Assembly (NCBI GenBank): GCA_036149055.1
Contig: JAYZQJ010000128.1
Coordinates: forward strand, 1-64,000
DNA: 64,000 nt
Direction: 5' to 3'
DNA from: Myxococcota bacterium
GTDB taxonomy: Bacteria > Myxococcota_A > Polyangia > Polyangiales > Sandaracinaceae
Numbering within the stretch: position 1 is the stretch's first letter; each line of letters starts with the position of its first letter. The translations under genes were made by a program, and so were the position numbers. This document shows positions 1 to 64,000 of this stretch, one piece after another. The notes beneath the pieces were generated by a model. That model saw nothing but the letters and a program-made list of their open reading frames with translations, made no database searches and was not told where the DNA came from.

Positions 1-155
1 GGCAATCAGTTTGAAACCACCGGCGCTGCGGGGCGGGACCGCGGCCAGGCGCGCCCGGTCGCTCCTCGACGATGCCCTAGCATCGCCTCGTCCCGCCCGA
101 GCACGCCTGACCGCCCTCGCGCTCCCACATCCCTCGGCTCTCCAAACTGATCGCC
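1..155. repeat. Long imperfect palindrome (about 75-bp arms, loop CCTA at 76-79); may extend left of the window
   Basis: GGCAATCAGTTTGA (1-14) pairs with CCAAACTGATCGCC (142-155). The centre is CGATGC-CCTA-GCATCG. My manual alignment gives about 51/75 Watson-Crick pairs. Confidence 0.75.
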
Positions 156-205
156 GCTCCAGCCGCGCTCGGAGCGGAGCCGCGTGGCCCGTGCTAGGAC
201 CGGCC

Positions 206-571
206 ATGTCGAACCCGCAGCACAGTCGCGACAAGGGCCAGCTCTTCGAGAACAAGGACAAGCGCAAGCCCAGTCAGCCGGACCTCCGCGGCACCTGCGC
301 GATCGACGGCGCCCCCTACGACATGCAGGCGTGGCGGCGCGACGATCGGCTCTCGATCTCGCTGGCGCCCCCGCGCGGTGACTCCAACACCTACCCGCCG
401 GACGCCTTCCGCGGGATGCTGGACCGGGCCGTGAAGGGCCGCGGCGACGAGGGACCGACGCCGGCGTGGACCGGCGACGTCGTCGGTGACGAGGCCACGT
501 ACGCGATCCGCGCCTTCGAGAAGCAGGGCAAGAGCGGCGCCTACCTGGCGCTCTTCTTCACCCTCGCCTGA
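206..571 (+). CDS. Small protein with two tandem DUF736-like/phage SSB-like beta modules
   Basis: ATG at 206 in the 11..571 frame. Module 1 is GQLFENKDKRKPSQPDLRG...YDMQAW...LSISL and module 2 is GMLD...PAWTG...YAIRAFEKQGKSGAYLAL. Confidence 0.65.
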   Translation: MSNPQHSRDKGQLFENKDKRKPSQPDLRGTCAIDGAPYDMQAWRRDDRLSISLAPPRGDSNTYPPDAFRGMLDRAVKGRGDEGPTPAWTGDVVGDEATYAIRAFEKQGKSGAYLALFFTLA

Positions 572-2326
572 TCACCTCGCCGGGCGGCAGCCCTCTCGGA
601 GGGGCTGACCGCTCGACGGGACGATGATGAGGAACTCGACGCGGCGGTTGCGCTGGCGGCCTTCGCTGCGGGCGTTGTCGTCCAGCGGGTGCATCTCGCC
701 GCAGCCCCACGCCTCGAGGCGCTCGGCGGCGACGCCGGCCTCGCGGAGCCAGTCGATGATGGCGCGCGCGCGGGCGGTGGAGAGGGCGAGGTTGTCGGCG
801 TCGTTGCCGACCGCGTCGGTGTGACCCTCGATGCGCACGCGCTCGATCTGCGGGTTGGTCTGGAGGATCGAGACCACGTCGCGGAGCACGTCGAGGCTGC
901 GCTCCTCGATGTCGGCGGTGCCGACCGCGAACTCGACGCGCTCGCCGATCACGATCGAGCCGCCGCGGGCCATGCACGCGCGCTCCGGGCAGCCGGCGCA
1001 GGCGTCCGAGCCGGACGCGCCGCGGGTGAGCGGGCAGTGGTCGAGCTCGTCCGCCACCGCGTCGCCGTCGGCGTCCGCCTCCGGGCAGCCGTCGCGGTCG
1101 GCGATCTCGTCGTAGTCCTCGGGGTCGAGGGGACACCGGTCGAGCGAGTCCATGATCCGGTCGCCGTCGCGGTCGATCTCGGCGTAGGTGCGCGCGGTCT
1201 CCCCCGCGGGCATGCGGCGCGCGGCGTAGGGCGGGTCCGGCGGAGGCTCGACCCCGGGCGGGGTCTCGGGCGTGACCTCGCGGAACGGCGCGTCCTCGTC
1301 GTCTCCGGCCGCCGCCGCGGCGCTCGCGGTCTCTCCCGCGCCGCGCTCCTCGGTCGCCGCCCCGGTCGACGCGCGCGCCTCCGGGTCCGCGTCTCCGCCG
1401 GCCGACGTCGCCACGTGCACCTCGGGCGTCCAGCCGACGCTGAACACGCCGCGGAAGCTCGGCGTGCCCACGCCGCGCCCGAGACCGGGCCCGCCGGCGA
1501 GGCCGACGATCAGTCCGTCGACCGGCTGGACGCGCACGCCGAGCAGCGCCTCCCACGGGCTCGTCTGGGACTCGCCGAAGCGCTCGACGGCGGTGCTCGC
1601 CCAGGTCTCGATCCGCGCCTCGAGCAGGTCGTCGAGGAACCAGTAGCCGACGCCGAGCGCGACGGTCATCTCGTGGCCCAGCGCGAGGTTCGGCAGCCCC
1701 GACGCCTCGCGGAAGCGCACCCCGACCGATCCGGTGACGTGCAGCCCGTCGATCGGCTGCGCCTCGCCGACGAGGCTCGGCGTGAAGGTGACGCCGGCCT
1801 CGCCCGCGAGCTGCTGATCGCCCTGGGCCGCGCCCGCGGTGGGCACGGTGGCGACGAGGCTGGTGGCCAGCGCGAAGCGGTCGTCGTCGGTGGCGGCCAG
1901 GCGCCAGCGCGCGCCGAGCTGGAGATCCGACAGCCCCGCCCCGCCGGCGGGCGGGAAGCCGGGCACGCCCTCCCCCTCGAGCGCCAGCATCACCGGCAGC
2001 CGGGCGTGCACGAGCAGCCTGTCGAAGAGCCCGAGGGCGACCCCGACGTGCAGGCCGGCGAGGTGCTCGACGTAGGGCACCGGGTCGGGCCCGAGCCCGT
2101 CGACGACCAGGGGTCGGTGGGCGTAGTCGAGGTGCACGTCGAACGCGGGGCGGAGGTGCCCGGGCGCGATCGGGCGCTCGACCGCGAAGCCGTCACGCAC
2201 GGTGGGCGCGGGGCGGTACTGGTCGAGGCGGAAGGGCTGCGCGGACGCGGGGGCCGCGAAGGCGAGCCCGAGGCAGACGGCGAGGCCGAGAGCAGCGGCG
2301 TGGATCACGTGTCTCATGTCCTGCAT
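572..2326 (-). CDS. OmpA-family outer membrane protein (N-terminal beta-barrel, TSP3-like repeats, C-terminal OmpA peptidoglycan-binding domain; TraB-like architecture)
   Basis: Signal peptide ending ASA-Q. DRDGDRIMDSLDRCP and DADGDAVADELDHCP repeats. IEGHTD...NLALSTARA...NRRVEF OmpA motifs. Confidence 0.9.
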   Translation of the reverse strand: MQDMRHVIHAAALGLAVCLGLAFAAPASAQPFRLDQYRPAPTVRDGFAVERPIAPGHLRPAFDVHLDYAHRPLVVDGLGPDPVPYVEHLAGLHVGVALGLFDRLLVHARLPVMLALEGEGVPGFPPAGGAGLSDLQLGARWRLAATDDDRFALATSLVATVPTAGAAQGDQQLAGEAGVTFTPSLVGEAQPIDGLHVTGSVGVRFREASGLPNLALGHEMTVALGVGYWFLDDLLEARIETWASTAVERFGESQTSPWEALLGVRVQPVDGLIVGLAGGPGLGRGVGTPSFRGVFSVGWTPEVHVATSAGGDADPEARASTGAATEERGAGETASAAAAAGDDEDAPFREVTPETPPGVEPPPDPPYAARRMPAGETARTYAEIDRDGDRIMDSLDRCPLDPEDYDEIADRDGCPEADADGDAVADELDHCPLTRGASGSDACAGCPERACMARGGSIVIGERVEFAVGTADIEERSLDVLRDVVSILQTNPQIERVRIEGHTDAVGNDADNLALSTARARAIIDWLREAGVAAERLEAWGCGEMHPLDDNARSEGRQRNRRVEFLIIVPSSGQPLREGCRPAR

Positions 2327-2329
2327 CCC

Positions 2330-4675
2330 TCAGAGGTCGTACTGCCCGCGCACGGCCAGGGTCGCGGCGCCGAGGCCGACGAGCTCGTGGTCGCCGAAGC
2401 CGACCCGGCCCGAGAGCGCGACGACGACCGCCTGGAAGTCGAGCCCGACGGCGAGGCCCACGGTGCCGGCCGCGCGGAAGCCCTGCTCCTCGCCGAGCAC
2501 CAGGCCGAGCTCGGCGCCGAGGATCAGCGGCCCGACGGCGCGCCAGTCGGCGCCGTACGCCGAAGCCCAGAGCCGGCTGCCGGTGTCGTCGAGATCGAGC
2601 AAGGCGGCCTGACGCGTGCGGAGGATCACCTGGTCGTCCGCGAGCCGGATCGAGCCATCGACCGCGAGCCGAAGGCGCACCCGGTCGAGGCCCTGGTCTC
2701 CGGCCGCGGGCAGCCAGACGCCCGCCTCCGCCGCCAGGCCGAACGCGCCCTCGTCGACGATGAGGCTCCCGAGCGCCGCGTGCAGATCGCGCGAGCCGCG
2801 CTGGGCCGGGCGGTTGACGCTGCCGGTCAGGTCGAGCGGGGCGGCGACGTCGATACGGAGGCGATCCTCGAGGAGCGCCAGCCGGAGCCCCGCGCTCAGC
2901 CGGGCTCTCACCTCGGCGTCGCCCGCCTCGGCGCTGACCAGGGTGGCCGCGAGGTGGGCGCCGCTCCCGCGCCGGCGCTCGTCGACCAGGCCGACCGCGC
3001 TCGGGAACGCGTTCAGCCCGAAGCTCTCCTGCGCCGAGGGGAACGGAGGCGGCGCCTCGGGGGACACCGCCGCCACGGCCTCGCTCGTCACCGGGAGGGT
3101 GAAGGCGCCGACCTCGAGCGCCGCCGGGTCGTCGCTCACCACCGCGAAGGCGGCCTCGGGCGCGTCGCCCGCGATCACGTTCGCGCGGAGCGCGCCGCCG
3201 TTCCGGTCGGTCACCGTCGCGGTCGCGCCGCCGAGGCCTCGGAGGGTCAGCCCCGAGACGTCCTCGAGGCCCTCGACCGTGATCACGACCGGGCTCGCCC
3301 CCTCGCGCGCCGCGGTGGCCTCCCCGCCGTTCGGGCCGCGGACGTCGACCGCGACGTCGGTCACCTCGATGGCGAGCGCGCCCAGGACCGCGCCGTCCCG
3401 TCGACAGGTCACCTCACGGCGGCCGACCTCGCGCAGGGTGGTGTCGCCGCAGTCGACGTCGGCGGGCACCGAGAGGCGCGAGAAGCGCGGCGCGCTCGGC
3501 GGCGACTCCGGCACCGACTCGAAGTCGAGCTCGGCGAGGCCGCTGTCGATCGCCTCCAGCCCGAAGGGGTCGGGCTCGCGCACCGGGGCCGGCGTGCCTC
3601 CGGGCGGCACGACCTGCGCGGACAGCACGGTGACCTCCACCGGCTGGGCCGGCCGGCCCTCGAAGCGCTCCTCGTCGATGGTGGCGACGCGCACGTAGTA
3701 GGTGCCGGCCGGGAGGCGGTGCAGCTCGAGCTCGGTCACCTCGGCCGCGACCTCGACCGACGCGAGCAGGTCGCGGCCGTCCTCGCGGCGCGCGACCTCG
3801 ACCCGATAGCGGTGCGCGTTCGGGACCGCGCCCCACGCGCCGCGCAGGGTCGCGCCGTGCCCGCCGAGCGAGAGGAAGGTGCGCGGCGTGTCCGCGCTCC
3901 AGGTCGGCGCGGGCGGCAGCGGCCGGGGCGGGGTCGGCGGGCGACCGCGGGCCACCCGCGTCCCCATCCCGGCGCGCACGCTCACCCGGCCGGCGCCGTT
4001 CGGGCGGCTCACCGAGGCGGCGTCGCCCTGATGCACCGCGACCCGCGTGGTGCCCTCGCCGTCGACGTCGAGGCTCGCCTCGCCGGTGCTGAGGCTCGCG
4101 AGCGCCGAGGGGGTCTCGACCTCGAGCGACTCGCCGCCGCTGAGCGAGCTGATGCGGCTGAGCACGCTGCCCTCGCGCACCACCGCGCGGGCGCCCTCGC
4201 GCCGCACTCGCTGCGCGCCGCCCCCGTAGACGATCACCAGCGTCTGCTCGCGCACGTGCGCGACCGCGGAGCTCTGGAAGGTCAGGTCGGCGCTCGAGCG
4301 CTCGCCGGTGGAGACGCGCCAGCCTCGATCCAGCTCCTGCCCTACCCGCACCGCGTCCCAGTCGGGGGCCTGCGGCGGCTGACCGCGGACCTGACGGCGC
4401 GCCGCGGTCACCGTGGCCTCGGCGCCGGAGCTGACCTGCACGTCCGGCAGCGACAGCACGGTGCCGGGCTCCAGGTCGTGCGGCATCGGGCCGAGCTCGG
4501 GGTTGTGCTGGTGGATGAGATCGTAGCGGCGGCTGTTGCCGTACACGCGCCGGGCGATGCTCCCGCAGGAGTCGCCCTCGCGCACGGTGTACGACCGCAT
4601 CTGCTGCGCCGCCGCCGGCGAGGCGAGGAGCGCGCACGCGGCGAGGGTCAGCGCCGTGGCCTGGATCGTTCTCAC
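2330..4675 (-). CDS. Secreted LysM + FecR-like + FN3-like protein with a beta-rich (barrel-like) C-terminus
   Basis: Signal peptide AAA-Q. LysM YTVREGDSCGSIARRVYG...HNP...LEPGTVLSLP. FecR-like VSTGERSSADLTF...VETPSALA...TRVAVHQG. FN3-like W...YRVEVA...LPAGTYYVRVATID. GTG overlaps the upstream stop. Confidence 0.8.
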   Translation of the reverse strand: MRTIQATALTLAACALLASPAAAQQMRSYTVREGDSCGSIARRVYGNSRRYDLIHQHNPELGPMPHDLEPGTVLSLPDVQVSSGAEATVTAARRQVRGQPPQAPDWDAVRVGQELDRGWRVSTGERSSADLTFQSSAVAHVREQTLVIVYGGGAQRVRREGARAVVREGSVLSRISSLSGGESLEVETPSALASLSTGEASLDVDGEGTTRVAVHQGDAASVSRPNGAGRVSVRAGMGTRVARGRPPTPPRPLPPAPTWSADTPRTFLSLGGHGATLRGAWGAVPNAHRYRVEVARREDGRDLLASVEVAAEVTELELHRLPAGTYYVRVATIDEERFEGRPAQPVEVTVLSAQVVPPGGTPAPVREPDPFGLEAIDSGLAELDFESVPESPPSAPRFSRLSVPADVDCGDTTLREVGRREVTCRRDGAVLGALAIEVTDVAVDVRGPNGGEATAAREGASPVVITVEGLEDVSGLTLRGLGGATATVTDRNGGALRANVIAGDAPEAAFAVVSDDPAALEVGAFTLPVTSEAVAAVSPEAPPPFPSAQESFGLNAFPSAVGLVDERRRGSGAHLAATLVSAEAGDAEVRARLSAGLRLALLEDRLRIDVAAPLDLTGSVNRPAQRGSRDLHAALGSLIVDEGAFGLAAEAGVWLPAAGDQGLDRVRLRLAVDGSIRLADDQVILRTRQAALLDLDDTGSRLWASAYGADWRAVGPLILGAELGLVLGEEQGFRAAGTVGLAVGLDFQAVVVALSGRVGFGDHELVGLGAATLAVRGQYDL

Positions 4676-5970
4676 CGCATCCTCCTCTTCGCCTTCTTCA
4701 CCGCGCGCTTCACCTTGCGCGCGATCTGCTCCACCCGGAGCGGCGCGCTCACCACGTCCGCCGCCCCCGCGTTGAGCAGGGCCTGCACGTGCGCCGCGTC
4801 CGAGGTGTCGGCGGCCGCGATCACGGGGCGCCCGAGCACCACCAGCTGGGCGACGATCGCCGCGTCGCCCTGCGGCACCAGGATGGCCGCCGCCTCGGGC
4901 GGGATCTCCTCCATCGACGACACGACGCGCGGGGCGAGGCCGTCGACCCGCAGCCCGACCGCGATCTGCTCCTCGAGCCCGGCGGTGACCGCGACGACGA
5001 GCTGGTCACCCACCGGGGCCGCGCCCGTCGCCTGCCCCGCGCTCTCCGGCGCCGGGACCATGCGCGCCGCGCGCTCCACCAGGGCGCCGGCCCCGCGGCT
5101 GCGCTCGCGCTCCCCGAGGGTGTTGGCCAGCTGCTCGAGCGCCGAGCGCACCGCCGCCGCCGACGGCCGCTCCTCGGGGCGCTTGGCGAGCATCTGCATC
5201 ACCAGCGCCTCGAGCGACCGCGGCACGAAGACGTCGGCGTTGCGACGGCTCGGCGGGACCGGCTCGGCGAAGACGTGCTTCGAGAGCAGGAGCATCGGCG
5301 CGCCGTCGAAGGGCGGCTGGCCGACGATCAGCTCGTAGAGGATGCAGCCGAGCGAGTAGACGTCGGACCACGGCCCGAGGTTCTTCATGTGGATCTGCTC
5401 GGGCGAGATGTAGGACGGCGTGCCCATGATCACGTCCGCCGAGGTCAGCCGGTCGGCGTCCTCGCGCTCGGCGATGAAGCCGAGGCCGAAGTCCACGACC
5501 ACCGCGCGGTCGTGCCCGCGATCGTCGCGCTCGATGAAGAGGTTCTCGGGCTTGAGGTCGCGGTGGATGAGCGGCAGCGCGTGCGCCGCCACCAGCGCGT
5601 CGGCCACCTGGCGCACGATCTCGAGCGCGCGGGGGAGCGGCATCACGCCGCCGCGCAGCAGGTGCGAGAGCGGAGCCCCGTCGAGCCGCTCCATGACGAG
5701 GAAGAGCCGGCCCGCGTCCTCCCCGAAGTCGTGGATCTCGACGGTGTGCGGGTGCCGGAGCGCGGCGGTGACGCGGGCCTCGCGCTCGAAGCGGGCCCGG
5801 GCCTCGGGCTGCGCGCCGACCTCGGGGTGGAGCAGCTTGATCGCGACCGCGCGGTTGAGCTGCGTCTGCTGGGCCTCGAAGACCGCGCCCATGCCGCCCT
5901 CGCCGAGCAGCGCGCCGACCCGGTAGCGGCCGCCGATGATCTCCCCGGGCTGCGCGAGCGCCTCTCTCAC
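4672..5970 (-). CDS. Ser/Thr protein kinase (Hanks type) with C-terminal degenerate receiver-like domain
   Basis: LGEGGMGAV, VAIK, HRDLKPEN, DFG and GTPSYISPEQ motifs. GTG at 5970 overlaps the cyclase stop (GTGA). The upstream part of track ORF 4672..7845 is shadow sequence. Confidence 0.9.
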   Translation of the reverse strand: MREALAQPGEIIGGRYRVGALLGEGGMGAVFEAQQTQLNRAVAIKLLHPEVGAQPEARARFEREARVTAALRHPHTVEIHDFGEDAGRLFLVMERLDGAPLSHLLRGGVMPLPRALEIVRQVADALVAAHALPLIHRDLKPENLFIERDDRGHDRAVVVDFGLGFIAEREDADRLTSADVIMGTPSYISPEQIHMKNLGPWSDVYSLGCILYELIVGQPPFDGAPMLLLSKHVFAEPVPPSRRNADVFVPRSLEALVMQMLAKRPEERPSAAAVRSALEQLANTLGERERSRGAGALVERAARMVPAPESAGQATGAAPVGDQLVVAVTAGLEEQIAVGLRVDGLAPRVVSSMEEIPPEAAAILVPQGDAAIVAQLVVLGRPVIAAADTSDAAHVQALLNAGAADVVSAPLRVEQIARKVKRAVKKAKRRMR

Positions 5971-7748
5971 CACTGCACCTCGTACAGCCGGATGGGCTGC
6001 TCGCGACCGGCGAGCGAGTGCTCGGCGGCGTCGGCGTAGTCGAAGTCGGGCGCGGCCCGCCGGACGTCCTCGGTCACCAGGATCTGGTTCGGCCGCGCCA
6101 TCGCCTCGAGGCGCGCGGCGACGTTCACCATGTCGCCGATGGCCGTGTACTCCATGCGCTTCTCGGAGCCGATGTTGCCCACGACCGCGACCCCCGTGTG
6201 CACGCCGATCGCGAGCTGCACGGTCACCCCGTACTGCTGCTCCCAGCGCTCGTTGCCCGTCTCGAGCCAGCTGAGCATGTCCTCGGCCGCGTCGAGCGCG
6301 CGGCGCGCGTGATCGGGGTGCTCGCGGGGCGCGCCCCACATCGCCATGACGCAATCTCCGATGAACTTGTCCACCGTGCCGCCGTGCCGGAAGATGATGT
6401 CGGTCTGGATGGTGAAGAGCTCGTTCAGGATCGTGACCACGTGCTCCGGATCGAGCTGCTCGGTGAGGGGCGTGAAGCCGACGACGTCGGCGAACATCAC
6501 CGTCACCGGCCGGCGCCGGCCGCCCAGATCCATGTCGGCCTCGCGGCGCACGATCTGATCGACGATGTCCGGCGAGAGGTAGCGGCCCAGGTCGCCGCGG
6601 ATGGCGGCCTCGCGCGCGAGCTGCTCCTCGCTGGCGCGGAGGTCCGCGGCGGCGCGGTTCATCGAGTGGGCGAGCACCGCCAGCTCGTCGGAGGTGGAGA
6701 CCTTCACCCGGGCGTCGAAGCGGCGCTCGGCGAGCTGACGCGCGTAGTCGGTGAGCCGGCGGAGCGGCGCGCTGATGCGCCTCGCCATCAGCAGGCCGAG
6801 GAGCAGCGCGGTGACGATCGCGATCGCCACCACCAGGAAGACGATGCGCGTCATGCGGGAGATCGACGCGTAGGCGATCGACTGCGGGACCTGCGCGATC
6901 GCGGTCCACGGCTGGGTGGTGAGCCCGACCGCCGAGCCCAGCATCGGCGCGCCGTCCGCGGCCTCGTACTCGCCCGACTGGCTGAAGCGCGGCCCGAGCA
7001 GCGCCGGGTCCACGTCCCGGAGGATGCCCTGATCCTGCGCGCTCGAGAGGCTGATCGCTCGCTCGCGATCGGCGTGGGCCACCGTGCGGAGGTCGCGGTC
7101 GACGAGGAGCAGCGCGTCGTCGATGCCGTTGAAGTGCCCGTCGGCCAGCCGCTCCACCCGCCGCTGCACGTCCTCGAGATCGACGAGGCTCAGCACGTAG
7201 CCGGTGGTGCGCTCGCCCACGCGGATCCGCACGGCGACCGGGACCCGCGGCTCGCCGCCGTGGAGCGCGACCGGGCCGGTGGCCGCGTGGAGCTGCTCGA
7301 TCTGCGCGCGCATCGCCTCGGGCAGCGTCTCGGGGGGCTGGATGTGATCGAGCCCCTCCTCGGCGACGACCGCGACGCGGCGCCCCTCGACGTCGTAGAG
7401 CGCGACGTGATCGACCGCCTCCTGGCCGGTCACCATCGCGCGCAGCACCGTCATGCGCGTCCCGTCGTCGAGGGACGGGTCGGCGAAGAGCGAGCCCATC
7501 ATGTCGAGCGCGTCCTGGGCGTCGACGATCTCCTGGTCGACGGTGCGCGTGATGTCCTCGAGGGCGAGGAGCTGCACCTCGCGGCTCAAGCTCTCGACCG
7601 CGTCGGCGTTCACGTCGATGAGGACGAATCCGACGATGGACAGCGGCGCCACCGCGAGCAGCGTGGCGAGCAGCCCGAGCTTCAGACCGATCGGGAAGCG
7701 CGTCTTCGGGGGCGGGCTCGCCTCGGTGTCGTCGGGCCGATCGGTCAT
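5967..7748 (-). CDS. Membrane class III adenylate cyclase (2 TM, periplasmic Cache-like sensor, HAMP)
   Basis: TVMFADVVGFT, VDKFIGDCVMA, IGVHTG and EYTAIGDMVNVAARLE (Lys/Thr purine-specifying pair of class IIIb adenylyl cyclases). HAMP ISAPLRRL...DELAVLAHSMN. Confidence 0.92.
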   Translation of the reverse strand: MTDRPDDTEASPPPKTRFPIGLKLGLLATLLAVAPLSIVGFVLIDVNADAVESLSREVQLLALEDITRTVDQEIVDAQDALDMMGSLFADPSLDDGTRMTVLRAMVTGQEAVDHVALYDVEGRRVAVVAEEGLDHIQPPETLPEAMRAQIEQLHAATGPVALHGGEPRVPVAVRIRVGERTTGYVLSLVDLEDVQRRVERLADGHFNGIDDALLLVDRDLRTVAHADRERAISLSSAQDQGILRDVDPALLGPRFSQSGEYEAADGAPMLGSAVGLTTQPWTAIAQVPQSIAYASISRMTRIVFLVVAIAIVTALLLGLLMARRISAPLRRLTDYARQLAERRFDARVKVSTSDELAVLAHSMNRAAADLRASEEQLAREAAIRGDLGRYLSPDIVDQIVRREADMDLGGRRRPVTVMFADVVGFTPLTEQLDPEHVVTILNELFTIQTDIIFRHGGTVDKFIGDCVMAMWGAPREHPDHARRALDAAEDMLSWLETGNERWEQQYGVTVQLAIGVHTGVAVVGNIGSEKRMEYTAIGDMVNVAARLEAMARPNQILVTEDVRRAAPDFDYADAAEHSLAGREQPIRLYEVQW

Positions 7749-7819
7749 GCGCGCCGTTCGTACCAGAACCCGGCGCCTTTGGCAGGGGTTCGGAGCGAAC
7801 CCCGTTCAGTCTCCGCCGC

Positions 7820-7848
7820 TTGATTCGCCGCGGCGCCCCGACCACGCT
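7820..7848 (+). promoter_or_regulatory. Possible sigma70-type promoter TTGATT-N17-CACGCT
   Basis: Canonical 17-bp spacing, ending 5 nt before GTG 7854. Confidence 0.4.
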
Positions 7849-7853
7849 GCCCG

Positions 7854-10127
7854 GTGATGCGCGCTTCGTACTTCGCTTCCTTCTTCATCGTCGCCTCGCT
7901 CGCCTCCACCGCCGCCGCCCAGGACGCCGACGGCGACGGAATCCCCGACGGGCGCGACCTCTGCGACCAGACGCCGGCCGGCGCGGCCATCGACCCCGCG
8001 GGCTGCGCCAGCGAGTGCGACGCGCAGGTGATCGGCGAGGACGCCTTCGCCCGGACCCTGCTGACCCAGGTCGGGCTCAACCGCCTCGGCGCGTTCGGCA
8101 CCGTCGGCCCGGCGCCGATGGGCGAGGGCTACTTCCCGCGGCCCGGCGGCGCCCGGCGCAACCTCGGCTTCGTCGCCAACCCGGAGCGCAACGGCTGGAC
8201 GAGCTACGACGGCGACTTCTTCTACCCGGGCACGCCCGAGGAGGGCTTCGGCCTCACCGTCGGCGGCGCCTCGTCGAACAACAACACGACCGGCATGACC
8301 GAGCAGATCCCGGGCGCGATCGTGAGCGCGGACTGCGTCGCCTCGGGGCTCGCGCCGGGCGGCCGCGGCGGGGCGCGCGTGATCTGGCGGGGCAACCACT
8401 CCTCCGGCCTCGAGATCGAGCAGGAGGTGGTGCTGCTGAACGAGGGGCTCTTCATCCTCTTCGAGATCCGGATCCGGAACCTCGGGGACGCCGACCTGAC
8501 CGACGTCTACTACATGCGCAACGTCGACCCCGACAACAACTCGACCGACAGCTGCGGCGCGGTCACGCGCAACACCATCGTGCGGCAGCGCCCGCCGCTC
8601 GGGACCGGCGACCGCGCGCTCGTCTCGGCCGAGCAGGACCCGATGACCTCGCCCAGCTGCACCAACCAGACCTACCTGGCGCTGGCCGCGCGGGAGCCGA
8701 CCTTCGCGGTGGTCGCGCACGGCGGCTTCTCCAACCGCTCGGCCGAGGCCATCTACAACGGCACCGCCCCGCTCACGAACACGCTGGGCGAGGTGCGCAT
8801 GGCGGACGAGGCGATCGCGCTGGCCACGCGCTTCGACATCCGCGCGGGGGCCACCGTCCGCTTCGGCTACCTCTACGTGCTCAGCGACTCCGGCGTGGAC
8901 GACGCGCTCCAGGCGCTGCTCGAGGACGCCGACGGTGACGGCGTCGCCGACGTCGACGACGTGGACGACGACGACGACGGGATCCCCGACGCGCTCGAGG
9001 TCTCGGGCTTCCCGGGCGATCCGGGGGACGACCAGGACGGCGACGGGATCCCGGACTGGCGCGACGCCGATCACGTCCCGGGCGGCTGCGCCTCGCGCGA
9101 GGTCTGCGATCCGCTCCCCGCCGCGATCGACTTCGACGGCGACGGCGTGCCCAACCACCTCGACCGGGACGCCGACGGCGACGGGCTGACGGACGCCCGC
9201 GAGTCGGGCGGCGTGGACGACGACGGCGACGGGCGGCCGGACGGCTGCGCCGCGGTCGACGCGACCGGCGCCTGCCAGACCGCGGGCGGGGCGTCGCTCC
9301 TCGTCGCGAGCGCGGCCGACACCGACGCCATGGACGGCCCGGACTTCCTGGACCTCGACGCGGACGGCGACGGGATCGACGACACGGTCGAGGCGTTCGA
9401 CGAGGACGGCGACGGCTCGCTCTCCGGCACCGAGCGCGTGGCCGCGGGCGCCGACCACGACTTCGACGGCGTGGACGACGCCTTCGACCCGGACTGCGAC
9501 GCGACCCTGTGCGACGCGGTCGGCGGCCCGGTCGTCGCGCCGCTCGCCGCGTTCCAGGACGCCGACGGCGACGGCGTGGGCGACTGGCTCGAGGGCTGCG
9601 GCGACGCCTACGTGGCCGGCGCCGAGGCCTGCGACGAGGGCGGAGCGACCGCCACCTGCTCGGCGGCCTGCCTCTTCGGGCCCGGCCAGCCCTGCGAGGA
9701 CAACGGCCAGTGCGGCTCGCTCCTCTGCGACGCCGACATGACCTGCGCGACCTGCAGCGACGGCGGCGACGGCGAGGACCCGGGCTGCGGCCCGGAGACG
9801 CCGGTCTGCGTGGAGGACGGAGGCCGCCGCTGCGCGGTCTGCGCCGACACCGGCGACGACGTCGACGAGGGCTGCGACGCCGATCGCCCGGACTGCGTCG
9901 ACGACGCCTGCCAGCCCCGCGCCCCGGGCGACGACGCCGGCCCGATGACCGACGCCGGCGCGCCCGACGGAGGCCTCGACGCCGGCGCCACCGCCGGCCG
10001 CCCCGCAGGCTCCGGCATCTCCTGCGACTGCGCGGTCGCCCGTCACCCGCGAGGCGACGACCGCCCGGCCCTCTGGCTGCTCGCGCTCCTCGGCCTCTGC
10101 GTCTGGCGCCGCTCAGTCAGCCGCTAG
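7854..10127 (+). CDS. Cell-surface protein: N-terminal globular domain, DxDxDG Ca-binding repeats, Cys-rich region, MYXO-CTERM tail
   Basis: Signal peptide AAA-Q. Many DADGDG(I/V)xD repeats. The C-terminus SCDCAVA...ALWLLALLGLCVWRR is typical of the MYXO-CTERM sorting tag. Confidence 0.85.
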   Translation: MMRASYFASFFIVASLASTAAAQDADGDGIPDGRDLCDQTPAGAAIDPAGCASECDAQVIGEDAFARTLLTQVGLNRLGAFGTVGPAPMGEGYFPRPGGARRNLGFVANPERNGWTSYDGDFFYPGTPEEGFGLTVGGASSNNNTTGMTEQIPGAIVSADCVASGLAPGGRGGARVIWRGNHSSGLEIEQEVVLLNEGLFILFEIRIRNLGDADLTDVYYMRNVDPDNNSTDSCGAVTRNTIVRQRPPLGTGDRALVSAEQDPMTSPSCTNQTYLALAAREPTFAVVAHGGFSNRSAEAIYNGTAPLTNTLGEVRMADEAIALATRFDIRAGATVRFGYLYVLSDSGVDDALQALLEDADGDGVADVDDVDDDDDGIPDALEVSGFPGDPGDDQDGDGIPDWRDADHVPGGCASREVCDPLPAAIDFDGDGVPNHLDRDADGDGLTDARESGGVDDDGDGRPDGCAAVDATGACQTAGGASLLVASAADTDAMDGPDFLDLDADGDGIDDTVEAFDEDGDGSLSGTERVAAGADHDFDGVDDAFDPDCDATLCDAVGGPVVAPLAAFQDADGDGVGDWLEGCGDAYVAGAEACDEGGATATCSAACLFGPGQPCEDNGQCGSLLCDADMTCATCSDGGDGEDPGCGPETPVCVEDGGRRCAVCADTGDDVDEGCDADRPDCVDDACQPRAPGDDAGPMTDAGAPDGGLDAGATAGRPAGSGISCDCAVARHPRGDDRPALWLLALLGLCVWRRSVSR

Positions 10128-10985
10128 AGCAGACAGGCGGGTCCGGGCGGAGGCGGCGCGGAGGTCGTCCGGGTGGGCGGCGAGGAAGGCCTCGAGGGCC
10201 CGGCGCTCGTCGCGGGCCCGGCCGAGGCGGCGCAGGGAGCGGGCGACGCCGTAGCGGGCCTGCGCGGCGAGGCTCCCTCGGGGGCGCGCGGCGAGGGCGG
10301 CCCGGTAGCTCGCGAGGGCGCGGGCCGGACGGTCGGTGTGGGTGAGCTGGAGGTCGGCGGCGGCGAGCCTCGCCGCGTAGGCCTGCTCGCTCGACGGGAA
10401 GCGGCGCGCGACCGCGAGGTAGGCGCGCTCGGCCGCGCTCCAGCGGCGGTCCCTCCGGAGCGCGTTGGCCGCGGCGAGCCCGTCGGCAGGCGTGCTCGGC
10501 TCGGAGCTGCGCGGCTCGGAGGTGCGCGGCTCGGACGTGCGCGCGCGCGGGCGGGGCGCGACCTCCTCTTCGTGCGCGACCGGCTCCGGCTCCACGGGGG
10601 TCGGCTCCACCTCGAGCGGCTGCAGCTCGGGCGGCTGCAGGTCCGTCGCGGGGCGCGGTGGCGGCGCCTCCGGGGATCGCGGTCGCGCGGTGGGCGCCTC
10701 CTCCTCCTCTGCTGGCGCCTCGCGCGACGACCACACGATCGCCGAGGCCATCGCGCCGCCGCAGACCAGCGCCGCGGCCACCAGCAGCACCGCGGCCCGG
10801 GCGCGTCGTCGCCGGGTCGCGGCAGCCTTCGGGGGCGCGGCCGCCGCCGGCTCCTCCGCGCGCGCCGCGGCGAGGATCGCCTGGGCCATCGCGCGGCGCT
10901 TGGCGGTCGACAGGGGCGCGGCCGGGCCTCCATCCTCGAGCTCGACGTGGAGGGAGCGGAAGAGCGGCTCGGGCGGCTCGGTCAT
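10113..10985 (-). CDS. Putative anti-sigma factor (single TM, Pro-rich linker, C-terminal TPR)
   Basis: Coupled (ATGA) to an ECF sigma gene. TM AAVLLVAAALVCGGAMASAIVW. TPR-like AERAYLAVARRFPSS and ALEAFLAAHP. Confidence 0.75.
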   Translation of the reverse strand: MTEPPEPLFRSLHVELEDGGPAAPLSTAKRRAMAQAILAAARAEEPAAAAPPKAAATRRRRARAAVLLVAAALVCGGAMASAIVWSSREAPAEEEEAPTARPRSPEAPPPRPATDLQPPELQPLEVEPTPVEPEPVAHEEEVAPRPRARTSEPRTSEPRSSEPSTPADGLAAANALRRDRRWSAAERAYLAVARRFPSSEQAYAARLAAADLQLTHTDRPARALASYRAALAARPRGSLAAQARYGVARSLRRLGRARDERRALEAFLAAHPDDLRAASARTRLSALAAD

Positions 10986-11572
10986 CGCGAGCCCTCCAGG
11001 TGCCGCAGCTTCTTCAGGCCGAGCCGGAGGCGGCTGCGCACCGTCTCGACCGGGGCCTCGAGCTCCTCGGCGATCTCGGGCACGGTCATGCCCGCGACGT
11101 GATGGAGCACCAGCGCCAGCCGCTGCTCGTCGGGGAGCTTCTCCAGGAGCGCGACCGCGCGGCGGTGCTCGAGGTAGGTGTCGGGGAGCCGCGAGACGTC
11201 GGCCACGAGGTCCAGGTGCGGCTCGGCCGCGCGCGGGGCCAGGCTCTCCCTCCGCCGCCGCTTTCGCACCCAGTCGAGCGTGACCCGCGTGACCACGGAG
11301 CGGAGCCAGGTGGAGAAGGCGCTCTCGCCGCGGAAGCTCGGCAGCCGACGCAGCACGGTGACGAGCGCGTCCTGGGCGATGTCGTCGACGTCGGCGTCGC
11401 CGCGCACGAGGTAGCGGACCAGGTTCCGGACCCGCGGCAGGGTGGAGACGACCAGCTCCTCCTGCGCCGTCGCGTCCCCTCCGGCGGCGGACAGCGCCAG
11501 CGCGGTCAGGGGATCGGTCGACGGCAGGGTCTGCATCGCGAGGCTCGGCAGCACGGTCACGCTCCAGGACAT
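10982..11572 (-). CDS. ECF (sigma-70 group 4) RNA polymerase sigma factor
   Basis: DVDDIAQDALV, FRGESAFSTWL, LPDEQRLALVL, EIAEELEAPVETVRSRL. Start at 11572 or 11536. Confidence 0.92.
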   Translation of the reverse strand: MSWSVTVLPSLAMQTLPSTDPLTALALSAAGGDATAQEELVVSTLPRVRNLVRYLVRGDADVDDIAQDALVTVLRRLPSFRGESAFSTWLRSVVTRVTLDWVRKRRRRESLAPRAAEPHLDLVADVSRLPDTYLEHRRAVALLEKLPDEQRLALVLHHVAGMTVPEIAEELEAPVETVRSRLRLGLKKLRHLEGSR

Positions 11573-11597
11573 CGGTGTCACGAGCGCGCCGATCGGG

Positions 11598-12581
11598 TCA
11601 CGGTAACATCCGGACCCCCAGCCCGAGCCGCGGCTGCGCGCTCCAGAGCGCCCGCTCGCCGCCCTCACCCGCGTAGGCGAACACCACGGGCGACGGCACC
11701 AGGTCGAGGGTGAACGCCAGCTCCAGCTCCACGCGATCGCCCGGGCGCCAGCGGGCCGAGAGCCGGGGCCCGAGCCGGAGCGACGCCGTCCAGGCGGGGG
11801 GCGTGGACGCGATCCCGGGCTGGAGCGGCTCGGTGCTTCGATGCACGAGCCCGACGCCGACGGACGCGCCGGCGCCGAGGTGGACGCCCTCGACCGGCTC
11901 GCCCTCCACCGACGCGTAGCCGTCGAGGCCGTGGTGGGTGAGGTGCAGGCGGGTCCGGGCGTCCTCGCTCTCGCTCGGCAGGCCGAAGCCGAGCCGCGCG
12001 CCGAAGCGCAGGAGCTCGATCTCGAGGTCGAAGGCGAGCTCGACGCCCCGCTGCCCGAACGTCGTCTGGCCGTCGACCGCGCCCCACACCCCGACCGCGA
12101 TCGCGGGCTGCACGGCCGGCGCCGGCGCCGCGGGCTCGGTCGGCGGCGCGGGCGGTGGCGGCGGTGCAGGCGGGGCCGGGCGCACGCCGAGGGTCCCGCC
12201 TTCGGCCAGCGCCAGCAGGGTCGCCCGCACGTAGAGGGCCGCCTCCTCGAGCAGCGCCGAGCGCGCGCCGCCGCGCCCCGCCGCGCGGAGGCTCCGTCGC
12301 AGGCTCGTCCGGCGCCCCGGCACCGTGACGACGACGGTGAGCTCGGGCGCGGGGCCGTCGAGGCTCGTCACCCCCTCCACGCGGAGCACGACGTCGTGCC
12401 GACCCTCGGCGTCGGCGCCGACCGAGAGCTCCACGTCCACGTCGCTCAGCTGACCGCGCAGCCGCTCGAGGAGCGGGTCGAGATCTCCGCCGTCGACGAT
12501 CCTCACCCGGAGCGCGTGGGGCTGCGCGTGCGCGGGCGACGCGCTCAGCAGGATCAGACACGCGAGGGCGCCCCGGGCCAT
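11598..12581 (-). CDS. Exported protein with C-terminal beta-barrel-like region
   Basis: Signal peptide MARGALACLILLSASPAHA-Q. Pro-rich linker, then alternating-hydrophobic strands ending RLGLGVRMLP. Confidence 0.7.
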   Translation of the reverse strand: MARGALACLILLSASPAHAQPHALRVRIVDGGDLDPLLERLRGQLSDVDVELSVGADAEGRHDVVLRVEGVTSLDGPAPELTVVVTVPGRRTSLRRSLRAAGRGGARSALLEEAALYVRATLLALAEGGTLGVRPAPPAPPPPPAPPTEPAAPAPAVQPAIAVGVWGAVDGQTTFGQRGVELAFDLEIELLRFGARLGFGLPSESEDARTRLHLTHHGLDGYASVEGEPVEGVHLGAGASVGVGLVHRSTEPLQPGIASTPPAWTASLRLGPRLSARWRPGDRVELELAFTLDLVPSPVVFAYAGEGGERALWSAQPRLGLGVRMLP

Positions 12582-12664
12582 GCGGCGAGGGTGTCGAGGA
12601 AGGCGCTCGGGGAGCAAGTCGGAATTCCGTGACCCGGTCTCACGAGTCGCGACACTCACGGGAC

Positions 12665-14050
12665 ATGTACACCGAGCGCGCACCCCTCCTCGCCGCGATC
12701 ACCGCGGCCGTCCTCCTCACGGCCTGCGGCGGCACCGACGTGGTCGCGACCGCCGACGGGAGCGTCCCGTCGCCCACCGACGGGAGCGTGACCCCCACCG
12801 ACGCGACCCCCACGCCCAGCGAGCCGCGCGAGGCCTACTGCTCCGGGACGGGGCCCGCGCTCACCCTGCCGAGCCCCTCGGGGACGCTGTGCGCGGGCGA
12901 GGTGGCCGAGCGGATCTTCCGCTACGCGGTGTGCGCCTGCGAGTCGTTCGAGCCGACGGGGGACTTCCGGACCGACTCGTTCGACAGCGACGGCGGCGGC
13001 ATGACGGTGGACTCGGGCGGGCCGGTGGGCACGAACGGGAGCTTCGGCAGCTCGAGCTCGACCCTGGACATCGGCGGCACGCTAACCTCGGCCGGGCCGA
13101 CCGTCCGCCTCACCGGGACGGGCTCCCGCATCGGCGGCGACCTCCGCGCGGCGGGCGACGTGTCGATCACGGGCTCGGGCACGGTGGCGCGCGACGCGGT
13201 CGTGGCCGGTGACTTCGCCGGGATCGGCGACGTGCGCGTCGCGCGGGATCTCCACCAGCCCGCGGGCGCCAGCATGTCGGGGGTGACCGTCGGCGGCGCG
13301 ACCGTCGAGGCGCCGGTCGAGATCGCGCCGCCCTGTCAGTGCGGAGACGACGTGCTCGACATCGACGCCATCGTCGCCGCGGCCCGGACCGACAACCACA
13401 ACGCCGACGTGGACCTCGCGGCCGACGCCTACACGGACCTGGTCAGCACGAACGTCATCGAGCTCCCCTGCGGGCGCTTCTACCTCGACGGCATCGGCGG
13501 GGCGGGCGACCTGACCCTCCAGGTGAACGGCCGCACCGCGCTCTACATCGGCGGTGACCTGAGGGTGTCCGGGAGCCTGAACGTGGAGCTCGGCCCGGAG
13601 GGAGAGCTCGACGTCTTCGTCGCCGGCACCCTCGACGGCACCGGCTCGATGAGCTTCGGCGATCCGATGCGCCCCGCGGCGACCCGCGTCTACGTCGGCG
13701 GGAGCGGCGAGGTCTCGCTACAGGGCGGCTCCGCCTTCGTGGGCAACCTCTACGCGCCGCGCGCGCCGATCTCGATCGCCGGTTCGAGCGACATCTACGG
13801 CTCGGTGTTCGGCCGCCGCATCGACTCCGCCGGCTCGCTCGGCGTGCACTACGACCGCGCCATCCTCGAGGTCGGCGAGGACTGCCCCGACACCCCGCCG
13901 CCGACCTGCGACACCTGTGGCGACTGCCCCGGCGGCTACACCTGCGGCGAGGACGGCGCCTGCGGCACCCGCTGCGAGAGCGACGCCGACTGCTGCGACC
14001 CGCTCACCTGCGACGAGCCCACCGGCGTCTGCACGTCGATCCTGATCTAG
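12665..14050 (+). CDS. Lipoprotein with Gly-rich beta-solenoid-like region and Cys-rich C-terminus
   Basis: Lipobox LLTAC. FVGNLYAPRA...IYGSVFG...VHYDRA. Terminal Cys cluster. Confidence 0.8.
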   Translation: MYTERAPLLAAITAAVLLTACGGTDVVATADGSVPSPTDGSVTPTDATPTPSEPREAYCSGTGPALTLPSPSGTLCAGEVAERIFRYAVCACESFEPTGDFRTDSFDSDGGGMTVDSGGPVGTNGSFGSSSSTLDIGGTLTSAGPTVRLTGTGSRIGGDLRAAGDVSITGSGTVARDAVVAGDFAGIGDVRVARDLHQPAGASMSGVTVGGATVEAPVEIAPPCQCGDDVLDIDAIVAAARTDNHNADVDLAADAYTDLVSTNVIELPCGRFYLDGIGGAGDLTLQVNGRTALYIGGDLRVSGSLNVELGPEGELDVFVAGTLDGTGSMSFGDPMRPAATRVYVGGSGEVSLQGGSAFVGNLYAPRAPISIAGSSDIYGSVFGRRIDSAGSLGVHYDRAILEVGEDCPDTPPPTCDTCGDCPGGYTCGEDGACGTRCESDADCCDPLTCDEPTGVCTSILI

Positions 14051-14060
14051 CCGCGCGCTG

Positions 14061-15137
14061 CTAGGGCACCGCCCGCGAGACTTCGAAGAGGCCCGACTCG
14101 CTGTACGCCTCCCAGCACACGACCGGGAGGCCGTCCGAGCCGCCGGTGAGGTGCGGTAGGGTGCCTCCACCAGACACGGCTCCGACCGGCGAGATCGCCC
14201 AGACGTCGCCTTCGAGCCGCGCCGTCGAGATGTGGTCCTCGCGCCAGGCGATGAACACCTCGCCGCGGTTCGACACCCAGGGCACGACCCAGCGCGCCCT
14301 ACGAGTCGGGAGGGGGCTGTCCACCAGCACGAATCCCGCGTCCGCGTCCCGGTGACGCGCGACCAGGATCTCCTGCAGGTCCAAGCCCCGACTCCAGGCC
14401 ACGTAGACCGCGTCGGGCCCTACGGCGATCCCTGGATGATCGACCTCGTCGGAGCCGAAGACGCCGAGGTGGCGCCAGGTGCCGTCCGCCCGCAGCTCGA
14501 AGGCCGAGAGACCGCCGAGGACCACGACTCGCCCGTCGCACGCCACGCCGAGGGGCCGCGAGGTCGGAGGCGGGACGTCTGGGAGGGGCTCGCCGAGCGG
14601 CTCCCATCGCCCTCCATTCAGCTCGTACAGCTGCGCGGTCTCGTCTCTGCGGCCCACGGCCACCGGCCACCCACGTGGTCCGTCCTCGAGGGCCATCAGC
14701 TCGACCCCCTCACCCGGTGCGGCGAGCTCGGTCCACGTCTCGTCGGCGACGCGGAACATGGCGCCGCCCAGGAGCAGCACGTAGAGGGCGCGGTGGGTCG
14801 AGGCGATCCCCACGGGCACGGAGACGGGTCCGTCGATCGGCGGCGCGACCGGCTCCCACCGCCGGTCCACCAGACGCGAGAGAGAGGTGCGCTCACGCGA
14901 GCCGGGAGTCCCGTCCGCTACGTAGTGCATCCCAGCGACGAAGAGGGTGCCGTCGCGACCGACGTACGCGCGACAGCCGTGAGAGGAGAGCCCGGGGACC
15001 TCGGGACCCGGGATCGCCGGGAACCGAAGCGGCGGCGTCTCTCCGACCTCACAGGTACGCGCGGGCGGCGGCTGCTCCACCGACTCGGCGCACCCGCCGA
15101 GCGCGAGCCACCCCACGATCAGCCACCCCCAGCGCAT
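14061..15137 (-). CDS. Hypothetical lipoprotein (beta-propeller-like, W-containing repeats)
   Basis: MRWGWLIVGWLALGGC lipobox. Repeats such as RRWEPV, ETWTEL, GRWEPL and GTWRHL. Confidence 0.65.
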   Translation of the reverse strand: MRWGWLIVGWLALGGCAESVEQPPPARTCEVGETPPLRFPAIPGPEVPGLSSHGCRAYVGRDGTLFVAGMHYVADGTPGSRERTSLSRLVDRRWEPVAPPIDGPVSVPVGIASTHRALYVLLLGGAMFRVADETWTELAAPGEGVELMALEDGPRGWPVAVGRRDETAQLYELNGGRWEPLGEPLPDVPPPTSRPLGVACDGRVVVLGGLSAFELRADGTWRHLGVFGSDEVDHPGIAVGPDAVYVAWSRGLDLQEILVARHRDADAGFVLVDSPLPTRRARWVVPWVSNRGEVFIAWREDHISTARLEGDVWAISPVGAVSGGGTLPHLTGGSDGLPVVCWEAYSESGLFEVSRAVP

Positions 15138-15168
15138 GACCACACGATCGTAGCATATCCATCGAAGT

Positions 15169-16431
15169 TCACGGGGCGAGCAGATCGATCGCCTCGCGGC
15201 AGGCGGCGCTCGTCTCGTAGACGCCGGTGGGCGCGAACTCGGCCGACCAGTTCTCGCCCCAGGTGCCGCGGATGCGCAGGGTGTGCTCCGCCCGAGCCTC
15301 GACGCCGGCGAACCAGCGCATGGTGTCGACGCACGCGGCCTCGGGATCGAACGCCGGATCGTCCTCGTCGCACGGCGGCACCATGCCGGGCGACGAGGGG
15401 AGCGACGCGCCGTAGTCGCCGACGTCGGGGTCGCTGAACCGGCACGCCTGCCGGGTGAAGTTGCCCACCGTCTGACAGCCGATGCTCGCGCCGTCCGCGT
15501 TCGCCTCCTCGAGCAGCCCGAGGACGCCGTAGGTCTCGGGCCCCGTGCCGGTGCCCGCCCAGAAGCGCTCGGCGCAGTTCCAGATGGCCACGCCGGTGCG
15601 CCGCAGACCGTAGGTGTCACGGCTGTAGCGGTAGAGATCGAGCGGCGTCTCGCAGTCGGGGCTCTCGCCCGACCAGATGCAGTGACCGGCCTCGAACACC
15701 ACCGGGACGTCGAAGGCCTGCTGGTGGATGTCCATCACCCGGCGGTATGCGCCCCGGAAGACGTCGTCGCCGGGGTACGGGAAGTCGGAGCGCTCGACCC
15801 GGAAGTGCAGCTCCGCGCCGTTGGTCATGGTGGTGGTCGTGAAGTAGACGGCCTCGAGCGCGGCGTGGTCGCGGACGCGGGGGCCGATCACGTCGACGAG
15901 CGCGGCGCGCAGATCCGCCTGGTAGCTCGGATCCCATGGCAGGCAGAGGCGCCCGCCGAAGCGCGTGGTGGACAGCTCGTAGGTCTCGCAGCGCGCGAGC
16001 CACGCGTCGGGCAGGTTGGTCCCCTGGTTGATCACCACGAGCGCGCGATGCCCGCGCGCGGTGACCGCGTCCAGGTTGGCGGCGATGGTGTCGGCGAGCG
16101 CGTCGATGTCGTCGCCGCAGAGGTCCATCGAGAACTTGAGGAGCGGGCCGTCCGGCGACTGCCAGCGCGCGAGCCCGCCGCACTCGCGCACCGCCGCGGT
16201 GGACTCGAAGCGGCCGCGGATCACCTCGGGCGTGGCCGTGCCCGCGTCGGGCGTGGTCGTACCCGCGTCGTCCGACCCCGCGTCACGCTCGCTCGCGCCC
16301 CCGTCTTCGCCCGGAGGCGTGGCCGCGTCGATCGGAGGCGGGCCGCCGTCGGTGGGGGACTCGGAGTCGCAGGCGGCGACGACGAGCAGCGCGAGGAGCG
16401 GGAGCAGGGTGCGGGACGTCTCGGTGTTCAT
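15169..16431 (-). CDS. Hypothetical lipoprotein, possibly glycoside-hydrolase-like TIM barrel
   Basis: Lipobox VVAAC and DAG linker. QGTNLPDAWL...LPWDPSYQ...HAALEAVY resembles GH42-type N-terminal segments. Confidence 0.7.
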   Translation of the reverse strand: MNTETSRTLLPLLALLVVAACDSESPTDGGPPPIDAATPPGEDGGASERDAGSDDAGTTTPDAGTATPEVIRGRFESTAAVRECGGLARWQSPDGPLLKFSMDLCGDDIDALADTIAANLDAVTARGHRALVVINQGTNLPDAWLARCETYELSTTRFGGRLCLPWDPSYQADLRAALVDVIGPRVRDHAALEAVYFTTTTMTNGAELHFRVERSDFPYPGDDVFRGAYRRVMDIHQQAFDVPVVFEAGHCIWSGESPDCETPLDLYRYSRDTYGLRRTGVAIWNCAERFWAGTGTGPETYGVLGLLEEANADGASIGCQTVGNFTRQACRFSDPDVGDYGASLPSSPGMVPPCDEDDPAFDPEAACVDTMRWFAGVEARAEHTLRIRGTWGENWSAEFAPTGVYETSAACREAIDLLAP

Positions 16432-16447
16432 GGGGGCCTGCGCTAGG

Positions 16448-17056
16448 TCACTCGTACCGGATGACGAACTCGGTCGAGGTCTCGGCGACCGAGGGGGGAT
16501 CGATGCGGACGCGCTTGCCGCCCGCGAGCTCGGCGGCCGCGCGGAAGGCGCCGCGGAACCCGATGGCCACCGACTCCTCGTGCAGGTGCGGCGGGTACTG
16601 CGTCTGCAGGTGCACGTAGCCGGGGCGGCGGTCGAGCACCTCGATCGACGTGCCGCGCCGCATGCGCGCCCAGCGGCCACCGATGTGCCGGAAGAGCCGG
16701 TCCGGGGACACGAGCAGGAAGACCGCGCGGTAGAGGCGGTTGGAGAGCAGCCGCTTGTTGCGCTCGTAGGACCAGCTCTCGTACGCGCCGTCGCCCACGC
16801 CGGGCGCGAAGAAGTGATCTCGGATCGCGAGCAGGTAGACCATCGCCGCGGCCTCGGGGATCCAGGCGGAGACCGGCGGCGGGTTCCGCGCGAGGTCGAC
16901 CACCGCCGGGGGCAGCTCGCTCAGCAGCTCGTCCGGGAGCGGGTTCTCGTCCATGTGGTTGACGAAGACCGCCGCCTTCAGCTGGCACTCCGGATACGAC
17001 GCGGGCCCGTCCGGGAGACGCTCGAGGTAGGCCTGAACCGAGGGGAACGCGGACAC
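16448..17056 (-). CDS. Myxobacterial DUF2378/4VR-like protein
   Basis: PPVSAWIPE...SPDRLFRHIGGRW...GFRGAFRAAAELAGGK...EFVIRY pattern. GTG start preceded by TATACT-N7. Confidence 0.65.
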   Translation of the reverse strand: MSAFPSVQAYLERLPDGPASYPECQLKAAVFVNHMDENPLPDELLSELPPAVVDLARNPPPVSAWIPEAAAMVYLLAIRDHFFAPGVGDGAYESWSYERNKRLLSNRLYRAVFLLVSPDRLFRHIGGRWARMRRGTSIEVLDRRPGYVHLQTQYPPHLHEESVAIGFRGAFRAAAELAGGKRVRIDPPSVAETSTEFVIRYE

Positions 17057-17111
17057 GTACGGAAGTATACGGCGGTAAGGCGAAGGCTCGAATGGGCGCT
17101 AGGCTCGCTCG

Positions 17112-18047
17112 ATGATTCGCTACGAGCCCCATCCGCGCTGGCTGCCCGACATCGTCCGCCTCCCCCTGAGCTACGCCCTCGTCCGCGCGGTGCGCGGCAC
17201 CCTGGGCATGGGCCTCTACGCCGGCCTGCTCGTCTACCTGCTCGAGATGCAGGTGCACCTCGAGCTCCCGCACGGCGCGCTCGCCTTCAGCGCCCTGGGC
17301 GGCGTGGTGAGCCTCGCGCTCGCCTTCCGCGTGAACAACGCGTACGCGCGGTGGTGGGAGGCGCGTCAGCACTGGGGGCTGCTGGTGAACCACTCCCGCA
17401 ACCTCGCCGCGCTCGGCCGCACGCTCTGGGCGCCCGACGACGAGGCCGGCCGCGCGCGCCTCGCCGGACTGATCGGAGACTTCGCCGTCGGCCTCTCGCT
17501 GCACCTCCGCGGGGAGCTGACGCCGGCCGAGCTGCCGAGCCTGACCGACGCGGAGCGCGAGGAGGCGGCAACCCGAGACCACCCGATGTCGTTCGTGAGC
17601 CAGCTGCTCTGGACGGAGGCGGAGCGGCGCCGGGCCGACGGACAGCTCGACACCGCGCAGCTGCTGACCCTCCAGCCGCACCTCCGCGCTCCCCTCGACG
17701 TGCTCGGCGCGTGCGAGCGGATCCGGAGCACGCCGATCCCCTTCGCCGTCACCTCGGCCGCGCGCCTCTTCCTGCTGCTCTTCGCGCTCTTCGTTCCGAT
17801 CGGGCTGCACGGCGAGTTCCGGTGGGCGGCGATCCCGGTCGGCATGGCCGCGTACTTTGCGGTGGCGGTGATGGACGTGCTGGCGGCCGAGCTCGAGAAC
17901 CCGTTCGGCACCGACTGCAACGACCTGCCCACCCGCTCGATCGCCGAGATGATCCGGCGGCAGGCGCACGAGATCCTCGGCGTGGAGCGCGACGGCCCCG
18001 CCGACACCCAGCCGGCGAAGCCCGCGCTCTACGCCAAGATCCGCTGA
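17112..18047 (+). CDS. Bestrophin family ion channel
   Basis: LAFRVNNAYARWWEARQHWG, CERIRSTPIPFA, ELENPFGTDCNDLP. Confidence 0.93.
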   Translation: MIRYEPHPRWLPDIVRLPLSYALVRAVRGTLGMGLYAGLLVYLLEMQVHLELPHGALAFSALGGVVSLALAFRVNNAYARWWEARQHWGLLVNHSRNLAALGRTLWAPDDEAGRARLAGLIGDFAVGLSLHLRGELTPAELPSLTDAEREEAATRDHPMSFVSQLLWTEAERRRADGQLDTAQLLTLQPHLRAPLDVLGACERIRSTPIPFAVTSAARLFLLLFALFVPIGLHGEFRWAAIPVGMAAYFAVAVMDVLAAELENPFGTDCNDLPTRSIAEMIRRQAHEILGVERDGPADTQPAKPALYAKIR

Positions 18048-18358
18048 CGCCGGCTCAAGAGGTGGCAAACAATTGCGCGGGGGCTGCCCGAGCCCGCTTC
18101 CACGACGACCGACCCGAGACGACGGCAGGCGACGAGCGCAGCGAGGTCGCCGAACGTGCCCTCCCCCGCGGCTTCGATCCCGCGGCAGCGGGCGGCCAGC
18201 TCGCGCGCAGCGCGAGCGCGAGCCGCAGGGCCCCCAGCGCCCCGTCGCTGGGGTCGCGGCGCGAGCGCGAAGCGCGAAGCGCCCGCGGAGTCGGGAGGGG
18301 GGCCCCATTGGCGCTTTGCCCAATGGGGGGAGGGTTTGCACCAAACCCTCCAGCAAGC
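18048..18358. repeat. Highly structured intergenic element (at least 5 hairpins) between convergent genes
   Basis: GCTCGCGC-GCA-GCGCGAGC (18199-18217), CCCCAGCG/CGCTGGGG, CCCCATTGG/CCAATGGGG (18303-18328), GGAGGGTTTG-CAC-CAAACCCTCC (18329-18351). Confidence 0.7.
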
Positions 18359-19993
18359 TCAGCTCGCCAGGTAGCGGTGGAGCCCGGAGATCACGACCGA
18401 GCCCTCGCCGACGCTGGAGGCGACCCGCTTGACCGAGCCGGCGCGCACGTCGCCGACGGCCACGATGCCGGGGCGGCTGGTCCCGAAGAGCAGCGGGCTG
18501 TCGGGCGGCGTGATCACGAAGCCGCGCTCGTCGAGCTCCACGCATCCGTCGAGCCACTCGGTGTTGGGGCGCGCGCCGATCATCACGAAGACGTTCCGCA
18601 CGCATCGCCGCTCGCGCCCGCCTCCCCGCGACGCCCAGGTGACCTCGCTGAGGAACTCGTCGCCGTGCAGCGCCTCGATCTCCGAGTGATAGGCGAGCTC
18701 GATCTTGTCGCTCGCCTCGAGCCGCCCGATCAGGTAGTCGCTCATGCTCTCCGCGAGGGTGCCGCTGCGGATCAGCATGTACACGCGCTTCGCGTGCCGT
18801 GAGAGGAAGACGGCGGCCTGCCCGGCCGAGTTGCCGCCGCCGACGACGATCACCTCCTCCTCGCGGCAGAGATCGGCCTCCATCGCGGTCGCGGCGTAGT
18901 GGATGCCGCGACGCTCGAAGTGGGCGTAGCCCTCGAGCGCGAGCTTCCGGTAGGTCGCGCCGGTGGCCACCACCACGGAGCGCGCCAGCAGCTCCTCGCC
19001 CCCCTCGACCACCAGCCGGAAGGTGCGGCTCTCCTCCTCGCATCGCAGGCCGACGACCGGGCGAGAGATGACCAGCCGGGCGCCGAACTTCTGCGCCTGC
19101 ACCTGCGCGCGGCCCGCGAGCGCCTGGCCCGAGATGCCGGTGGGGAAGCCCAGGTAGTTCTCGATGCGCGAGCTCGTCCCCGCCTGACCGCCGGGCGCCA
19201 TCGACTCGACGACCACGGTGTCGAGCCCCTCGGAGGCGGCGTAGACCGCGGCCGCGAGCCCGGCCGGTCCCGCGCCCACCACCGCGACGTCGTGCACGTG
19301 CCCCGGCTCGATGCACTCGGTGAGCCCGAGGACGTCGGCCAGCGCGGCGCGGCTCGGGTTCGAGAGCACCTCGCCGCCGGGGAGCAGCACCGCCGGGTGC
19401 TGGCACTTCGGGGGCAGCTCGCCCTCGTAGCGCTCGGGGTCGATCAGCTCGCGCGGGTAGCCGTTCCGCTCGAGGAACCGGGCGAGGTCGAGGGTGGCGG
19501 CGTCGCGCGGGTGCCCGACGAGGGTGACCCCACCCTGCGCGTGCCCGATCAGCGCGACCCGCCGGAGGATCAGGGCGCGGGTGATGAGCTCGCCGATGTC
19601 GGGCTCGGCGTTCATCAGCCGCTTGAACGCGACGCGGTCGAGCCGCGCCACCCGGGTGGGCTCGGCCGCCCGCCCGTTCACCAGCGTCTGGCGGTCGTTG
19701 AAGAGATCGAGCTCGCCGCTGAACTGCGCCGGCCCGTGCGTGGTCACCACCCGGTCGCCGTGCTCCACGATCTCGAGCGCGCCCTCGAGCACCAGGTAGA
19801 ACGGGACCCGTCGGTCCCCACGCCGGAAGATCACCTCGCCGGCCTCGAAGGTCACCTCCTCGCCGAGCGCGCGGACCCGCGCGACCTGCGCCGCGCTCAA
19901 GGTGGGGAACGTCTGCTCGAGGCGCCGCCAGGGATCGCTCGGCTCGAGCTTCGACGGATCACTGTCCAGCGCGTCATCGGAGGGTCCGGCCAT
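18359..19993 (-). CDS. Cyclic-nucleotide-binding-domain thioredoxin-reductase-like FAD oxidoreductase
   Basis: N-terminal cNMP domain (FEAGEVIFRRGD...FYLVLEG...FSGEL). VGAGPAG, IENYLGFPTGISG, VGGGNSAGQAA and GDVRAGSVKRVASSVGEG motifs. Confidence 0.92.
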   Translation of the reverse strand: MAGPSDDALDSDPSKLEPSDPWRRLEQTFPTLSAAQVARVRALGEEVTFEAGEVIFRRGDRRVPFYLVLEGALEIVEHGDRVVTTHGPAQFSGELDLFNDRQTLVNGRAAEPTRVARLDRVAFKRLMNAEPDIGELITRALILRRVALIGHAQGGVTLVGHPRDAATLDLARFLERNGYPRELIDPERYEGELPPKCQHPAVLLPGGEVLSNPSRAALADVLGLTECIEPGHVHDVAVVGAGPAGLAAAVYAASEGLDTVVVESMAPGGQAGTSSRIENYLGFPTGISGQALAGRAQVQAQKFGARLVISRPVVGLRCEEESRTFRLVVEGGEELLARSVVVATGATYRKLALEGYAHFERRGIHYAATAMEADLCREEEVIVVGGGNSAGQAAVFLSRHAKRVYMLIRSGTLAESMSDYLIGRLEASDKIELAYHSEIEALHGDEFLSEVTWASRGGGRERRCVRNVFVMIGARPNTEWLDGCVELDERGFVITPPDSPLLFGTSRPGIVAVGDVRAGSVKRVASSVGEGSVVISGLHRYLAS

Positions 19994-20069
19994 GCGCCCA
20001 TCTCAGCGCACCTCGACCGCCCCGTCCACGCGAGGGAGACCGCCCCTCAGCGCCCGTATACCTGGAGCG

Positions 20070-20429
20070 GTGCCCTCGCCGTCTCACGTACGCCGGATCG
20101 CGGCCGCGCTCGTCTTCGCCCTCGCCACCCTCGCGGCGGCCGGCGGAGAGGCGCGCGTCCCCGTCTCGCCGGAGGGCCGCGCGCTCCAGAGGCAGCTGCG
20201 CCGATGCTGGGCGCACGCCACGGCCGAGACCACCCCGCCCCTCCCCGTGCGCTACGAGGTCGTCGTCGTCCTCCGCGACGGCCGCGTGACCACCGTCGAC
20301 ATCGAGGGCCCCGACGTCGGCGACCTGAAGCCCTGCTGGCGCCGCGCCCTGCGCCGCCACCCCTGGCCCGCCGCCGACGCCCGCGTCGCCTTCCCCCTGA
20401 TCTTCACCCGCCGAGTCCTCGCGGAGTGA
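20070..20429 (+). CDS. Small exported AgmX/PglI C-terminal (TonB_C-like) domain protein
   Basis: Hydrophobic N-terminus, then LRRCW...DGRVTTVDI...LKPCW...WP...VAFPLIF with a paired-Cys pattern. Confidence 0.6.
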   Translation: MPSPSHVRRIAAALVFALATLAAAGGEARVPVSPEGRALQRQLRRCWAHATAETTPPLPVRYEVVVVLRDGRVTTVDIEGPDVGDLKPCWRRALRRHPWPAADARVAFPLIFTRRVLAE

Positions 20430-20438
20430 AGGCGCGAG

Positions 20439-20473
20439 GCGCTCGACGTCGGGACGAAGCCGCCGTCGAGCGC
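20439..20473. terminator. Hairpin between convergent genes (possible bidirectional terminator)
   Basis: GCGCTCGACG/CGTCGAGCGC perfect 10-bp stem with no U-tract. Confidence 0.45.
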
Positions 20474-20484
20474 GCTCGCCGATC

Positions 20485-20619
20485 CTACTTCTTGGAGCCC
20501 TTGGCCAGGGCGGCGGGCTGGCGCTCCTGCTTCGCCTTGGCCTTCGCCGCCTTCTCCTGCTTGCCGGCGCTCTTCTGGCTCTTCGCTCGCTGCTTGGACT
20601 TCGGGGACTTGTCGCCCAT
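20485..20619 (-). CDS. 44-aa Lys/Ala-rich basic microprotein
   Basis: MGDKSPKSKQRAKSQKSAGKQEKAAKAKAKQERQPAALAKGSKK, with SD GAGGT 5 nt upstream and host-like AAG/GCG codons. Confidence 0.7.
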   Translation of the reverse strand: MGDKSPKSKQRAKSQKSAGKQEKAAKAKAKQERQPAALAKGSKK

Positions 20620-20708
20620 GTGAGACCTCGCTGACGACGGCACGTGCCGTCCCGAACAGAGTCCTCCCGGCCGGCGCGCGCGGCAACCGCAAACCGACTT
20701 CGGCCCGA

Positions 20709-21809
20709 CTACTCGGGGAGATAGCAGCGGAGGGGCGAGGTCGAGGCGGCGAGCAGCTCGGTGACGAGATCGGTCACCCGGAAGGCCTTGTCGGGCGGGA
20801 AGTGAGTGAGGTCGCCCTCCTCCGCGTAGAGGCGGAGCGTCTCGGCCTCGCCCAGCCGGTCGAAGACCTGGAAGCTGTGCTCCTCGAGGTCGAGGAAGGC
20901 GACCTCGTGGTCGAGCGCGACCCGGCGCGCCGCGGCCGGGTACTCGCCATGGGTGCGCCGCAGGGCGCCGTCGCTGCCGAAGACCATGCGGCTGACCGAG
21001 GTGATCAGGATCGGGGTCGCGCCGGCGGCGCGGATCTCGGAGATGTAGCGCTCGAGGTAGTCGCGGTAGGTCCCCTCGTAGTCCGGCGCGGTGCCCGGAT
21101 CGGTCGCGCGGTAGGCCTCGGACTTCGCGTCGTTGTGGCCGAACTGGATGAGCACGTAGTCGCCCGGCGCGAGCGCGGCGCGCACGGCGTCGAAGCGGCC
21201 GCCGTCGTAGAACGACTTGCTGCTCGTGCCGCCGACCGCGGCGTTGGTCACGGTGACGCCGGTGAGGCGCTCCTCGAGGAAGTCTCCCCAGCCGGAGCCG
21301 CTCGCCACCGTCGAGTCGCCGATGAGGTAGACGTGCGTCGGCGGGGTCGGCCCGCACGCCGGCGGAGGCGGCGGCTCCTCGGCGGTGCACACGCAGTGAT
21401 CCGACATGTGCCCGGTGTCGCCGCAGTCGAGGGTCTCGCCGCCCTCGAGCGGATCGCAGGTGCCGTCCGCGTCGTCGTAGCTCTCCGCGCAGAACATCCC
21501 GAGCGCGGCGCACGCCTCGCGGCAGCCGGTCCCGTCCTCGAAGACCAGCTCGCAGCGGTCCGCGTCGTCGCCGCAGTGGGTCCAGCCCCGCGCCTCGACC
21601 GCCTCGGCGCAGGCCACGGGCGGCGGCCCTCCGTCCTCCTCGCCGCCGTCCCGTCCGTCCCCGCCGGCGTCGCTCGGCGGCGCGGCGTCGATCGACGCGG
21701 CGTCGGCGGCCGCGGCGTCGGCGCCCGGGTCGGCGGGAGACCCGCAGCCCCACCCCGCGGCGGTGAGAAGCAGGAGCGCAGCCAGGCGAGACGGAGACGA
21801 GCGCTTCAC
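20709..21809 (-). CDS. Lipoprotein: Cys-rich domain + SGNH rhamnogalacturonan-acetylesterase-like (CE12) domain
   Basis: GDST, NAAVGGTSSKSF, QFGHND and DLTHF SGNH blocks. Lipobox AGWGC. Confidence 0.85.
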   Translation of the reverse strand: MKRSSPSRLAALLLLTAAGWGCGSPADPGADAAAADAASIDAAPPSDAGGDGRDGGEEDGGPPPVACAEAVEARGWTHCGDDADRCELVFEDGTGCREACAALGMFCAESYDDADGTCDPLEGGETLDCGDTGHMSDHCVCTAEEPPPPPACGPTPPTHVYLIGDSTVASGSGWGDFLEERLTGVTVTNAAVGGTSSKSFYDGGRFDAVRAALAPGDYVLIQFGHNDAKSEAYRATDPGTAPDYEGTYRDYLERYISEIRAAGATPILITSVSRMVFGSDGALRRTHGEYPAAARRVALDHEVAFLDLEEHSFQVFDRLGEAETLRLYAEEGDLTHFPPDKAFRVTDLVTELLAASTSPLRCYLPE

Positions 21810-21906
21810 GCGACGACGATGAACGCCGCCGCCCGTTGAACGCAAATCGGGAATCGATCAGCGTATGAACGCGACTCGGCCGCCTTCGGCGTGCTTCAAG
21901 CGCCGC

Positions 21907-22797
21907 ATGGAGTCTCTCCGCTTGCTGGCCAGCGTCAGCCGCCTCCACATCGTCGCCATCGCCACCCTCGGGACCTTCACCTTCGGCTGGCTCTTCACCG
22001 GCGACTACCCCTGGCTGCTGGCCGGCGTCTGCGCGCTGGACTGGTTCATCGTCAATCTCCTGAACCGCGTCGTGGACCTCGAGGAGGACAAGGTGAACCG
22101 GATCACCGGCGTCGCCTTCGTCGACCGGAACCGGCGCGCCATCGTGGTCGCCGGCTTCGCGCTGCTCGTCGCGTCGCTCGTCCTGGTCGCGCTGATCCAC
22201 CCGGAGCTGACGCTGCTGCGCGTCGCCTATCACTCGCTCGGGCTCGCCTACAACTGGCCGATCCTCCCGGGCCGTCGCCGCATCAAGCAGCTCTACTTCT
22301 TCAAGAACACGGCGAGCGCGGCCGGCTTCGTCATCACCGTCTTCCTCTACCCGCTGTCCCTCGCCGGCTGGGGCGCCGACCCCGCGCAGCTCGCGCCCGG
22401 CATCGGCGCCGCGACCATCTGGGTCACCGTCGCCTACTTCGTGCTCTTCGAGCTCTCCTACGAGGTCATCTACGACCTGCGCGACGAGGAGGGGGATCGC
22501 GCGGCGAACGTGCTGACCTACCCGGTGGTGCACGGCGCGAAGGGCGCGATGCGGATCATCGACGGGCTCATCTTCGTCAGCGCGGCCATCCTCGCCGCCG
22601 GGTACGCGACCGGCGTGGTGCCCTGGCGCATCTTCGTGATGATCGTCGCGCCCTTCCTCAACCTCGCCTTCTACAAGCGCGCCGTGAAGCGGGGCATCAC
22701 CTCGGCCGACTGCGTGACCTTGACCTGGGTCGGGGCCGCGCTCCTGCTCTGCTACCACCTCTGGGTCGTCGCGGGCCTGCCCGGGGTGGGCGCGTGA
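21907..22797 (+). CDS. UbiA-superfamily prenyltransferase
   Basis: NLLNRVVDLEEDKVN and YDLRDEEGDRAANVLTYPVVHG Asp-rich motifs, with multiple TM helices. Alternative start at 21865. Confidence 0.88.
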   Translation: MESLRLLASVSRLHIVAIATLGTFTFGWLFTGDYPWLLAGVCALDWFIVNLLNRVVDLEEDKVNRITGVAFVDRNRRAIVVAGFALLVASLVLVALIHPELTLLRVAYHSLGLAYNWPILPGRRRIKQLYFFKNTASAAGFVITVFLYPLSLAGWGADPAQLAPGIGAATIWVTVAYFVLFELSYEVIYDLRDEEGDRAANVLTYPVVHGAKGAMRIIDGLIFVSAAILAAGYATGVVPWRIFVMIVAPFLNLAFYKRAVKRGITSADCVTLTWVGAALLLCYHLWVVAGLPGVGA

Positions 22798-23588
22798 TCG
22801 CGATCGAGCTGATCAGCCTCGCCATCGTCGGCAGCTACGTGGTGGTGCGGGCGCGGATGGATGCGGAGCCCTCCGCCTTCCTCGGGCGCCTCGCGATCCT
22901 CATGGCCGCGAGCTGGGCGGCGGAGAACACCGTCATCCACGCCTACGGCTTCTACGCCTACTCGCCCGAGTGGAGCGTGTTCGTCGACCGGGTGCCGCTG
23001 CTCGTCATCACCATCTGGCCGATGGTCATCCACAGCGCGTGGGATCTCGCCGAGCGCCTGACCTCGCGCCGCGATCGGGCGCCGCTCGTCGCCGCGCTCC
23101 TCGTGCTGGCGGACGCCTCGCTGATCGAGCCGATCGCGGTGCGCGCCGGCCTCTGGCACTGGACCGAGCCGGGGCTGTTCGAGGTGCCGCCGATCGGCAT
23201 CCTCGGCTGGGCGCTCTTCGCCTGGGCGTGCCTCTTCGTCTTCCACCGCATGCGGGCGCCGTGGGCCCTGCCGATCGCGCCCGCGCTGACCCACCCGATG
23301 TTGCTCGGGCTCTGGTGGGCGCTCTTCCGCTGGATCAACGGCGCCGTCCCGCCCTGGCCGGTGGTCGCGCTCGCGGCCGGCCTCTCCCTCTGGCTCGCCC
23401 TCTCCGCCCACCGCCGCCGCGCCGGCGCGAACATCCCCCTCCGCGAGCTGATGCTGCGCGTCCCCGCCGCCGCCTTCTTCTTCGTGCTCCTCGCCGTGCA
23501 CGGCCGAGACGAGCCCGCGCTCGTGGCCTACGCGGTGACCTTCGCCCCGCCCTACCTCGTGCTCACCGCGAACGCGGCCCGAAACTAG
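22794..23588 (+). CDS. Membrane protein similar to CruF/carotenoid-biosynthesis (hydratase) family
   Basis: AEN...GFYAY...VPLLVITIW and D..LIEPIAVRAGLWHW...VPPIGILGW motifs. GTGA overlap with the UbiA-like gene. Confidence 0.65.
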   Translation: MIAIELISLAIVGSYVVVRARMDAEPSAFLGRLAILMAASWAAENTVIHAYGFYAYSPEWSVFVDRVPLLVITIWPMVIHSAWDLAERLTSRRDRAPLVAALLVLADASLIEPIAVRAGLWHWTEPGLFEVPPIGILGWALFAWACLFVFHRMRAPWALPIAPALTHPMLLGLWWALFRWINGAVPPWPVVALAAGLSLWLALSAHRRRAGANIPLRELMLRVPAAAFFFVLLAVHGRDEPALVAYAVTFAPPYLVLTANAARN

Positions 23589-23950
23589 CGGAAGGCCGCC
23601 CACAGCGCCCAGACGCCGGCGACGAGCGCGAAGAGTCCCACCGCGCCGTGGCCGGGCTTCCCAGCGGTGCGCCCGAACGCGGCGCCCGCGAGGATACCGG
23701 CGATGCCGCCGACGATGGCGATGACACCGGCCGGCGCGCGGACATAGTCGATCCCGTTCACGCGCACGCTGAAGACGAGCGCGAGGACCGCCGCGACGAC
23801 GCCGACGGTGAGCAGGCTCGAGAGCACCTTCCGGATCCTCGGGTCGGCGGGCTGGCTCGCGACGTGGCACGCGGAACAGAGCGTGCCGGTCGCGAACGCG
23901 TCAGCGATCGTGGCGCCGCACGCGTCGCAGGTCGGAGCGGAGCTGGACAT
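23585..23950 (-). CDS. Small membrane protein with N-terminal CxxC...CxxC Zn-ribbon
   Basis: CDAC...CSAC followed by 3 hydrophobic helices. SD GGAGG upstream. Confidence 0.65.
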   Translation of the reverse strand: MSSSAPTCDACGATIADAFATGTLCSACHVASQPADPRIRKVLSSLLTVGVVAAVLALVFSVRVNGIDYVRAPAGVIAIVGGIAGILAGAAFGRTAGKPGHGAVGLFALVAGVWALWAAFR

Positions 23951-24039
23951 CCTCCGACCTCAACACGAACCGCGCCGCCCGTCGAGGCTGCGGCGCCGAG
24001 CAAGGCGGCCTCCAGCGTCTACACATGCCGTCGCACGAT

Positions 24040-24068
24040 TTGACGCGGTACCCCGGACCGAGTAGCTT
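24040..24068 (+). promoter_or_regulatory. sigma70-type promoter of sahR-metH
   Basis: TTGACG (24040-45)-N17-TAGCTT (24063-68). Confidence 0.65.
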
Positions 24069-24087
24069 CATCCGGTCATCTGGATGA
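24068..24087. promoter_or_regulatory. 20-bp palindromic operator, putative SahR box
   Basis: TCATCCGG-TCAT-CTGGATGA (7/8 arm match) overlapping the -10/+1 region. Confidence 0.65.
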
Positions 24088-24091
24088 TGGG

Positions 24092-25011
24092 ATGATCTCT
24101 CTCGCCGACAGCACCAGCCTGCTGAGCCTGCTCGCGGACGCGACGCGGGTGCGGCTGCTCGCGCTGCTCCACGAGCAGGAGCTGAGCGTGGCCGAGCTGA
24201 CGAAGATCACCGGGCTCAGCCAGTCGCGGGTGTCGACGCACCTCGGCAAGCTGCGGGAGGCGGGGCTGGTGTCGCCGCGGCCGCAGGGGGCGAGCACCCT
24301 CTACCGGGCTCACGCGGCCATGCCCGCGTCGGCGCGACGGCTCTGGGCGCTGGTGAAGGAGCAGGTGGCCGACTCGGTGCTCGAGACGGACGCCGAGCGC
24401 TGCGAGGCGCTGGTGCAGGCGCGCGAGGAGGCGTGGCCGGACGCGGTCGCCGGGCAGATGGAGCGGCACTACTCCCCGGGGCGCACCTGGGAGGCGACCG
24501 CGCGCGGCTTCCTCGGGCTGGCGACCTTCGGCGAGGTGCTCGACCTCGGCAGCGGCGACGGCACGCTGGCCGCTCTCATCGCGCCGCGGGCCGAGGGGGT
24601 GACGTGCGTGGACCGGAGCGAGAAGGTGCTCGCCGCGGCCGAGCGCCGGCTCGAGGGGCTGCCGGTGAGGTTCGTGCAGGCGGACTTCCACGAGCTGCCC
24701 TTCGAGGACGCGCGCTTCGACACCGTGATGCTCTTCAACGCGCTGACCTACGCCCACACGCCCGAGCGGGTGATCGAAGAGGCGGCGCGCGCGCTGCGGC
24801 CCGGGGGACACCTCGCGGTCGTGACCCTCGCGCTCCACGATCACGAGGCCATCACCCGCTCCTACGGACACCTCCGGCCGGGCTTCTCGCCCGACCAGCT
24901 CGAGCTCCTCCTGCGCGACGCCGGGTTGCGCGTGACCCAGTGCGAGGTCACCTCCCGCGAGCGCCGAAAGCCCTACTTCGAAGTCGTCACCGCCTTCGCA
25001 CGGAAGCCCTC

Positions 25012-25015
<4 letters not shown>
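24092..25015 (+). CDS. sahR: ArsR HTH + SAM-methyltransferase-like regulator (SahR type)
   Basis: [10 protein letters not shown]...ELSVAEL...[18 protein letters not shown], then YSPGRTW and VLDLGSGDG. Coupled to metH. Confidence 0.75.
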
Positions 25016-28713
<3,698 letters not shown>

Positions 28714-28727
28714 GGGTAGGCTTCGGC

Positions 28728-28892
28728 ATGCTCACCGTCTTGCTGGACGTCGCGCCGCCGGGAGCCTTCGGGATCAGCCTCGGCGAGCTCATCATCATCG
28801 GCGGCATCTGCTGCGCCCTCGGCCTACCGACGATCGGGGGCGTCGGGCTCGCCATCTACCTGCTGAAGAAGAAGAAGAACGCCGAGGGCTGA
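28728..28892 (+). CDS. 54-aa membrane microprotein
   Basis: MLTVLLDVAPPG...LIIIGGICCALG...LAIYLLKKKK. TAGGCT-N5-ATG upstream. Confidence 0.6.
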   Translation: MLTVLLDVAPPGAFGISLGELIIIGGICCALGLPTIGGVGLAIYLLKKKKNAEG

Positions 28893-28894
28893 CC

Positions 28895-29836
28895 TCACCA
28901 GGGCGCGATCCAGAGCACCAGCAGGCCGAGGATCACGAGCCCCACCAGGATCGCGAGCACCAGCCCCGGCCGCTCGGGAGCTTCGACCGCTTCGGGCGGC
29001 GCGAGCACCAGATCGACGCGGGGCAGCTCGGCGCGCACGAGGCCGCGGCCGCGCGCAAAGGAGAGCGTGCGCTCGAGGGGCGGGCGGAGCTCGCGCTCGC
29101 GATAGTCGCGCGCGTCGGTCGAGACGAAGTGCTCGGTGACGCGCACGCGAAGCTCGTCGGCCTCGGCCGGGCTCTCCACGCGCCAGAGCTGGAGCACCTC
29201 GCTGCCGGGCAGGTGCACGAGCCGGGTCCCGCCCTGGGCGGCGTCGACGGCGAGCTGGAGCGCGGGGCTCGGCGCGGAGAGATCGAGGGCGCTGAGCTGC
29301 GCGGCGCCGTAGGCGTCGACGACGTAGAGGCGGTCGCCGTCCGGGGCGAGGTAGGTCACGCCGAGCAGGTCGTTGAAGTCCTCCTCGGCGTCGTCGATCC
29401 GGAGCGCGAACACCCGGGGCGCGACCTCCACCGGGCGCAGCTCGAGCGCGCCCTCCCCGCCTCGCCGCGCGTAGCGCCGGGGGCCGCCGGTCAGCTCGAA
29501 CCAGCCCGGCGCGGACGGCTCGCCGAGGCGCGCCCGAGGCCGGCCGCCCGAGGCCTCGAGGGCCAGGATCTCGTCGCCGTCGCCCTGATAGACGCAGACG
29601 ACCAGCCCCGCCTGCGCGACCGCGGTGAGCTCGGCCACCGCGCCGGTCCAGTCGTGCCAGAGCGACGCGGGGAAGAAGCCGTCCTCGGTCAGGACGAGGA
29701 GGTCGTCCTCGACCCGCGCCTCGCGCAGCAGCTCGACGATCAGGGGATCGAGCTCGTCGGCCAGCGCGTCCAGCGCCTCGCTCAGGGCCCCCGGGGCGAA
29801 GGAGAGGCAGCCGTGGATCACCTGTCGGTCGGACAC
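28895..29836 (-). CDS. Hypothetical protein with C-terminal TM anchor
   Basis: Typical codon bias, ending GLVLAILVGLVILGLLVLWIAPW. Confidence 0.7.
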   Translation of the reverse strand: MSDRQVIHGCLSFAPGALSEALDALADELDPLIVELLREARVEDDLLVLTEDGFFPASLWHDWTGAVAELTAVAQAGLVVCVYQGDGDEILALEASGGRPRARLGEPSAPGWFELTGGPRRYARRGGEGALELRPVEVAPRVFALRIDDAEEDFNDLLGVTYLAPDGDRLYVVDAYGAAQLSALDLSAPSPALQLAVDAAQGGTRLVHLPGSEVLQLWRVESPAEADELRVRVTEHFVSTDARDYRERELRPPLERTLSFARGRGLVRAELPRVDLVLAPPEAVEAPERPGLVLAILVGLVILGLLVLWIAPW

Positions 29837-29861
29837 GCGAGCCGAGGATATCAGAGCGCGG

Positions 29862-30458
29862 TCAACGCCAGCGCAGCTCGGCGACGCACGCGTCGTCGCC
29901 CGCGGAGACGCAGGCGACCCGCTCCACCTCGACGCCCTCGAGGCCCATCGTCTCGAAGAACGCGGCGACGGTGTGGCTCGCGATCAGGCAGAGGAGCGGG
30001 TGGTGGCCGGCCCAGTCGCGGGTGGAGGAGACGGCGCGCCGGGCCGCGTCGTCGACGGTGATCTCGCGGCTCCCGGTGGTGTGGACCTGCCGCCAGAGGC
30101 GCTGGATGTGGCGGGCGTAGAAGCCCGGCGACACGAGCTTGCGCACCAGGAACCGGTAGACCCCGTGGCGGACGCGCTCGACGGTGGCGGCCGCGATCTC
30201 CCGGGCGAGCGCCTCTCGCTCCTCGTCGCTCCGCCCCTCGGCCAGCGCGTCGAGCACCGCGTGCACGTGCTCGGCCGCGTACCACTCCGTAGCCAGCACC
30301 CCGAGCGCCGCGTCGTCGGGCGCGAACGGGTGACCGTCGGGCAGCCCCGCGATCAGGCGGCCGCGCGCCTCGGCCCCGTGCCGCTCCTCGTACCAGGCGA
30401 GCGCCGCGCGAAGCAGCGCGCCTTTCATCTTCGCGGCCCCCATCTTCGCGGCCCCCAT
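29862..30458 (-). CDS. DUF2378/4VR-like protein
   Basis: KGALL...LATEWY...SPGFYARHIQRLW...CVSAGDDACVAELRW. The start lies in a 15-bp tandem repeat (30458, 30443 or 30428). Confidence 0.7.
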   Translation of the reverse strand: MGAAKMGAAKMKGALLRAALAWYEERHGAEARGRLIAGLPDGHPFAPDDAALGVLATEWYAAEHVHAVLDALAEGRSDEEREALAREIAAATVERVRHGVYRFLVRKLVSPGFYARHIQRLWRQVHTTGSREITVDDAARRAVSSTRDWAGHHPLLCLIASHTVAAFFETMGLEGVEVERVACVSAGDDACVAELRWR

Positions 30459-30470
30459 CGTCGCGGCCCT
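30426..30470. repeat. 15-bp tandem repeat x3 (encodes MGAAK MGAAK M)
   Basis: CATCTTCGCGGCCCC x2 plus CATCGTCGCGGCCCT. Confidence 0.85.
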
Positions 30471-31044
30471 AACGACGCGCGCGGGCGAGGAGGTAGGACG
30501 CCAGGACGCCTCCCGCGAAGCCAAAGAGGTGCCCCTCCCAGGAGACGAAGGTCTGGAGCGGGGACATCCCGAGGAGCAAGCTGCCCCAGACGAGGAGCAC
30601 GACGATCGACAGCGCGATCGAGCCGAGCCGCCGCTCGAACCACCCGGTCGAGAGCAGGTAGCCGAAGAGGCCGAAGACCACGCCGCTGGCTCCGATGTGG
30701 TTGGTGTCGGATCGGCCGATCAGCCAAATGCCCAGCCCGCCGATCAGCGCGGAGAGCGCGGCGGTCACGTAGAGATCGCGCTCCTCCTTCAGCACCACCA
30801 TCCCGCCGAAGACGAGGATGCCGACCGCGTTGCCGAGCACGTGCCCGAGACCGCCGTGCAAGAACGGATGCGTGAGCACCCCGATCAGGCCGACGGCCTC
30901 TCGCGGGCGCACTCCGAGCGCGTCGATCGGCGCCACCCAGCTCACGATCTCGAGGGCCAAGATCAGCCCGACGAACCCGAAGAGGACCTTGCCGTAGCGA
31001 CGGAGGTCGCGACCCAGGTCCGCGAAGGTGACCTTCTCTTCCAC
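30469..31044 (-). CDS. Rhomboid intramembrane serine protease
   Basis: PFLHGGLGHVLGN, HIGASGVVFG and SWEGHLFG. Confidence 0.93.
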   Translation of the reverse strand: MEEKVTFADLGRDLRRYGKVLFGFVGLILALEIVSWVAPIDALGVRPREAVGLIGVLTHPFLHGGLGHVLGNAVGILVFGGMVVLKEERDLYVTAALSALIGGLGIWLIGRSDTNHIGASGVVFGLFGYLLSTGWFERRLGSIALSIVVLLVWGSLLLGMSPLQTFVSWEGHLFGFAGGVLASYLLARARR

Positions 31045-31096
31045 GACGGCAGCCTAGCACCGCCCGCGCGGAAGCCGAAACGCGCAAGCCTCGCGG

Positions 31097-31603
31097 TCAG
31101 CTCCCGTGGGCGGCGAGCTCCGCGGGGCAGGTGCCGTCCTCGGGGACCTGGAGCGCGTTCGAGGGGGAGGCGGTGTCGGCGGCGGGAGCGCTCTCGTTCG
31201 TGCGACGCACGTAGAAGGGCGTGCCGGTGCCGATGTCGAGGCCCACGTCGTAGTAGTAGCTCCCGTCGAAGCCAGCCGGGATGCAGACCGAGCCGGACCA
31301 GGTGTCGGCGACCCGCTCGAGGCGGACCCCATCGGCGAGCGGAAGGTCCGAACCGTAGAGGTACGCCTCGACCTCGCCCTCGTCTTGGTCGGCCGCGATC
31401 GCGAAGGTCACGTCGCAGCACGTCAGCTCCTCGATCGGCGCGACGTCGACCGGACCCCCGTCATACGGGACGCGGGGGAACGGCTCCTCGATGCCCGTCG
31501 CCGGGAGCGCGCGAGGAGGGTTGTCCGGCACCATGCCGGGAGGGCTCTCCTCGCAGGCGGCGAGGAGGGTGGCTGCCGTCACACAGGCGATCGTGAGTCT
31601 CAT
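31097..31603 (-). CDS. Small lipoprotein with CBM48/CBM20-like Ig fold
   Basis: Lipobox LLAAC. VTFAI...AYLYGS...LERVADTWSGSVCIPAG...YYY. ATGA-coupled to the upstream gene. Confidence 0.65.
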   Translation of the reverse strand: MRLTIACVTAATLLAACEESPPGMVPDNPPRALPATGIEEPFPRVPYDGGPVDVAPIEELTCCDVTFAIAADQDEGEVEAYLYGSDLPLADGVRLERVADTWSGSVCIPAGFDGSYYYDVGLDIGTGTPFYVRRTNESAPAADTASPSNALQVPEDGTCPAELAAHGS

Positions 31604-33561
31604 CGGTCCGCTCCGTCTCCGCCGTGGCTCGACGGCCAGTGCCCGCCGCGCTGGAGGACGCGGTGCAAGATGTCGTACGCGCTCTGGTCACGCCCGCGCC
31701 GGAACCACTCCGTCTCGACCGGGATCTGAGCGACCAAGGCCGCCCGTGCCTCCGGCGAGCGGTCCGCCGCGCGGCCGAGGAGCCGGATGAGCGCGACCCG
31801 GGTGATGCGGTCGGGCTGGGTCCGTAGATCCCTCACCGCCCGCTCGACGAGCGCGTCGCTCGGCGCCACGCCCGCGTCGAGGTGCGCGCGGTCGAGCACT
31901 CGGTAGAGGCTGCGCAGCACGCGCGGGTGCCGCTCGCGCCCCAGCCACTCCACCACGAGCGGCGTGGTGTCGAGCGGGTCCATGCGGCGGAGCGCCCGGC
32001 TGGTGTACTGCCGGACCTCGGGCTCCGGGCTCTCGGTGAAGCCGACGACCAGGCTCAGCGTCCGCGGGCTCCGCATGTTGCCGATCGCGCCGAAGACGGG
32101 CCTCAGATCGAGCGGCTCCTCGGCGGTGGCCAGCCCGTCCATGATGGCGTTCTCCGCCACCCCGCCGATGGCGTCGTCGCTCGGGTGCTGCCCGGCGATG
32201 GCGCCCACCGCGAGCATCGCCTCCCGGGCGAGGATGCGCTCCGACGGCTCGTCGCTGGTGATCGCCGCCGCCTTCGACGCCATGTACTGCGCGTCGCTCA
32301 CGTCGACGTCGTCTCGGTCGATCAGCGCGAACATCGCTCGCGTCCGCTCGAAGCTCGGCGCCGCCTCGTCGTGCATCACCTCTCGCAGCACCCCGAGGGC
32401 CTCGGGGGTACGGGTGCGGGAGAGCGCCACGTAGGCGCCCGCGGTCGCGTTGGTCGGGAGCTCGCCGTCGCGCATCGACCGAACGAGCCGCGCGGCCGCC
32501 TCGGGGCGCGCCTCGAGGTAGTCCGTGAGCGGCGGCCAGGTGTCCTGGAAGCCGACGTCTCGCTCGACGCGGCCGAGGTAGCTCGCCAGCGTCTGGGGAT
32601 AGGTGTGCTGTCGCACCGCGTCCTGACGGCGACGATCCGCGAGGGTGAGCGGCCGGCCCGCGCGGCGCTCGAAGGTGCGGGGCAGGAGGTTCTCCCAGAC
32701 GTACGCGTCGAGCTCGCGGGCCGCGCCCCGCATCACCGAGCCGCTCGAGGCGAGCGCGCGAGCGCTGACCCGGGTGCGGGTGAAGCCGCCGTCGCCGCGA
32801 AGCTCCAGCGTCGACTCGAGGTCCGCGAAGAAGGGCCCCTGGCCCAGCTCGATCACCGCGTGACTCGCGACCGGCGCGGCGGCGAGCTCGGCCGGCTGCC
32901 AGAAGCGGTCGTATCGCGTCACCCGACGGAGCACCTGTCGCGCCGAGGCGTCGCCGGCGGGCTCGAAGGTGGCCGTGAACGCGCCGAGCGCGTCCATCCG
33001 CTCGGCCGAGACCCGGTCGGTCTCGGGCCAGACGAAGCCGAGCTCCGCCGAGAGCGACTGCTGGATGCGCGCGTCGGCGCGGAGGGTGTCCTCGTGGCGT
33101 CCGAACGCCTCGATCGCGCAGTCCTCTCCGACCCGCAGGACGAAGGGAGCGAGCAGGCGGTGCGCCCCATCGATCGCGCTCGCCTCGAGGCGCGCGATCC
33201 GGGCGAGCAGCACCGCGCCCTCATCCGACGTCGGTCGCAGCGTCTCGAAGTGGAGGCGGAACGCCGCGCGCTGCTCGAGCTCGAAGGACCGTCGCTCCGC
33301 TCCCGGGACATCCGAGCGCTCGGCGCGGGTGACGACCTCGACCTCGTACGCCAGCCGGTCGTCCGCCGAGAACCGGCAGCCCCAGCTTCGGCCCGACGAC
33401 GCGTGCGACGACGGGTCGGCGCTCGGCCGCGGGGCCGCGAAGACGGGCGTCGCGGGCTCGGAGGTCGCTCCGGTCGGCGCGGACGAGTCCCCGGCGGCGA
33501 AGTAGACGATGGTTGCGGCTGCGGCCAGCGCCGCGCCGATCGGGAGGGCGTGTCTCCTCAT
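31600..33561 (-). CDS. Exported HEAT-repeat protein resembling vitellogenin/MTP N-terminal lipid-transfer module
   Basis: N-terminal signal/TM. Beta-rich segment (YEVEV...PFVLRV...ERMDALGAFTATF) followed by a helical superhelix with TPEAL, AMLAVGAIA and GAIGNMRSP. 653 aa, ATGA coupled. Confidence 0.7.
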   Translation of the reverse strand: MRRHALPIGAALAAAATIVYFAAGDSSAPTGATSEPATPVFAAPRPSADPSSHASSGRSWGCRFSADDRLAYEVEVVTRAERSDVPGAERRSFELEQRAAFRLHFETLRPTSDEGAVLLARIARLEASAIDGAHRLLAPFVLRVGEDCAIEAFGRHEDTLRADARIQQSLSAELGFVWPETDRVSAERMDALGAFTATFEPAGDASARQVLRRVTRYDRFWQPAELAAAPVASHAVIELGQGPFFADLESTLELRGDGGFTRTRVSARALASSGSVMRGAARELDAYVWENLLPRTFERRAGRPLTLADRRRQDAVRQHTYPQTLASYLGRVERDVGFQDTWPPLTDYLEARPEAAARLVRSMRDGELPTNATAGAYVALSRTRTPEALGVLREVMHDEAAPSFERTRAMFALIDRDDVDVSDAQYMASKAAAITSDEPSERILAREAMLAVGAIAGQHPSDDAIGGVAENAIMDGLATAEEPLDLRPVFGAIGNMRSPRTLSLVVGFTESPEPEVRQYTSRALRRMDPLDTTPLVVEWLGRERHPRVLRSLYRVLDRAHLDAGVAPSDALVERAVRDLRTQPDRITRVALIRLLGRAADRSPEARAALVAQIPVETEWFRRGRDQSAYDILHRVLQRGGHWPSSHGGDGADR

Positions 33562-36500
33562 CGGAACCTCTGGAAGTAGGGGAAGCTCTGCTCGTAGAGG
33601 CTGCCCTCGGCGATCACGTGCCCCTGGTACTTGATGATCGGCCAGCCGAAAGTGAGCGTGGTGAGGAGGAGCGGGATGCGGACCTCGGCCCGGATCTCGC
33701 CCTCGAGCGCCCGGACCTCCCACGGCACCTCGACGCCGTAGGCGCCCGCGATGCCGGTGGAGTCGTCCGCGAAGGTGAGGTGGTGGATCGTGTTGCTCAG
33801 CGTCGGCGTGAGCTTCGCCGAGATGAAGGTCACCGACGCCGTCACGCAGACGCCGGCTTCGTCGCTCGGCGAGCAGACGGCGAGGCCGACGCCAGCTCCG
33901 GCCGCGAGCTCGACGCCGAGCGACATCCGGAAGAAGTCCGCCTGACGCACCCGGTCGAACTGGCAGACGAAGGGGAGCTCCTCCGTCATCGGGGTCGGCC
34001 TGAGGGCGGGGGCGGCAGAGCCCTCGACCGCGACCATCGCGAGCCCGGTGGGCGTCGTGCCGGTCGGCATCAGCGTCCCGCGCGAGAAGCTGCGCGCCAG
34101 GCCCCCGTCGACGTAGGTCAAGGCGCCCGCGCCAGTACCGGCCGCGAGCTCGCCCCCGTTCGACAGCCACCGCATCGAGGTCTGCAGCTCGGAGCCGCAG
34201 CGGGTGGCGTCGTAGTTGGAAGCGCACTGCGCGTCCGGGTGGTAGGTGGCGCTCTGCCCGCCCACCCAGGCGGCGACGCCCGCCAAGGCCGCGAGCGCCT
34301 CGGCTTCGGCCGCGGACTGCGGCTCGGCGAGACGGCCGCCGAGCTCGGCGCACGCGTCGGAGGCCGCCTGGAACGCGGCCGTCTCCTCCCCCGACGGCAC
34401 CAGGCAGCCCTGCGCGATCGACGCGCCGGCGGGGTAGGCGGTGTCGGGCGCGGCCCCGCCGACCGTCTGGATGCAAGGGAACGCCTCGTCGTCATCTTCG
34501 CTGGGCGCGAACTGGGCGCCCAGCTTGAGCGCCACGCCGACCCCCGCCGAGACGACCGCGACGACCGTGACGGGCAGTGGGCCGATGGTGAGCTTGGTCT
34601 TGACGCCCACCGCGAGCCCGAGGCCCTCGACGCCCGCGTACCGGCCGCGGGACCACTCCCGGATGAGCGGCGCCGGAGGCGTCCGGCGGGAGGCGTTGAG
34701 GGACGCGATGATCGGATCCCATGGGGGCTCGATGGAGACCTCGACCGGCTCCGACGCGTCGACCGCGGGCGGGCGCGCCAGGTCGGCCTCGATGCGGTCC
34801 ATCGTCATCACGCCGGCGACCTCGACCACCTGCCCGGTCTCGGCCGCCATGACGTCGCTGGAGCCGCGTTGGTGCTGGCTGGACGCGTCGACCGCGTAGA
34901 GCGACTGCGCGAAGTCTCCCCCCGTCGCGGCGTCGGCGGAGAAGTCGTTCTCACAGCCCGCGTTGGTGCACGCCTGGGCGACGCCTTGATCCGTGTCGGC
35001 CGAGGCGTTCGTCGCCCGGTCCCCGCGGCCCTCGCCGCCGCCTTCCCAGAGCGGGCCCTGACCGACCACGGGCTCCACGAAGCGGTCGCGGACGATGCGG
35101 AGCGAGGTGCTCAGTCCCCGATACTCCCAGGGCACGCGGATGGGCCCGGTTCGCGCGCTGTCTCGGAGCACGTAGTAGACGAGGTCCACGGGGAGGTCGA
35201 CGTCTTCGTAGGCGTCGGGGAGCTCCATCAGCGTTCGGCGCCCCTCGCGGGAAAGGGAGAAGGTGCTTCGGGCGTTGAAGCTCCTCCCGTCCCAAGGCAT
35301 CTGCGCCACGCCGAGCGGGATCGGGGAGCGATAGGGCTCGCCCTCCAGCGTCGGGATGCGAAGCGAGCCGGCGACCCGGAGCACCGGGTCGGCGGGGCCG
35401 TCCGGCGTCGCCCAGGAGTAGGGGTTGGCTGGGTTGTCGCCGATGACCGAAATGTCCGACTCCACCTCGATGACCACCTCGCGGTTGGGCCGCGTGTTCA
35501 CCGAGAGCAGCGGCTCCACGACGCGCGCCGCCTCCGGGAGAACGATGACGTGGGAGGCGGGGCCGCCGAGCAGATCGATCCGTGAGTCGGAGACCACGCG
35601 CTGGAGGTAGTAGCCGGCGAGGTCGTATCGCTGGGTCCGCGCGTCGTAGAAGAAGGCGGGCGGGTTGATGGCGCACTGGTCGTCGCCCGATTGGTAGTAG
35701 GTGCCCGAGGTCAGCGAAGCCAAGAGCCGCGCGCGGTCGATACGCCCAAGCCGCCCACAGGACAGCGGTATGCGCGCGCTGAGGCGCTCGCCGTCGGCGT
35801 CGGTGGGCGCGATGACGCGCCGACCGATCGAGCAGACGTGGGTGTAGCGAGTGGTCTGCGACGCCTGGTCCCACTCGGGTCTCGCGATCCAGAGGTCGAC
35901 CGGGATCGACTCCTCTGTCGTGTTCCGGACGAGGAGGCCGAACTCGGCCCCGGGCGCGTAGTGGTCTCCTCCGTCGGAAGAATAGTTGATGCTGCGGCCG
36001 TCCTCTCGGAGGACCTCCGGACTGGGGATGATCTCGAACCCGGTGATGCCGAGGGTCCCGCCGGGCATGGGCCGGCGGCCGTCCGAGCCGGTGATGACCT
36101 GCATCGTCTCGTCGGCCACGCAGTTCATCATCTCGTCGCGGCGCGAGGGGCCGTAGCAATGCGCGGGCACGCACGCGCTCCGAGGCGCGCTCGGGGTCAC
36201 GGCGCGCTCCGGCGGGTTGCAGGTCACCTGCCAGGTGTCGATGCCGTCGGTGTCGTCGAGGGGCGCCGCGGTGTCGTAGACGATCTGGTATCGTCGGGGG
36301 GCGCTCGTCTCGGGATCGATGTCGCCCAGGCCGCAGTTCCAGCGCACCGTGCGGGCGCCCGGGTTGTCGCAGGCGACGGTGAAGTCGCAGGTCCCGCGGC
36401 TCCCCGCGCAGGCACGGCGCGCGGCGGCCGTCGACGCCTCGGCGGTCTCGGTGCCCTCGTCGTCGTCGCAGGTCACCGCGTCGATGTCGATCGCGACGGG

Positions 36501-36740
36501 GATGGGCAGGGGCCCGTCGAAGGTCGCGTCCCCGTCGTCGACGTCGAGCCGATCGGGGTTCCTCAGCTGCTCGTCGATGAGCTCGGCGGGGGGGTGGGTC
36601 CGGTAGTTCCACCCGATGAAGCCCTCGGGGCACTCGAGGGTCGGGTCGAGCCCGCTCTCGTCCGCGGTCACGTCGTCGCCGGCGCAGCCACTGACCGCGA
36701 GGCCCGCCAGCAGCGTCAGGCGCATCATCGTTCTGCTCAT
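33558..36740 (-). CDS. Large (1060 aa) lipoprotein with SUEL-like and C-type-lectin-like domains and a beta-sheet-rich C-terminus
   Basis: Lipobox AVSGC. AASDACAELGGRLAEPQSAAE...WVGG...W...LPFVCQ (C-type lectin pattern). Long G/A/V strands (IGPLPVTV, LEGEIRAEV). Confidence 0.75.
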   Translation of the reverse strand: MSRTMMRLTLLAGLAVSGCAGDDVTADESGLDPTLECPEGFIGWNYRTHPPAELIDEQLRNPDRLDVDDGDATFDGPLPIPVAIDIDAVTCDDDEGTETAEASTAAARRACAGSRGTCDFTVACDNPGARTVRWNCGLGDIDPETSAPRRYQIVYDTAAPLDDTDGIDTWQVTCNPPERAVTPSAPRSACVPAHCYGPSRRDEMMNCVADETMQVITGSDGRRPMPGGTLGITGFEIIPSPEVLREDGRSINYSSDGGDHYAPGAEFGLLVRNTTEESIPVDLWIARPEWDQASQTTRYTHVCSIGRRVIAPTDADGERLSARIPLSCGRLGRIDRARLLASLTSGTYYQSGDDQCAINPPAFFYDARTQRYDLAGYYLQRVVSDSRIDLLGGPASHVIVLPEAARVVEPLLSVNTRPNREVVIEVESDISVIGDNPANPYSWATPDGPADPVLRVAGSLRIPTLEGEPYRSPIPLGVAQMPWDGRSFNARSTFSLSREGRRTLMELPDAYEDVDLPVDLVYYVLRDSARTGPIRVPWEYRGLSTSLRIVRDRFVEPVVGQGPLWEGGGEGRGDRATNASADTDQGVAQACTNAGCENDFSADAATGGDFAQSLYAVDASSQHQRGSSDVMAAETGQVVEVAGVMTMDRIEADLARPPAVDASEPVEVSIEPPWDPIIASLNASRRTPPAPLIREWSRGRYAGVEGLGLAVGVKTKLTIGPLPVTVVAVVSAGVGVALKLGAQFAPSEDDDEAFPCIQTVGGAAPDTAYPAGASIAQGCLVPSGEETAAFQAASDACAELGGRLAEPQSAAEAEALAALAGVAAWVGGQSATYHPDAQCASNYDATRCGSELQTSMRWLSNGGELAAGTGAGALTYVDGGLARSFSRGTLMPTGTTPTGLAMVAVEGSAAPALRPTPMTEELPFVCQFDRVRQADFFRMSLGVELAAGAGVGLAVCSPSDEAGVCVTASVTFISAKLTPTLSNTIHHLTFADDSTGIAGAYGVEVPWEVRALEGEIRAEVRIPLLLTTLTFGWPIIKYQGHVIAEGSLYEQSFPYFQRFR

Positions 36741-36775
36741 CTTCACGTCGCCTCTCATCGCCGGTTCGTCCACGC

Positions 36776-39700
36776 TCAGGGCACGCATCGGATCACCACG
36801 CAGCCGTCGCCACCGTACGTCGTGCCGACGCCGCCGGGCTCGCTCGCCGCCGCCGATCTCCGCGCGGTGCAGAGGGCGTAGTCCGGGGACCCCGTGTTGA
36901 CGGCGTTGCCGGTCGACGAGCTCATCGGGGTGAGCCCTCCGCTGAGCACCCCGAAGGCGCCGCCGCTCGCGTCGGTGAAGGTGAAGGCGGAGCCGCCGAC
37001 GCCGCCGGGCTCGCCCGCGCCGCCGCCGCCGCCGCCGTCTCCCGACGGCGCATCCTCGCCGCTCGGGCCGGTGGCTCCGCCGCTGGTGGCGTCGCCGCCG
37101 CTGCCGGCCGGCGCCGCGAACGCGTCGCTGGAGCCGCCGCCTCCGCCGGGGACCGAGAACTGCAGCGTCGCGCTGCCGGTCTGGCGGACGGAGGTGAGCC
37201 CGCCGCCGCTGCCCCCGCCGGCGCTGAAGCTTCCGTCGCCGTCGCCGTCGCCCCCGCTGGCGGGGGTGCCGTAGAGCGAGCCGATCGACGCGGTGCCGAA
37301 GACCGCCGACACCCCGGCCATCTCGCCGCCCTGGCCGACCCACACCGTGAACACGTCGCCGGGCGTGACCGGGAGCGTGCCCTCCACGTAGCCGCCCGCG
37401 CCCCCGTAGGAACGGTCGGGGGGGAAGCCGGTCTCCTGACCGCCCGCGCCGCCGCCGGCGCCCCACGCGGCCACGAAGACCTGGGTGCACATCGCGGGCA
37501 CGGTGAAGGTGCCGGACGGCGCGACCCCGTCGGCGGTCGGCACGTCGAAGACGGCCGAGCAGCCGCTCATGCAGCTCGGCGGGGGTCCGCTGTCCACGCC
37601 GCTGTCCACGCCACTGTCGGCCACCATGCCGGCGTCACGCCCCCCGTCGACGCCGGCGTCCATGCCCACGCCAGCGTCCCCGGTCGGGCGGCTCGTGACC
37701 GAGCAGCGCAGCGCGACGCTCTCGGGGCGCGAGGGCATGCGGAAGCCGGTGTCGGTCACCAGCGCGCCGCCAACATCGAAGTTGCAGGTGGTGTCCACCA
37801 GCGAGCCCCCGTAGGTGACGGGATCGGGCTGCGTCGGGATCGTGAGCCGGTAGCTCACCGCGCTCCCGAGCGTGAACAGCCCGTTCTGGTTGAAGCTCAC
37901 CGTGTCGGCGGTCCCGTCGAGGTCACGGGTGATTCGTAGGACCGCGCCGGGCGGGAGCCCCTGAACGTTCGCCCGGACCGCGGCCGTCGCGTAGGAGCAG
38001 TCGATGGTCGCCACGTCGAGGCGGTCGAAGTGGACCGTTCCGGAGAGGTTGGGGGAGCCGTCACCCGTCCACCCGAAGGCGGCGCGCGTGAAGACGCAGC
38101 TGAGCCCGGGGTCGCTGTTGTCGAGCCGCAGGTCGTAGGCGTAGCCGCGCGGCAGCACGTGCGTGAAGTCCGCGCCGGTCGACGGAGACAGGGCCTGGCG
38201 GGTGGAGACGCCGTCGACTGTGACGTCGATGCCCAGCGTCGAGCCCGGCGAGAGGCCGCGAACCAAGAACCTCGGCGAATATGTGGCTCGGCACGTCGCT
38301 TCGACGCAGATCCCGTCCTCACAGTCCGAGCCCTCGCGACACGAGTCATGCACTATGCAGCGTCCACAGAGGGTGCCTCCGCAGTCGATGTCCGACTCGG
38401 TCCCGTTCAGAATGCGGTCCTCGCAAGTATCGTTGCGGCACGTCCCCCGCGAGCAGAATCCGTTGCAGTCCGCGTTCTCCTCGCATGACAGGCCCACGTC
38501 GCAGCCGCCGCAGACGGCGCCGCCGCAGTCCACGTCGGTCTCGCCGGTGTCCTGGACGCCGTTGGCGCAGAGCTGCGAGAGCTCGACGCCGGTCGTCTCG
38601 CCGGTCTCCGGGTCGACGGAGACCCGGCTCGTGTCCTCGCCGTCGCTGGTGTAGCTGGTCTCGCTGGTGGTCGCGGTGCCGTCGGGCTCGCGCCGGGTCA
38701 CGGTGACCTGCGTGGTCTCTCCTTCGTCGACGCCGGTGCTGTCGACCTCGACCTTGCCCTCGGGGGTGAGGCGCACCGAGACGCTGTCCGCGCCGTCGTC
38801 GACCACCACCGTGACCTCGACCTCGCCGTCTTCGGTCTGGTAGGTGACCCGCGCCCGGACCGGGGTCCCCGATCGCGAGGCGACGGTCAGCTCGCCGCCT
38901 TCGGTGACCCGGACCGTGTCCTGCTCGGAGGCGTCTCCGTCGATGCCGGTGATCTCCACCGAGAAGTGGCCGGGGCGGTTCACGACGACGCTGCCGCCGC
39001 CCTCCTCGTCCATGCCGATCCCGCCCGAGTAGGTGAGCTCGACGTCGCTGCCGCCGCTGGCGGGGATCGTCATGCGCATCGGGCCGCGCGAGCCGCAGCG
39101 GCAGCTGGCGAACACCGGCACGAGCGCCGCGCCGTTCTCCTCGATGACCGCGCCGCCCTGGACGCCGACCCGCGCGTCGCCGACCGACGCGAGCGCCGAC
39201 AGGCCGCCCTCGGTCGAGACGGAGATCCCGTCGCGCTCGAAGGGCGCGGGCAGCACCCCGCGGCGGGCCGCGATCGGCGCGAAGTAGAGCGCGTTGCCGT
39301 TCTCTCGCGTGCCCTCGTAGAGCACGGAGCTGCCGTCGGGCAGCGGCATGTCGTAGGTCCAGGTGCCGGCGCCCTCGTCGATGCGGATCACCTGCTCGAG
39401 CTGCGGGCGGTTGCTGTCGTAGACGCGGAGGAAGTAGAGGTCGGCGCGCTCGCCGCGGTAGTAGCCGATGGGCACCAGGGCGTGGGCGAAGTCGAACCCG
39501 GCCTCGGTGCGTCGCGCGATCGCCAACCGGTAGCGCTCGCCGCCCTCGGCGAAGGCCTCCTCGACGAGGAACTGCATCACGTCCTCGGCGATGAAGCGGC
39601 GGTTGGTCGTGGGGGGCAGCGCGTACTGCGACGCCGACCAGTAGGCGAGCTCGGCCTGCAGCGCGAGGTTGCCGGGCAGCACCAGCTCCGCCGCGGTCTC

Positions 39701-40066
39701 GGCGCCGAAGTCGGACGGGGAGAGGTCCCCGGTCGCGAACAACATCGAGAGGATCGCGAAGCCCTCGCTGTAGCCGGCCCGCAGCGCGATGTTCGACTCC
39801 GCGATCCAGGCGGCGGCCTCGGGCGTCGGCGTGCAGGGGAGCGCGCCCCCGACGCAGGTGACGTCGGCGCCGAACATGCGCGCCGCCAGATCGGCGCTCA
39901 TCGGCATCCCGCGGTCTTCGAGCGCGAAGTTCTCGAAGGTGAAGGCGTCGCGCCGGAAGTCGTACTCCCAGGCGAGATCGGGGGGATGAGAGTCCCCCGA
40001 GCAGCCGGCCCCGGCGAGGGCGATGAGAAGCAGTAGAGACGAGGCGGTGAAGCGGGGTGAGGTCAC
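36776..40066 (-). CDS. Large (1096 aa) lipoprotein: papain-like N-domain, CxNGxxDxxETDVDCGG repeats, Ig-like repeats, Gly-rich C-terminal domain
   Basis: Lipobox AGAGC. DAFTFENF, GYSEGFA, AHALVP and YDSN motifs. Two ETDVDCGG/ESDIDCGG repeats. FTVP...AWGAGGG...GGAGGY...VWVGQGG...GGDGCVVI Gly-rich domain. Confidence 0.8.
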   Translation of the reverse strand: MTSPRFTASSLLLLIALAGAGCSGDSHPPDLAWEYDFRRDAFTFENFALEDRGMPMSADLAARMFGADVTCVGGALPCTPTPEAAAWIAESNIALRAGYSEGFAILSMLFATGDLSPSDFGAETAAELVLPGNLALQAELAYWSASQYALPPTTNRRFIAEDVMQFLVEEAFAEGGERYRLAIARRTEAGFDFAHALVPIGYYRGERADLYFLRVYDSNRPQLEQVIRIDEGAGTWTYDMPLPDGSSVLYEGTRENGNALYFAPIAARRGVLPAPFERDGISVSTEGGLSALASVGDARVGVQGGAVIEENGAALVPVFASCRCGSRGPMRMTIPASGGSDVELTYSGGIGMDEEGGGSVVVNRPGHFSVEITGIDGDASEQDTVRVTEGGELTVASRSGTPVRARVTYQTEDGEVEVTVVVDDGADSVSVRLTPEGKVEVDSTGVDEGETTQVTVTRREPDGTATTSETSYTSDGEDTSRVSVDPETGETTGVELSQLCANGVQDTGETDVDCGGAVCGGCDVGLSCEENADCNGFCSRGTCRNDTCEDRILNGTESDIDCGGTLCGRCIVHDSCREGSDCEDGICVEATCRATYSPRFLVRGLSPGSTLGIDVTVDGVSTRQALSPSTGADFTHVLPRGYAYDLRLDNSDPGLSCVFTRAAFGWTGDGSPNLSGTVHFDRLDVATIDCSYATAAVRANVQGLPPGAVLRITRDLDGTADTVSFNQNGLFTLGSAVSYRLTIPTQPDPVTYGGSLVDTTCNFDVGGALVTDTGFRMPSRPESVALRCSVTSRPTGDAGVGMDAGVDGGRDAGMVADSGVDSGVDSGPPPSCMSGCSAVFDVPTADGVAPSGTFTVPAMCTQVFVAAWGAGGGAGGQETGFPPDRSYGGAGGYVEGTLPVTPGDVFTVWVGQGGEMAGVSAVFGTASIGSLYGTPASGGDGDGDGSFSAGGGSGGGLTSVRQTGSATLQFSVPGGGGGSSDAFAAPAGSGGDATSGGATGPSGEDAPSGDGGGGGGAGEPGGVGGSAFTFTDASGGAFGVLSGGLTPMSSSTGNAVNTGSPDYALCTARRSAAASEPGGVGTTYGGDGCVVIRCVP

Positions 40067-40148
40067 GTCGAGGCGCCGACGCGAACGGGAAATCGGCTCG
40101 GCGCCGCGCTCGCGTACCGCAAGGTACGGCAGTCCGAGCGGAATCCGT

Positions 40149-40178
40149 ACCCTATTTGTAGAAAATTCTACGACTCAA
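40149..40178 (-). promoter_or_regulatory. Putative promoter with spacer palindrome upstream of the 31-40 kb operon
   Basis: Minus strand TTGAGT-N18-TAGGGT, with GTAGAA-AA-TTCTAC (40158-40171) in the spacer. The patch is unusually AT-rich. Confidence 0.5.
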
Positions 40179-40276
40179 TACGGTGGTACCCTGCAGAGGA
40201 CAGTCATTCACGCAGCTCCCCCTCCACGCGGGGGTCCGCCGAGCCGCACAAACGCTGGTAATCCTGAGGTTTTCCG

Positions 40277-40648
40277 CTACTGGACGCGGCCGAGCAGGGT
40301 CTCGGCCTCCTCGGCGTCGAGACCGAGCGCGCCGGCCACCTCGAGCACGCGGTCGCGCTCGATCTGGTGCACGCCGTGGCTCCGCGCCTCCTGCACCGCG
40401 CAGACGAGCGCGTCGCGCGTCGACGCGAGGTCGGCGTCCGCGGCCGCGTCCCGGACCCACTCGAGCGGGTCCTCCATCGCCATCTCGGTGAGCACCTCGA
40501 CGATGTGCCGGTCGATCGTGCCCGGCGGCAGCGGGGCGCGCTTGACGATGAGCTCCCGGAGCACCCGCCGCTCGTCGGCGTCGAGCTCTCGGTCCGCGAA
40601 CGCGACGTAGATGCACGCGCCGATGAGCAACCGCAGCGAGGGATCCAT
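40277..40648 (-). CDS. TerB-family (tellurite resistance-like) protein
   Basis: YVAFADRELDADERRVL...HGVHQIERDRVLEVAGALGL. TAGGCT-N6-ATG upstream. Confidence 0.75.
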   Translation of the reverse strand: MDPSLRLLIGACIYVAFADRELDADERRVLRELIVKRAPLPPGTIDRHIVEVLTEMAMEDPLEWVRDAAADADLASTRDALVCAVQEARSHGVHQIERDRVLEVAGALGLDAEEAETLLGRVQ

Positions 40649-40680
40649 GAGCACAGCCTAGATCCGCTCGGCGCCGAGCG

Positions 40681-41634
40681 TCACTCTCCCCGGGCGAGGG
40701 CGGCGACCTCGTCCCGGGAGAGGGCGCGGTCGAAGACGTGGATCTCGTCGAGGACCCCGTCGAGCGGGAAGACGAGGCGCGAGCCGTCGTTCTCGTCGGC
40801 GCCGATCAGCACGTCCTGGTTGCTGGGGATGACGGTCTCGCCCTCGGCGCGCGCGACCTCCACTCCGTCGACGTACACGAGCTTGTCGCCCCCGGCGTAG
40901 ACCAGCGCGACGTGCGTCCAGCGCTCGAGGGTCAGCGGGTCGGTGGCGTACACGGAGCGGATCTCCACGTCGTTCGTGGTGATGAAGCCGGGCCGCGGCG
41001 CGCCGGACGAGGCGTTGAGGAAGAGCTGCCACACGTTGGCGGAGCCCGAGCCGGCGGGGAGCCCGATGGCCGACTGGCTCCTCACGGTCTCGGGCGCGGG
41101 GTCGTGGAGGTAGAGCCAGAGCGCGACGCTGAAGTCGACGCCGCTGCCCGGCGGGACGTCGGGCACGAAGACCGGGTCGTACGACACACGCAGCCGGCGC
41201 GACTCGGCGGTGAAGTCGCAGCCGTTCCCCACCCGGCCGGCGACCACGTCGGGGCAGCCCGCGGCGTCGCAGCGCCCGTCCCGCGCGGCCCCGCTGACGT
41301 CGCGCACGAAGGCGCCGTCGAGCGCCTCGCAGGCGTAGCTCGCGACCGGACCGGCGGGGCCGGCGTCCGGCGCGCCTCCGTCCCGACCAGCGTCCCGACC
41401 GCCGTCTATCAGGCCTCCGTCGGCGGGGCCTCCGTCTCGACCGGCGTCGTCGGGAGGCCGGCCGGCGTCGGGCGCGTCTCCGGGCAGGCACACGCCGCTC
41501 GGGCCGCAGTGATGGCCGGGCGCGCAGGGGCACGGGCGGTCTTCGAGCACGTCGGCCGGCACGACGCAGCCCACCGCGAGCAGGGCCGAGAGCGTCAGCC
41601 GAGCCGCCTGGAGGCCGCGAGACCAGGTCGTCAC
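40681..41634 (-). CDS. LamG/ConA-like domain lipoprotein
   Basis: Lipobox LAVGC. FSVALW, WTHVALVY, YVDGVE, IGA and LDEIHVFDRALS motifs. Confidence 0.88.
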   Translation of the reverse strand: MTTWSRGLQAARLTLSALLAVGCVVPADVLEDRPCPCAPGHHCGPSGVCLPGDAPDAGRPPDDAGRDGGPADGGLIDGGRDAGRDGGAPDAGPAGPVASYACEALDGAFVRDVSGAARDGRCDAAGCPDVVAGRVGNGCDFTAESRRLRVSYDPVFVPDVPPGSGVDFSVALWLYLHDPAPETVRSQSAIGLPAGSGSANVWQLFLNASSGAPRPGFITTNDVEIRSVYATDPLTLERWTHVALVYAGGDKLVYVDGVEVARAEGETVIPSNQDVLIGADENDGSRLVFPLDGVLDEIHVFDRALSRDEVAALARGE

Positions 41635-41690
41635 CGGGACAGTCTACCAGCGCCGCTCGACGGAGGCGCCGTGGGGGCTAGCTCCGGAGC

Positions 41691-42044
41691 ATGCTGCACC
41701 TGCGCGAGCGGAACGGGAGCCGGGTCGTCGTCGAGGCCACCGGGAAGCTGACCGAGGCGGACTACCACCGGCTCGTGCCGCAGCTCGAGCACGCGATGGA
41801 GCTCGGCGGGAAGCTCCGCATGATGGTGCGCCTGCTCGACTTCAAGGGCTGGACGGTGGGCGCGCTGATCGAGGACCTGGGCTTCGACCTCCAGCACCGA
41901 AACGACATGGAGAAGATCGCGGTGGTCGGCGAGCGGCGGCTCGAGGCGTTCGGCGTCGCGCTCTCCAAGGCGCTCTTCAGCGGCGAGCTGCGCTACTTCG
42001 AGGACGAGGCGAGCGCCCTCGCCTGGCTCGACGCGGACGCGTAG
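41691..42044 (+). CDS. SpoIIAA-like (STAS/SEC14) protein
   Basis: ATGKLTEADY...FKGW...KIAVVG...LRYF...ALAWL. Confidence 0.85.
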   Translation: MLHLRERNGSRVVVEATGKLTEADYHRLVPQLEHAMELGGKLRMMVRLLDFKGWTVGALIEDLGFDLQHRNDMEKIAVVGERRLEAFGVALSKALFSGELRYFEDEASALAWLDADA

Positions 42045-42053
42045 CCTCGGGGC

Positions 42054-42605
42054 GTGCCGCGATACGCCCCGATCGATCCCGACGCGCCCGACGTGCTGAC
42101 CGTGGACGGCCTCCTCTCCGCCGAGGAGTGCGCGCGCGTCATCGCCGACGCGGAGCGGCGCGGCTTCGAGGCGGCGACCATCGCCTACCGGGACGGCGCC
42201 CGGCTGAACCCCGAGGCCCGGAACAACACGCGGGTCGACCTCGAGGACGCGGCGCTCGAGCGCCTGCTCTTCGAGCGGGCCGGGCCGGCGCTGCCGACGC
42301 TGCACGGCGAGCGCGCGGTCGGCCTGAACCCGCGGCTGCGGGTGTACCGATACGGACCGGGCGAGCGCTTCGCGACGCACCGCGACGGCTGGGTGGAGCT
42401 CGACGGACGGCGCAGCCGGCTGACCCTGATGGTCTACCTCTCGGCGGTCGAGGAGGGCGGGGAGACGACCTTCACCCGCCTGGCGCGCCGGGTCGCCCCG
42501 GCCCCGGGACGCGCCGTGCTCTTCCAGCACTCGCTCCTGCACGCGTCGGAGCCGGTGGTCCGTGGGACGAAATACGTGTTGCGCACCGACGTGCTCTTTG
42601 GCTGA
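42054..42605 (+). CDS. 2OG-Fe(II) oxygenase (prolyl-4-hydroxylase-like)
   Basis: LLSAEEC, LNPRLRVYRY, HRD, LMVYL, GGETTF and H...GTKYVLRTD. Confidence 0.9.
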   Translation: MPRYAPIDPDAPDVLTVDGLLSAEECARVIADAERRGFEAATIAYRDGARLNPEARNNTRVDLEDAALERLLFERAGPALPTLHGERAVGLNPRLRVYRYGPGERFATHRDGWVELDGRRSRLTLMVYLSAVEEGGETTFTRLARRVAPAPGRAVLFQHSLLHASEPVVRGTKYVLRTDVLFG

Positions 42606-42707
42606 CCGGGGCAGATCGCCGCATGGAGATCACCAGAAAGGGGCGCAGACGGGAGGCGGCACGACGTGTGATCATGGGGAAGGCCGAAACCCTCTGATGG
42701 AGATTTC

Positions 42708-42860
42708 ATGAGCGCCATCCTGACCCTGCCCATCACCTGCGTCCTCTGCGGAAAGCGCCGCATGGAGAGCCTCCGCCCGGCGGACGCGTGGGAGTGCCGC
42801 GACTGCCGCGACACCAAGAAGGAGAAGGAGTCCTCGTCGGACTGGAAGGCGGCCGGATGA
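42708..42860 (+). CDS. 50-aa CxxC...CxxC zinc-ribbon microprotein (not in the ORF track)
   Basis: MSAILTLPITCVLCGKRRMESLRPADAWECRDCRDTKKEKESSSDWKAAG, with SD GGAG 5 nt upstream and strong GC3 bias. Confidence 0.7.
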   Translation: MSAILTLPITCVLCGKRRMESLRPADAWECRDCRDTKKEKESSSDWKAAG

Positions 42861-42965
42861 TCACCTGATGCGATCGAGGCGGGCACCGCGTGTACGCGGT
42901 CCCCCTCGGTCGACATCGACGCGCCGGGTCCGACCGCGGGCACGCGCGTTGCCGATCGAGCGGTC

Positions 42966-43712
42966 ATGCGACGGATCGGCATGGGCGCGGCGTGGGTCCT
43001 CACGCTGCTGGTGGGGGCGCTCCTTCTCTCGGGCTGGCTGGGCTGGCTCGACATGGAGCGGGCGCTGGAGCTGGTGATGGGCGCGGTGTCGCTGGGCGGG
43101 CTGTGGCTCGTGGTCTGGCTGCCGTGGGATCTCTACTTCGGCGCGCGCGGGCTCGCGGCGGAGCAGGCCGACGGAACCGCGCGGGGCATCGAGGTCAGCG
43201 AGGCCGACCGCGCGGAGGCGAGGCGGCTCGCGCCCCGGCTGCTCGCCCTGTGCCTCTCGCTCCACGTCGGCGCGGCCGGCGGCCTCGCGCTCACCGCCTG
43301 GCTCACCGAGGGCGCGCTCGGCTACTGGTTCGCGGCCGCCTACCTCGTGGCCATCGGCCTGCGACCGCTCGGCGCCTTCTACCGCCACGTGAGCGCGCGC
43401 CTCGACGCGCTGCACGCCCGCACCCGTCACCCGCGCGAGGACGTGGTCGCGCTCCGCCATCGGGTGGAGACCCTCGAGCACGAGCTCTCCGCGCTGCGAG
43501 AGCGGGAGCTGCCGGCGCTTCGCGACCGGGACGACGCGCTCGAGGCGCAGCAGAGCGCCGATCGACACGAGGCGCGCTCCCGCCTCACCGCGGTGGACGC
43601 GAAGATGGACGAGGTGCTGCTCGAGCTCGAGCGCTCGGTGGCCCGCCTCACCCGGGACCGCGAGCTCCTGCAGGGGATCCGCGCCTTCGTGCGGGCGGTG
43701 AAAGAGGCGTGA
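42966..43712 (+). CDS. Membrane protein with C-terminal coiled coil
   Basis: Four hydrophobic segments (WLPWDLYF), then a heptad-rich tail. Confidence 0.75.
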   Translation: MRRIGMGAAWVLTLLVGALLLSGWLGWLDMERALELVMGAVSLGGLWLVVWLPWDLYFGARGLAAEQADGTARGIEVSEADRAEARRLAPRLLALCLSLHVGAAGGLALTAWLTEGALGYWFAAAYLVAIGLRPLGAFYRHVSARLDALHARTRHPREDVVALRHRVETLEHELSALRERELPALRDRDDALEAQQSADRHEARSRLTAVDAKMDEVLLELERSVARLTRDRELLQGIRAFVRAVKEA

Positions 43713-43747
43713 GGAATGCTTCGGGGCGCCCGTGGCATTCTCTGTCC

Positions 43748-44368
43748 ATGAGCCGGCGCGTCCTGGATCTCGTGCTCGCGGGCGGAGCCACCGGGTTCTT
43801 CCTGCCGCTCCAGCTCGGCGCGGCCGCGCTGATCCGCCTGGAGGACGGCGGCCCCGCGATCTTCCGGCAATCGCGCCTCGGCAAAGACCGCGTGCCCTTC
43901 GTGGTGCCGAAGCTGCGCACCATGCGGGACGGGGAGGTCACCCGGGTCGGGCGCTGGCTGCGGGCCACCGGGATCGACGAGACGCCGCAGTTCCTCTGCG
44001 TGCTGCGCGGGGACATGGCGATCGTCGGGCCGCGGCCGCTCACCGCCGCCGACGTGGCGCGCCTCGGCTGGACCGGGCCCGAGCACGACGCGCGCTTCGC
44101 GGTGCCGCCCGGGATCACCGGGCTCGCGCAGGTCTTCGGGGGCGTGAGCGCCCGGCACTCGCGCGCGCTCGACGCCCTCTACGCCCGGCGCGCCTCGGTG
44201 GGGCTGGATCTCTGGCTCATCGGCGTCTCGTTCGCGATGAACCTCGCCGGCAAGCGGCGGGTGCGCGGCTGGCTCAGGCGGGCCCCACGACCGCTCGGCG
44301 CCCGCTCGCGACCGCTCGGTCGATCGGCGGCAACGTTCCGGCCCGACCGGCTGTCCGAGTCGCGATGA
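43748..44368 (+). CDS. Minimal bacterial sugar transferase (PglC/WbaP-C-terminal-like phosphoglycosyl transferase)
   Basis: RRVLDL, GPAIFRQSRLG, KLRTM, TRVGRWLRATGIDETPQ, GDMAIVGPRP and PGITGLAQV. Confidence 0.88.
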   Translation: MSRRVLDLVLAGGATGFFLPLQLGAAALIRLEDGGPAIFRQSRLGKDRVPFVVPKLRTMRDGEVTRVGRWLRATGIDETPQFLCVLRGDMAIVGPRPLTAADVARLGWTGPEHDARFAVPPGITGLAQVFGGVSARHSRALDALYARRASVGLDLWLIGVSFAMNLAGKRRVRGWLRRAPRPLGARSRPLGRSAATFRPDRLSESR

Positions 44369-45915
44369 CCATCGCCCCCGACGCCCCCTTCCGCGAGCAC
44401 GTGAAGCCGCGCCCGCTCCCCCGGCCCTTCCGCGAGCCGCCTCCCCTGCCCCGCGCGGCCGGCCGGCCGAGGCCGAAGACCGCGCTGCTGATCAACCCGT
44501 TCTACCCGAAGGATCCACACGCCAGCTTCGGCAAGCACGTGCTGACGCCCACCCTCGCGCTCACCAGCGTGGCCGGCGCGACGCCGCCCGACTGGGAGGT
44601 GGCCTACTGGGACGAGAACCTGCTGAGCGGCGCCGCGCCGGCGGACCCGCCGCCCGCGGTGGTGGGGATCACCGTGCACCTCACCTTCGCCGACCGCGCG
44701 TTCGCGCTCGCTCGGGCCTACCGGGCGATGGGGTCGAAGGTCGTGCTCGGCGGGCTGCACGTGATCTCCTGCCCGGAGGAGTGCGCGCCGCACGCCGACG
44801 CGCTCGCGCTCGGCGACGGAGTCCAGCTCTGGGGCCGGATCCTGGGCGACGCGGCCGCCGGCCGGCTCGCGCCTCGCTACGAGGTCGACTTTCGCAGCGA
44901 CTACGCCGCCGATCCCGCGCCCCGCCGCGACCTGCTGAAGCGGCGCGCGTTCCTCACGACCACGAGCCTCAACGCGACCCGCGGCTGCCACAACCGCTGC
45001 GGCTTCTGCTACCTCGCCACCGACGGGCTGCGCATGCCCTACCGGATGCGCGAGCCGGCGCAGATCGCGCGCGAGATCGAGGAGGACGGCCAGCCCTACG
45101 TCGTCTTCACCGACAACAACCTCGGCTCCTCCAAGCGCTACCTGCACCAGCTCTGCGAGGCGCTGCGCCCCCTGGAGATCATCTGGAGCGCGGCGGTGAC
45201 CATCGACGTGACCGACGACCCGTCGCTCGTCCGCGCGATGGCGCTCAGCGGCTGCACCGGCGTCTTCATCGGCTTCGAGAGCCTCTCGGGCGAGAACCTC
45301 GACGACGCCCGCAAGAAGACGCCGCGGCCGGAGGACTACGCGCGCCGGGTGCGCCTGCTCCACGACCACGGCATCCAGGTGAACGGCAGCTTCGTGGTCG
45401 GCTTCGATCACGATCGCGCCGACTGCTTCGCCGAGCTCGCGAGCTGGGTCGAGGACAACCGCCTCGAGAACGCGACCTATCACATCCTCACGCCCTACCC
45501 GCGCACGCCGCTCTTCCGGCAGCTCGAGGCCGAAGGCCGCATCCTGCACCGGGATTGGCGACGCTACGACACCGCGCACGTCGTCTTCCGTCCGAAGCAC
45601 CTGCGCCCGGACGAGCTGCAGCGCGGCTACGAGTGGCTCTACCAACGCACCTTCGGCGCGGCCTCGATCTGGCGACGCCGGCCGGACGACCCGCGCGCGG
45701 TGCCGCCGTACCTGGCGATGGCCTACCTCTACAAGCGCTCGAACCCCCTCTGGCGCCTGCTCATCGAGCGGGACCTCACCCAGTGGGCGTGGCGGCCGCT
45801 CGTCGAGTGGACGCGGCTCCGGCACGTGCGGAGGCGGGCCGAGCTGGCGGCGAGGCCGCTCGAGGGCGCGACCACGAAGGTGCGCCTCCCCACGGTGGTG
45901 CACGCCAGCGTGTGA
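44365..45915 (+). CDS. B12-binding-domain radical SAM protein
   Basis: VVGIT and KVVLGGLH cobalamin-binding segment. TRGCHNRCGFC, FIGFES and LTPYPRTPLF. ATGA coupled. Confidence 0.9.
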   Translation: MTIAPDAPFREHVKPRPLPRPFREPPPLPRAAGRPRPKTALLINPFYPKDPHASFGKHVLTPTLALTSVAGATPPDWEVAYWDENLLSGAAPADPPPAVVGITVHLTFADRAFALARAYRAMGSKVVLGGLHVISCPEECAPHADALALGDGVQLWGRILGDAAAGRLAPRYEVDFRSDYAADPAPRRDLLKRRAFLTTTSLNATRGCHNRCGFCYLATDGLRMPYRMREPAQIAREIEEDGQPYVVFTDNNLGSSKRYLHQLCEALRPLEIIWSAAVTIDVTDDPSLVRAMALSGCTGVFIGFESLSGENLDDARKKTPRPEDYARRVRLLHDHGIQVNGSFVVGFDHDRADCFAELASWVEDNRLENATYHILTPYPRTPLFRQLEAEGRILHRDWRRYDTAHVVFRPKHLRPDELQRGYEWLYQRTFGAASIWRRRPDDPRAVPPYLAMAYLYKRSNPLWRLLIERDLTQWAWRPLVEWTRLRHVRRRAELAARPLEGATTKVRLPTVVHASV

Positions 45916-46581
45916 TCAGGCGCGGCGCGACCGGCCGACCCAGCTCTCCATGCGATCGAGGGACGCGAGGAAGCGCTCGTGGATGTCCTCCACCGTGCTC
46001 TTCTTCACGCTCTCGCGGGCGAGCAGGTGATCGCGCCAGCGCTGCACGTTCGGGAAGCCGGCGAAGACGTCGATCGAGTCGTCGACCGCGTCCATCCAGG
46101 TCAGCCGCTGCAGCCCCGGCGCGGTGGCGCTGTCGACCAGCGACATCTCCGCCCCGTAGAAGAAGGGCCCCTTCACCTCGGCGTCGAGCTTCTCGAGCCG
46201 CTTCCGGACCTCCGCGAGCGCCTCGGTCGCGGCCTCCTCGTCCTTGGCCGACTGCAGGCGCCAGGCGTCGCCGAGCAGGGTGGAGGAGAGCTCGATCCAG
46301 GCGCGCCCGTAGGCGCGCTCGAGCGAATCCTCGGGCAGCATCCGGCCCTCGGTCACCTCGTCGAGGTACTCGTTGATGACCGCCGACTCGAAGAGCACGG
46401 TGTCTTCGTCGACGATCAGCACCGGCACCTTGCCGAGCGGAGAGATGTCGAGGAACCAGTCCGGCTTGTCCTTCAGGCTGATGTAGCGGATGTCGAAGGG
46501 GACGCCCTTCTCGTTCAGCGTGATCACGCTGCGCTGCACGAAGGGACAGAGCTCGAAGCTCACCAGCTCGAAGTGGGGCAT
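45916..46581 (-). CDS. Glutathione S-transferase
   Basis: LCPFVQR, ISPLGKVPVL and LFESAVINEYLDE. Confidence 0.93.
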   Translation of the reverse strand: MPHFELVSFELCPFVQRSVITLNEKGVPFDIRYISLKDKPDWFLDISPLGKVPVLIVDEDTVLFESAVINEYLDEVTEGRMLPEDSLERAYGRAWIELSSTLLGDAWRLQSAKDEEAATEALAEVRKRLEKLDAEVKGPFFYGAEMSLVDSATAPGLQRLTWMDAVDDSIDVFAGFPNVQRWRDHLLARESVKKSTVEDIHERFLASLDRMESWVGRSRRA

Positions 46582-46644
46582 GCCCGCTCTCTAAGGCCGA
46601 CGCGCGGCGTTGCCACCCGGGATCTCGGGCTCCAAGCTCCCCCG

Positions 46645-47061
46645 GTGACCGAGCCGCGCATCACCGCCGACGAGCTGTCTCGCCTGCTGCGGGAGACGAT
46701 CCCGCTGACCACGCAGGTGGGGCTCCGCGTGACCTCCATCGGCTGGGGCACCTGCTCGGTGCTGCTCCCGGCCAGCGACACGACCCTGCGCGCGGGCGGG
46801 ACGGTCAGCGGACCGGCGATGTTCGCGATCGCCGACACCGCCCTCTACGGCGCGGTGCTGAGCCGGATCGGCATGGAGCCGCTCGCCGTCACCAGCGACC
46901 TGACGCTCCGGTTCCTGCGCAAGCCGCCCCGCGCGGACCTCCACGGAGAGGGCCGCCTGCTCCGGCTCGGCCGCCGCCAGGCGGTGGGTGAGATCCAGAT
47001 CTTCGGCGACGATCGAGAGACGCTCGTCGCCCACGCGACCGGCACCTACGCCCTGCCCTGA
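46645..47061 (+). CDS. PaaI-family hotdog-fold thioesterase
   Basis: LRAGGTVSGPAMFAIAD, AVTSDLTLRFLRKP and VAHATGTYALP. GTG start. Confidence 0.88.
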   Translation: MTEPRITADELSRLLRETIPLTTQVGLRVTSIGWGTCSVLLPASDTTLRAGGTVSGPAMFAIADTALYGAVLSRIGMEPLAVTSDLTLRFLRKPPRADLHGEGRLLRLGRRQAVGEIQIFGDDRETLVAHATGTYALP

Positions 47062-47063
47062 TC

Positions 47064-50000
47064 CTACTCGGCGCGGACCTCGACGACCCGGAGGTCGTCC
47101 ATGCCGATGAGGGCCATCGCGTCGGTGACCGACATCGGCACGTGCGCGCCCGCGACCGTCGAGAGGCCTCCGGTGGGGTCGATCTCCCGGAAGCGCTCGC
47201 CGTCGTGGTAGGTGACCCAGGCGTGCGCGACCAGCTCGCGCGCCGCGATCGCGAAGCCGTCCCGCTCGGTCGCCGGGATGCCGCGGCTCCGCAGCAGCGC
47301 CACCGCGAGCCGCGCGTGCTCGGTGCAGTCGCCGCGGCCGCGCGCGAGGATGGTCGAGGCGTCGAGGTTCTCGCTCGTCAGCTCGTAGCGCAGCCGCTCG
47401 GACACGAAGCGCGAGACCGCCGCGGCCACCTCCGCGGGCGAGGCGTCGGCCGGGGCGAGCGCGGCGGCCGCCTCGGTGATCGACGCGGCGCGCAGGTCGA
47501 GGATCGGGTCGGCGTGGAGCAGGCGCGTCCGCTCGTCGTCGCTCAACGACGCGGGCTCGGCCTCGGTGGCCACCGTGACCTCGAGCCGACGGGGGCCGAC
47601 GACCCGCGCGCTCACCCGGCGCCGGCGGCCGAAGAGGCGCGCGGCGACGAGCTCGGGATCCGAGGTCTCGATCACGAGCGTCAGCGCGCGATCCTGCTCG
47701 GCGTCGCGGACCCGCCGCGGCAGGGCGATCGCGTTGCGCGGGCTCTCGAGCGCGCGGTCGATCACCAGCCGCGTGTCGCCCTCCTCGGCCAGGTTGGGGA
47801 GCGCGCGCGTGACGACGCGGACCGTGTCTCTCTCCACCGTCGCCTCGAACGACAGCTCGCGCCCGAGGCCGACCATCGCGCCGAGGAACCCCAGGCCGTT
47901 GCGGCGGCGATCGTCGGCGGAGAGCGCGCCGGCGAGGCCGAGCACCATCGCCGAGGCGCGCGCGCCGTCGAGCGAGCCGGAGGCGACCCGCGGCTCGGTG
48001 GCCCCCGGCGCGCGGTCCCGGGTGGCGACCACGTCGGCCTCGTGGGTGCCGACCACGAGGAGCGCGCCGCGGCGGGCGTAGCGGAGGCCTTCGTGCGTGA
48101 CGAGCTGGCCGTCGGCCGGGTACGGGATCTCCGCGTCCCCGAACGCCGCCTCCATCTCCTCGCCGGCCCGCACCGCGGCGACCCAGCGGTCCCAGAGGCC
48201 CTCACCGACCGTCGGGTACCAGCCGAAGGCGAAGCCCTCGGCCCGAGACAGCAGCGGGTACGGCGGGCGCAGCGGCTCGTCGCCTCGGTCGTAGGGCGTC
48301 GCGAGCCCGGCCGCGGTGCCCGCGTCGATCGCCAGCGCGATGCGGGCCACCGCGCCGTCCGGGAGGCGGGCCGCGAGGTCGCTGACGTCGGCGAGCGCCT
48401 CGTCCTCCGCCGGGAGCGTGATCTGGGTGGTGATGCCGGCGCCGTCGGCGACCATCTCCAGGCTCACCTCCGACCACGGCATCGGCACGCTCTCGTCGAG
48501 CTCCACGTCGACGTTGGCCATCTGGAGCACCGCGCCCTCGGACCAGTCGCGGGTGAGCCGGCGGAAGGTGCGGTCGCCGGCGAGCGTGCGCGAGCGCGGC
48601 AGCGGCCGGCCGAGGAGCGCGCGGGCCATCGTCTCGAGCCCGAAGAACATCACCCGGTCGCCGGTGAAGAGGTAGTGCTCGGTGTCGATCGAGCCGTCGC
48701 CGCCCTCACGCACCTGGAAGGTGGCGAAGCGCTCGAAGGTCACCCCGCCGAGGTCCACCACCCCGCGCGAGCGCTCCTGGGCCAGCACGCCGCCGCGCGG
48801 CGGGACGCCCGAGGGCTCCTCCGGGGCCGGCGGATGCAGCATCGCGTCCACCGCCGAGGGGAGCGCGCCCGCGATCGAGGGGAGCGACGCCGCCAGGCTC
48901 GAGACCTCGAGCTGGAGCGCGACGCCGCTGTTGGTCCCGAAGGGGCGCCGGGCGAGGATCTCGCGCACCCGATCGCGGTCGCGCACGTAGGCGGTGCACA
49001 CCCACGAGGGCGGGAAGCGATCCGAGCGCGCGCACTCCACCGGGCGCTCGAGGTCCAGGCCGCCGTCGGGCCCGAGCAGCTCGCCGCCCATGTTCTCGAC
49101 CATCATCGCGATCGAGCGCCGCGCGATCGCGGTGTCCATCGCGCTCCCGGAGCGCAGGCGATCGTGGAGCTGCTGGAGCGTGGCCAGGAAGAGGCCCGGC
49201 TGCGGCACGCGGGTGTAGGTCCAGTGGCCGCCCGGGAGCACCTCGGGGAGCGGCGCGGTCGCCATGCGCTGCACGAGGCTGCGGGACAGCCGCGCGCGGT
49301 GACGCACCGGCTGGGCGGCGCGCCAGTCCTCGGCGATGCGCTGCACGCGCGAGTTCTCGGAGCGCTCGCGGCCGAGCGCGTGGCGGAGCGCGGTGAGGTT
49401 CCAGTCGAGCCGGTTGTGGAGCGCGCGGAGCGCCGGGTCCTCGCTGCCGTCGGTGGCGTCGAAGGCGCGCTGCAGCCGGGGCAGGTCGTCCGGATCGAGC
49501 TCCCGCGCGAGCAGCCAGGAGAGGGTCTGGGTGAGGCGCCGGTCGGCGTCCTGGCCGTAGTCGGTGATCGCGTCGAAGCGCGCGCGGAGCGCGGTCACGT
49601 CCTCCGGCTCGAAGGACTGGTAGAACGAGTGGAGCGCGTGCATCGCGTCCTCCGGTCGCCCGGTCCGCACGATCTCTCGCATGCGCTCTCGCGGCACCGT
49701 GTCGCCCACCGCGTAGTTGGAGGCGAACGCGAGCGCGCGGACCCGCTCCTCCGCGTGGCCGAGGAGCGCGCTGGTGACCGACACGCGCTGCGCGGGCGGG
49801 AGCGCGCCGATCATCTCGACGAGCCCCATCGGCGGCAGCCGGGTCTCCATGCGCCCCGTGCCCGACGCGGCGCGCTCCGGCGGCAGCTCGGCGATCGCCG
49901 TCACCAGGGCCTCGGCCGTCTCCGCGTCGGCGCGGACCGCCGCGACGCCGAGGTCGTGGATGCGCGGATCGGGGTCGAGCGTGGCCGCGAGCCCGAGCGC

Positions 50001-53000
50001 TCCGTGACGACCCTCGGACGGATCGACGCACGCCATCAGCCGCCGGCGCCGGGCGACGTCGAGCTCGGTCAGGAACAGCGCGCGGACGAGCCCGGCGCGG
50101 GCCGCCGGGTCCGCCACCGCGGCCAGGGGCTCGGTGATCGGGCAGCCGTCGCCCTCGCTCGCCTCGAGCGCGAGGCGCGCGGTCCAGAGCGCTCCCGTCC
50201 ACGACGGCTCGGCGGGCGCCTCTCCGCGCAGCGCCTCGCTCCCCCGCGGGCCGATGACGACGTCGGTGGGCCGGAAGGTCAGCTCGTAGACGCGCAGGGC
50301 TCGCCCCACCCAGCCGACGTCGGCGATCGGGCCGCCGCTGATCAGGGTGATCACCCGGGTGCCCACGGGGACGACGCTGAGGAAGATCGCGGTCGGCCCG
50401 CGGGTGAGCAGCACGCGACGGCCCTCGCCGATCGGGAGCGAGACCGGCGCGGTCCAGCGGTGCACGAAGCCCGCGCGGGTGAGCTGGGGCACGACCTGGT
50501 CGACGCAGCTGTCGGCCTCGCAGTCCGAGTGCCGCGGATCGAACGCGACGCGGGCGCGCACGTCGCCGCGGCTCGACCCCGTCCCGCCGTCGGCGGTCAG
50601 ACCGGACGTCAGCCAGACCTCGAGCCCCTGGGTCGCGTCGACGGCGCGGGTGCTCGTGGCGAGCTCCTCCGCGCTCAGCTGCACGGCCTCCATCTCCGCG
50701 GTGGCCGACTCCGGATCGGCGATCCACGGGGGCAGCTCCACCTCGGGCAGGAGGGTCGCGGTCTCGAGCCGCGGGTCGTCGGCGAAGTCCTCGCGCAGCG
50801 CGGCGAGCGCGCGGTCCACCTCCTCCTCGCCGAAGGTGGTCACCCAGATCGGCAGCGCGTAGAGCAGCGCGCTCGGCCGCGGCGCGCGGTCGTAGAGGTG
50901 ATGGAGCGCCCGCGCGGCCTCGACCGGCCGCCCGCCCTGCTCCTGCGCGAAGACCGCGCCGGCGAAGGTGGCGAGCCGCGCGTCGGGGTGCGCCTCGACG
51001 AGCGGCAGCACCGACTCGCGGGTGAACCCGCTCGCGCGCGCCCGGACGTACGCGTTGAGGCCGTCGCCGTCGATCTCGCCGGCCTCGAGGTCCTGGCGAG
51101 CCCAGGCGATCAGATCGCGGGCGAGGTAGGCGAGCGCCCGGGCCTGCTCGCGGTGGTCCTCGGAGGCCGGGAACGCGAGGGCGAGGTCGAGGTAGGCCTC
51201 GGCGAGCGGCAGATCCCCCTCGGCGAGGGCCAGCATCGATCGCTCGGTGGCGCGCTCGATGAAGTCGAGGTTGGCGGGCACCTGGGAGCGGACCGAGACG
51301 CCGCGGTAGGGCGTCTGCGAGACGTCCTCCGGCTCGATCTGCCAGGACTCGGTCGAGTGGGCGAGCTCGCGGAGACGCCAGACCGCCGCGCGATCGGGAT
51401 CGCCGCGCTCGCCGTGCCAGCGCCGGATCTGCCCGAGCAGGAAGACGTCCGAGGAGGCCTCGGCCGCGGGCTCGATCCGGGCGAAGAGCCGTGCGACGTC
51501 GATGCCCGCGGCGCGCGCGCGATCGGGGGCGTGGCGCACCACCCAGGTGAGCCTCGTCGACATCGACGCCGGGGGCGACGGGAGCCGCCAGGCGCGCCAG
51601 CACGGCTCCACCGCCTCGGCCGCGTCCCCGGCGAAGGCGACCTGGGAGCAGGTGAGCGGCTGCAGGCGCGGGTCGGCGTCGGCGTGCGCGACGAGCCACG
51701 CCGCGACGGCTTCGGTCTCGACCTCCGCGTCGACCCAGCGCTGGTAGAGGATCCAGGCGTGCGCCGGGAGGAGCGCCTCGCGCGCGAGGGCGAGCTCGGT
51801 CAGATAGCCGACGGAGCGGTGGTCGGGGTGGGCCTCGGCCAGCTCGCGGATCGGAGCCACGTCACCGGCCAGCCAGGCCAGCATCGCCCGGTCGGCGACG
51901 GCGACGGTGTCGCGCGGCGACGGCGGCACGAGGGCGAGCTTCTCCAGCGCCTCGCGCGCGCGCCTCGCGGCCAGGGTCGCGTCGGTGCTCTCGCCCACCC
52001 AGGCGAGCAGCTGGCGCTCCCAGCGGTAACGCGCGCGGGCGTGGAGCAGCGCCACCAGGCGCGGATCCGATTCGTGGTCGTACGCGTAGGCGTCGTCGAC
52101 CCGCGCGTGGAGCTCGGCCGCGCTCGAGGCCAGCCCGGCCGCGACGACGCGATCGGTCAGGGAGAGCCGGCCGGTGGCGTAGCGCACCCAGGGCGCCGCC
52201 GCGGCGGGGGTCGCGGCGGCGTCGAGCGAGGCTCGGATCGCGCCGACCCCGCGCCGGATCTGATCCGACCCCGGCCGACGCAGCGCGGCGGCGCGCTCGA
52301 GCCGGAGGGCCTCCTCCCCCGGCCCCGCGGCGCGGGCCGCGAAGTGGAGCGCCTCGGCCGAGCGAGGCGCGTGCGCCTGGAGCGCGGCCGTCCACCGCCG
52401 CTCGTCCTCGGCGTCGCCCCGCCGCGCCGCCGCGACGGCGAGGTGGCCCAGCGCGAGGGTGCGCGCGTCGCCCGACAGCGCGTCGACGACCTCCGCGAGG
52501 CCCCCGAGCTCGGCGGCGCGCCGGTAATGGCTCGCGCGCGAGGCCTCCAGGAGCCGGGCGAGCGGCGAGCCCTCGAGCGCGACCGCCTCGCCCGGGGTCC
52601 GCAGCTCGCCCTCCAGCGGCTCGGCCAACCCGAGGCGCTCGGCGTGCGCGGCCGGATCCTCGCCCGGCGCGAGGGCGGCGGCGAAGGCCGCCCGGGTGGT
52701 CCGCGAGAGGAGCGCGCCGCGCTCGCGGAGGATGCGCCGCGCCGCCTCCAGGTCGCCGTCGCGGATCGCGATCAGCGCGCTGGCCCGGACCCACTCGCCG
52801 CGCAGGGCCACCTCGGTCCCCGCGTAGCTGGCGAGCCAACGGCGCACCTCCGCGCGCTGGGTGTCCGGGGCGAAGGGGGCCTCCTGGATCGCGCTCACCG
52901 TCGCCGGGCCGCGCGCTCCGATCGTCTCCACGACGTCGGTGTCGGCGGGCCAGCCCCCGTAGAGCTGCTCGGTCAGCGCCTCGCGCGCCTCGCAGCGCTC

Positions 53001-54293
53001 CTCCGTCAGGCGGCGCGTCAGGCAGGTGGCGAGCGCCGGCGCGAGGTCCGGCCGCGACTCGGCGACGACGTCGAGGGCTCGGCGACGGAGCCCCGCGTCC
53101 GCCGCCGGATCGGCCACCACAGCGCGCACCGCGCGATACGGCGCGCCCCGTCCCCAGGCGTCGACCTGAGCGCGCGCCAGCTCCCGCAGGGTCTCGCGCG
53201 TCTCGTCCGACGCCCCCGCGAGGTCGTGGAGGTAGGAGACCAGCCGGTAGAGGAACGACGAGCGGGCCACCTCGCCCCGGTCCCGAGCGAGCGCGCGAAT
53301 CTCCGCCGGGCGGTCCGCGTGGAGCGCGCCGAGGGCGACGATCACCCGCGCCGCCAACCGCGTCTCGTCGTCCCGGGCCCGCGCTCGCGCCCGCTCCGCC
53401 AGCCGCGCGGCGTCGGGGTGCTGCCCGTAGAGGCTCGCGGCCCAGGCGCTCGCGAGGGTGAGGATCGGATCGTCCCGGCGGCCGCGGCGGGCCAGCTCGA
53501 GGTGCCCGACGTCCTCGAGATCGACGTTGCCGAGCGGCATGTGCAGGACCAGTTCGCGGGTCCGTGGCTCGGCCGCGAGGCGGAGCGCGATCCACGCCGG
53601 CACGTGCGCCGGGTCGAGCCGGTGCAGGGCGCGCGCCGCCTCCACCGCGCCCTCCAGGTCGCCGCTGGCGCGCGCGTGGTCGTAGCGTCCCCCGAGGGCT
53701 TGCGTCGCCCCCGCCCCCACCGAGGCGAGCGCCTCGATCGAGGGCCAGCGCGCCTCGTGGGTGACGTCCGGGCGCGATCTCCAGGCCCACGCGTGCGGCG
53801 GGAGCGCGGCCACCACGTGGTCGGGCGTGTCCACCAGGCGGCCGACGTCGCGCAGACGCCCCAGCCGGGCGATGGCGTCGCGGTAGGGCGCGAGGTCCGG
53901 CGCGTCGGCGAGCGCGTCCAGCGCGAGGCGGTCGTCGCTGGCCTCGGCCGCCATCGCGACGACCCAGCCCCGCGTCTCCTCCACGCGGGCCCGCGCCGCC
54001 GCGGACTCGGCCCCCCGCGCGGTCGCCAGGTCGGCGCGCGCCAGGCCCATCGCGAGGCGGAGGGTGCGGGTCGCCGCGTCGGGCTGCCCCAGGGCGAGCT
54101 CGAGCTCGGCGAGGCGGCGCAGCCGGGCGAGGTCGCGGACGGGTTCACCGACCAGATCGCCCCGGTGACCGAGCGCGAGACGGGCGCGGGTCTGGGCGTC
54201 GGTGACGGGCGGCAGCTCGGTGCGCAGCGCCACGAGGTGACTGGGGGCGCAGCCGGCGGCGGCGAGCGCGAGGAGACAGAGGAGCCGGTGCAT
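47064..54293 (-). CDS. Giant (2409 aa) lipoprotein with TPR/helical repeats and C-terminal transglutaminase-like domain
   Basis: Lipobox AAAGC. GRGDCTEHARLAVALLRSRGIPA...HAWV...IDPT (Cys-His-Asp triad). Confidence 0.85.
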   Translation of the reverse strand: MHRLLCLLALAAAGCAPSHLVALRTELPPVTDAQTRARLALGHRGDLVGEPVRDLARLRRLAELELALGQPDAATRTLRLAMGLARADLATARGAESAAARARVEETRGWVVAMAAEASDDRLALDALADAPDLAPYRDAIARLGRLRDVGRLVDTPDHVVAALPPHAWAWRSRPDVTHEARWPSIEALASVGAGATQALGGRYDHARASGDLEGAVEAARALHRLDPAHVPAWIALRLAAEPRTRELVLHMPLGNVDLEDVGHLELARRGRRDDPILTLASAWAASLYGQHPDAARLAERARARARDDETRLAARVIVALGALHADRPAEIRALARDRGEVARSSFLYRLVSYLHDLAGASDETRETLRELARAQVDAWGRGAPYRAVRAVVADPAADAGLRRRALDVVAESRPDLAPALATCLTRRLTEERCEAREALTEQLYGGWPADTDVVETIGARGPATVSAIQEAPFAPDTQRAEVRRWLASYAGTEVALRGEWVRASALIAIRDGDLEAARRILRERGALLSRTTRAAFAAALAPGEDPAAHAERLGLAEPLEGELRTPGEAVALEGSPLARLLEASRASHYRRAAELGGLAEVVDALSGDARTLALGHLAVAAARRGDAEDERRWTAALQAHAPRSAEALHFAARAAGPGEEALRLERAAALRRPGSDQIRRGVGAIRASLDAAATPAAAAPWVRYATGRLSLTDRVVAAGLASSAAELHARVDDAYAYDHESDPRLVALLHARARYRWERQLLAWVGESTDATLAARRAREALEKLALVPPSPRDTVAVADRAMLAWLAGDVAPIRELAEAHPDHRSVGYLTELALAREALLPAHAWILYQRWVDAEVETEAVAAWLVAHADADPRLQPLTCSQVAFAGDAAEAVEPCWRAWRLPSPPASMSTRLTWVVRHAPDRARAAGIDVARLFARIEPAAEASSDVFLLGQIRRWHGERGDPDRAAVWRLRELAHSTESWQIEPEDVSQTPYRGVSVRSQVPANLDFIERATERSMLALAEGDLPLAEAYLDLALAFPASEDHREQARALAYLARDLIAWARQDLEAGEIDGDGLNAYVRARASGFTRESVLPLVEAHPDARLATFAGAVFAQEQGGRPVEAARALHHLYDRAPRPSALLYALPIWVTTFGEEEVDRALAALREDFADDPRLETATLLPEVELPPWIADPESATAEMEAVQLSAEELATSTRAVDATQGLEVWLTSGLTADGGTGSSRGDVRARVAFDPRHSDCEADSCVDQVVPQLTRAGFVHRWTAPVSLPIGEGRRVLLTRGPTAIFLSVVPVGTRVITLISGGPIADVGWVGRALRVYELTFRPTDVVIGPRGSEALRGEAPAEPSWTGALWTARLALEASEGDGCPITEPLAAVADPAARAGLVRALFLTELDVARRRRLMACVDPSEGRHGALGLAATLDPDPRIHDLGVAAVRADAETAEALVTAIAELPPERAASGTGRMETRLPPMGLVEMIGALPPAQRVSVTSALLGHAEERVRALAFASNYAVGDTVPRERMREIVRTGRPEDAMHALHSFYQSFEPEDVTALRARFDAITDYGQDADRRLTQTLSWLLARELDPDDLPRLQRAFDATDGSEDPALRALHNRLDWNLTALRHALGRERSENSRVQRIAEDWRAAQPVRHRARLSRSLVQRMATAPLPEVLPGGHWTYTRVPQPGLFLATLQQLHDRLRSGSAMDTAIARRSIAMMVENMGGELLGPDGGLDLERPVECARSDRFPPSWVCTAYVRDRDRVREILARRPFGTNSGVALQLEVSSLAASLPSIAGALPSAVDAMLHPPAPEEPSGVPPRGGVLAQERSRGVVDLGGVTFERFATFQVREGGDGSIDTEHYLFTGDRVMFFGLETMARALLGRPLPRSRTLAGDRTFRRLTRDWSEGAVLQMANVDVELDESVPMPWSEVSLEMVADGAGITTQITLPAEDEALADVSDLAARLPDGAVARIALAIDAGTAAGLATPYDRGDEPLRPPYPLLSRAEGFAFGWYPTVGEGLWDRWVAAVRAGEEMEAAFGDAEIPYPADGQLVTHEGLRYARRGALLVVGTHEADVVATRDRAPGATEPRVASGSLDGARASAMVLGLAGALSADDRRRNGLGFLGAMVGLGRELSFEATVERDTVRVVTRALPNLAEEGDTRLVIDRALESPRNAIALPRRVRDAEQDRALTLVIETSDPELVAARLFGRRRRVSARVVGPRRLEVTVATEAEPASLSDDERTRLLHADPILDLRAASITEAAAALAPADASPAEVAAAVSRFVSERLRYELTSENLDASTILARGRGDCTEHARLAVALLRSRGIPATERDGFAIAARELVAHAWVTYHDGERFREIDPTGGLSTVAGAHVPMSVTDAMALIGMDDLRVVEVRAE

Positions 54294-54355
54294 CGGAGCC
54301 GAGGAGCCTTGCGCAGCACAGCGCAGGAAGCAAACCTCGCTTCAGCCCCCGCAGG

Positions 54356-55225
54356 TCACAGCCCGCGATGACGCTCGTCGCGCAGCGGGATGTCTCCGCG
54401 CAGCGCCGCGTCGATCACCGACACGATGCGCTCCCGGTCGCGCGGCAGCCGGCCACCGAGCGGGAGGTAGTTGCTCGCGTGGTTGGTGCGAAACACCGCG
54501 TCGGTGGGGCGCGCCAGGTCGACCATGGTGCGCAGCTCGCGGAGCAGCGCGGGCACCGCCGGGACCTCGAACTTGCCGCGCGCCCGCAACGTGGCGAGCG
54601 GCGTGCCGGGGACCACGGTGACGGTGAGCGCGGCGAAGTAGGCCGGGTCCATCTCGGTGACGAGCCGGGCGGTGGCCTCGGCGTGGGCCTCGGCGCGCTC
54701 GGGCGCGATGCCGAGGAGCGCGATCACGCTGAGCTTCATGCCGGCCGCGTGCGCGCGCCGCGCCGCCTCGACGTGGCCCTCGAAGGTGTCGCCCTTGGCG
54801 ATGCGCTTGAGCGTGACGTCGTCGCCCGACTCGGGGCCGATGTAGAGCGTGGTCAGGCCGTGCTCGCGCAGGGTGCGCAGCTCGTCGTCGGTCTTGCCGG
54901 CGACGTTGCGGGCCATCGCGTAGCAGCTCACCCGCCGGAGGCGCGGGAAGCGCGCACGCGCCCGCTCCAGGATCGGCAGCCAGTGATCCATCGGCATGAT
55001 GAGCGCGTCGCCGTCGGCGACGAAGAGCTTCTCGATCCGATCGCCGGCCGCGTCGGCCGCCGCGTCGAGGTCCTCGAGGCTCTCCTCGAGCGGCCGGAGC
55101 GCGAACTCCTTGTCGCGGTACATGTCGCAGTAGGTGCAGTGGTTCCACGAGCACCCGATCGTCGCCTGGAGGATGTAGGCGTCGGCCTCGGACGGCGGGC
55201 GGTAGATGCGACCCTGGTAACGCAC
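54356..55225 (-). CDS. Radical SAM protein (YRPPSE family, CX4CX2C)
   Basis: YQGRIYRPPSEA...GCSWNHCTYCDMY, YIGPESGDD and FRTNHASNYL. GTG start at 55225. Confidence 0.9.
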   Translation of the reverse strand: MRYQGRIYRPPSEADAYILQATIGCSWNHCTYCDMYRDKEFALRPLEESLEDLDAAADAAGDRIEKLFVADGDALIMPMDHWLPILERARARFPRLRRVSCYAMARNVAGKTDDELRTLREHGLTTLYIGPESGDDVTLKRIAKGDTFEGHVEAARRAHAAGMKLSVIALLGIAPERAEAHAEATARLVTEMDPAYFAALTVTVVPGTPLATLRARGKFEVPAVPALLRELRTMVDLARPTDAVFRTNHASNYLPLGGRLPRDRERIVSVIDAALRGDIPLRDERHRGL

Positions 55226-55308
55226 GGCCCCCGGGATGTCGCGTCCGGCGGCGACGTGCAAGGGCGCGGGGCGCGGATTACCCTCCGCGGCCTGTGCACC
55301 ACCACGCA

Positions 55309-57021
55309 GTGAACCAGGACGCAGTGATCTGTGGCGGCGGGCTCGCGGGGCTCACCCTCGCCCGTCAGCTCCGTAGGCAGCTCCCGGAGATCTCCGTCGC
55401 CGTCGTCGACCGTCAGGCGCGGCCGCTCCCGGAGGCGACCCACAAGGTCGGCGAGTCCAGCGTCGAGCTGGGCAGCCGCTACTTCGAGCACACCCTCGGC
55501 CTGCGCGAGTACCTGCTCGAGCAGCACCTGGTGAAGAACGGGCTCCGCTTCTTCCCGGGCGGCGGTCACCTCCCGCTCGCGGCCCGCACGGAGCTCGGTC
55601 CGCCGCAGCTCCCGGTGGTGCCCTCGTTCCAGCTCGACCGCGGCCGCCTCGAGAACGACCTGCGCGGCTTCTGCGAGGCCGACGGGGTCACCCTGATCGA
55701 GGGCGTCGGGGTGAAGGACATCCGGCTCGGGGACCCCCACGAGGTGGAGCTCGAGGACGGACGGGTCCTGTCGGCGCGTTGGGTGATCGACGCGACCGGC
55801 CGGCGGCGCATGCTCTCGCGCAAGCTCGGGCTCGGCCGGGACAGCGGCCATCACGCGCACGCCGCGTGGTTCCGGCTCGACGGCCGGCTCGACGTCGGCG
55901 ACCTGGTGCCGGAGGAGGAGTCCGCCTGGCACGGGCGCGACCTCGACCGCATCCGCTGGCTCTCGACCACCCACCTGATGGGCGAGGGCTACTGGGCGTG
56001 GATCATCCCGCTCTCGAGCGGCAAGACCAGCATCGGCGTCGTCGCGCACGGCGAGACGCACGGCTTCGAGACCCTGAACACCCTCGAGCGCGCGCTCGGG
56101 TGGCTCGCCACGCACGAGCCGGTGCTGCGCGAGAAGATCGACCGCTTCGAGGTCGCCGACTTCCGCTGCCTCAAGGACTACAGCTACACCTCGGAGCGCT
56201 GCCTCTCGGCCGAGCGCTGGGCCGCGGTCGGAGAGGCCGGCCTCTTCGTCGACCCCTTCTACAGCCCGGGCTCCGACTTCATCGCGCTCGCCAACGTGCA
56301 CACCGGCGAGCTGATCCGCCGCGACCTCGCGGGCGAGGACATCGCGGCGCACGCCGAGTTCGTCGACTGGTTCTACCGCCGGCTCGCCGCGATCTCGACC
56401 GAGACCTACGCCCACGCCGCGAAGGCCTACGGGCAGCCGCGGGTGATGGCGGCCAAGATCTACTGGGACAACTTCAATTACTGGTCCTTCGTCTGCCAGT
56501 ACTTCTTCCAGTCGATCTGGGCGCTCGACCTCGAGGGCCAGCGCCGCTTCGTCGACGTCGCCCAGCGCTTCGCGTCGCTCAACATCCGCGCCCAGCGCTT
56601 CTTCGCCGCGTGGGCCGCCCGCGCCGACGACGCCCCCGACGGCAAGAACGTCATCCTGCCGCCGATCCCGTCGATGCTCGCCAACCTCCACCTCGACCTC
56701 GAGCTGGAGATGACCCCGGACGAGACGCTCGCCTACATGAACGAGAAGGCGGCGCTCGCCGAGGAGCTGCTGACCGATCTCCTCCTGCGCGCCGCCGCCG
56801 AGGTCGGCCCCGAGGTCGTCGACGCCGCCGGCGCCCGGGACTGGCCCCTCGCCGGCCTCGACGCCCGGGTCGCCGCCGAGGACGGCCCCAAGCGCGGCCG
56901 CCGCCGCCGCCTCAGCAAGCTCGCCCGCGACGTCGAGCGCTGCCTCGGCCCGGCCGAGGGCTCCGTGCTCGAGGCCGGCCGCCGACTTCTCCCGCAGCGT
57001 CCCCTCGCCACCGCGCCGTGA
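55309..57021 (+). CDS. FAD-dependent oxidoreductase, flavin-dependent halogenase-like
   Basis: GGGLAG, KVGES, LVKNG, GYWAWIIP (WxWxIP) and FVDPFYSPG. Start at 55294 or 55309. Confidence 0.85.
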   Translation: MNQDAVICGGGLAGLTLARQLRRQLPEISVAVVDRQARPLPEATHKVGESSVELGSRYFEHTLGLREYLLEQHLVKNGLRFFPGGGHLPLAARTELGPPQLPVVPSFQLDRGRLENDLRGFCEADGVTLIEGVGVKDIRLGDPHEVELEDGRVLSARWVIDATGRRRMLSRKLGLGRDSGHHAHAAWFRLDGRLDVGDLVPEEESAWHGRDLDRIRWLSTTHLMGEGYWAWIIPLSSGKTSIGVVAHGETHGFETLNTLERALGWLATHEPVLREKIDRFEVADFRCLKDYSYTSERCLSAERWAAVGEAGLFVDPFYSPGSDFIALANVHTGELIRRDLAGEDIAAHAEFVDWFYRRLAAISTETYAHAAKAYGQPRVMAAKIYWDNFNYWSFVCQYFFQSIWALDLEGQRRFVDVAQRFASLNIRAQRFFAAWAARADDAPDGKNVILPPIPSMLANLHLDLELEMTPDETLAYMNEKAALAEELLTDLLLRAAAEVGPEVVDAAGARDWPLAGLDARVAAEDGPKRGRRRRLSKLARDVERCLGPAEGSVLEAGRRLLPQRPLATAP

Positions 57022-57039
57022 TTCCGTCGAGCGGGGTCC

Positions 57040-57507
57040 TCAGAACCGCCCGCCGGCCCGCAGCATCACCGCGTGCCGGGTCACCACGGGCTGGACGTCG
57101 ACCGTCCCGCGTTCGCTCCCCAGCGCGACCGCGGCGATCAAGAGCCCCAAGCCGGTCGCCTGCGCAAGGCCCGTGGCGATCAGATACGCCGGCCAGGTGT
57201 CGCCCTCGCTCGGCAACACGGCCAGCTGAATCCAAGGCCCGGCCACCGGCGCGACCCCGGCCCATCGAAACGAGGTCCACTCGGGGCGATCGCAGTCCAG
57301 GTTCGCGAGCGGGACCGCTCGGCACCCCGCGAAGACGCCGGCCACCATCGTCGAGATCCAGGCGACCCCGAGCACCGGCCCTCCGGCGACGGCGAGGTGC
57401 GCCGGGGTGTGATCTGGCGCGGCTGCCGCCGACGTCGGTCGGTCGTCCGCGCGTGCGTGGGGCGAGGAGAGCAGCAGGAGGGTGACGGCGAGCGGGAGGA
57501 GGCGCAT
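57040..57507 (-). CDS. Hypothetical exported/membrane protein
   Basis: Signal peptide HARA-D, VAPVAGPW motif, ending LRAGGRF. Confidence 0.6.
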   Translation of the reverse strand: MRLLPLAVTLLLLSSPHARADDRPTSAAAAPDHTPAHLAVAGGPVLGVAWISTMVAGVFAGCRAVPLANLDCDRPEWTSFRWAGVAPVAGPWIQLAVLPSEGDTWPAYLIATGLAQATGLGLLIAAVALGSERGTVDVQPVVTRHAVMLRAGGRF

Positions 57508-57628
57508 CGCCGGCGCTGGAGCAGGACGCGGGCCAAGCATCGGAGCCGCACCGGGCGAGCCCCGAGCGTGCCCGATCCGCCACGCGGCGTGAGATCCGTT
57601 CACACGCGGCGCCTGCTAGGATCCGCCG

Positions 57629-60549
57629 ATGCGGTGGTTCTTGGCTTGCCTCGCGGCGCTCGCCGTCGGCTGCGAGAGCGGGTGCCTCGATGGTGAAGAG
57701 GGGTGCGTGATCGCCTCGCCCTGCGCGGAGCTCGCCTTCGAGTGCGACGCGCCGCGGGTGGAGGTCCGGATCCTCGAGGCGGGGGATCCGATCCCGGGCG
57801 GGATCGACGCGCTCGCGGCGCCCGGCGACGTGATCCTGACCAACGGCGTGGCGACGGCGGTGATCGACGCGATCGATCACCCGCACTACGTCGCGCCGAC
57901 CGGCGGCAACCTGCTGGACCTGGTCAGCGCGAGCGGCGACGACGACTCGCTCACGCACGTGTTCCAGGCGGTGGGGCTCCTGCCCGAGGACTCGTTCGCC
58001 TACGAGCGGCTGACGATCGAGCGCGGTGACATCGAGCGCGGTGACGGGGTGGCGGCGGTGCAGGTGGTCGGCGCGCTCGCGGGCTGGCCCGACGTGCGGG
58101 TCGCGACCCGCTACGAGATGCGCCCCTGCGAGCCGGGGATCCGGGTGCGCACCGAGATGCGACACGCCGGGCCGGAGCCGCGCAGCTGGGCGCTGGTCGA
58201 CGCCTGGTACTGGAGCGGGCGCGAGGCGGTGCCCTTCGCGCCGGGGCGCGGCTTCGACCAGCCGGGCATCGTCTCGCCGGTGCACGAGTCGTGGGAGGCG
58301 CAGCCCTGGTTCGCCGCCGCCGCGCACGCCACGCCCGCCGCGAGCTACGTGGAGATCGCCTGCGACGAGCGCGAGCTCTTCGGCTTCCACTCGGAGCAGA
58401 TCACCGGCGTGGGGCGCGCGCCGCGGGTCGCGCAGCCGGGCACGGTGGAGGTCTTCGAGCGCTTCATCGGCGTGGCGCCCGGCCGCTCGATCGCGCCCGC
58501 CTCGGACATCGCCGCCGCCGTCCGCACCCAGGCACACGACGAGCGCTACGTCACCCTGAGCGGCGTCGTCGAGGGCGACGGGCTGGGCGACGAGGCGCGC
58601 GCGACCCTGCAGATCGCCCGCGGCGGCGAGCCCTACACCCAGATCACGCCCGACGCGGAGGGGCGGTGGTCGGCGCGGGTGCCGCACCGGGGCGAGTACA
58701 TGGTGCGCCTCGAGGCGTTCGGCCGCCCGGTGGACGAGGCGACGCTGACGCTGACCGGCGAGGACGCGGTCGCGCCGACGCTCACCGCCGCGCCCGCCGC
58801 CTCGCTGACGCTCGCGGTGACGGTCGACGGAGCGGCCGACCACGCGCAGGTGCTGCTCTACCCGGCCGACGACGCGACCGAGGACGCGGTGGTCGCGAAG
58901 CTGTTCGACTCCTTCACCGACTGCGCGCCGCTCCTCGGGGCGCCGCACGGCGGCTCGCCGGCGTGCAACCGGGTGCTGGTGCGCGAGCCGGTGACGGTGC
59001 GCCTGCCCGCGGGCCGCTACGACCTGTTCGCGACCGGCGGCCCGTTCGTCAGCGTGGCCCGGGAGACGGTGACCCTCGGCGAGGGCGAGGCGCGCGAGGT
59101 GACGCTCGCGATCGAGCGGCTCGACGCGCAGCCCGCCGGCACGCTCGGCAGCGACTTCCACGTGCACGGCGGCGCGAGCTTCGACTCGACGGTCCCCGAC
59201 TTCGACCGCGTGCAGGCGTTCCTCGCCGCCAACGTCGACGTGATCGTCGCCACCGATCACGACGTCGTCTGGGACTACGCGGACGCGCGCGAGGCGCTCG
59301 GCGCCGACGACCGGATGCAGATCCTCGTGGGGCTCGAGACGACCGGGCACGTGCTCTTCGATCTCACGCCGGGCAACGACATCCCGCAGGTCATCGGGCA
59401 CTGGAACGTCTGGCCGCTCGCCTTCGAGCCGTCCGGGCCGTACCGCGGCGCGCCCTGGGACGAGCTGGTCGAGCCGGGGGCGCTCTTCGATCGCTTCGTC
59501 GAGGCCGGCTGGCCGCGCGAGACCGGGATCATCCAGCTCAACCACCCGTGGGCCGCCGCGCAGTTCGGGCGCGACCTCGGCTTCCCGCGCGCGGTCGGCG
59601 TCGACGCGCGCGAGCCGCTGCCGACCGAGTTCGACGGCACCGGGCAGTCGATGATCCTGCGGACCCCGCCGGGCGCGAGCTTCGGCAACGCCGACTACCA
59701 CGCGCAGGAGGTGATGAACGGGACCGAGAACGAGGACCTGCTCCCGTACCGGGCCTACTGGTTCTACCTGCTCGATCAAGGCATCTTGCGCGCGGGCACC
59801 GCCAACAGCGACTCGCACGGCCTGGTCGACAACGTGCTCGGCACGCCGCGCACCCTGGTCTACACGGACGTGACGCTCGACGCGTTCGACGAGGAGGCCT
59901 TCCACGCCGCCATCCGGGCCGGGCGCATGACGGGCACGAACGGCCCGGTGATCGAGGCGTCGATCGGCGCGCGCGGCCCCTCGCTCGAGCCGTTCACCCC
60001 GGAGGCGGGCGCGGCGCTCTCGATCCGGGTGAGCGCGGCCGCGTGGGTGCCGGTCGACGAGATCCGGATCGTGGTGAACGGGGAGGTCGCGCGCACCCTG
60101 GCGGCCGAGCTGACCCACCCCGCCGACCCGCTCGCCCCCGAGGTGGTCACGCGCTTCGAGGGAGAGATCGCCCTGAGCGAGCTGGTCCCGGGCGGCGAGG
60201 ACGCGTGGATCGTGGTCGAGGCGGGCGCGCCGCTGCCGCTCAGCGGAGACCTGGACTGCGACGGGATCCCCGACACCAGCGACAACACCGGCGACGGCGT
60301 GGTCGACTGGCGCGACGTGGACCGCAACGACGACGACGTGGTCGACGCGCTCGACCTCGAGGAGGGCGAGCCCGACGCCTGCGACCCGGACCAGGAGCTC
60401 GGGCCGATCGGCCACGCGGCCCGGCCGGACCGGGGCAGCGCGGCCTACGTGTTCTGGGCGGTGACCCCGGGCGGGTACCCGGCGGCGTTCACCAACCCGA
60501 TGGTGATCGACTGGGGCGGGGACGGGTTCGACGCGCCGGGGGTGCGGCG

Positions 60550-60553
<4 letters not shown>
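57629..60553 (+). CDS. PHP-like (CehA/McbA-type) metallohydrolase lipoprotein
   Basis: Lipobox LAVGC. PGDVILTNG, DFHVH, TDHD, GHWN, LNHP, EVMNG, NSDSH, TNGP and AFTNP. Confidence 0.88.
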
Positions 60554-61622
<1,069 letters not shown>

Positions 61623-61623
<1 letters not shown>

Positions 61624-61640
61624 GCCGGGCGGCTTTTTTT
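61623..61640 (+). terminator. Intrinsic terminator-like hairpin + U7
   Basis: AGCC-GGGC-GGCT followed by a T-run, directly after the stop. The stem is short. Confidence 0.5.
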
Positions 61641-61642
61641 AC

Positions 61643-61822
61643 TCTCGCAAAGGCGCGAAGCCGCAGAGGGGCTGACGGGCAGCGGGGTGGAGGCTCGCCG
61701 CCGGATTCCGAGCTGCGATTGAATTTCTCGCAGAGGCGCAGAGACGCAGAGGCGCTGGGGGGCGGCGGGGTGGAGGGTCGCCGCCGGGTTCCGAGCGGCA
61801 GTTCGTTGCTCGCAGGGGGGCG
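61643..61822. repeat. About 83-bp imperfect tandem repeat (2 copies + partial third) with CGCAGAG-type heads
   Basis: TCTCGCAAAGGCGCGAAGCCGCAGAGG (61643) vs TCTCGCAGAGGCGCAGAGACGCAGAGG (61726). Both copies also share GCGGGGTGGAGGnTCGCCGCCGGnTTCCGAGC. Confidence 0.8.
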
Positions 61823-61824
61823 CG

Positions 61825-62343
61825 TCACTGGCGGACAAAGGTGACGCGGTAGCGCACGGGGGCGCCCAGGCGCTCGCTCTCGAGGCGCACGTCGAGCAGG
61901 AGGCGGCGGCCGTCCTCGGACAGGCGGTAGACGGTCGTGTTGACGCCGTTCTCGCCCCGGGCGGTGACCACCAGGCGCTCGCCGTCGCGGCGCACGGTCA
62001 TGACGCCGGACCCGCGCTCGCCGGAGACCTCCGTCGGGGTGCCGTCGGTGGGGAGCGTGACGTTGCGGCCGTTCGCGCCGAAGGTGACGCGCACGCCCTG
62101 GTCGGTCACCCGCAGGAGCGGCGGCGGCTGGGTCGCAGACCGGATGCGGCCGCGCGCGGCGCCGCGCACGAAGACGTTCAGGCTCTCGGTCGCCCGGTCG
62201 ATCGCCGCGTAGCGCGCGTCGCGCTCGGCTTCGCTGCCGCTGGGGCGCCAGTCGCCCGAGAAGCCGGGCTGCGCGGAGGCCGAGGCCGCCATCGTCAGCC
62301 CGAGGATCACCGCGAGCGCTCCATGAATGGGTTCCACCTTCAC
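61825..62343 (-). CDS. Hypothetical secreted beta-rich (lipocalin-like) protein
   Basis: Signal peptide ASA-Q, FSGDW...YRLSEDGRRL...YRVTF. Confidence 0.7.
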   Translation of the reverse strand: MKVEPIHGALAVILGLTMAASASAQPGFSGDWRPSGSEAERDARYAAIDRATESLNVFVRGAARGRIRSATQPPPLLRVTDQGVRVTFGANGRNVTLPTDGTPTEVSGERGSGVMTVRRDGERLVVTARGENGVNTTVYRLSEDGRRLLLDVRLESERLGAPVRYRVTFVRQ

Positions 62344-62456
62344 CCTTCACACTGTGGTCCGCGTGGACGGGCCCACGCAACGACTCCTGCGCTGCGTTTC
62401 GTAGCGAACTGTAGAGGGCCTTGATCGCCCTCGGGGGGCGCGATCACGATGCGGGG

Positions 62457-63161
62457 GTGAGCTCGACGTCCGACGGCGAGAGGCGCCTGCTGCTCGTCGA
62501 GGACGACGACGCGCTCGCGGCCCTGCTCGCGGAGTACCTCGGTCAGCGCGGGCTGTCGGTGTCGCGGGTGGCCACGGGCCACGAGGGCGTCGCGCGCATC
62601 CTCGAGGAGAAGCCCGACCTCGTCGTCCTCGACCTCATGCTGCCCGGGCTCGACGGGCTCGACGTCTGCCGCCGCGTCCGCGCCGAATACGAGGGCGCCA
62701 TCCTCATGCTCACCGCGAGCCAGAGCGAAGCCGACCATGTCGCCGCGCTCGAGATCGGCGCCGACGACTTCGTGACCAAGCCGATCGAGCCGCGGGTCCT
62801 GCTCGCCCGCATCCGCACCCAGCTGCGGCGCCTCGAGCCCGCCCCGCGCGAGGAGGCGAGGACCGTCGAGGTCGGCCCGCTGCACATCGACACCGCGGCG
62901 CGCGAGGTCCGGGTCGACGGCCGCGAGGTGTCGCTGACCTCGATGGAGTACGACGTGTTGCTCATGCTCGCACGGGGCGCCGGGACCGTGGTCCAGCGCG
63001 AGGACCTCTACGCCCAGGTCATGGGCACGAGCTACGACGGCCTCGATCGCGGCATGGACGTGCACGTCAGCCGGGTGCGCAAGAAGCTGCAGCGCTCGGG
63101 CTTCGACACCGCCCAGCTGAGGTCGGTGCGCGGGGTCGGCTACCTGCTGGTGCCCCGATGA
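62457..63161 (+). CDS. OmpR-family response regulator (RstA-like)
   Basis: LLVEDD, LDLMLPGLDG, GADDFVTKP and RSVRGVGY. Confidence 0.95.
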   Translation: MSSTSDGERRLLLVEDDDALAALLAEYLGQRGLSVSRVATGHEGVARILEEKPDLVVLDLMLPGLDGLDVCRRVRAEYEGAILMLTASQSEADHVAALEIGADDFVTKPIEPRVLLARIRTQLRRLEPAPREEARTVEVGPLHIDTAAREVRVDGREVSLTSMEYDVLLMLARGAGTVVQREDLYAQVMGTSYDGLDRGMDVHVSRVRKKLQRSGFDTAQLRSVRGVGYLLVPR

Positions 63162-64000
63162 TCGCGATGCGCCGCTCCTTCGTCCGGCTGGTCGTCAGCA
63201 CCGTGCTCCTGTGCTGGGTGGTGGGCGGCGTCATCGTCTTCGCCTACGCGCGCAGCCTGTCCTGGACCGACGAGCGCGCGCGAGAGGAGGGAGTGTTCCT
63301 GATCCACGCGCTCCTCGACGAGACGCCGGCCGCCGAGCGGGAGGCGCGGCTGGGCGCGCTGCGGTCCCACACGTCGGTCCCGCTCGCGCTGATGCCCCGG
63401 GCCGAGGTGGAGCGACGCGTCGGCCGACCCGCGCGCCCGGGCGAGGCGATCCCGCTGCGCGCCTCGGCCCGCGAGGAGTGGTACTTCCTCGTCTTCGGCG
63501 ACGGGGAGCGCGCGCTCGCCGCCGGCCCGGTGAACCCTGCGCACCCGCGCGGCTTCGTGCCCATCGGCGTCATCCTGCTGATCCTCGGGGTGCCGGTGCT
63601 GGCGGCGTGGATCGCGCTGCGGGTGGAGCGCCGGCTCACCAAGGTCGAGCGGGCGAGCCAGGCGCTGGCGACCGGCGAGCTGACGGCGCGCGTCGACGAT
63701 CCGGACAGCGAGCTGGCGGCGAGCTTCAACGAGATGGCCGAGCGGGTGGAGGGGCTGATCCGCAGCCGCCACGAGCTGGTGCAGGCCGTGTCCCACGAGC
63801 TGGGGTCGCCGCTGAGCCGGCTGCGCTTCCACCTCGAGCTGCTCGAGGGGCGCGCGGACGAGGCGCGGGTGGCGGCGATGGCGCGGGAGCTCGACGCGCT
63901 CGACGAGCTCGTGGCCGAGCTCCTCTCCTACGTGCAGTCGGACGACGTCGCGCTCGACCGCGCCGACTTCGCGCCGCGGACCGCGCTGAGCGACCTGGCC
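63158..64000 (+). CDS. Sensor histidine kinase (2 TM, HAMP, HisKA), truncated by the window end
   Basis: Translated by hand from ATG 63158: MIAMRRSFVRLVV..., ELAASFNEMAERVE and AVSHELGSPLSRLRF (H-box). Confidence 0.92.
   Translation, partial: MIAMRRSFVRLVVSTVLLCWVVGGVIVFAYARSLSWTDERAREEGVFLIHALLDETPAAEREARLGALRSHTSVPLALMPRAEVERRVGRPARPGEAIPLRASAREEWYFLVFGDGERALAAGPVNPAHPRGFVPIGVILLILGVPVLAAWIALRVERRLTKVERASQALATGELTARVDDPDSELAASFNEMAERVEGLIRSRHELVQAVSHELGSPLSRLRFHLELLEGRADEARVAAMARELDALDELVAELLSYVQSDDVALDRADFAPRTALSDLA

Follow-up and report, generated by a model that had tools for sequence, protein, structure and literature searches.

Large lipid transfer proteins (LLTPs) are treated as animal proteins in the available parts of PMC1783640, PMC6717300 and PMC12214520, and the word 'bacteria' is absent from the main text of the first two. 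The large subunit of MTP (6I7S, 8EOJ) combines an N-terminal beta domain, a helical superhelix, and a short C-sheet with a long A-sheet, the border between helical domain and C-sheet being placed at residues 594-610 in the available part of PMC6717300. Lipovitellin, according to the available part of PMC12214520, has a module that still functions once cleavage has divided it into separate chains. The literature covered yielded no paper on an LLTP from bacteria, subscription journals and bioRxiv supplements lying outside that coverage. The locus described here lies in a window of 64,000 nucleotides of DNA from a Myxococcota bacterium, and two of its genes, B and C, appear to resemble in sum the set of parts found in MTP; the core of B also fits the compact MTP sandwich (~275 residues) in size and strand lengths. 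The locus differs from MTP in that these parts are spread over two genes, mostly sheets and then barrel and helices, whose products are exported with lipid or hydrophobic anchors, in that B carries foreign domains before, after and inside its sheet, and in that no PDI-like neighbour was seen. The LLTP parts are not joined in one polypeptide, being separate ORFs in the window and at nearly all loci. With vitellogenin/lipovitellin (1LSH, 9ENR, 9ENS) and apoB (9BD1) the locus shares a Vitellogenin_N helical domain in C, a sheet match in the core of B, and accessory binding domains; in contrast to lipovitellin and apoB, the split between B and C is at the level of the gene and falls between helices and C-sheet, and there is neither a funnel-sized A-sheet nor a vWD domain.

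All four genes of the locus are on the minus strand, gene A (36776-40066; 1096 aa, GTG start) preceding gene B (33558-36740; 1060 aa) by a 35-bp gap, and genes B and C (31600-33561; 653 aa) as well as C and D (31097-31603; 168 aa) being joined by ATGA overlaps. This layout had been read from the letters in an earlier note, as had the three lipobox lipoproteins, which a pattern scan recovers as lipobox-like motifs at Cys22 in A, Cys19 in B and Cys17 in D, and the N-terminal hydrophobic segment of C, which lacks a lipobox and reaches a maximum 19-residue KD of 1.88. The AT-rich upstream region also noted there is an intergenic leader (40067-40276, minus; 61.9% GC) and likely promoter region, its core at 40130-40240 having 57.7% GC against 73.7% for the window and falling in the lowest 0.1% of 110-bp windows; scans found no sigma-70-like promoter and no terminator. 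Patches of weaker GC3 bias are present as well, albeit mild (0.77 at ~38.3-38.45 kb and 0.87-0.88 at ~35.7-36.0 kb, against 0.91-0.94 per gene), and coincide with the strongest divergence of a close strain seen in RNA runs. A single RNA-run contig covers A, B, C and D together at a depth of 27-33 with low flanks, and the close-strain contigs from RNA runs stop at 40106-40107, inside the leader. Coverage of the region in the seawater runs X5 and X6 is patchy, with no excess over the flanks.

Gene C would provide the front half of the LLTP fold, having an N-terminal anchor or signal, a beta-rich N-half and a helical superhelix. Pfam assigns residues ~310-640 (31642-32634, minus) to a Vitellogenin_N-type or HEAT helical domain, to which all Pfam matches on C are confined, and alignment of an Atlas model places a presumed N-sheet (beta-barrel) at residues ~60-285 (32707-33384, minus). 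Vitellogenin_N is matched at E<=0.001 by 47 of 75 members of the C family, the best at 1.8e-19. In the survey of five genomes, Vitellogenin_N matches cover profile positions 325-582, longer than single HEAT repeats. The window's own C matches HEAT_2 at E 1.3e-9 and Vitellogenin_N at only E 0.18, and is linked by profile to relatives that do match Vitellogenin_N (548 columns, E 5e-52). The top Vitellogenin_N match was the C gene in four of five genomes and lay above the cut-off in three of the five. As judged by its sequence profiles, the gene C family is a large bacterial family bearing a Vitellogenin_N helical domain. At the level of structure, an Atlas model, across its residues 1-638, matches a cluster of MTP with 382 residues aligned (TM 0.44 by query and 0.33), and the Atlas structure matches for C include MTP and vitellogenin clusters, all with TM <0.5.

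The core of gene B, ~275 all-beta, amphipathic residues, is the candidate back half. The AlphaFold model of a minimal homologue, L107 (pLDDT 84.6), has the MTP lipid-binding domain as its first PDB match (Foldseek E 1.6e-6; TM 0.56 by query, 6i7s), MTP and lipovitellin being the sole matches at E<=0.001 and the first non-LLTP following at 1.2e-2. Residues 13-259 of this model align with MTP 612-880 (240 aligned, rmsd 4.9, Z 7.9), a stretch of MTP that follows the 594-610 border and is absent from C. In a VIA search over 48,161 chains the top two rows were lipovitellin (Z 8.7, rmsd 2.6, 82 aligned) and MTP (Z 8.4, rmsd 4.6, 213 aligned); the match to MTP lies only about 1 Z unit above membrane barrels and close to 8, the noise level of the tool, at 7-12% identity. 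Most long strands of B cores have one hydrophobic face, and both sheets do so in minimal B proteins. Searches by sequence or feature did not lead from B to LLTPs: B was unmatched by the Pfam families MTP_lip_bd and Vit_open_b-sht (PF19444, PF09172) in five genomes, Pfam on B gave no LLTP, the one core of 81 that met Vit_open_b-sht doing so at chance level (E 0.24), the B-core profile found no LLTP in the PDB, an Atlas feature search starting from B gave no route to LLTPs, and NCBIfam gave no useful match.

In the window's own B, the first long hairpin of the A-sheet equivalent (residues 704-743, 34512-34631, minus) aligns with independent cores at hhalign E 2.2e-4, with pLDDT >90 and faces of 2.2-3.2 and -0.9 KD, and the remainder, a series of long amphipathic strands at residues 931-1060 (33561-33950, minus), does so at a probability of 95% and E 2.7e-8, again with pLDDT >90. 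The predicted A-sheet of this B is thus homologous to that of other cores and well modelled. The presumed C-sheet equivalent at residues ~588-670 (34731-34979, minus) appears reduced or degenerate here, having pLDDT mostly <65, no hhalign match to other cores, a lower beta amphipathicity (0.76 vs 1.03) and a more polar composition. Given the weak modelling and higher polarity of this half, the lipid pocket may be reduced in this window's lineage. The matches displayed for the model of the window's own B 540-1060 were C-type lectins alone, with MTP absent; the lectin domain filled these lists, so that MTP is not thereby excluded, and the proposed likeness to LLTPs is carried, as regards B, by the homologue.

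The remainder of B consists of lectin-like cargo. A Cys-braced domain at residues ~80-175 (36216-36503, minus) resembles SUEL/rhamnose-binding lectins, the profile of 14 homologues matching 5h4s in two stretches (E 1.2e-4) and latrophilin-like 8suf (E 0.018), in support of the SUEL-like label given earlier. The middle region (residues ~230-560, 35061-36053, minus) is kept in 16 loci and has diverged strongly in the close strain of runs X1/X4, most of it failing to align at 90%. Residues 755-930 (33951-34478, minus) have a C-type lectin fold, as had been recognised from the sequence, with a tetranectin profile match at E 6e-13 and a VIA match to 2vuz at Z 13.6 (rmsd 3.0, 119 aligned). Both folds are familiar from C-type lectins (tetranectin, collectins) and SUEL lectins (5H4S, latrophilin). 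The calcium and sugar site of C-type lectins is marked by an EPN or QPD motif together with WND; B 756-932 contains none of these, and differs further from C-type lectins in that its domain sits in a loop of the sheet. Cargo varies among B proteins, comprising Lectin_C, ricin-type, VOMI, LamG, FG-GAP, EGF, PKD and Dictyostelium repeats, with any Pfam match in 14 of 48 scanned.

B and C are found together across genomes, a B partner being present at 104 of 111 loci located through C and a C partner at 36 of 40 located through B; homologues are co-located outside this genome, where the B profile matches a single ORF. The partner is absent, despite flanking DNA being present, at the C loci L052, L053 and L058 and the B locus L155. 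Across 76 pairs, the identity between B proteins correlates with that between the C proteins (Pearson 0.89, Spearman 0.39), and minimal B proteins of ~265 residues, consisting of the core alone, are still paired with C. Two of the paired loci located through B are natural fusions, single ORFs in which a B core and the helical part with Vitellogenin_N stand in reversed order and in which sheets and helical part are the only LLTP parts. None of the 111 C-first loci holds a full single-chain fusion of C and B, and a weak search for B-core proteins of greater length brought up 10 close relatives, which carry Lectin_C, and no full fusion. The L107 pair had no match in plasmids. In terms of gene content, the B and C pair recurs across predatory myxobacteria, with lectin-like attachments that are interchangeable. 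An A-type gene was found in 13 and a D-type gene in 18 of the loci scanned, both confined to one subfamily; the conserved unit is therefore B and C, and a four-protein complex, as advanced in the earlier note, is hypothetical. What holds of its proposal is the division of an LLTP between C (barrel and helices) and B (sheets), which the homologue structure search, the near-obligate pairing and the two fusions favour. Its lipoprotein-particle-like carrier has become less likely than a small MTP-like pocket, since in size the B core corresponds to the narrow two-sheet sandwich of MTP and not to the large lipovitellin funnel. The glycan binding proposed there is conjectural, given the motifs missing from the C-type lectin fold.

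B and C may accordingly be read as a lipid-binding module like MTP that is split in two, tethered to the envelope and fitted with variable heads, a model-based reading to which we give about an even chance. Each would be exported as a chain of its own and form one half of an MTP-like large lipid transfer protein: C, anchored via its N-terminal hydrophobic segment, would provide N-sheet and helical clamp, and B, here a lipoprotein, the sheets. Assembly would take place outside the cytoplasm, C closing the hydrophobic faces of B around a narrow pocket for one or few lipids, and interchangeable heads on B (here SUEL-like and C-type-lectin-like) would direct the module to a surface, with A (peptidase-like, with Ser for Cys) or another exported peptidase, plus D, acting alongside. 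The most plausible task would be lipid uptake or handover where the cell touches prey or matrix, or at its own membranes. That B and C physically assemble is quite probable; that the family binds lipid is slightly favoured, and is less so for this window's lineage. A bolder version, in which a two-chain bacterial LLTP moves envelope lipid, swappable heads pick the target and the pair preserves ancestral modules later fused into MTP, vitellogenin and apoB, can be put forward tentatively, as rather less likely than not. A widespread bacterial LLTP cut exactly between clamp and sheets would make it possible to test for a prokaryotic side to the origin of apoB, MTP and vitellogenin, and myxobacterial biology would gain a kind of system that handles lipid at the envelope or serves in display. 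The small size of minimal pairs (~600 + 265 residues, at loci without a PDI) would allow them to be expressed and assayed as possible models of the LLTP pocket.

Alternatively, C may be a membrane-held dedicated partner that covers the hydrophobic sheet of B, the pair serving to export or display adhesins and peptidases and the LLTP fold being a docking clamp with no lipid cargo. The lipase-specific foldase (Lif), a membrane-held helical partner encoded beside its dedicated exported lipase, offers a likeness in that C too would be a membrane-held helical partner adjoining a dedicated exported client; it differs in that no search gave a sequence or structure match to it and in that C adds a beta-rich half and similarity to Vitellogenin_N. 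The highly variable, adhesin-like cargo, the recurrence of exported peptidases as neighbours, the weak C-sheet in this lineage, the cargo regions being the fastest-diverging parts between strains in the RNA-run comparison, and the hydrophobic N-terminal segment in 89 of 106 C proteins all agree with such a role. Core-only B proteins nevertheless pair with C and keep a hydrophobic face on both sheets, so that cargo display cannot be the family's sole purpose, and the docking-clamp reading, though less likely, is the chief rival.

The long amphipathic strands of the ~275-residue core, usually C-terminal behind variable passengers, could also suggest that B inserts in a membrane and forms a beta-pore or a barrel like that of autotransporters, with C as pilot or guard, and barrels and pore formers do occupy the lower rows of the fold search. 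These fit one half of the model, or the whole at rmsd 12-21, whereas MTP fits 240 residues at 4.9. In autotransporters the beta-domain is a barrel at the extreme C-terminus whose last residue is aromatic; the B of the window ends in Arg, 14 of 70 core-terminal B proteins end in F or Y, and 31 of 106 B proteins have >40 residues past the core. With C being independently Vitellogenin_N-like, insertion of B is quite improbable. A generic HEAT-repeat protein beside a generic beta-rich lipoprotein, alike by convergence and without LLTP ancestry, might account for HEAT_2 being found ahead of Vitellogenin_N, in 73 of the 75 C-family members, for a PDB sequence search with the C profile that matched alphaRep and HEAT proteins and not MTP, and for the low identity to LLTPs. 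Such convergence is very improbable, as the two halves, taken separately, indicate complementary parts of the same eukaryotic family, and the Vitellogenin_N matches extend past single HEAT repeats. The preferred reading remains the split MTP-like module.

The counts do not support a tie to sterol synthesis as a rule: of 112 genomes bearing B or C, 48 lacked an oxidosqualene-cyclase-like match at E<=1e-100, and 103 genomes with such a match lacked one to B or C. In these counts just 10 of the 167 matches exceeded the cut-off, genomes are incomplete and kin are not independent; the present genome has one oxidosqualene-cyclase-like match. Neither lipid-metabolism genes nor transporters recurred as neighbours in the loci examined. 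Exported peptidases do recur, other lineages carrying different ones beside B and C, with an HExxH family at 25, C13 at 8 and C11 at 4 of 159 loci; a 'clostripain' neighbour cluster of 10 loci was set aside as partly joined by repeats, the domain-level count being 4. The accessory lipoprotein D has a small Cys-braced beta domain, the single match of which is a weak one to a pullulanase N-domain at E 0.078, so that the CBM-like label given earlier persists only weakly, as a CBM48-like candidate.

In the accessory lipoprotein A, a protease-like N-domain is followed by a beta-rich middle, Cys-rich repeats and a Gly-rich C-domain. The first (residues 25-280, 39227-39994, minus) is presumably papain-like, going by a Cys/His/Asp motif pattern with Ser100 at the Cys position, His195 and Asp217, and has no Pfam or PDB match. 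The pseudo-protease description stands as regards the substitution, Ser occupying the catalytic-Cys position in 10 of 12 aligned homologues and Cys in 2, and the fold assignment stays with the motif; a paralogue of A on contig C97 has Cys at that position. The Gly-rich domain reported earlier (residues 835-1096, 36779-37564, minus) is kept in 13 loci and supported through the homologue L151, which matches PF21722 Gly_rich_2 at E 1.8e-4, under the cut-off. The Cys-rich repeats (residues 500-594, 38285-38569, minus) recur many times in the genome, tblastn matching them on 9 further contigs and at other places on the contig of the window.

Genes A (36776-40066, 1096 aa), B (33558-36740, 1060 aa), C (31600-33561, 653 aa) and D (31097-31603, 168 aa), all on the minus strand, are arranged as the earlier note described them, the window sequence bearing out the ATGA overlaps and 35-bp gap, the lipobox-like motifs in three proteins, the hydrophobic N-terminus of C and the AT-rich leader upstream of the operon. 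In two RNA runs from one sample, one contig of a close strain spans 30670 (or 30794) to 40106 at a depth of 27-33, against less than 8 in most flanking bins, and extends into the downstream rhomboid gene. The contig, alone no proof of a single transcript, fits one that starts in the leader and continues into the rhomboid gene, library DNA being another possible source. This gene, encoding a rhomboid-family intramembrane protease (30469-31044, minus strand; Pfam E 1.5e-22), lies 52 bp 3' of D, and a membrane anchor such as that of C could be a substrate of the protease, which is absent from the recurring neighbours at other B/C loci. Upstream of the operon on the same strand, 40277-41634 holds a LamG-domain lipoprotein-like gene and a TerB-like gene, probably a separate unit since RNA-run depth is low there.

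The genes adjoining C in different genomes differ widely, yet have in common a beta-rich core some 275 residues long. Of 111 C loci, 104 gave a B-core gene when searched with a profile of the core end; this gene lies upstream of C in 85, downstream in 13 and on the opposite strand in 6. The other seven are three contig ends, one case of broken frames and three real absences. Because this profile was iterated on the same C loci that it counted, two controls were run. Across the whole genome of the window's organism it matches one ORF, B itself. A profile of the core was also searched against the class (401 genomes, 103 positive), and among 40 B-first loci, fetched from about 50 listed places without a C match on record, 34 have a separate C gene nearby, two have a single ORF combining the core with C-type helices, three stop at a contig edge and one is without C. 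The neighbourhood survey suggested in the earlier note thus places B and C together, with 36 of the 40 B-first loci agreeing, and finds A and D at none of the collected loci outside the window's subfamily. Both B and C occur in 81 genomes against 23 expected, kin not being independent, and C in at least 91, with unpublished genome G663 included in these tallies. Pairwise identities of B and C covary (Pearson 0.89, Spearman 0.39, 76 pairs), as they would for any linked genes. The two fusion ORFs, L184:5356-7170 and L186:5247-7304 (both minus strand, lipoprotein-like), join the B core to C's helical part in a one-chain, reordered mini version without the putative N-sheet half, Vitellogenin_N matching one at E 3.8e-5 and the other at 0.011. 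At L103:6104-8745 (minus strand), two short B genes stand in tandem before a single C gene, which suggests that B partners are exchangeable. C occurs without a B match at L052, L053 and L058 (two genomes), and B without a C match at L155, where the next gene is a periplasmic-binding-protein/C13 peptidase fusion. The pair is unevenly distributed: in three complete genomes of the same family, C had no match.

At E<=0.001 the C family counts 1008 representatives; of the 150 listed, almost every one is a fragment or has a length of 600-710 aa, and named relatives appear in records of Sandaracinus, Polyangiales, Myxococcales and Myxococcaceae. The window's C matches HEAT_2 (E 1.3e-9) and, barely, Vitellogenin_N (E 0.18), a domain present in 47 of 75 members chosen for scanning from the loci collected in this analysis. 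Searched genome-wide, the Vitellogenin_N profile ranks the C gene first in four of five genomes, above the cut-off in three, its matches being confined to C's helical part (profile 325-582); the N-terminal half of C is a putative N-sheet. In the Atlas clusters nearest C, which include Myxococcota, Planctomycetota and Pseudomonadota, 12-75% of members carry the domain, and structure rows reach TM 0.44 for an MTP cluster and 0.38 for a vitellogenin cluster, both below 0.5. A hydrophobic N-terminal segment is found in 89 of 106 C proteins.

Minimal B proteins consist of a signal peptide and the core only, about 265 residues (e.g. L107, L110, L111, L119, L101, L102, L104, L109, L117, L121), and are the best candidates for expression. 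The L107 model (AlphaFold2, 81 sequences; pLDDT 84.6) is all-beta, with six shorter strands followed by much longer ones, most long core strands having one hydrophobic face. The Foldseek check proposed in the earlier note, run against the PDB with this B homologue, returned MTP first (E 1.6e-6, TM 0.56 by query), then lipovitellin (3.1e-4) and bee vitellogenin (4.9e-3), ahead of all else. A VIA search of 48,161 chains placed lipovitellin at the top (Z 8.7, rmsd 2.6, 82 aligned) and MTP second (Z 8.4, rmsd 4.6, 213 aligned), these Z scores being only about 1 above those of membrane barrels. In MTP, according to PMC6717300, the helical domain extends up to the 594-610 loop, the lipid pocket is formed by a six-stranded C-sheet and an A-sheet with strands twice as long, and the helices clamp both sheets, half of the A-sheet packing against the N-terminal barrel. 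Since residues 13-259 of the model lie over MTP 612-880 (6i7s; Z 7.9, rmsd 4.9, 240 aligned), beyond that helical end, the modelled core appears to correspond to the MTP part that C lacks. The proposed division of a large lipid transfer protein (LLTP) between two genes is supported, at the family level, as regards sheets in the B core and helices in C. Sequence methods (PDB profile search, Pfam, LLTP profiles in five genomes) did not link the core to LLTPs. As predicted from fold, B+C would resemble MTP in function but lacks its one-chain feature; among the papers listed in literature searches, none describes a bacterial LLTP.

The window's B subfamily (23 sequences) aligns with independent cores over 942-1054 (probability 95%, E 2.7e-8) and 711-744 (E 2.2e-4), three control alignments staying below 1%. 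The insertion between these stretches has the anticipated C-type lectin fold, in which the usual sugar motifs were not found, and residues 80-175 are SUEL-like, also as foreseen. In a model of B 540-1060 the long sheet exceeds pLDDT 90, whereas the presumed C-sheet is mostly below 65; the C-sheet half also has a higher polarity than its counterpart in other lineages, with 14 strongly hydrophobic columns of 93 against 21 and a beta moment of 0.76 against 1.03. Fold searches with this model gave only lectins among the rows shown. For the window's B, the modelling thus supports a docking sheet and not a pocket. Cargo domains lie before, inside or after the core and include C-type, ricin-type, VOMI, LamG, FG-GAP, EGF and PKD among others, Pfam matches occurring in 14 of 48 scanned B proteins (48 of 66 representatives). 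After the core, the B proteins at L064:6018-11417 and L062:630-7217, 1800-2200 aa in length, carry VOMI, or EGF, FGE-sulfatase and lectin domains. Cargo appears to evolve faster than the core, since in the close strain B 232-578 is mostly unalignable at 90%, and the N-terminus of B and parts of A diverge far more than 30670-35009, where 68 of 4340 letters differ.

The order A-B-C-D is kept at nine other loci (L001, L005, L036-L038, L041, L143, L145, L146), L143 being a near-identical strain and L005 broken, and at two more with A truncated by the contig end. The N-domain of A has a Cys/His/Asp pattern that we take to be papain-like. Its reading as a pseudo-protease gains from Ser replacing Cys in 10 of 12 homologues (Cys in two); the domain had no database match. 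A paralogue elsewhere in the window's genome, on contig C97 (about 43400-45000, plus strand), with no B/C pair near, keeps the Cys and the intact pattern and has a C-terminal membrane-anchor-like tail. D weakly resembles a pullulanase N-domain. In other lineages, HExxH peptidases occur near B/C at 25 of 159 loci, C13 at 8 and C11 at 4, many loci being close kin; across lineages, the third partner that recurs is thus an exported peptidase. The HExxH gene, of an exported metallopeptidase family without a name (L046:7703-9148 and 24 other loci), lies mostly directly 3' of C, with Pfam scores below cut-offs.

Taken together, we give an even chance to an envelope-tethered MTP-like unit, in which B and C would join outside the cytoplasm around a narrow hydrophobic pocket, held by the lipid anchor of B and the N-terminal segment of C; B's heads would aim it, a peptidase-like neighbour would assist, and it would pick up or hand over lipid. 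An inner-membrane-held C and the surface-type lectins of B would have to meet. The main rival, possible though the less probable of the two, takes the same assembly as a clamp for export and display of adhesins with no lipid cargo, which the weak C-sheet favours in the window's lineage and the cargo-free minimal B+C pairs oppose at the family level. Both accounts fit better than insertion of the B core into a membrane, which is improbable given that membrane barrels align to half of the L107 model only, or at rmsd 12-21, and better than pure convergence with LLTPs, which seems more improbable still.

A requirement for sterol synthesis is not supported by the genome distribution of B/C. The host organism itself may make sterols, judging from an oxidosqualene-cyclase-like gene on contig C191 (20509-22380; E 7.6e-215, below the family cut-off).
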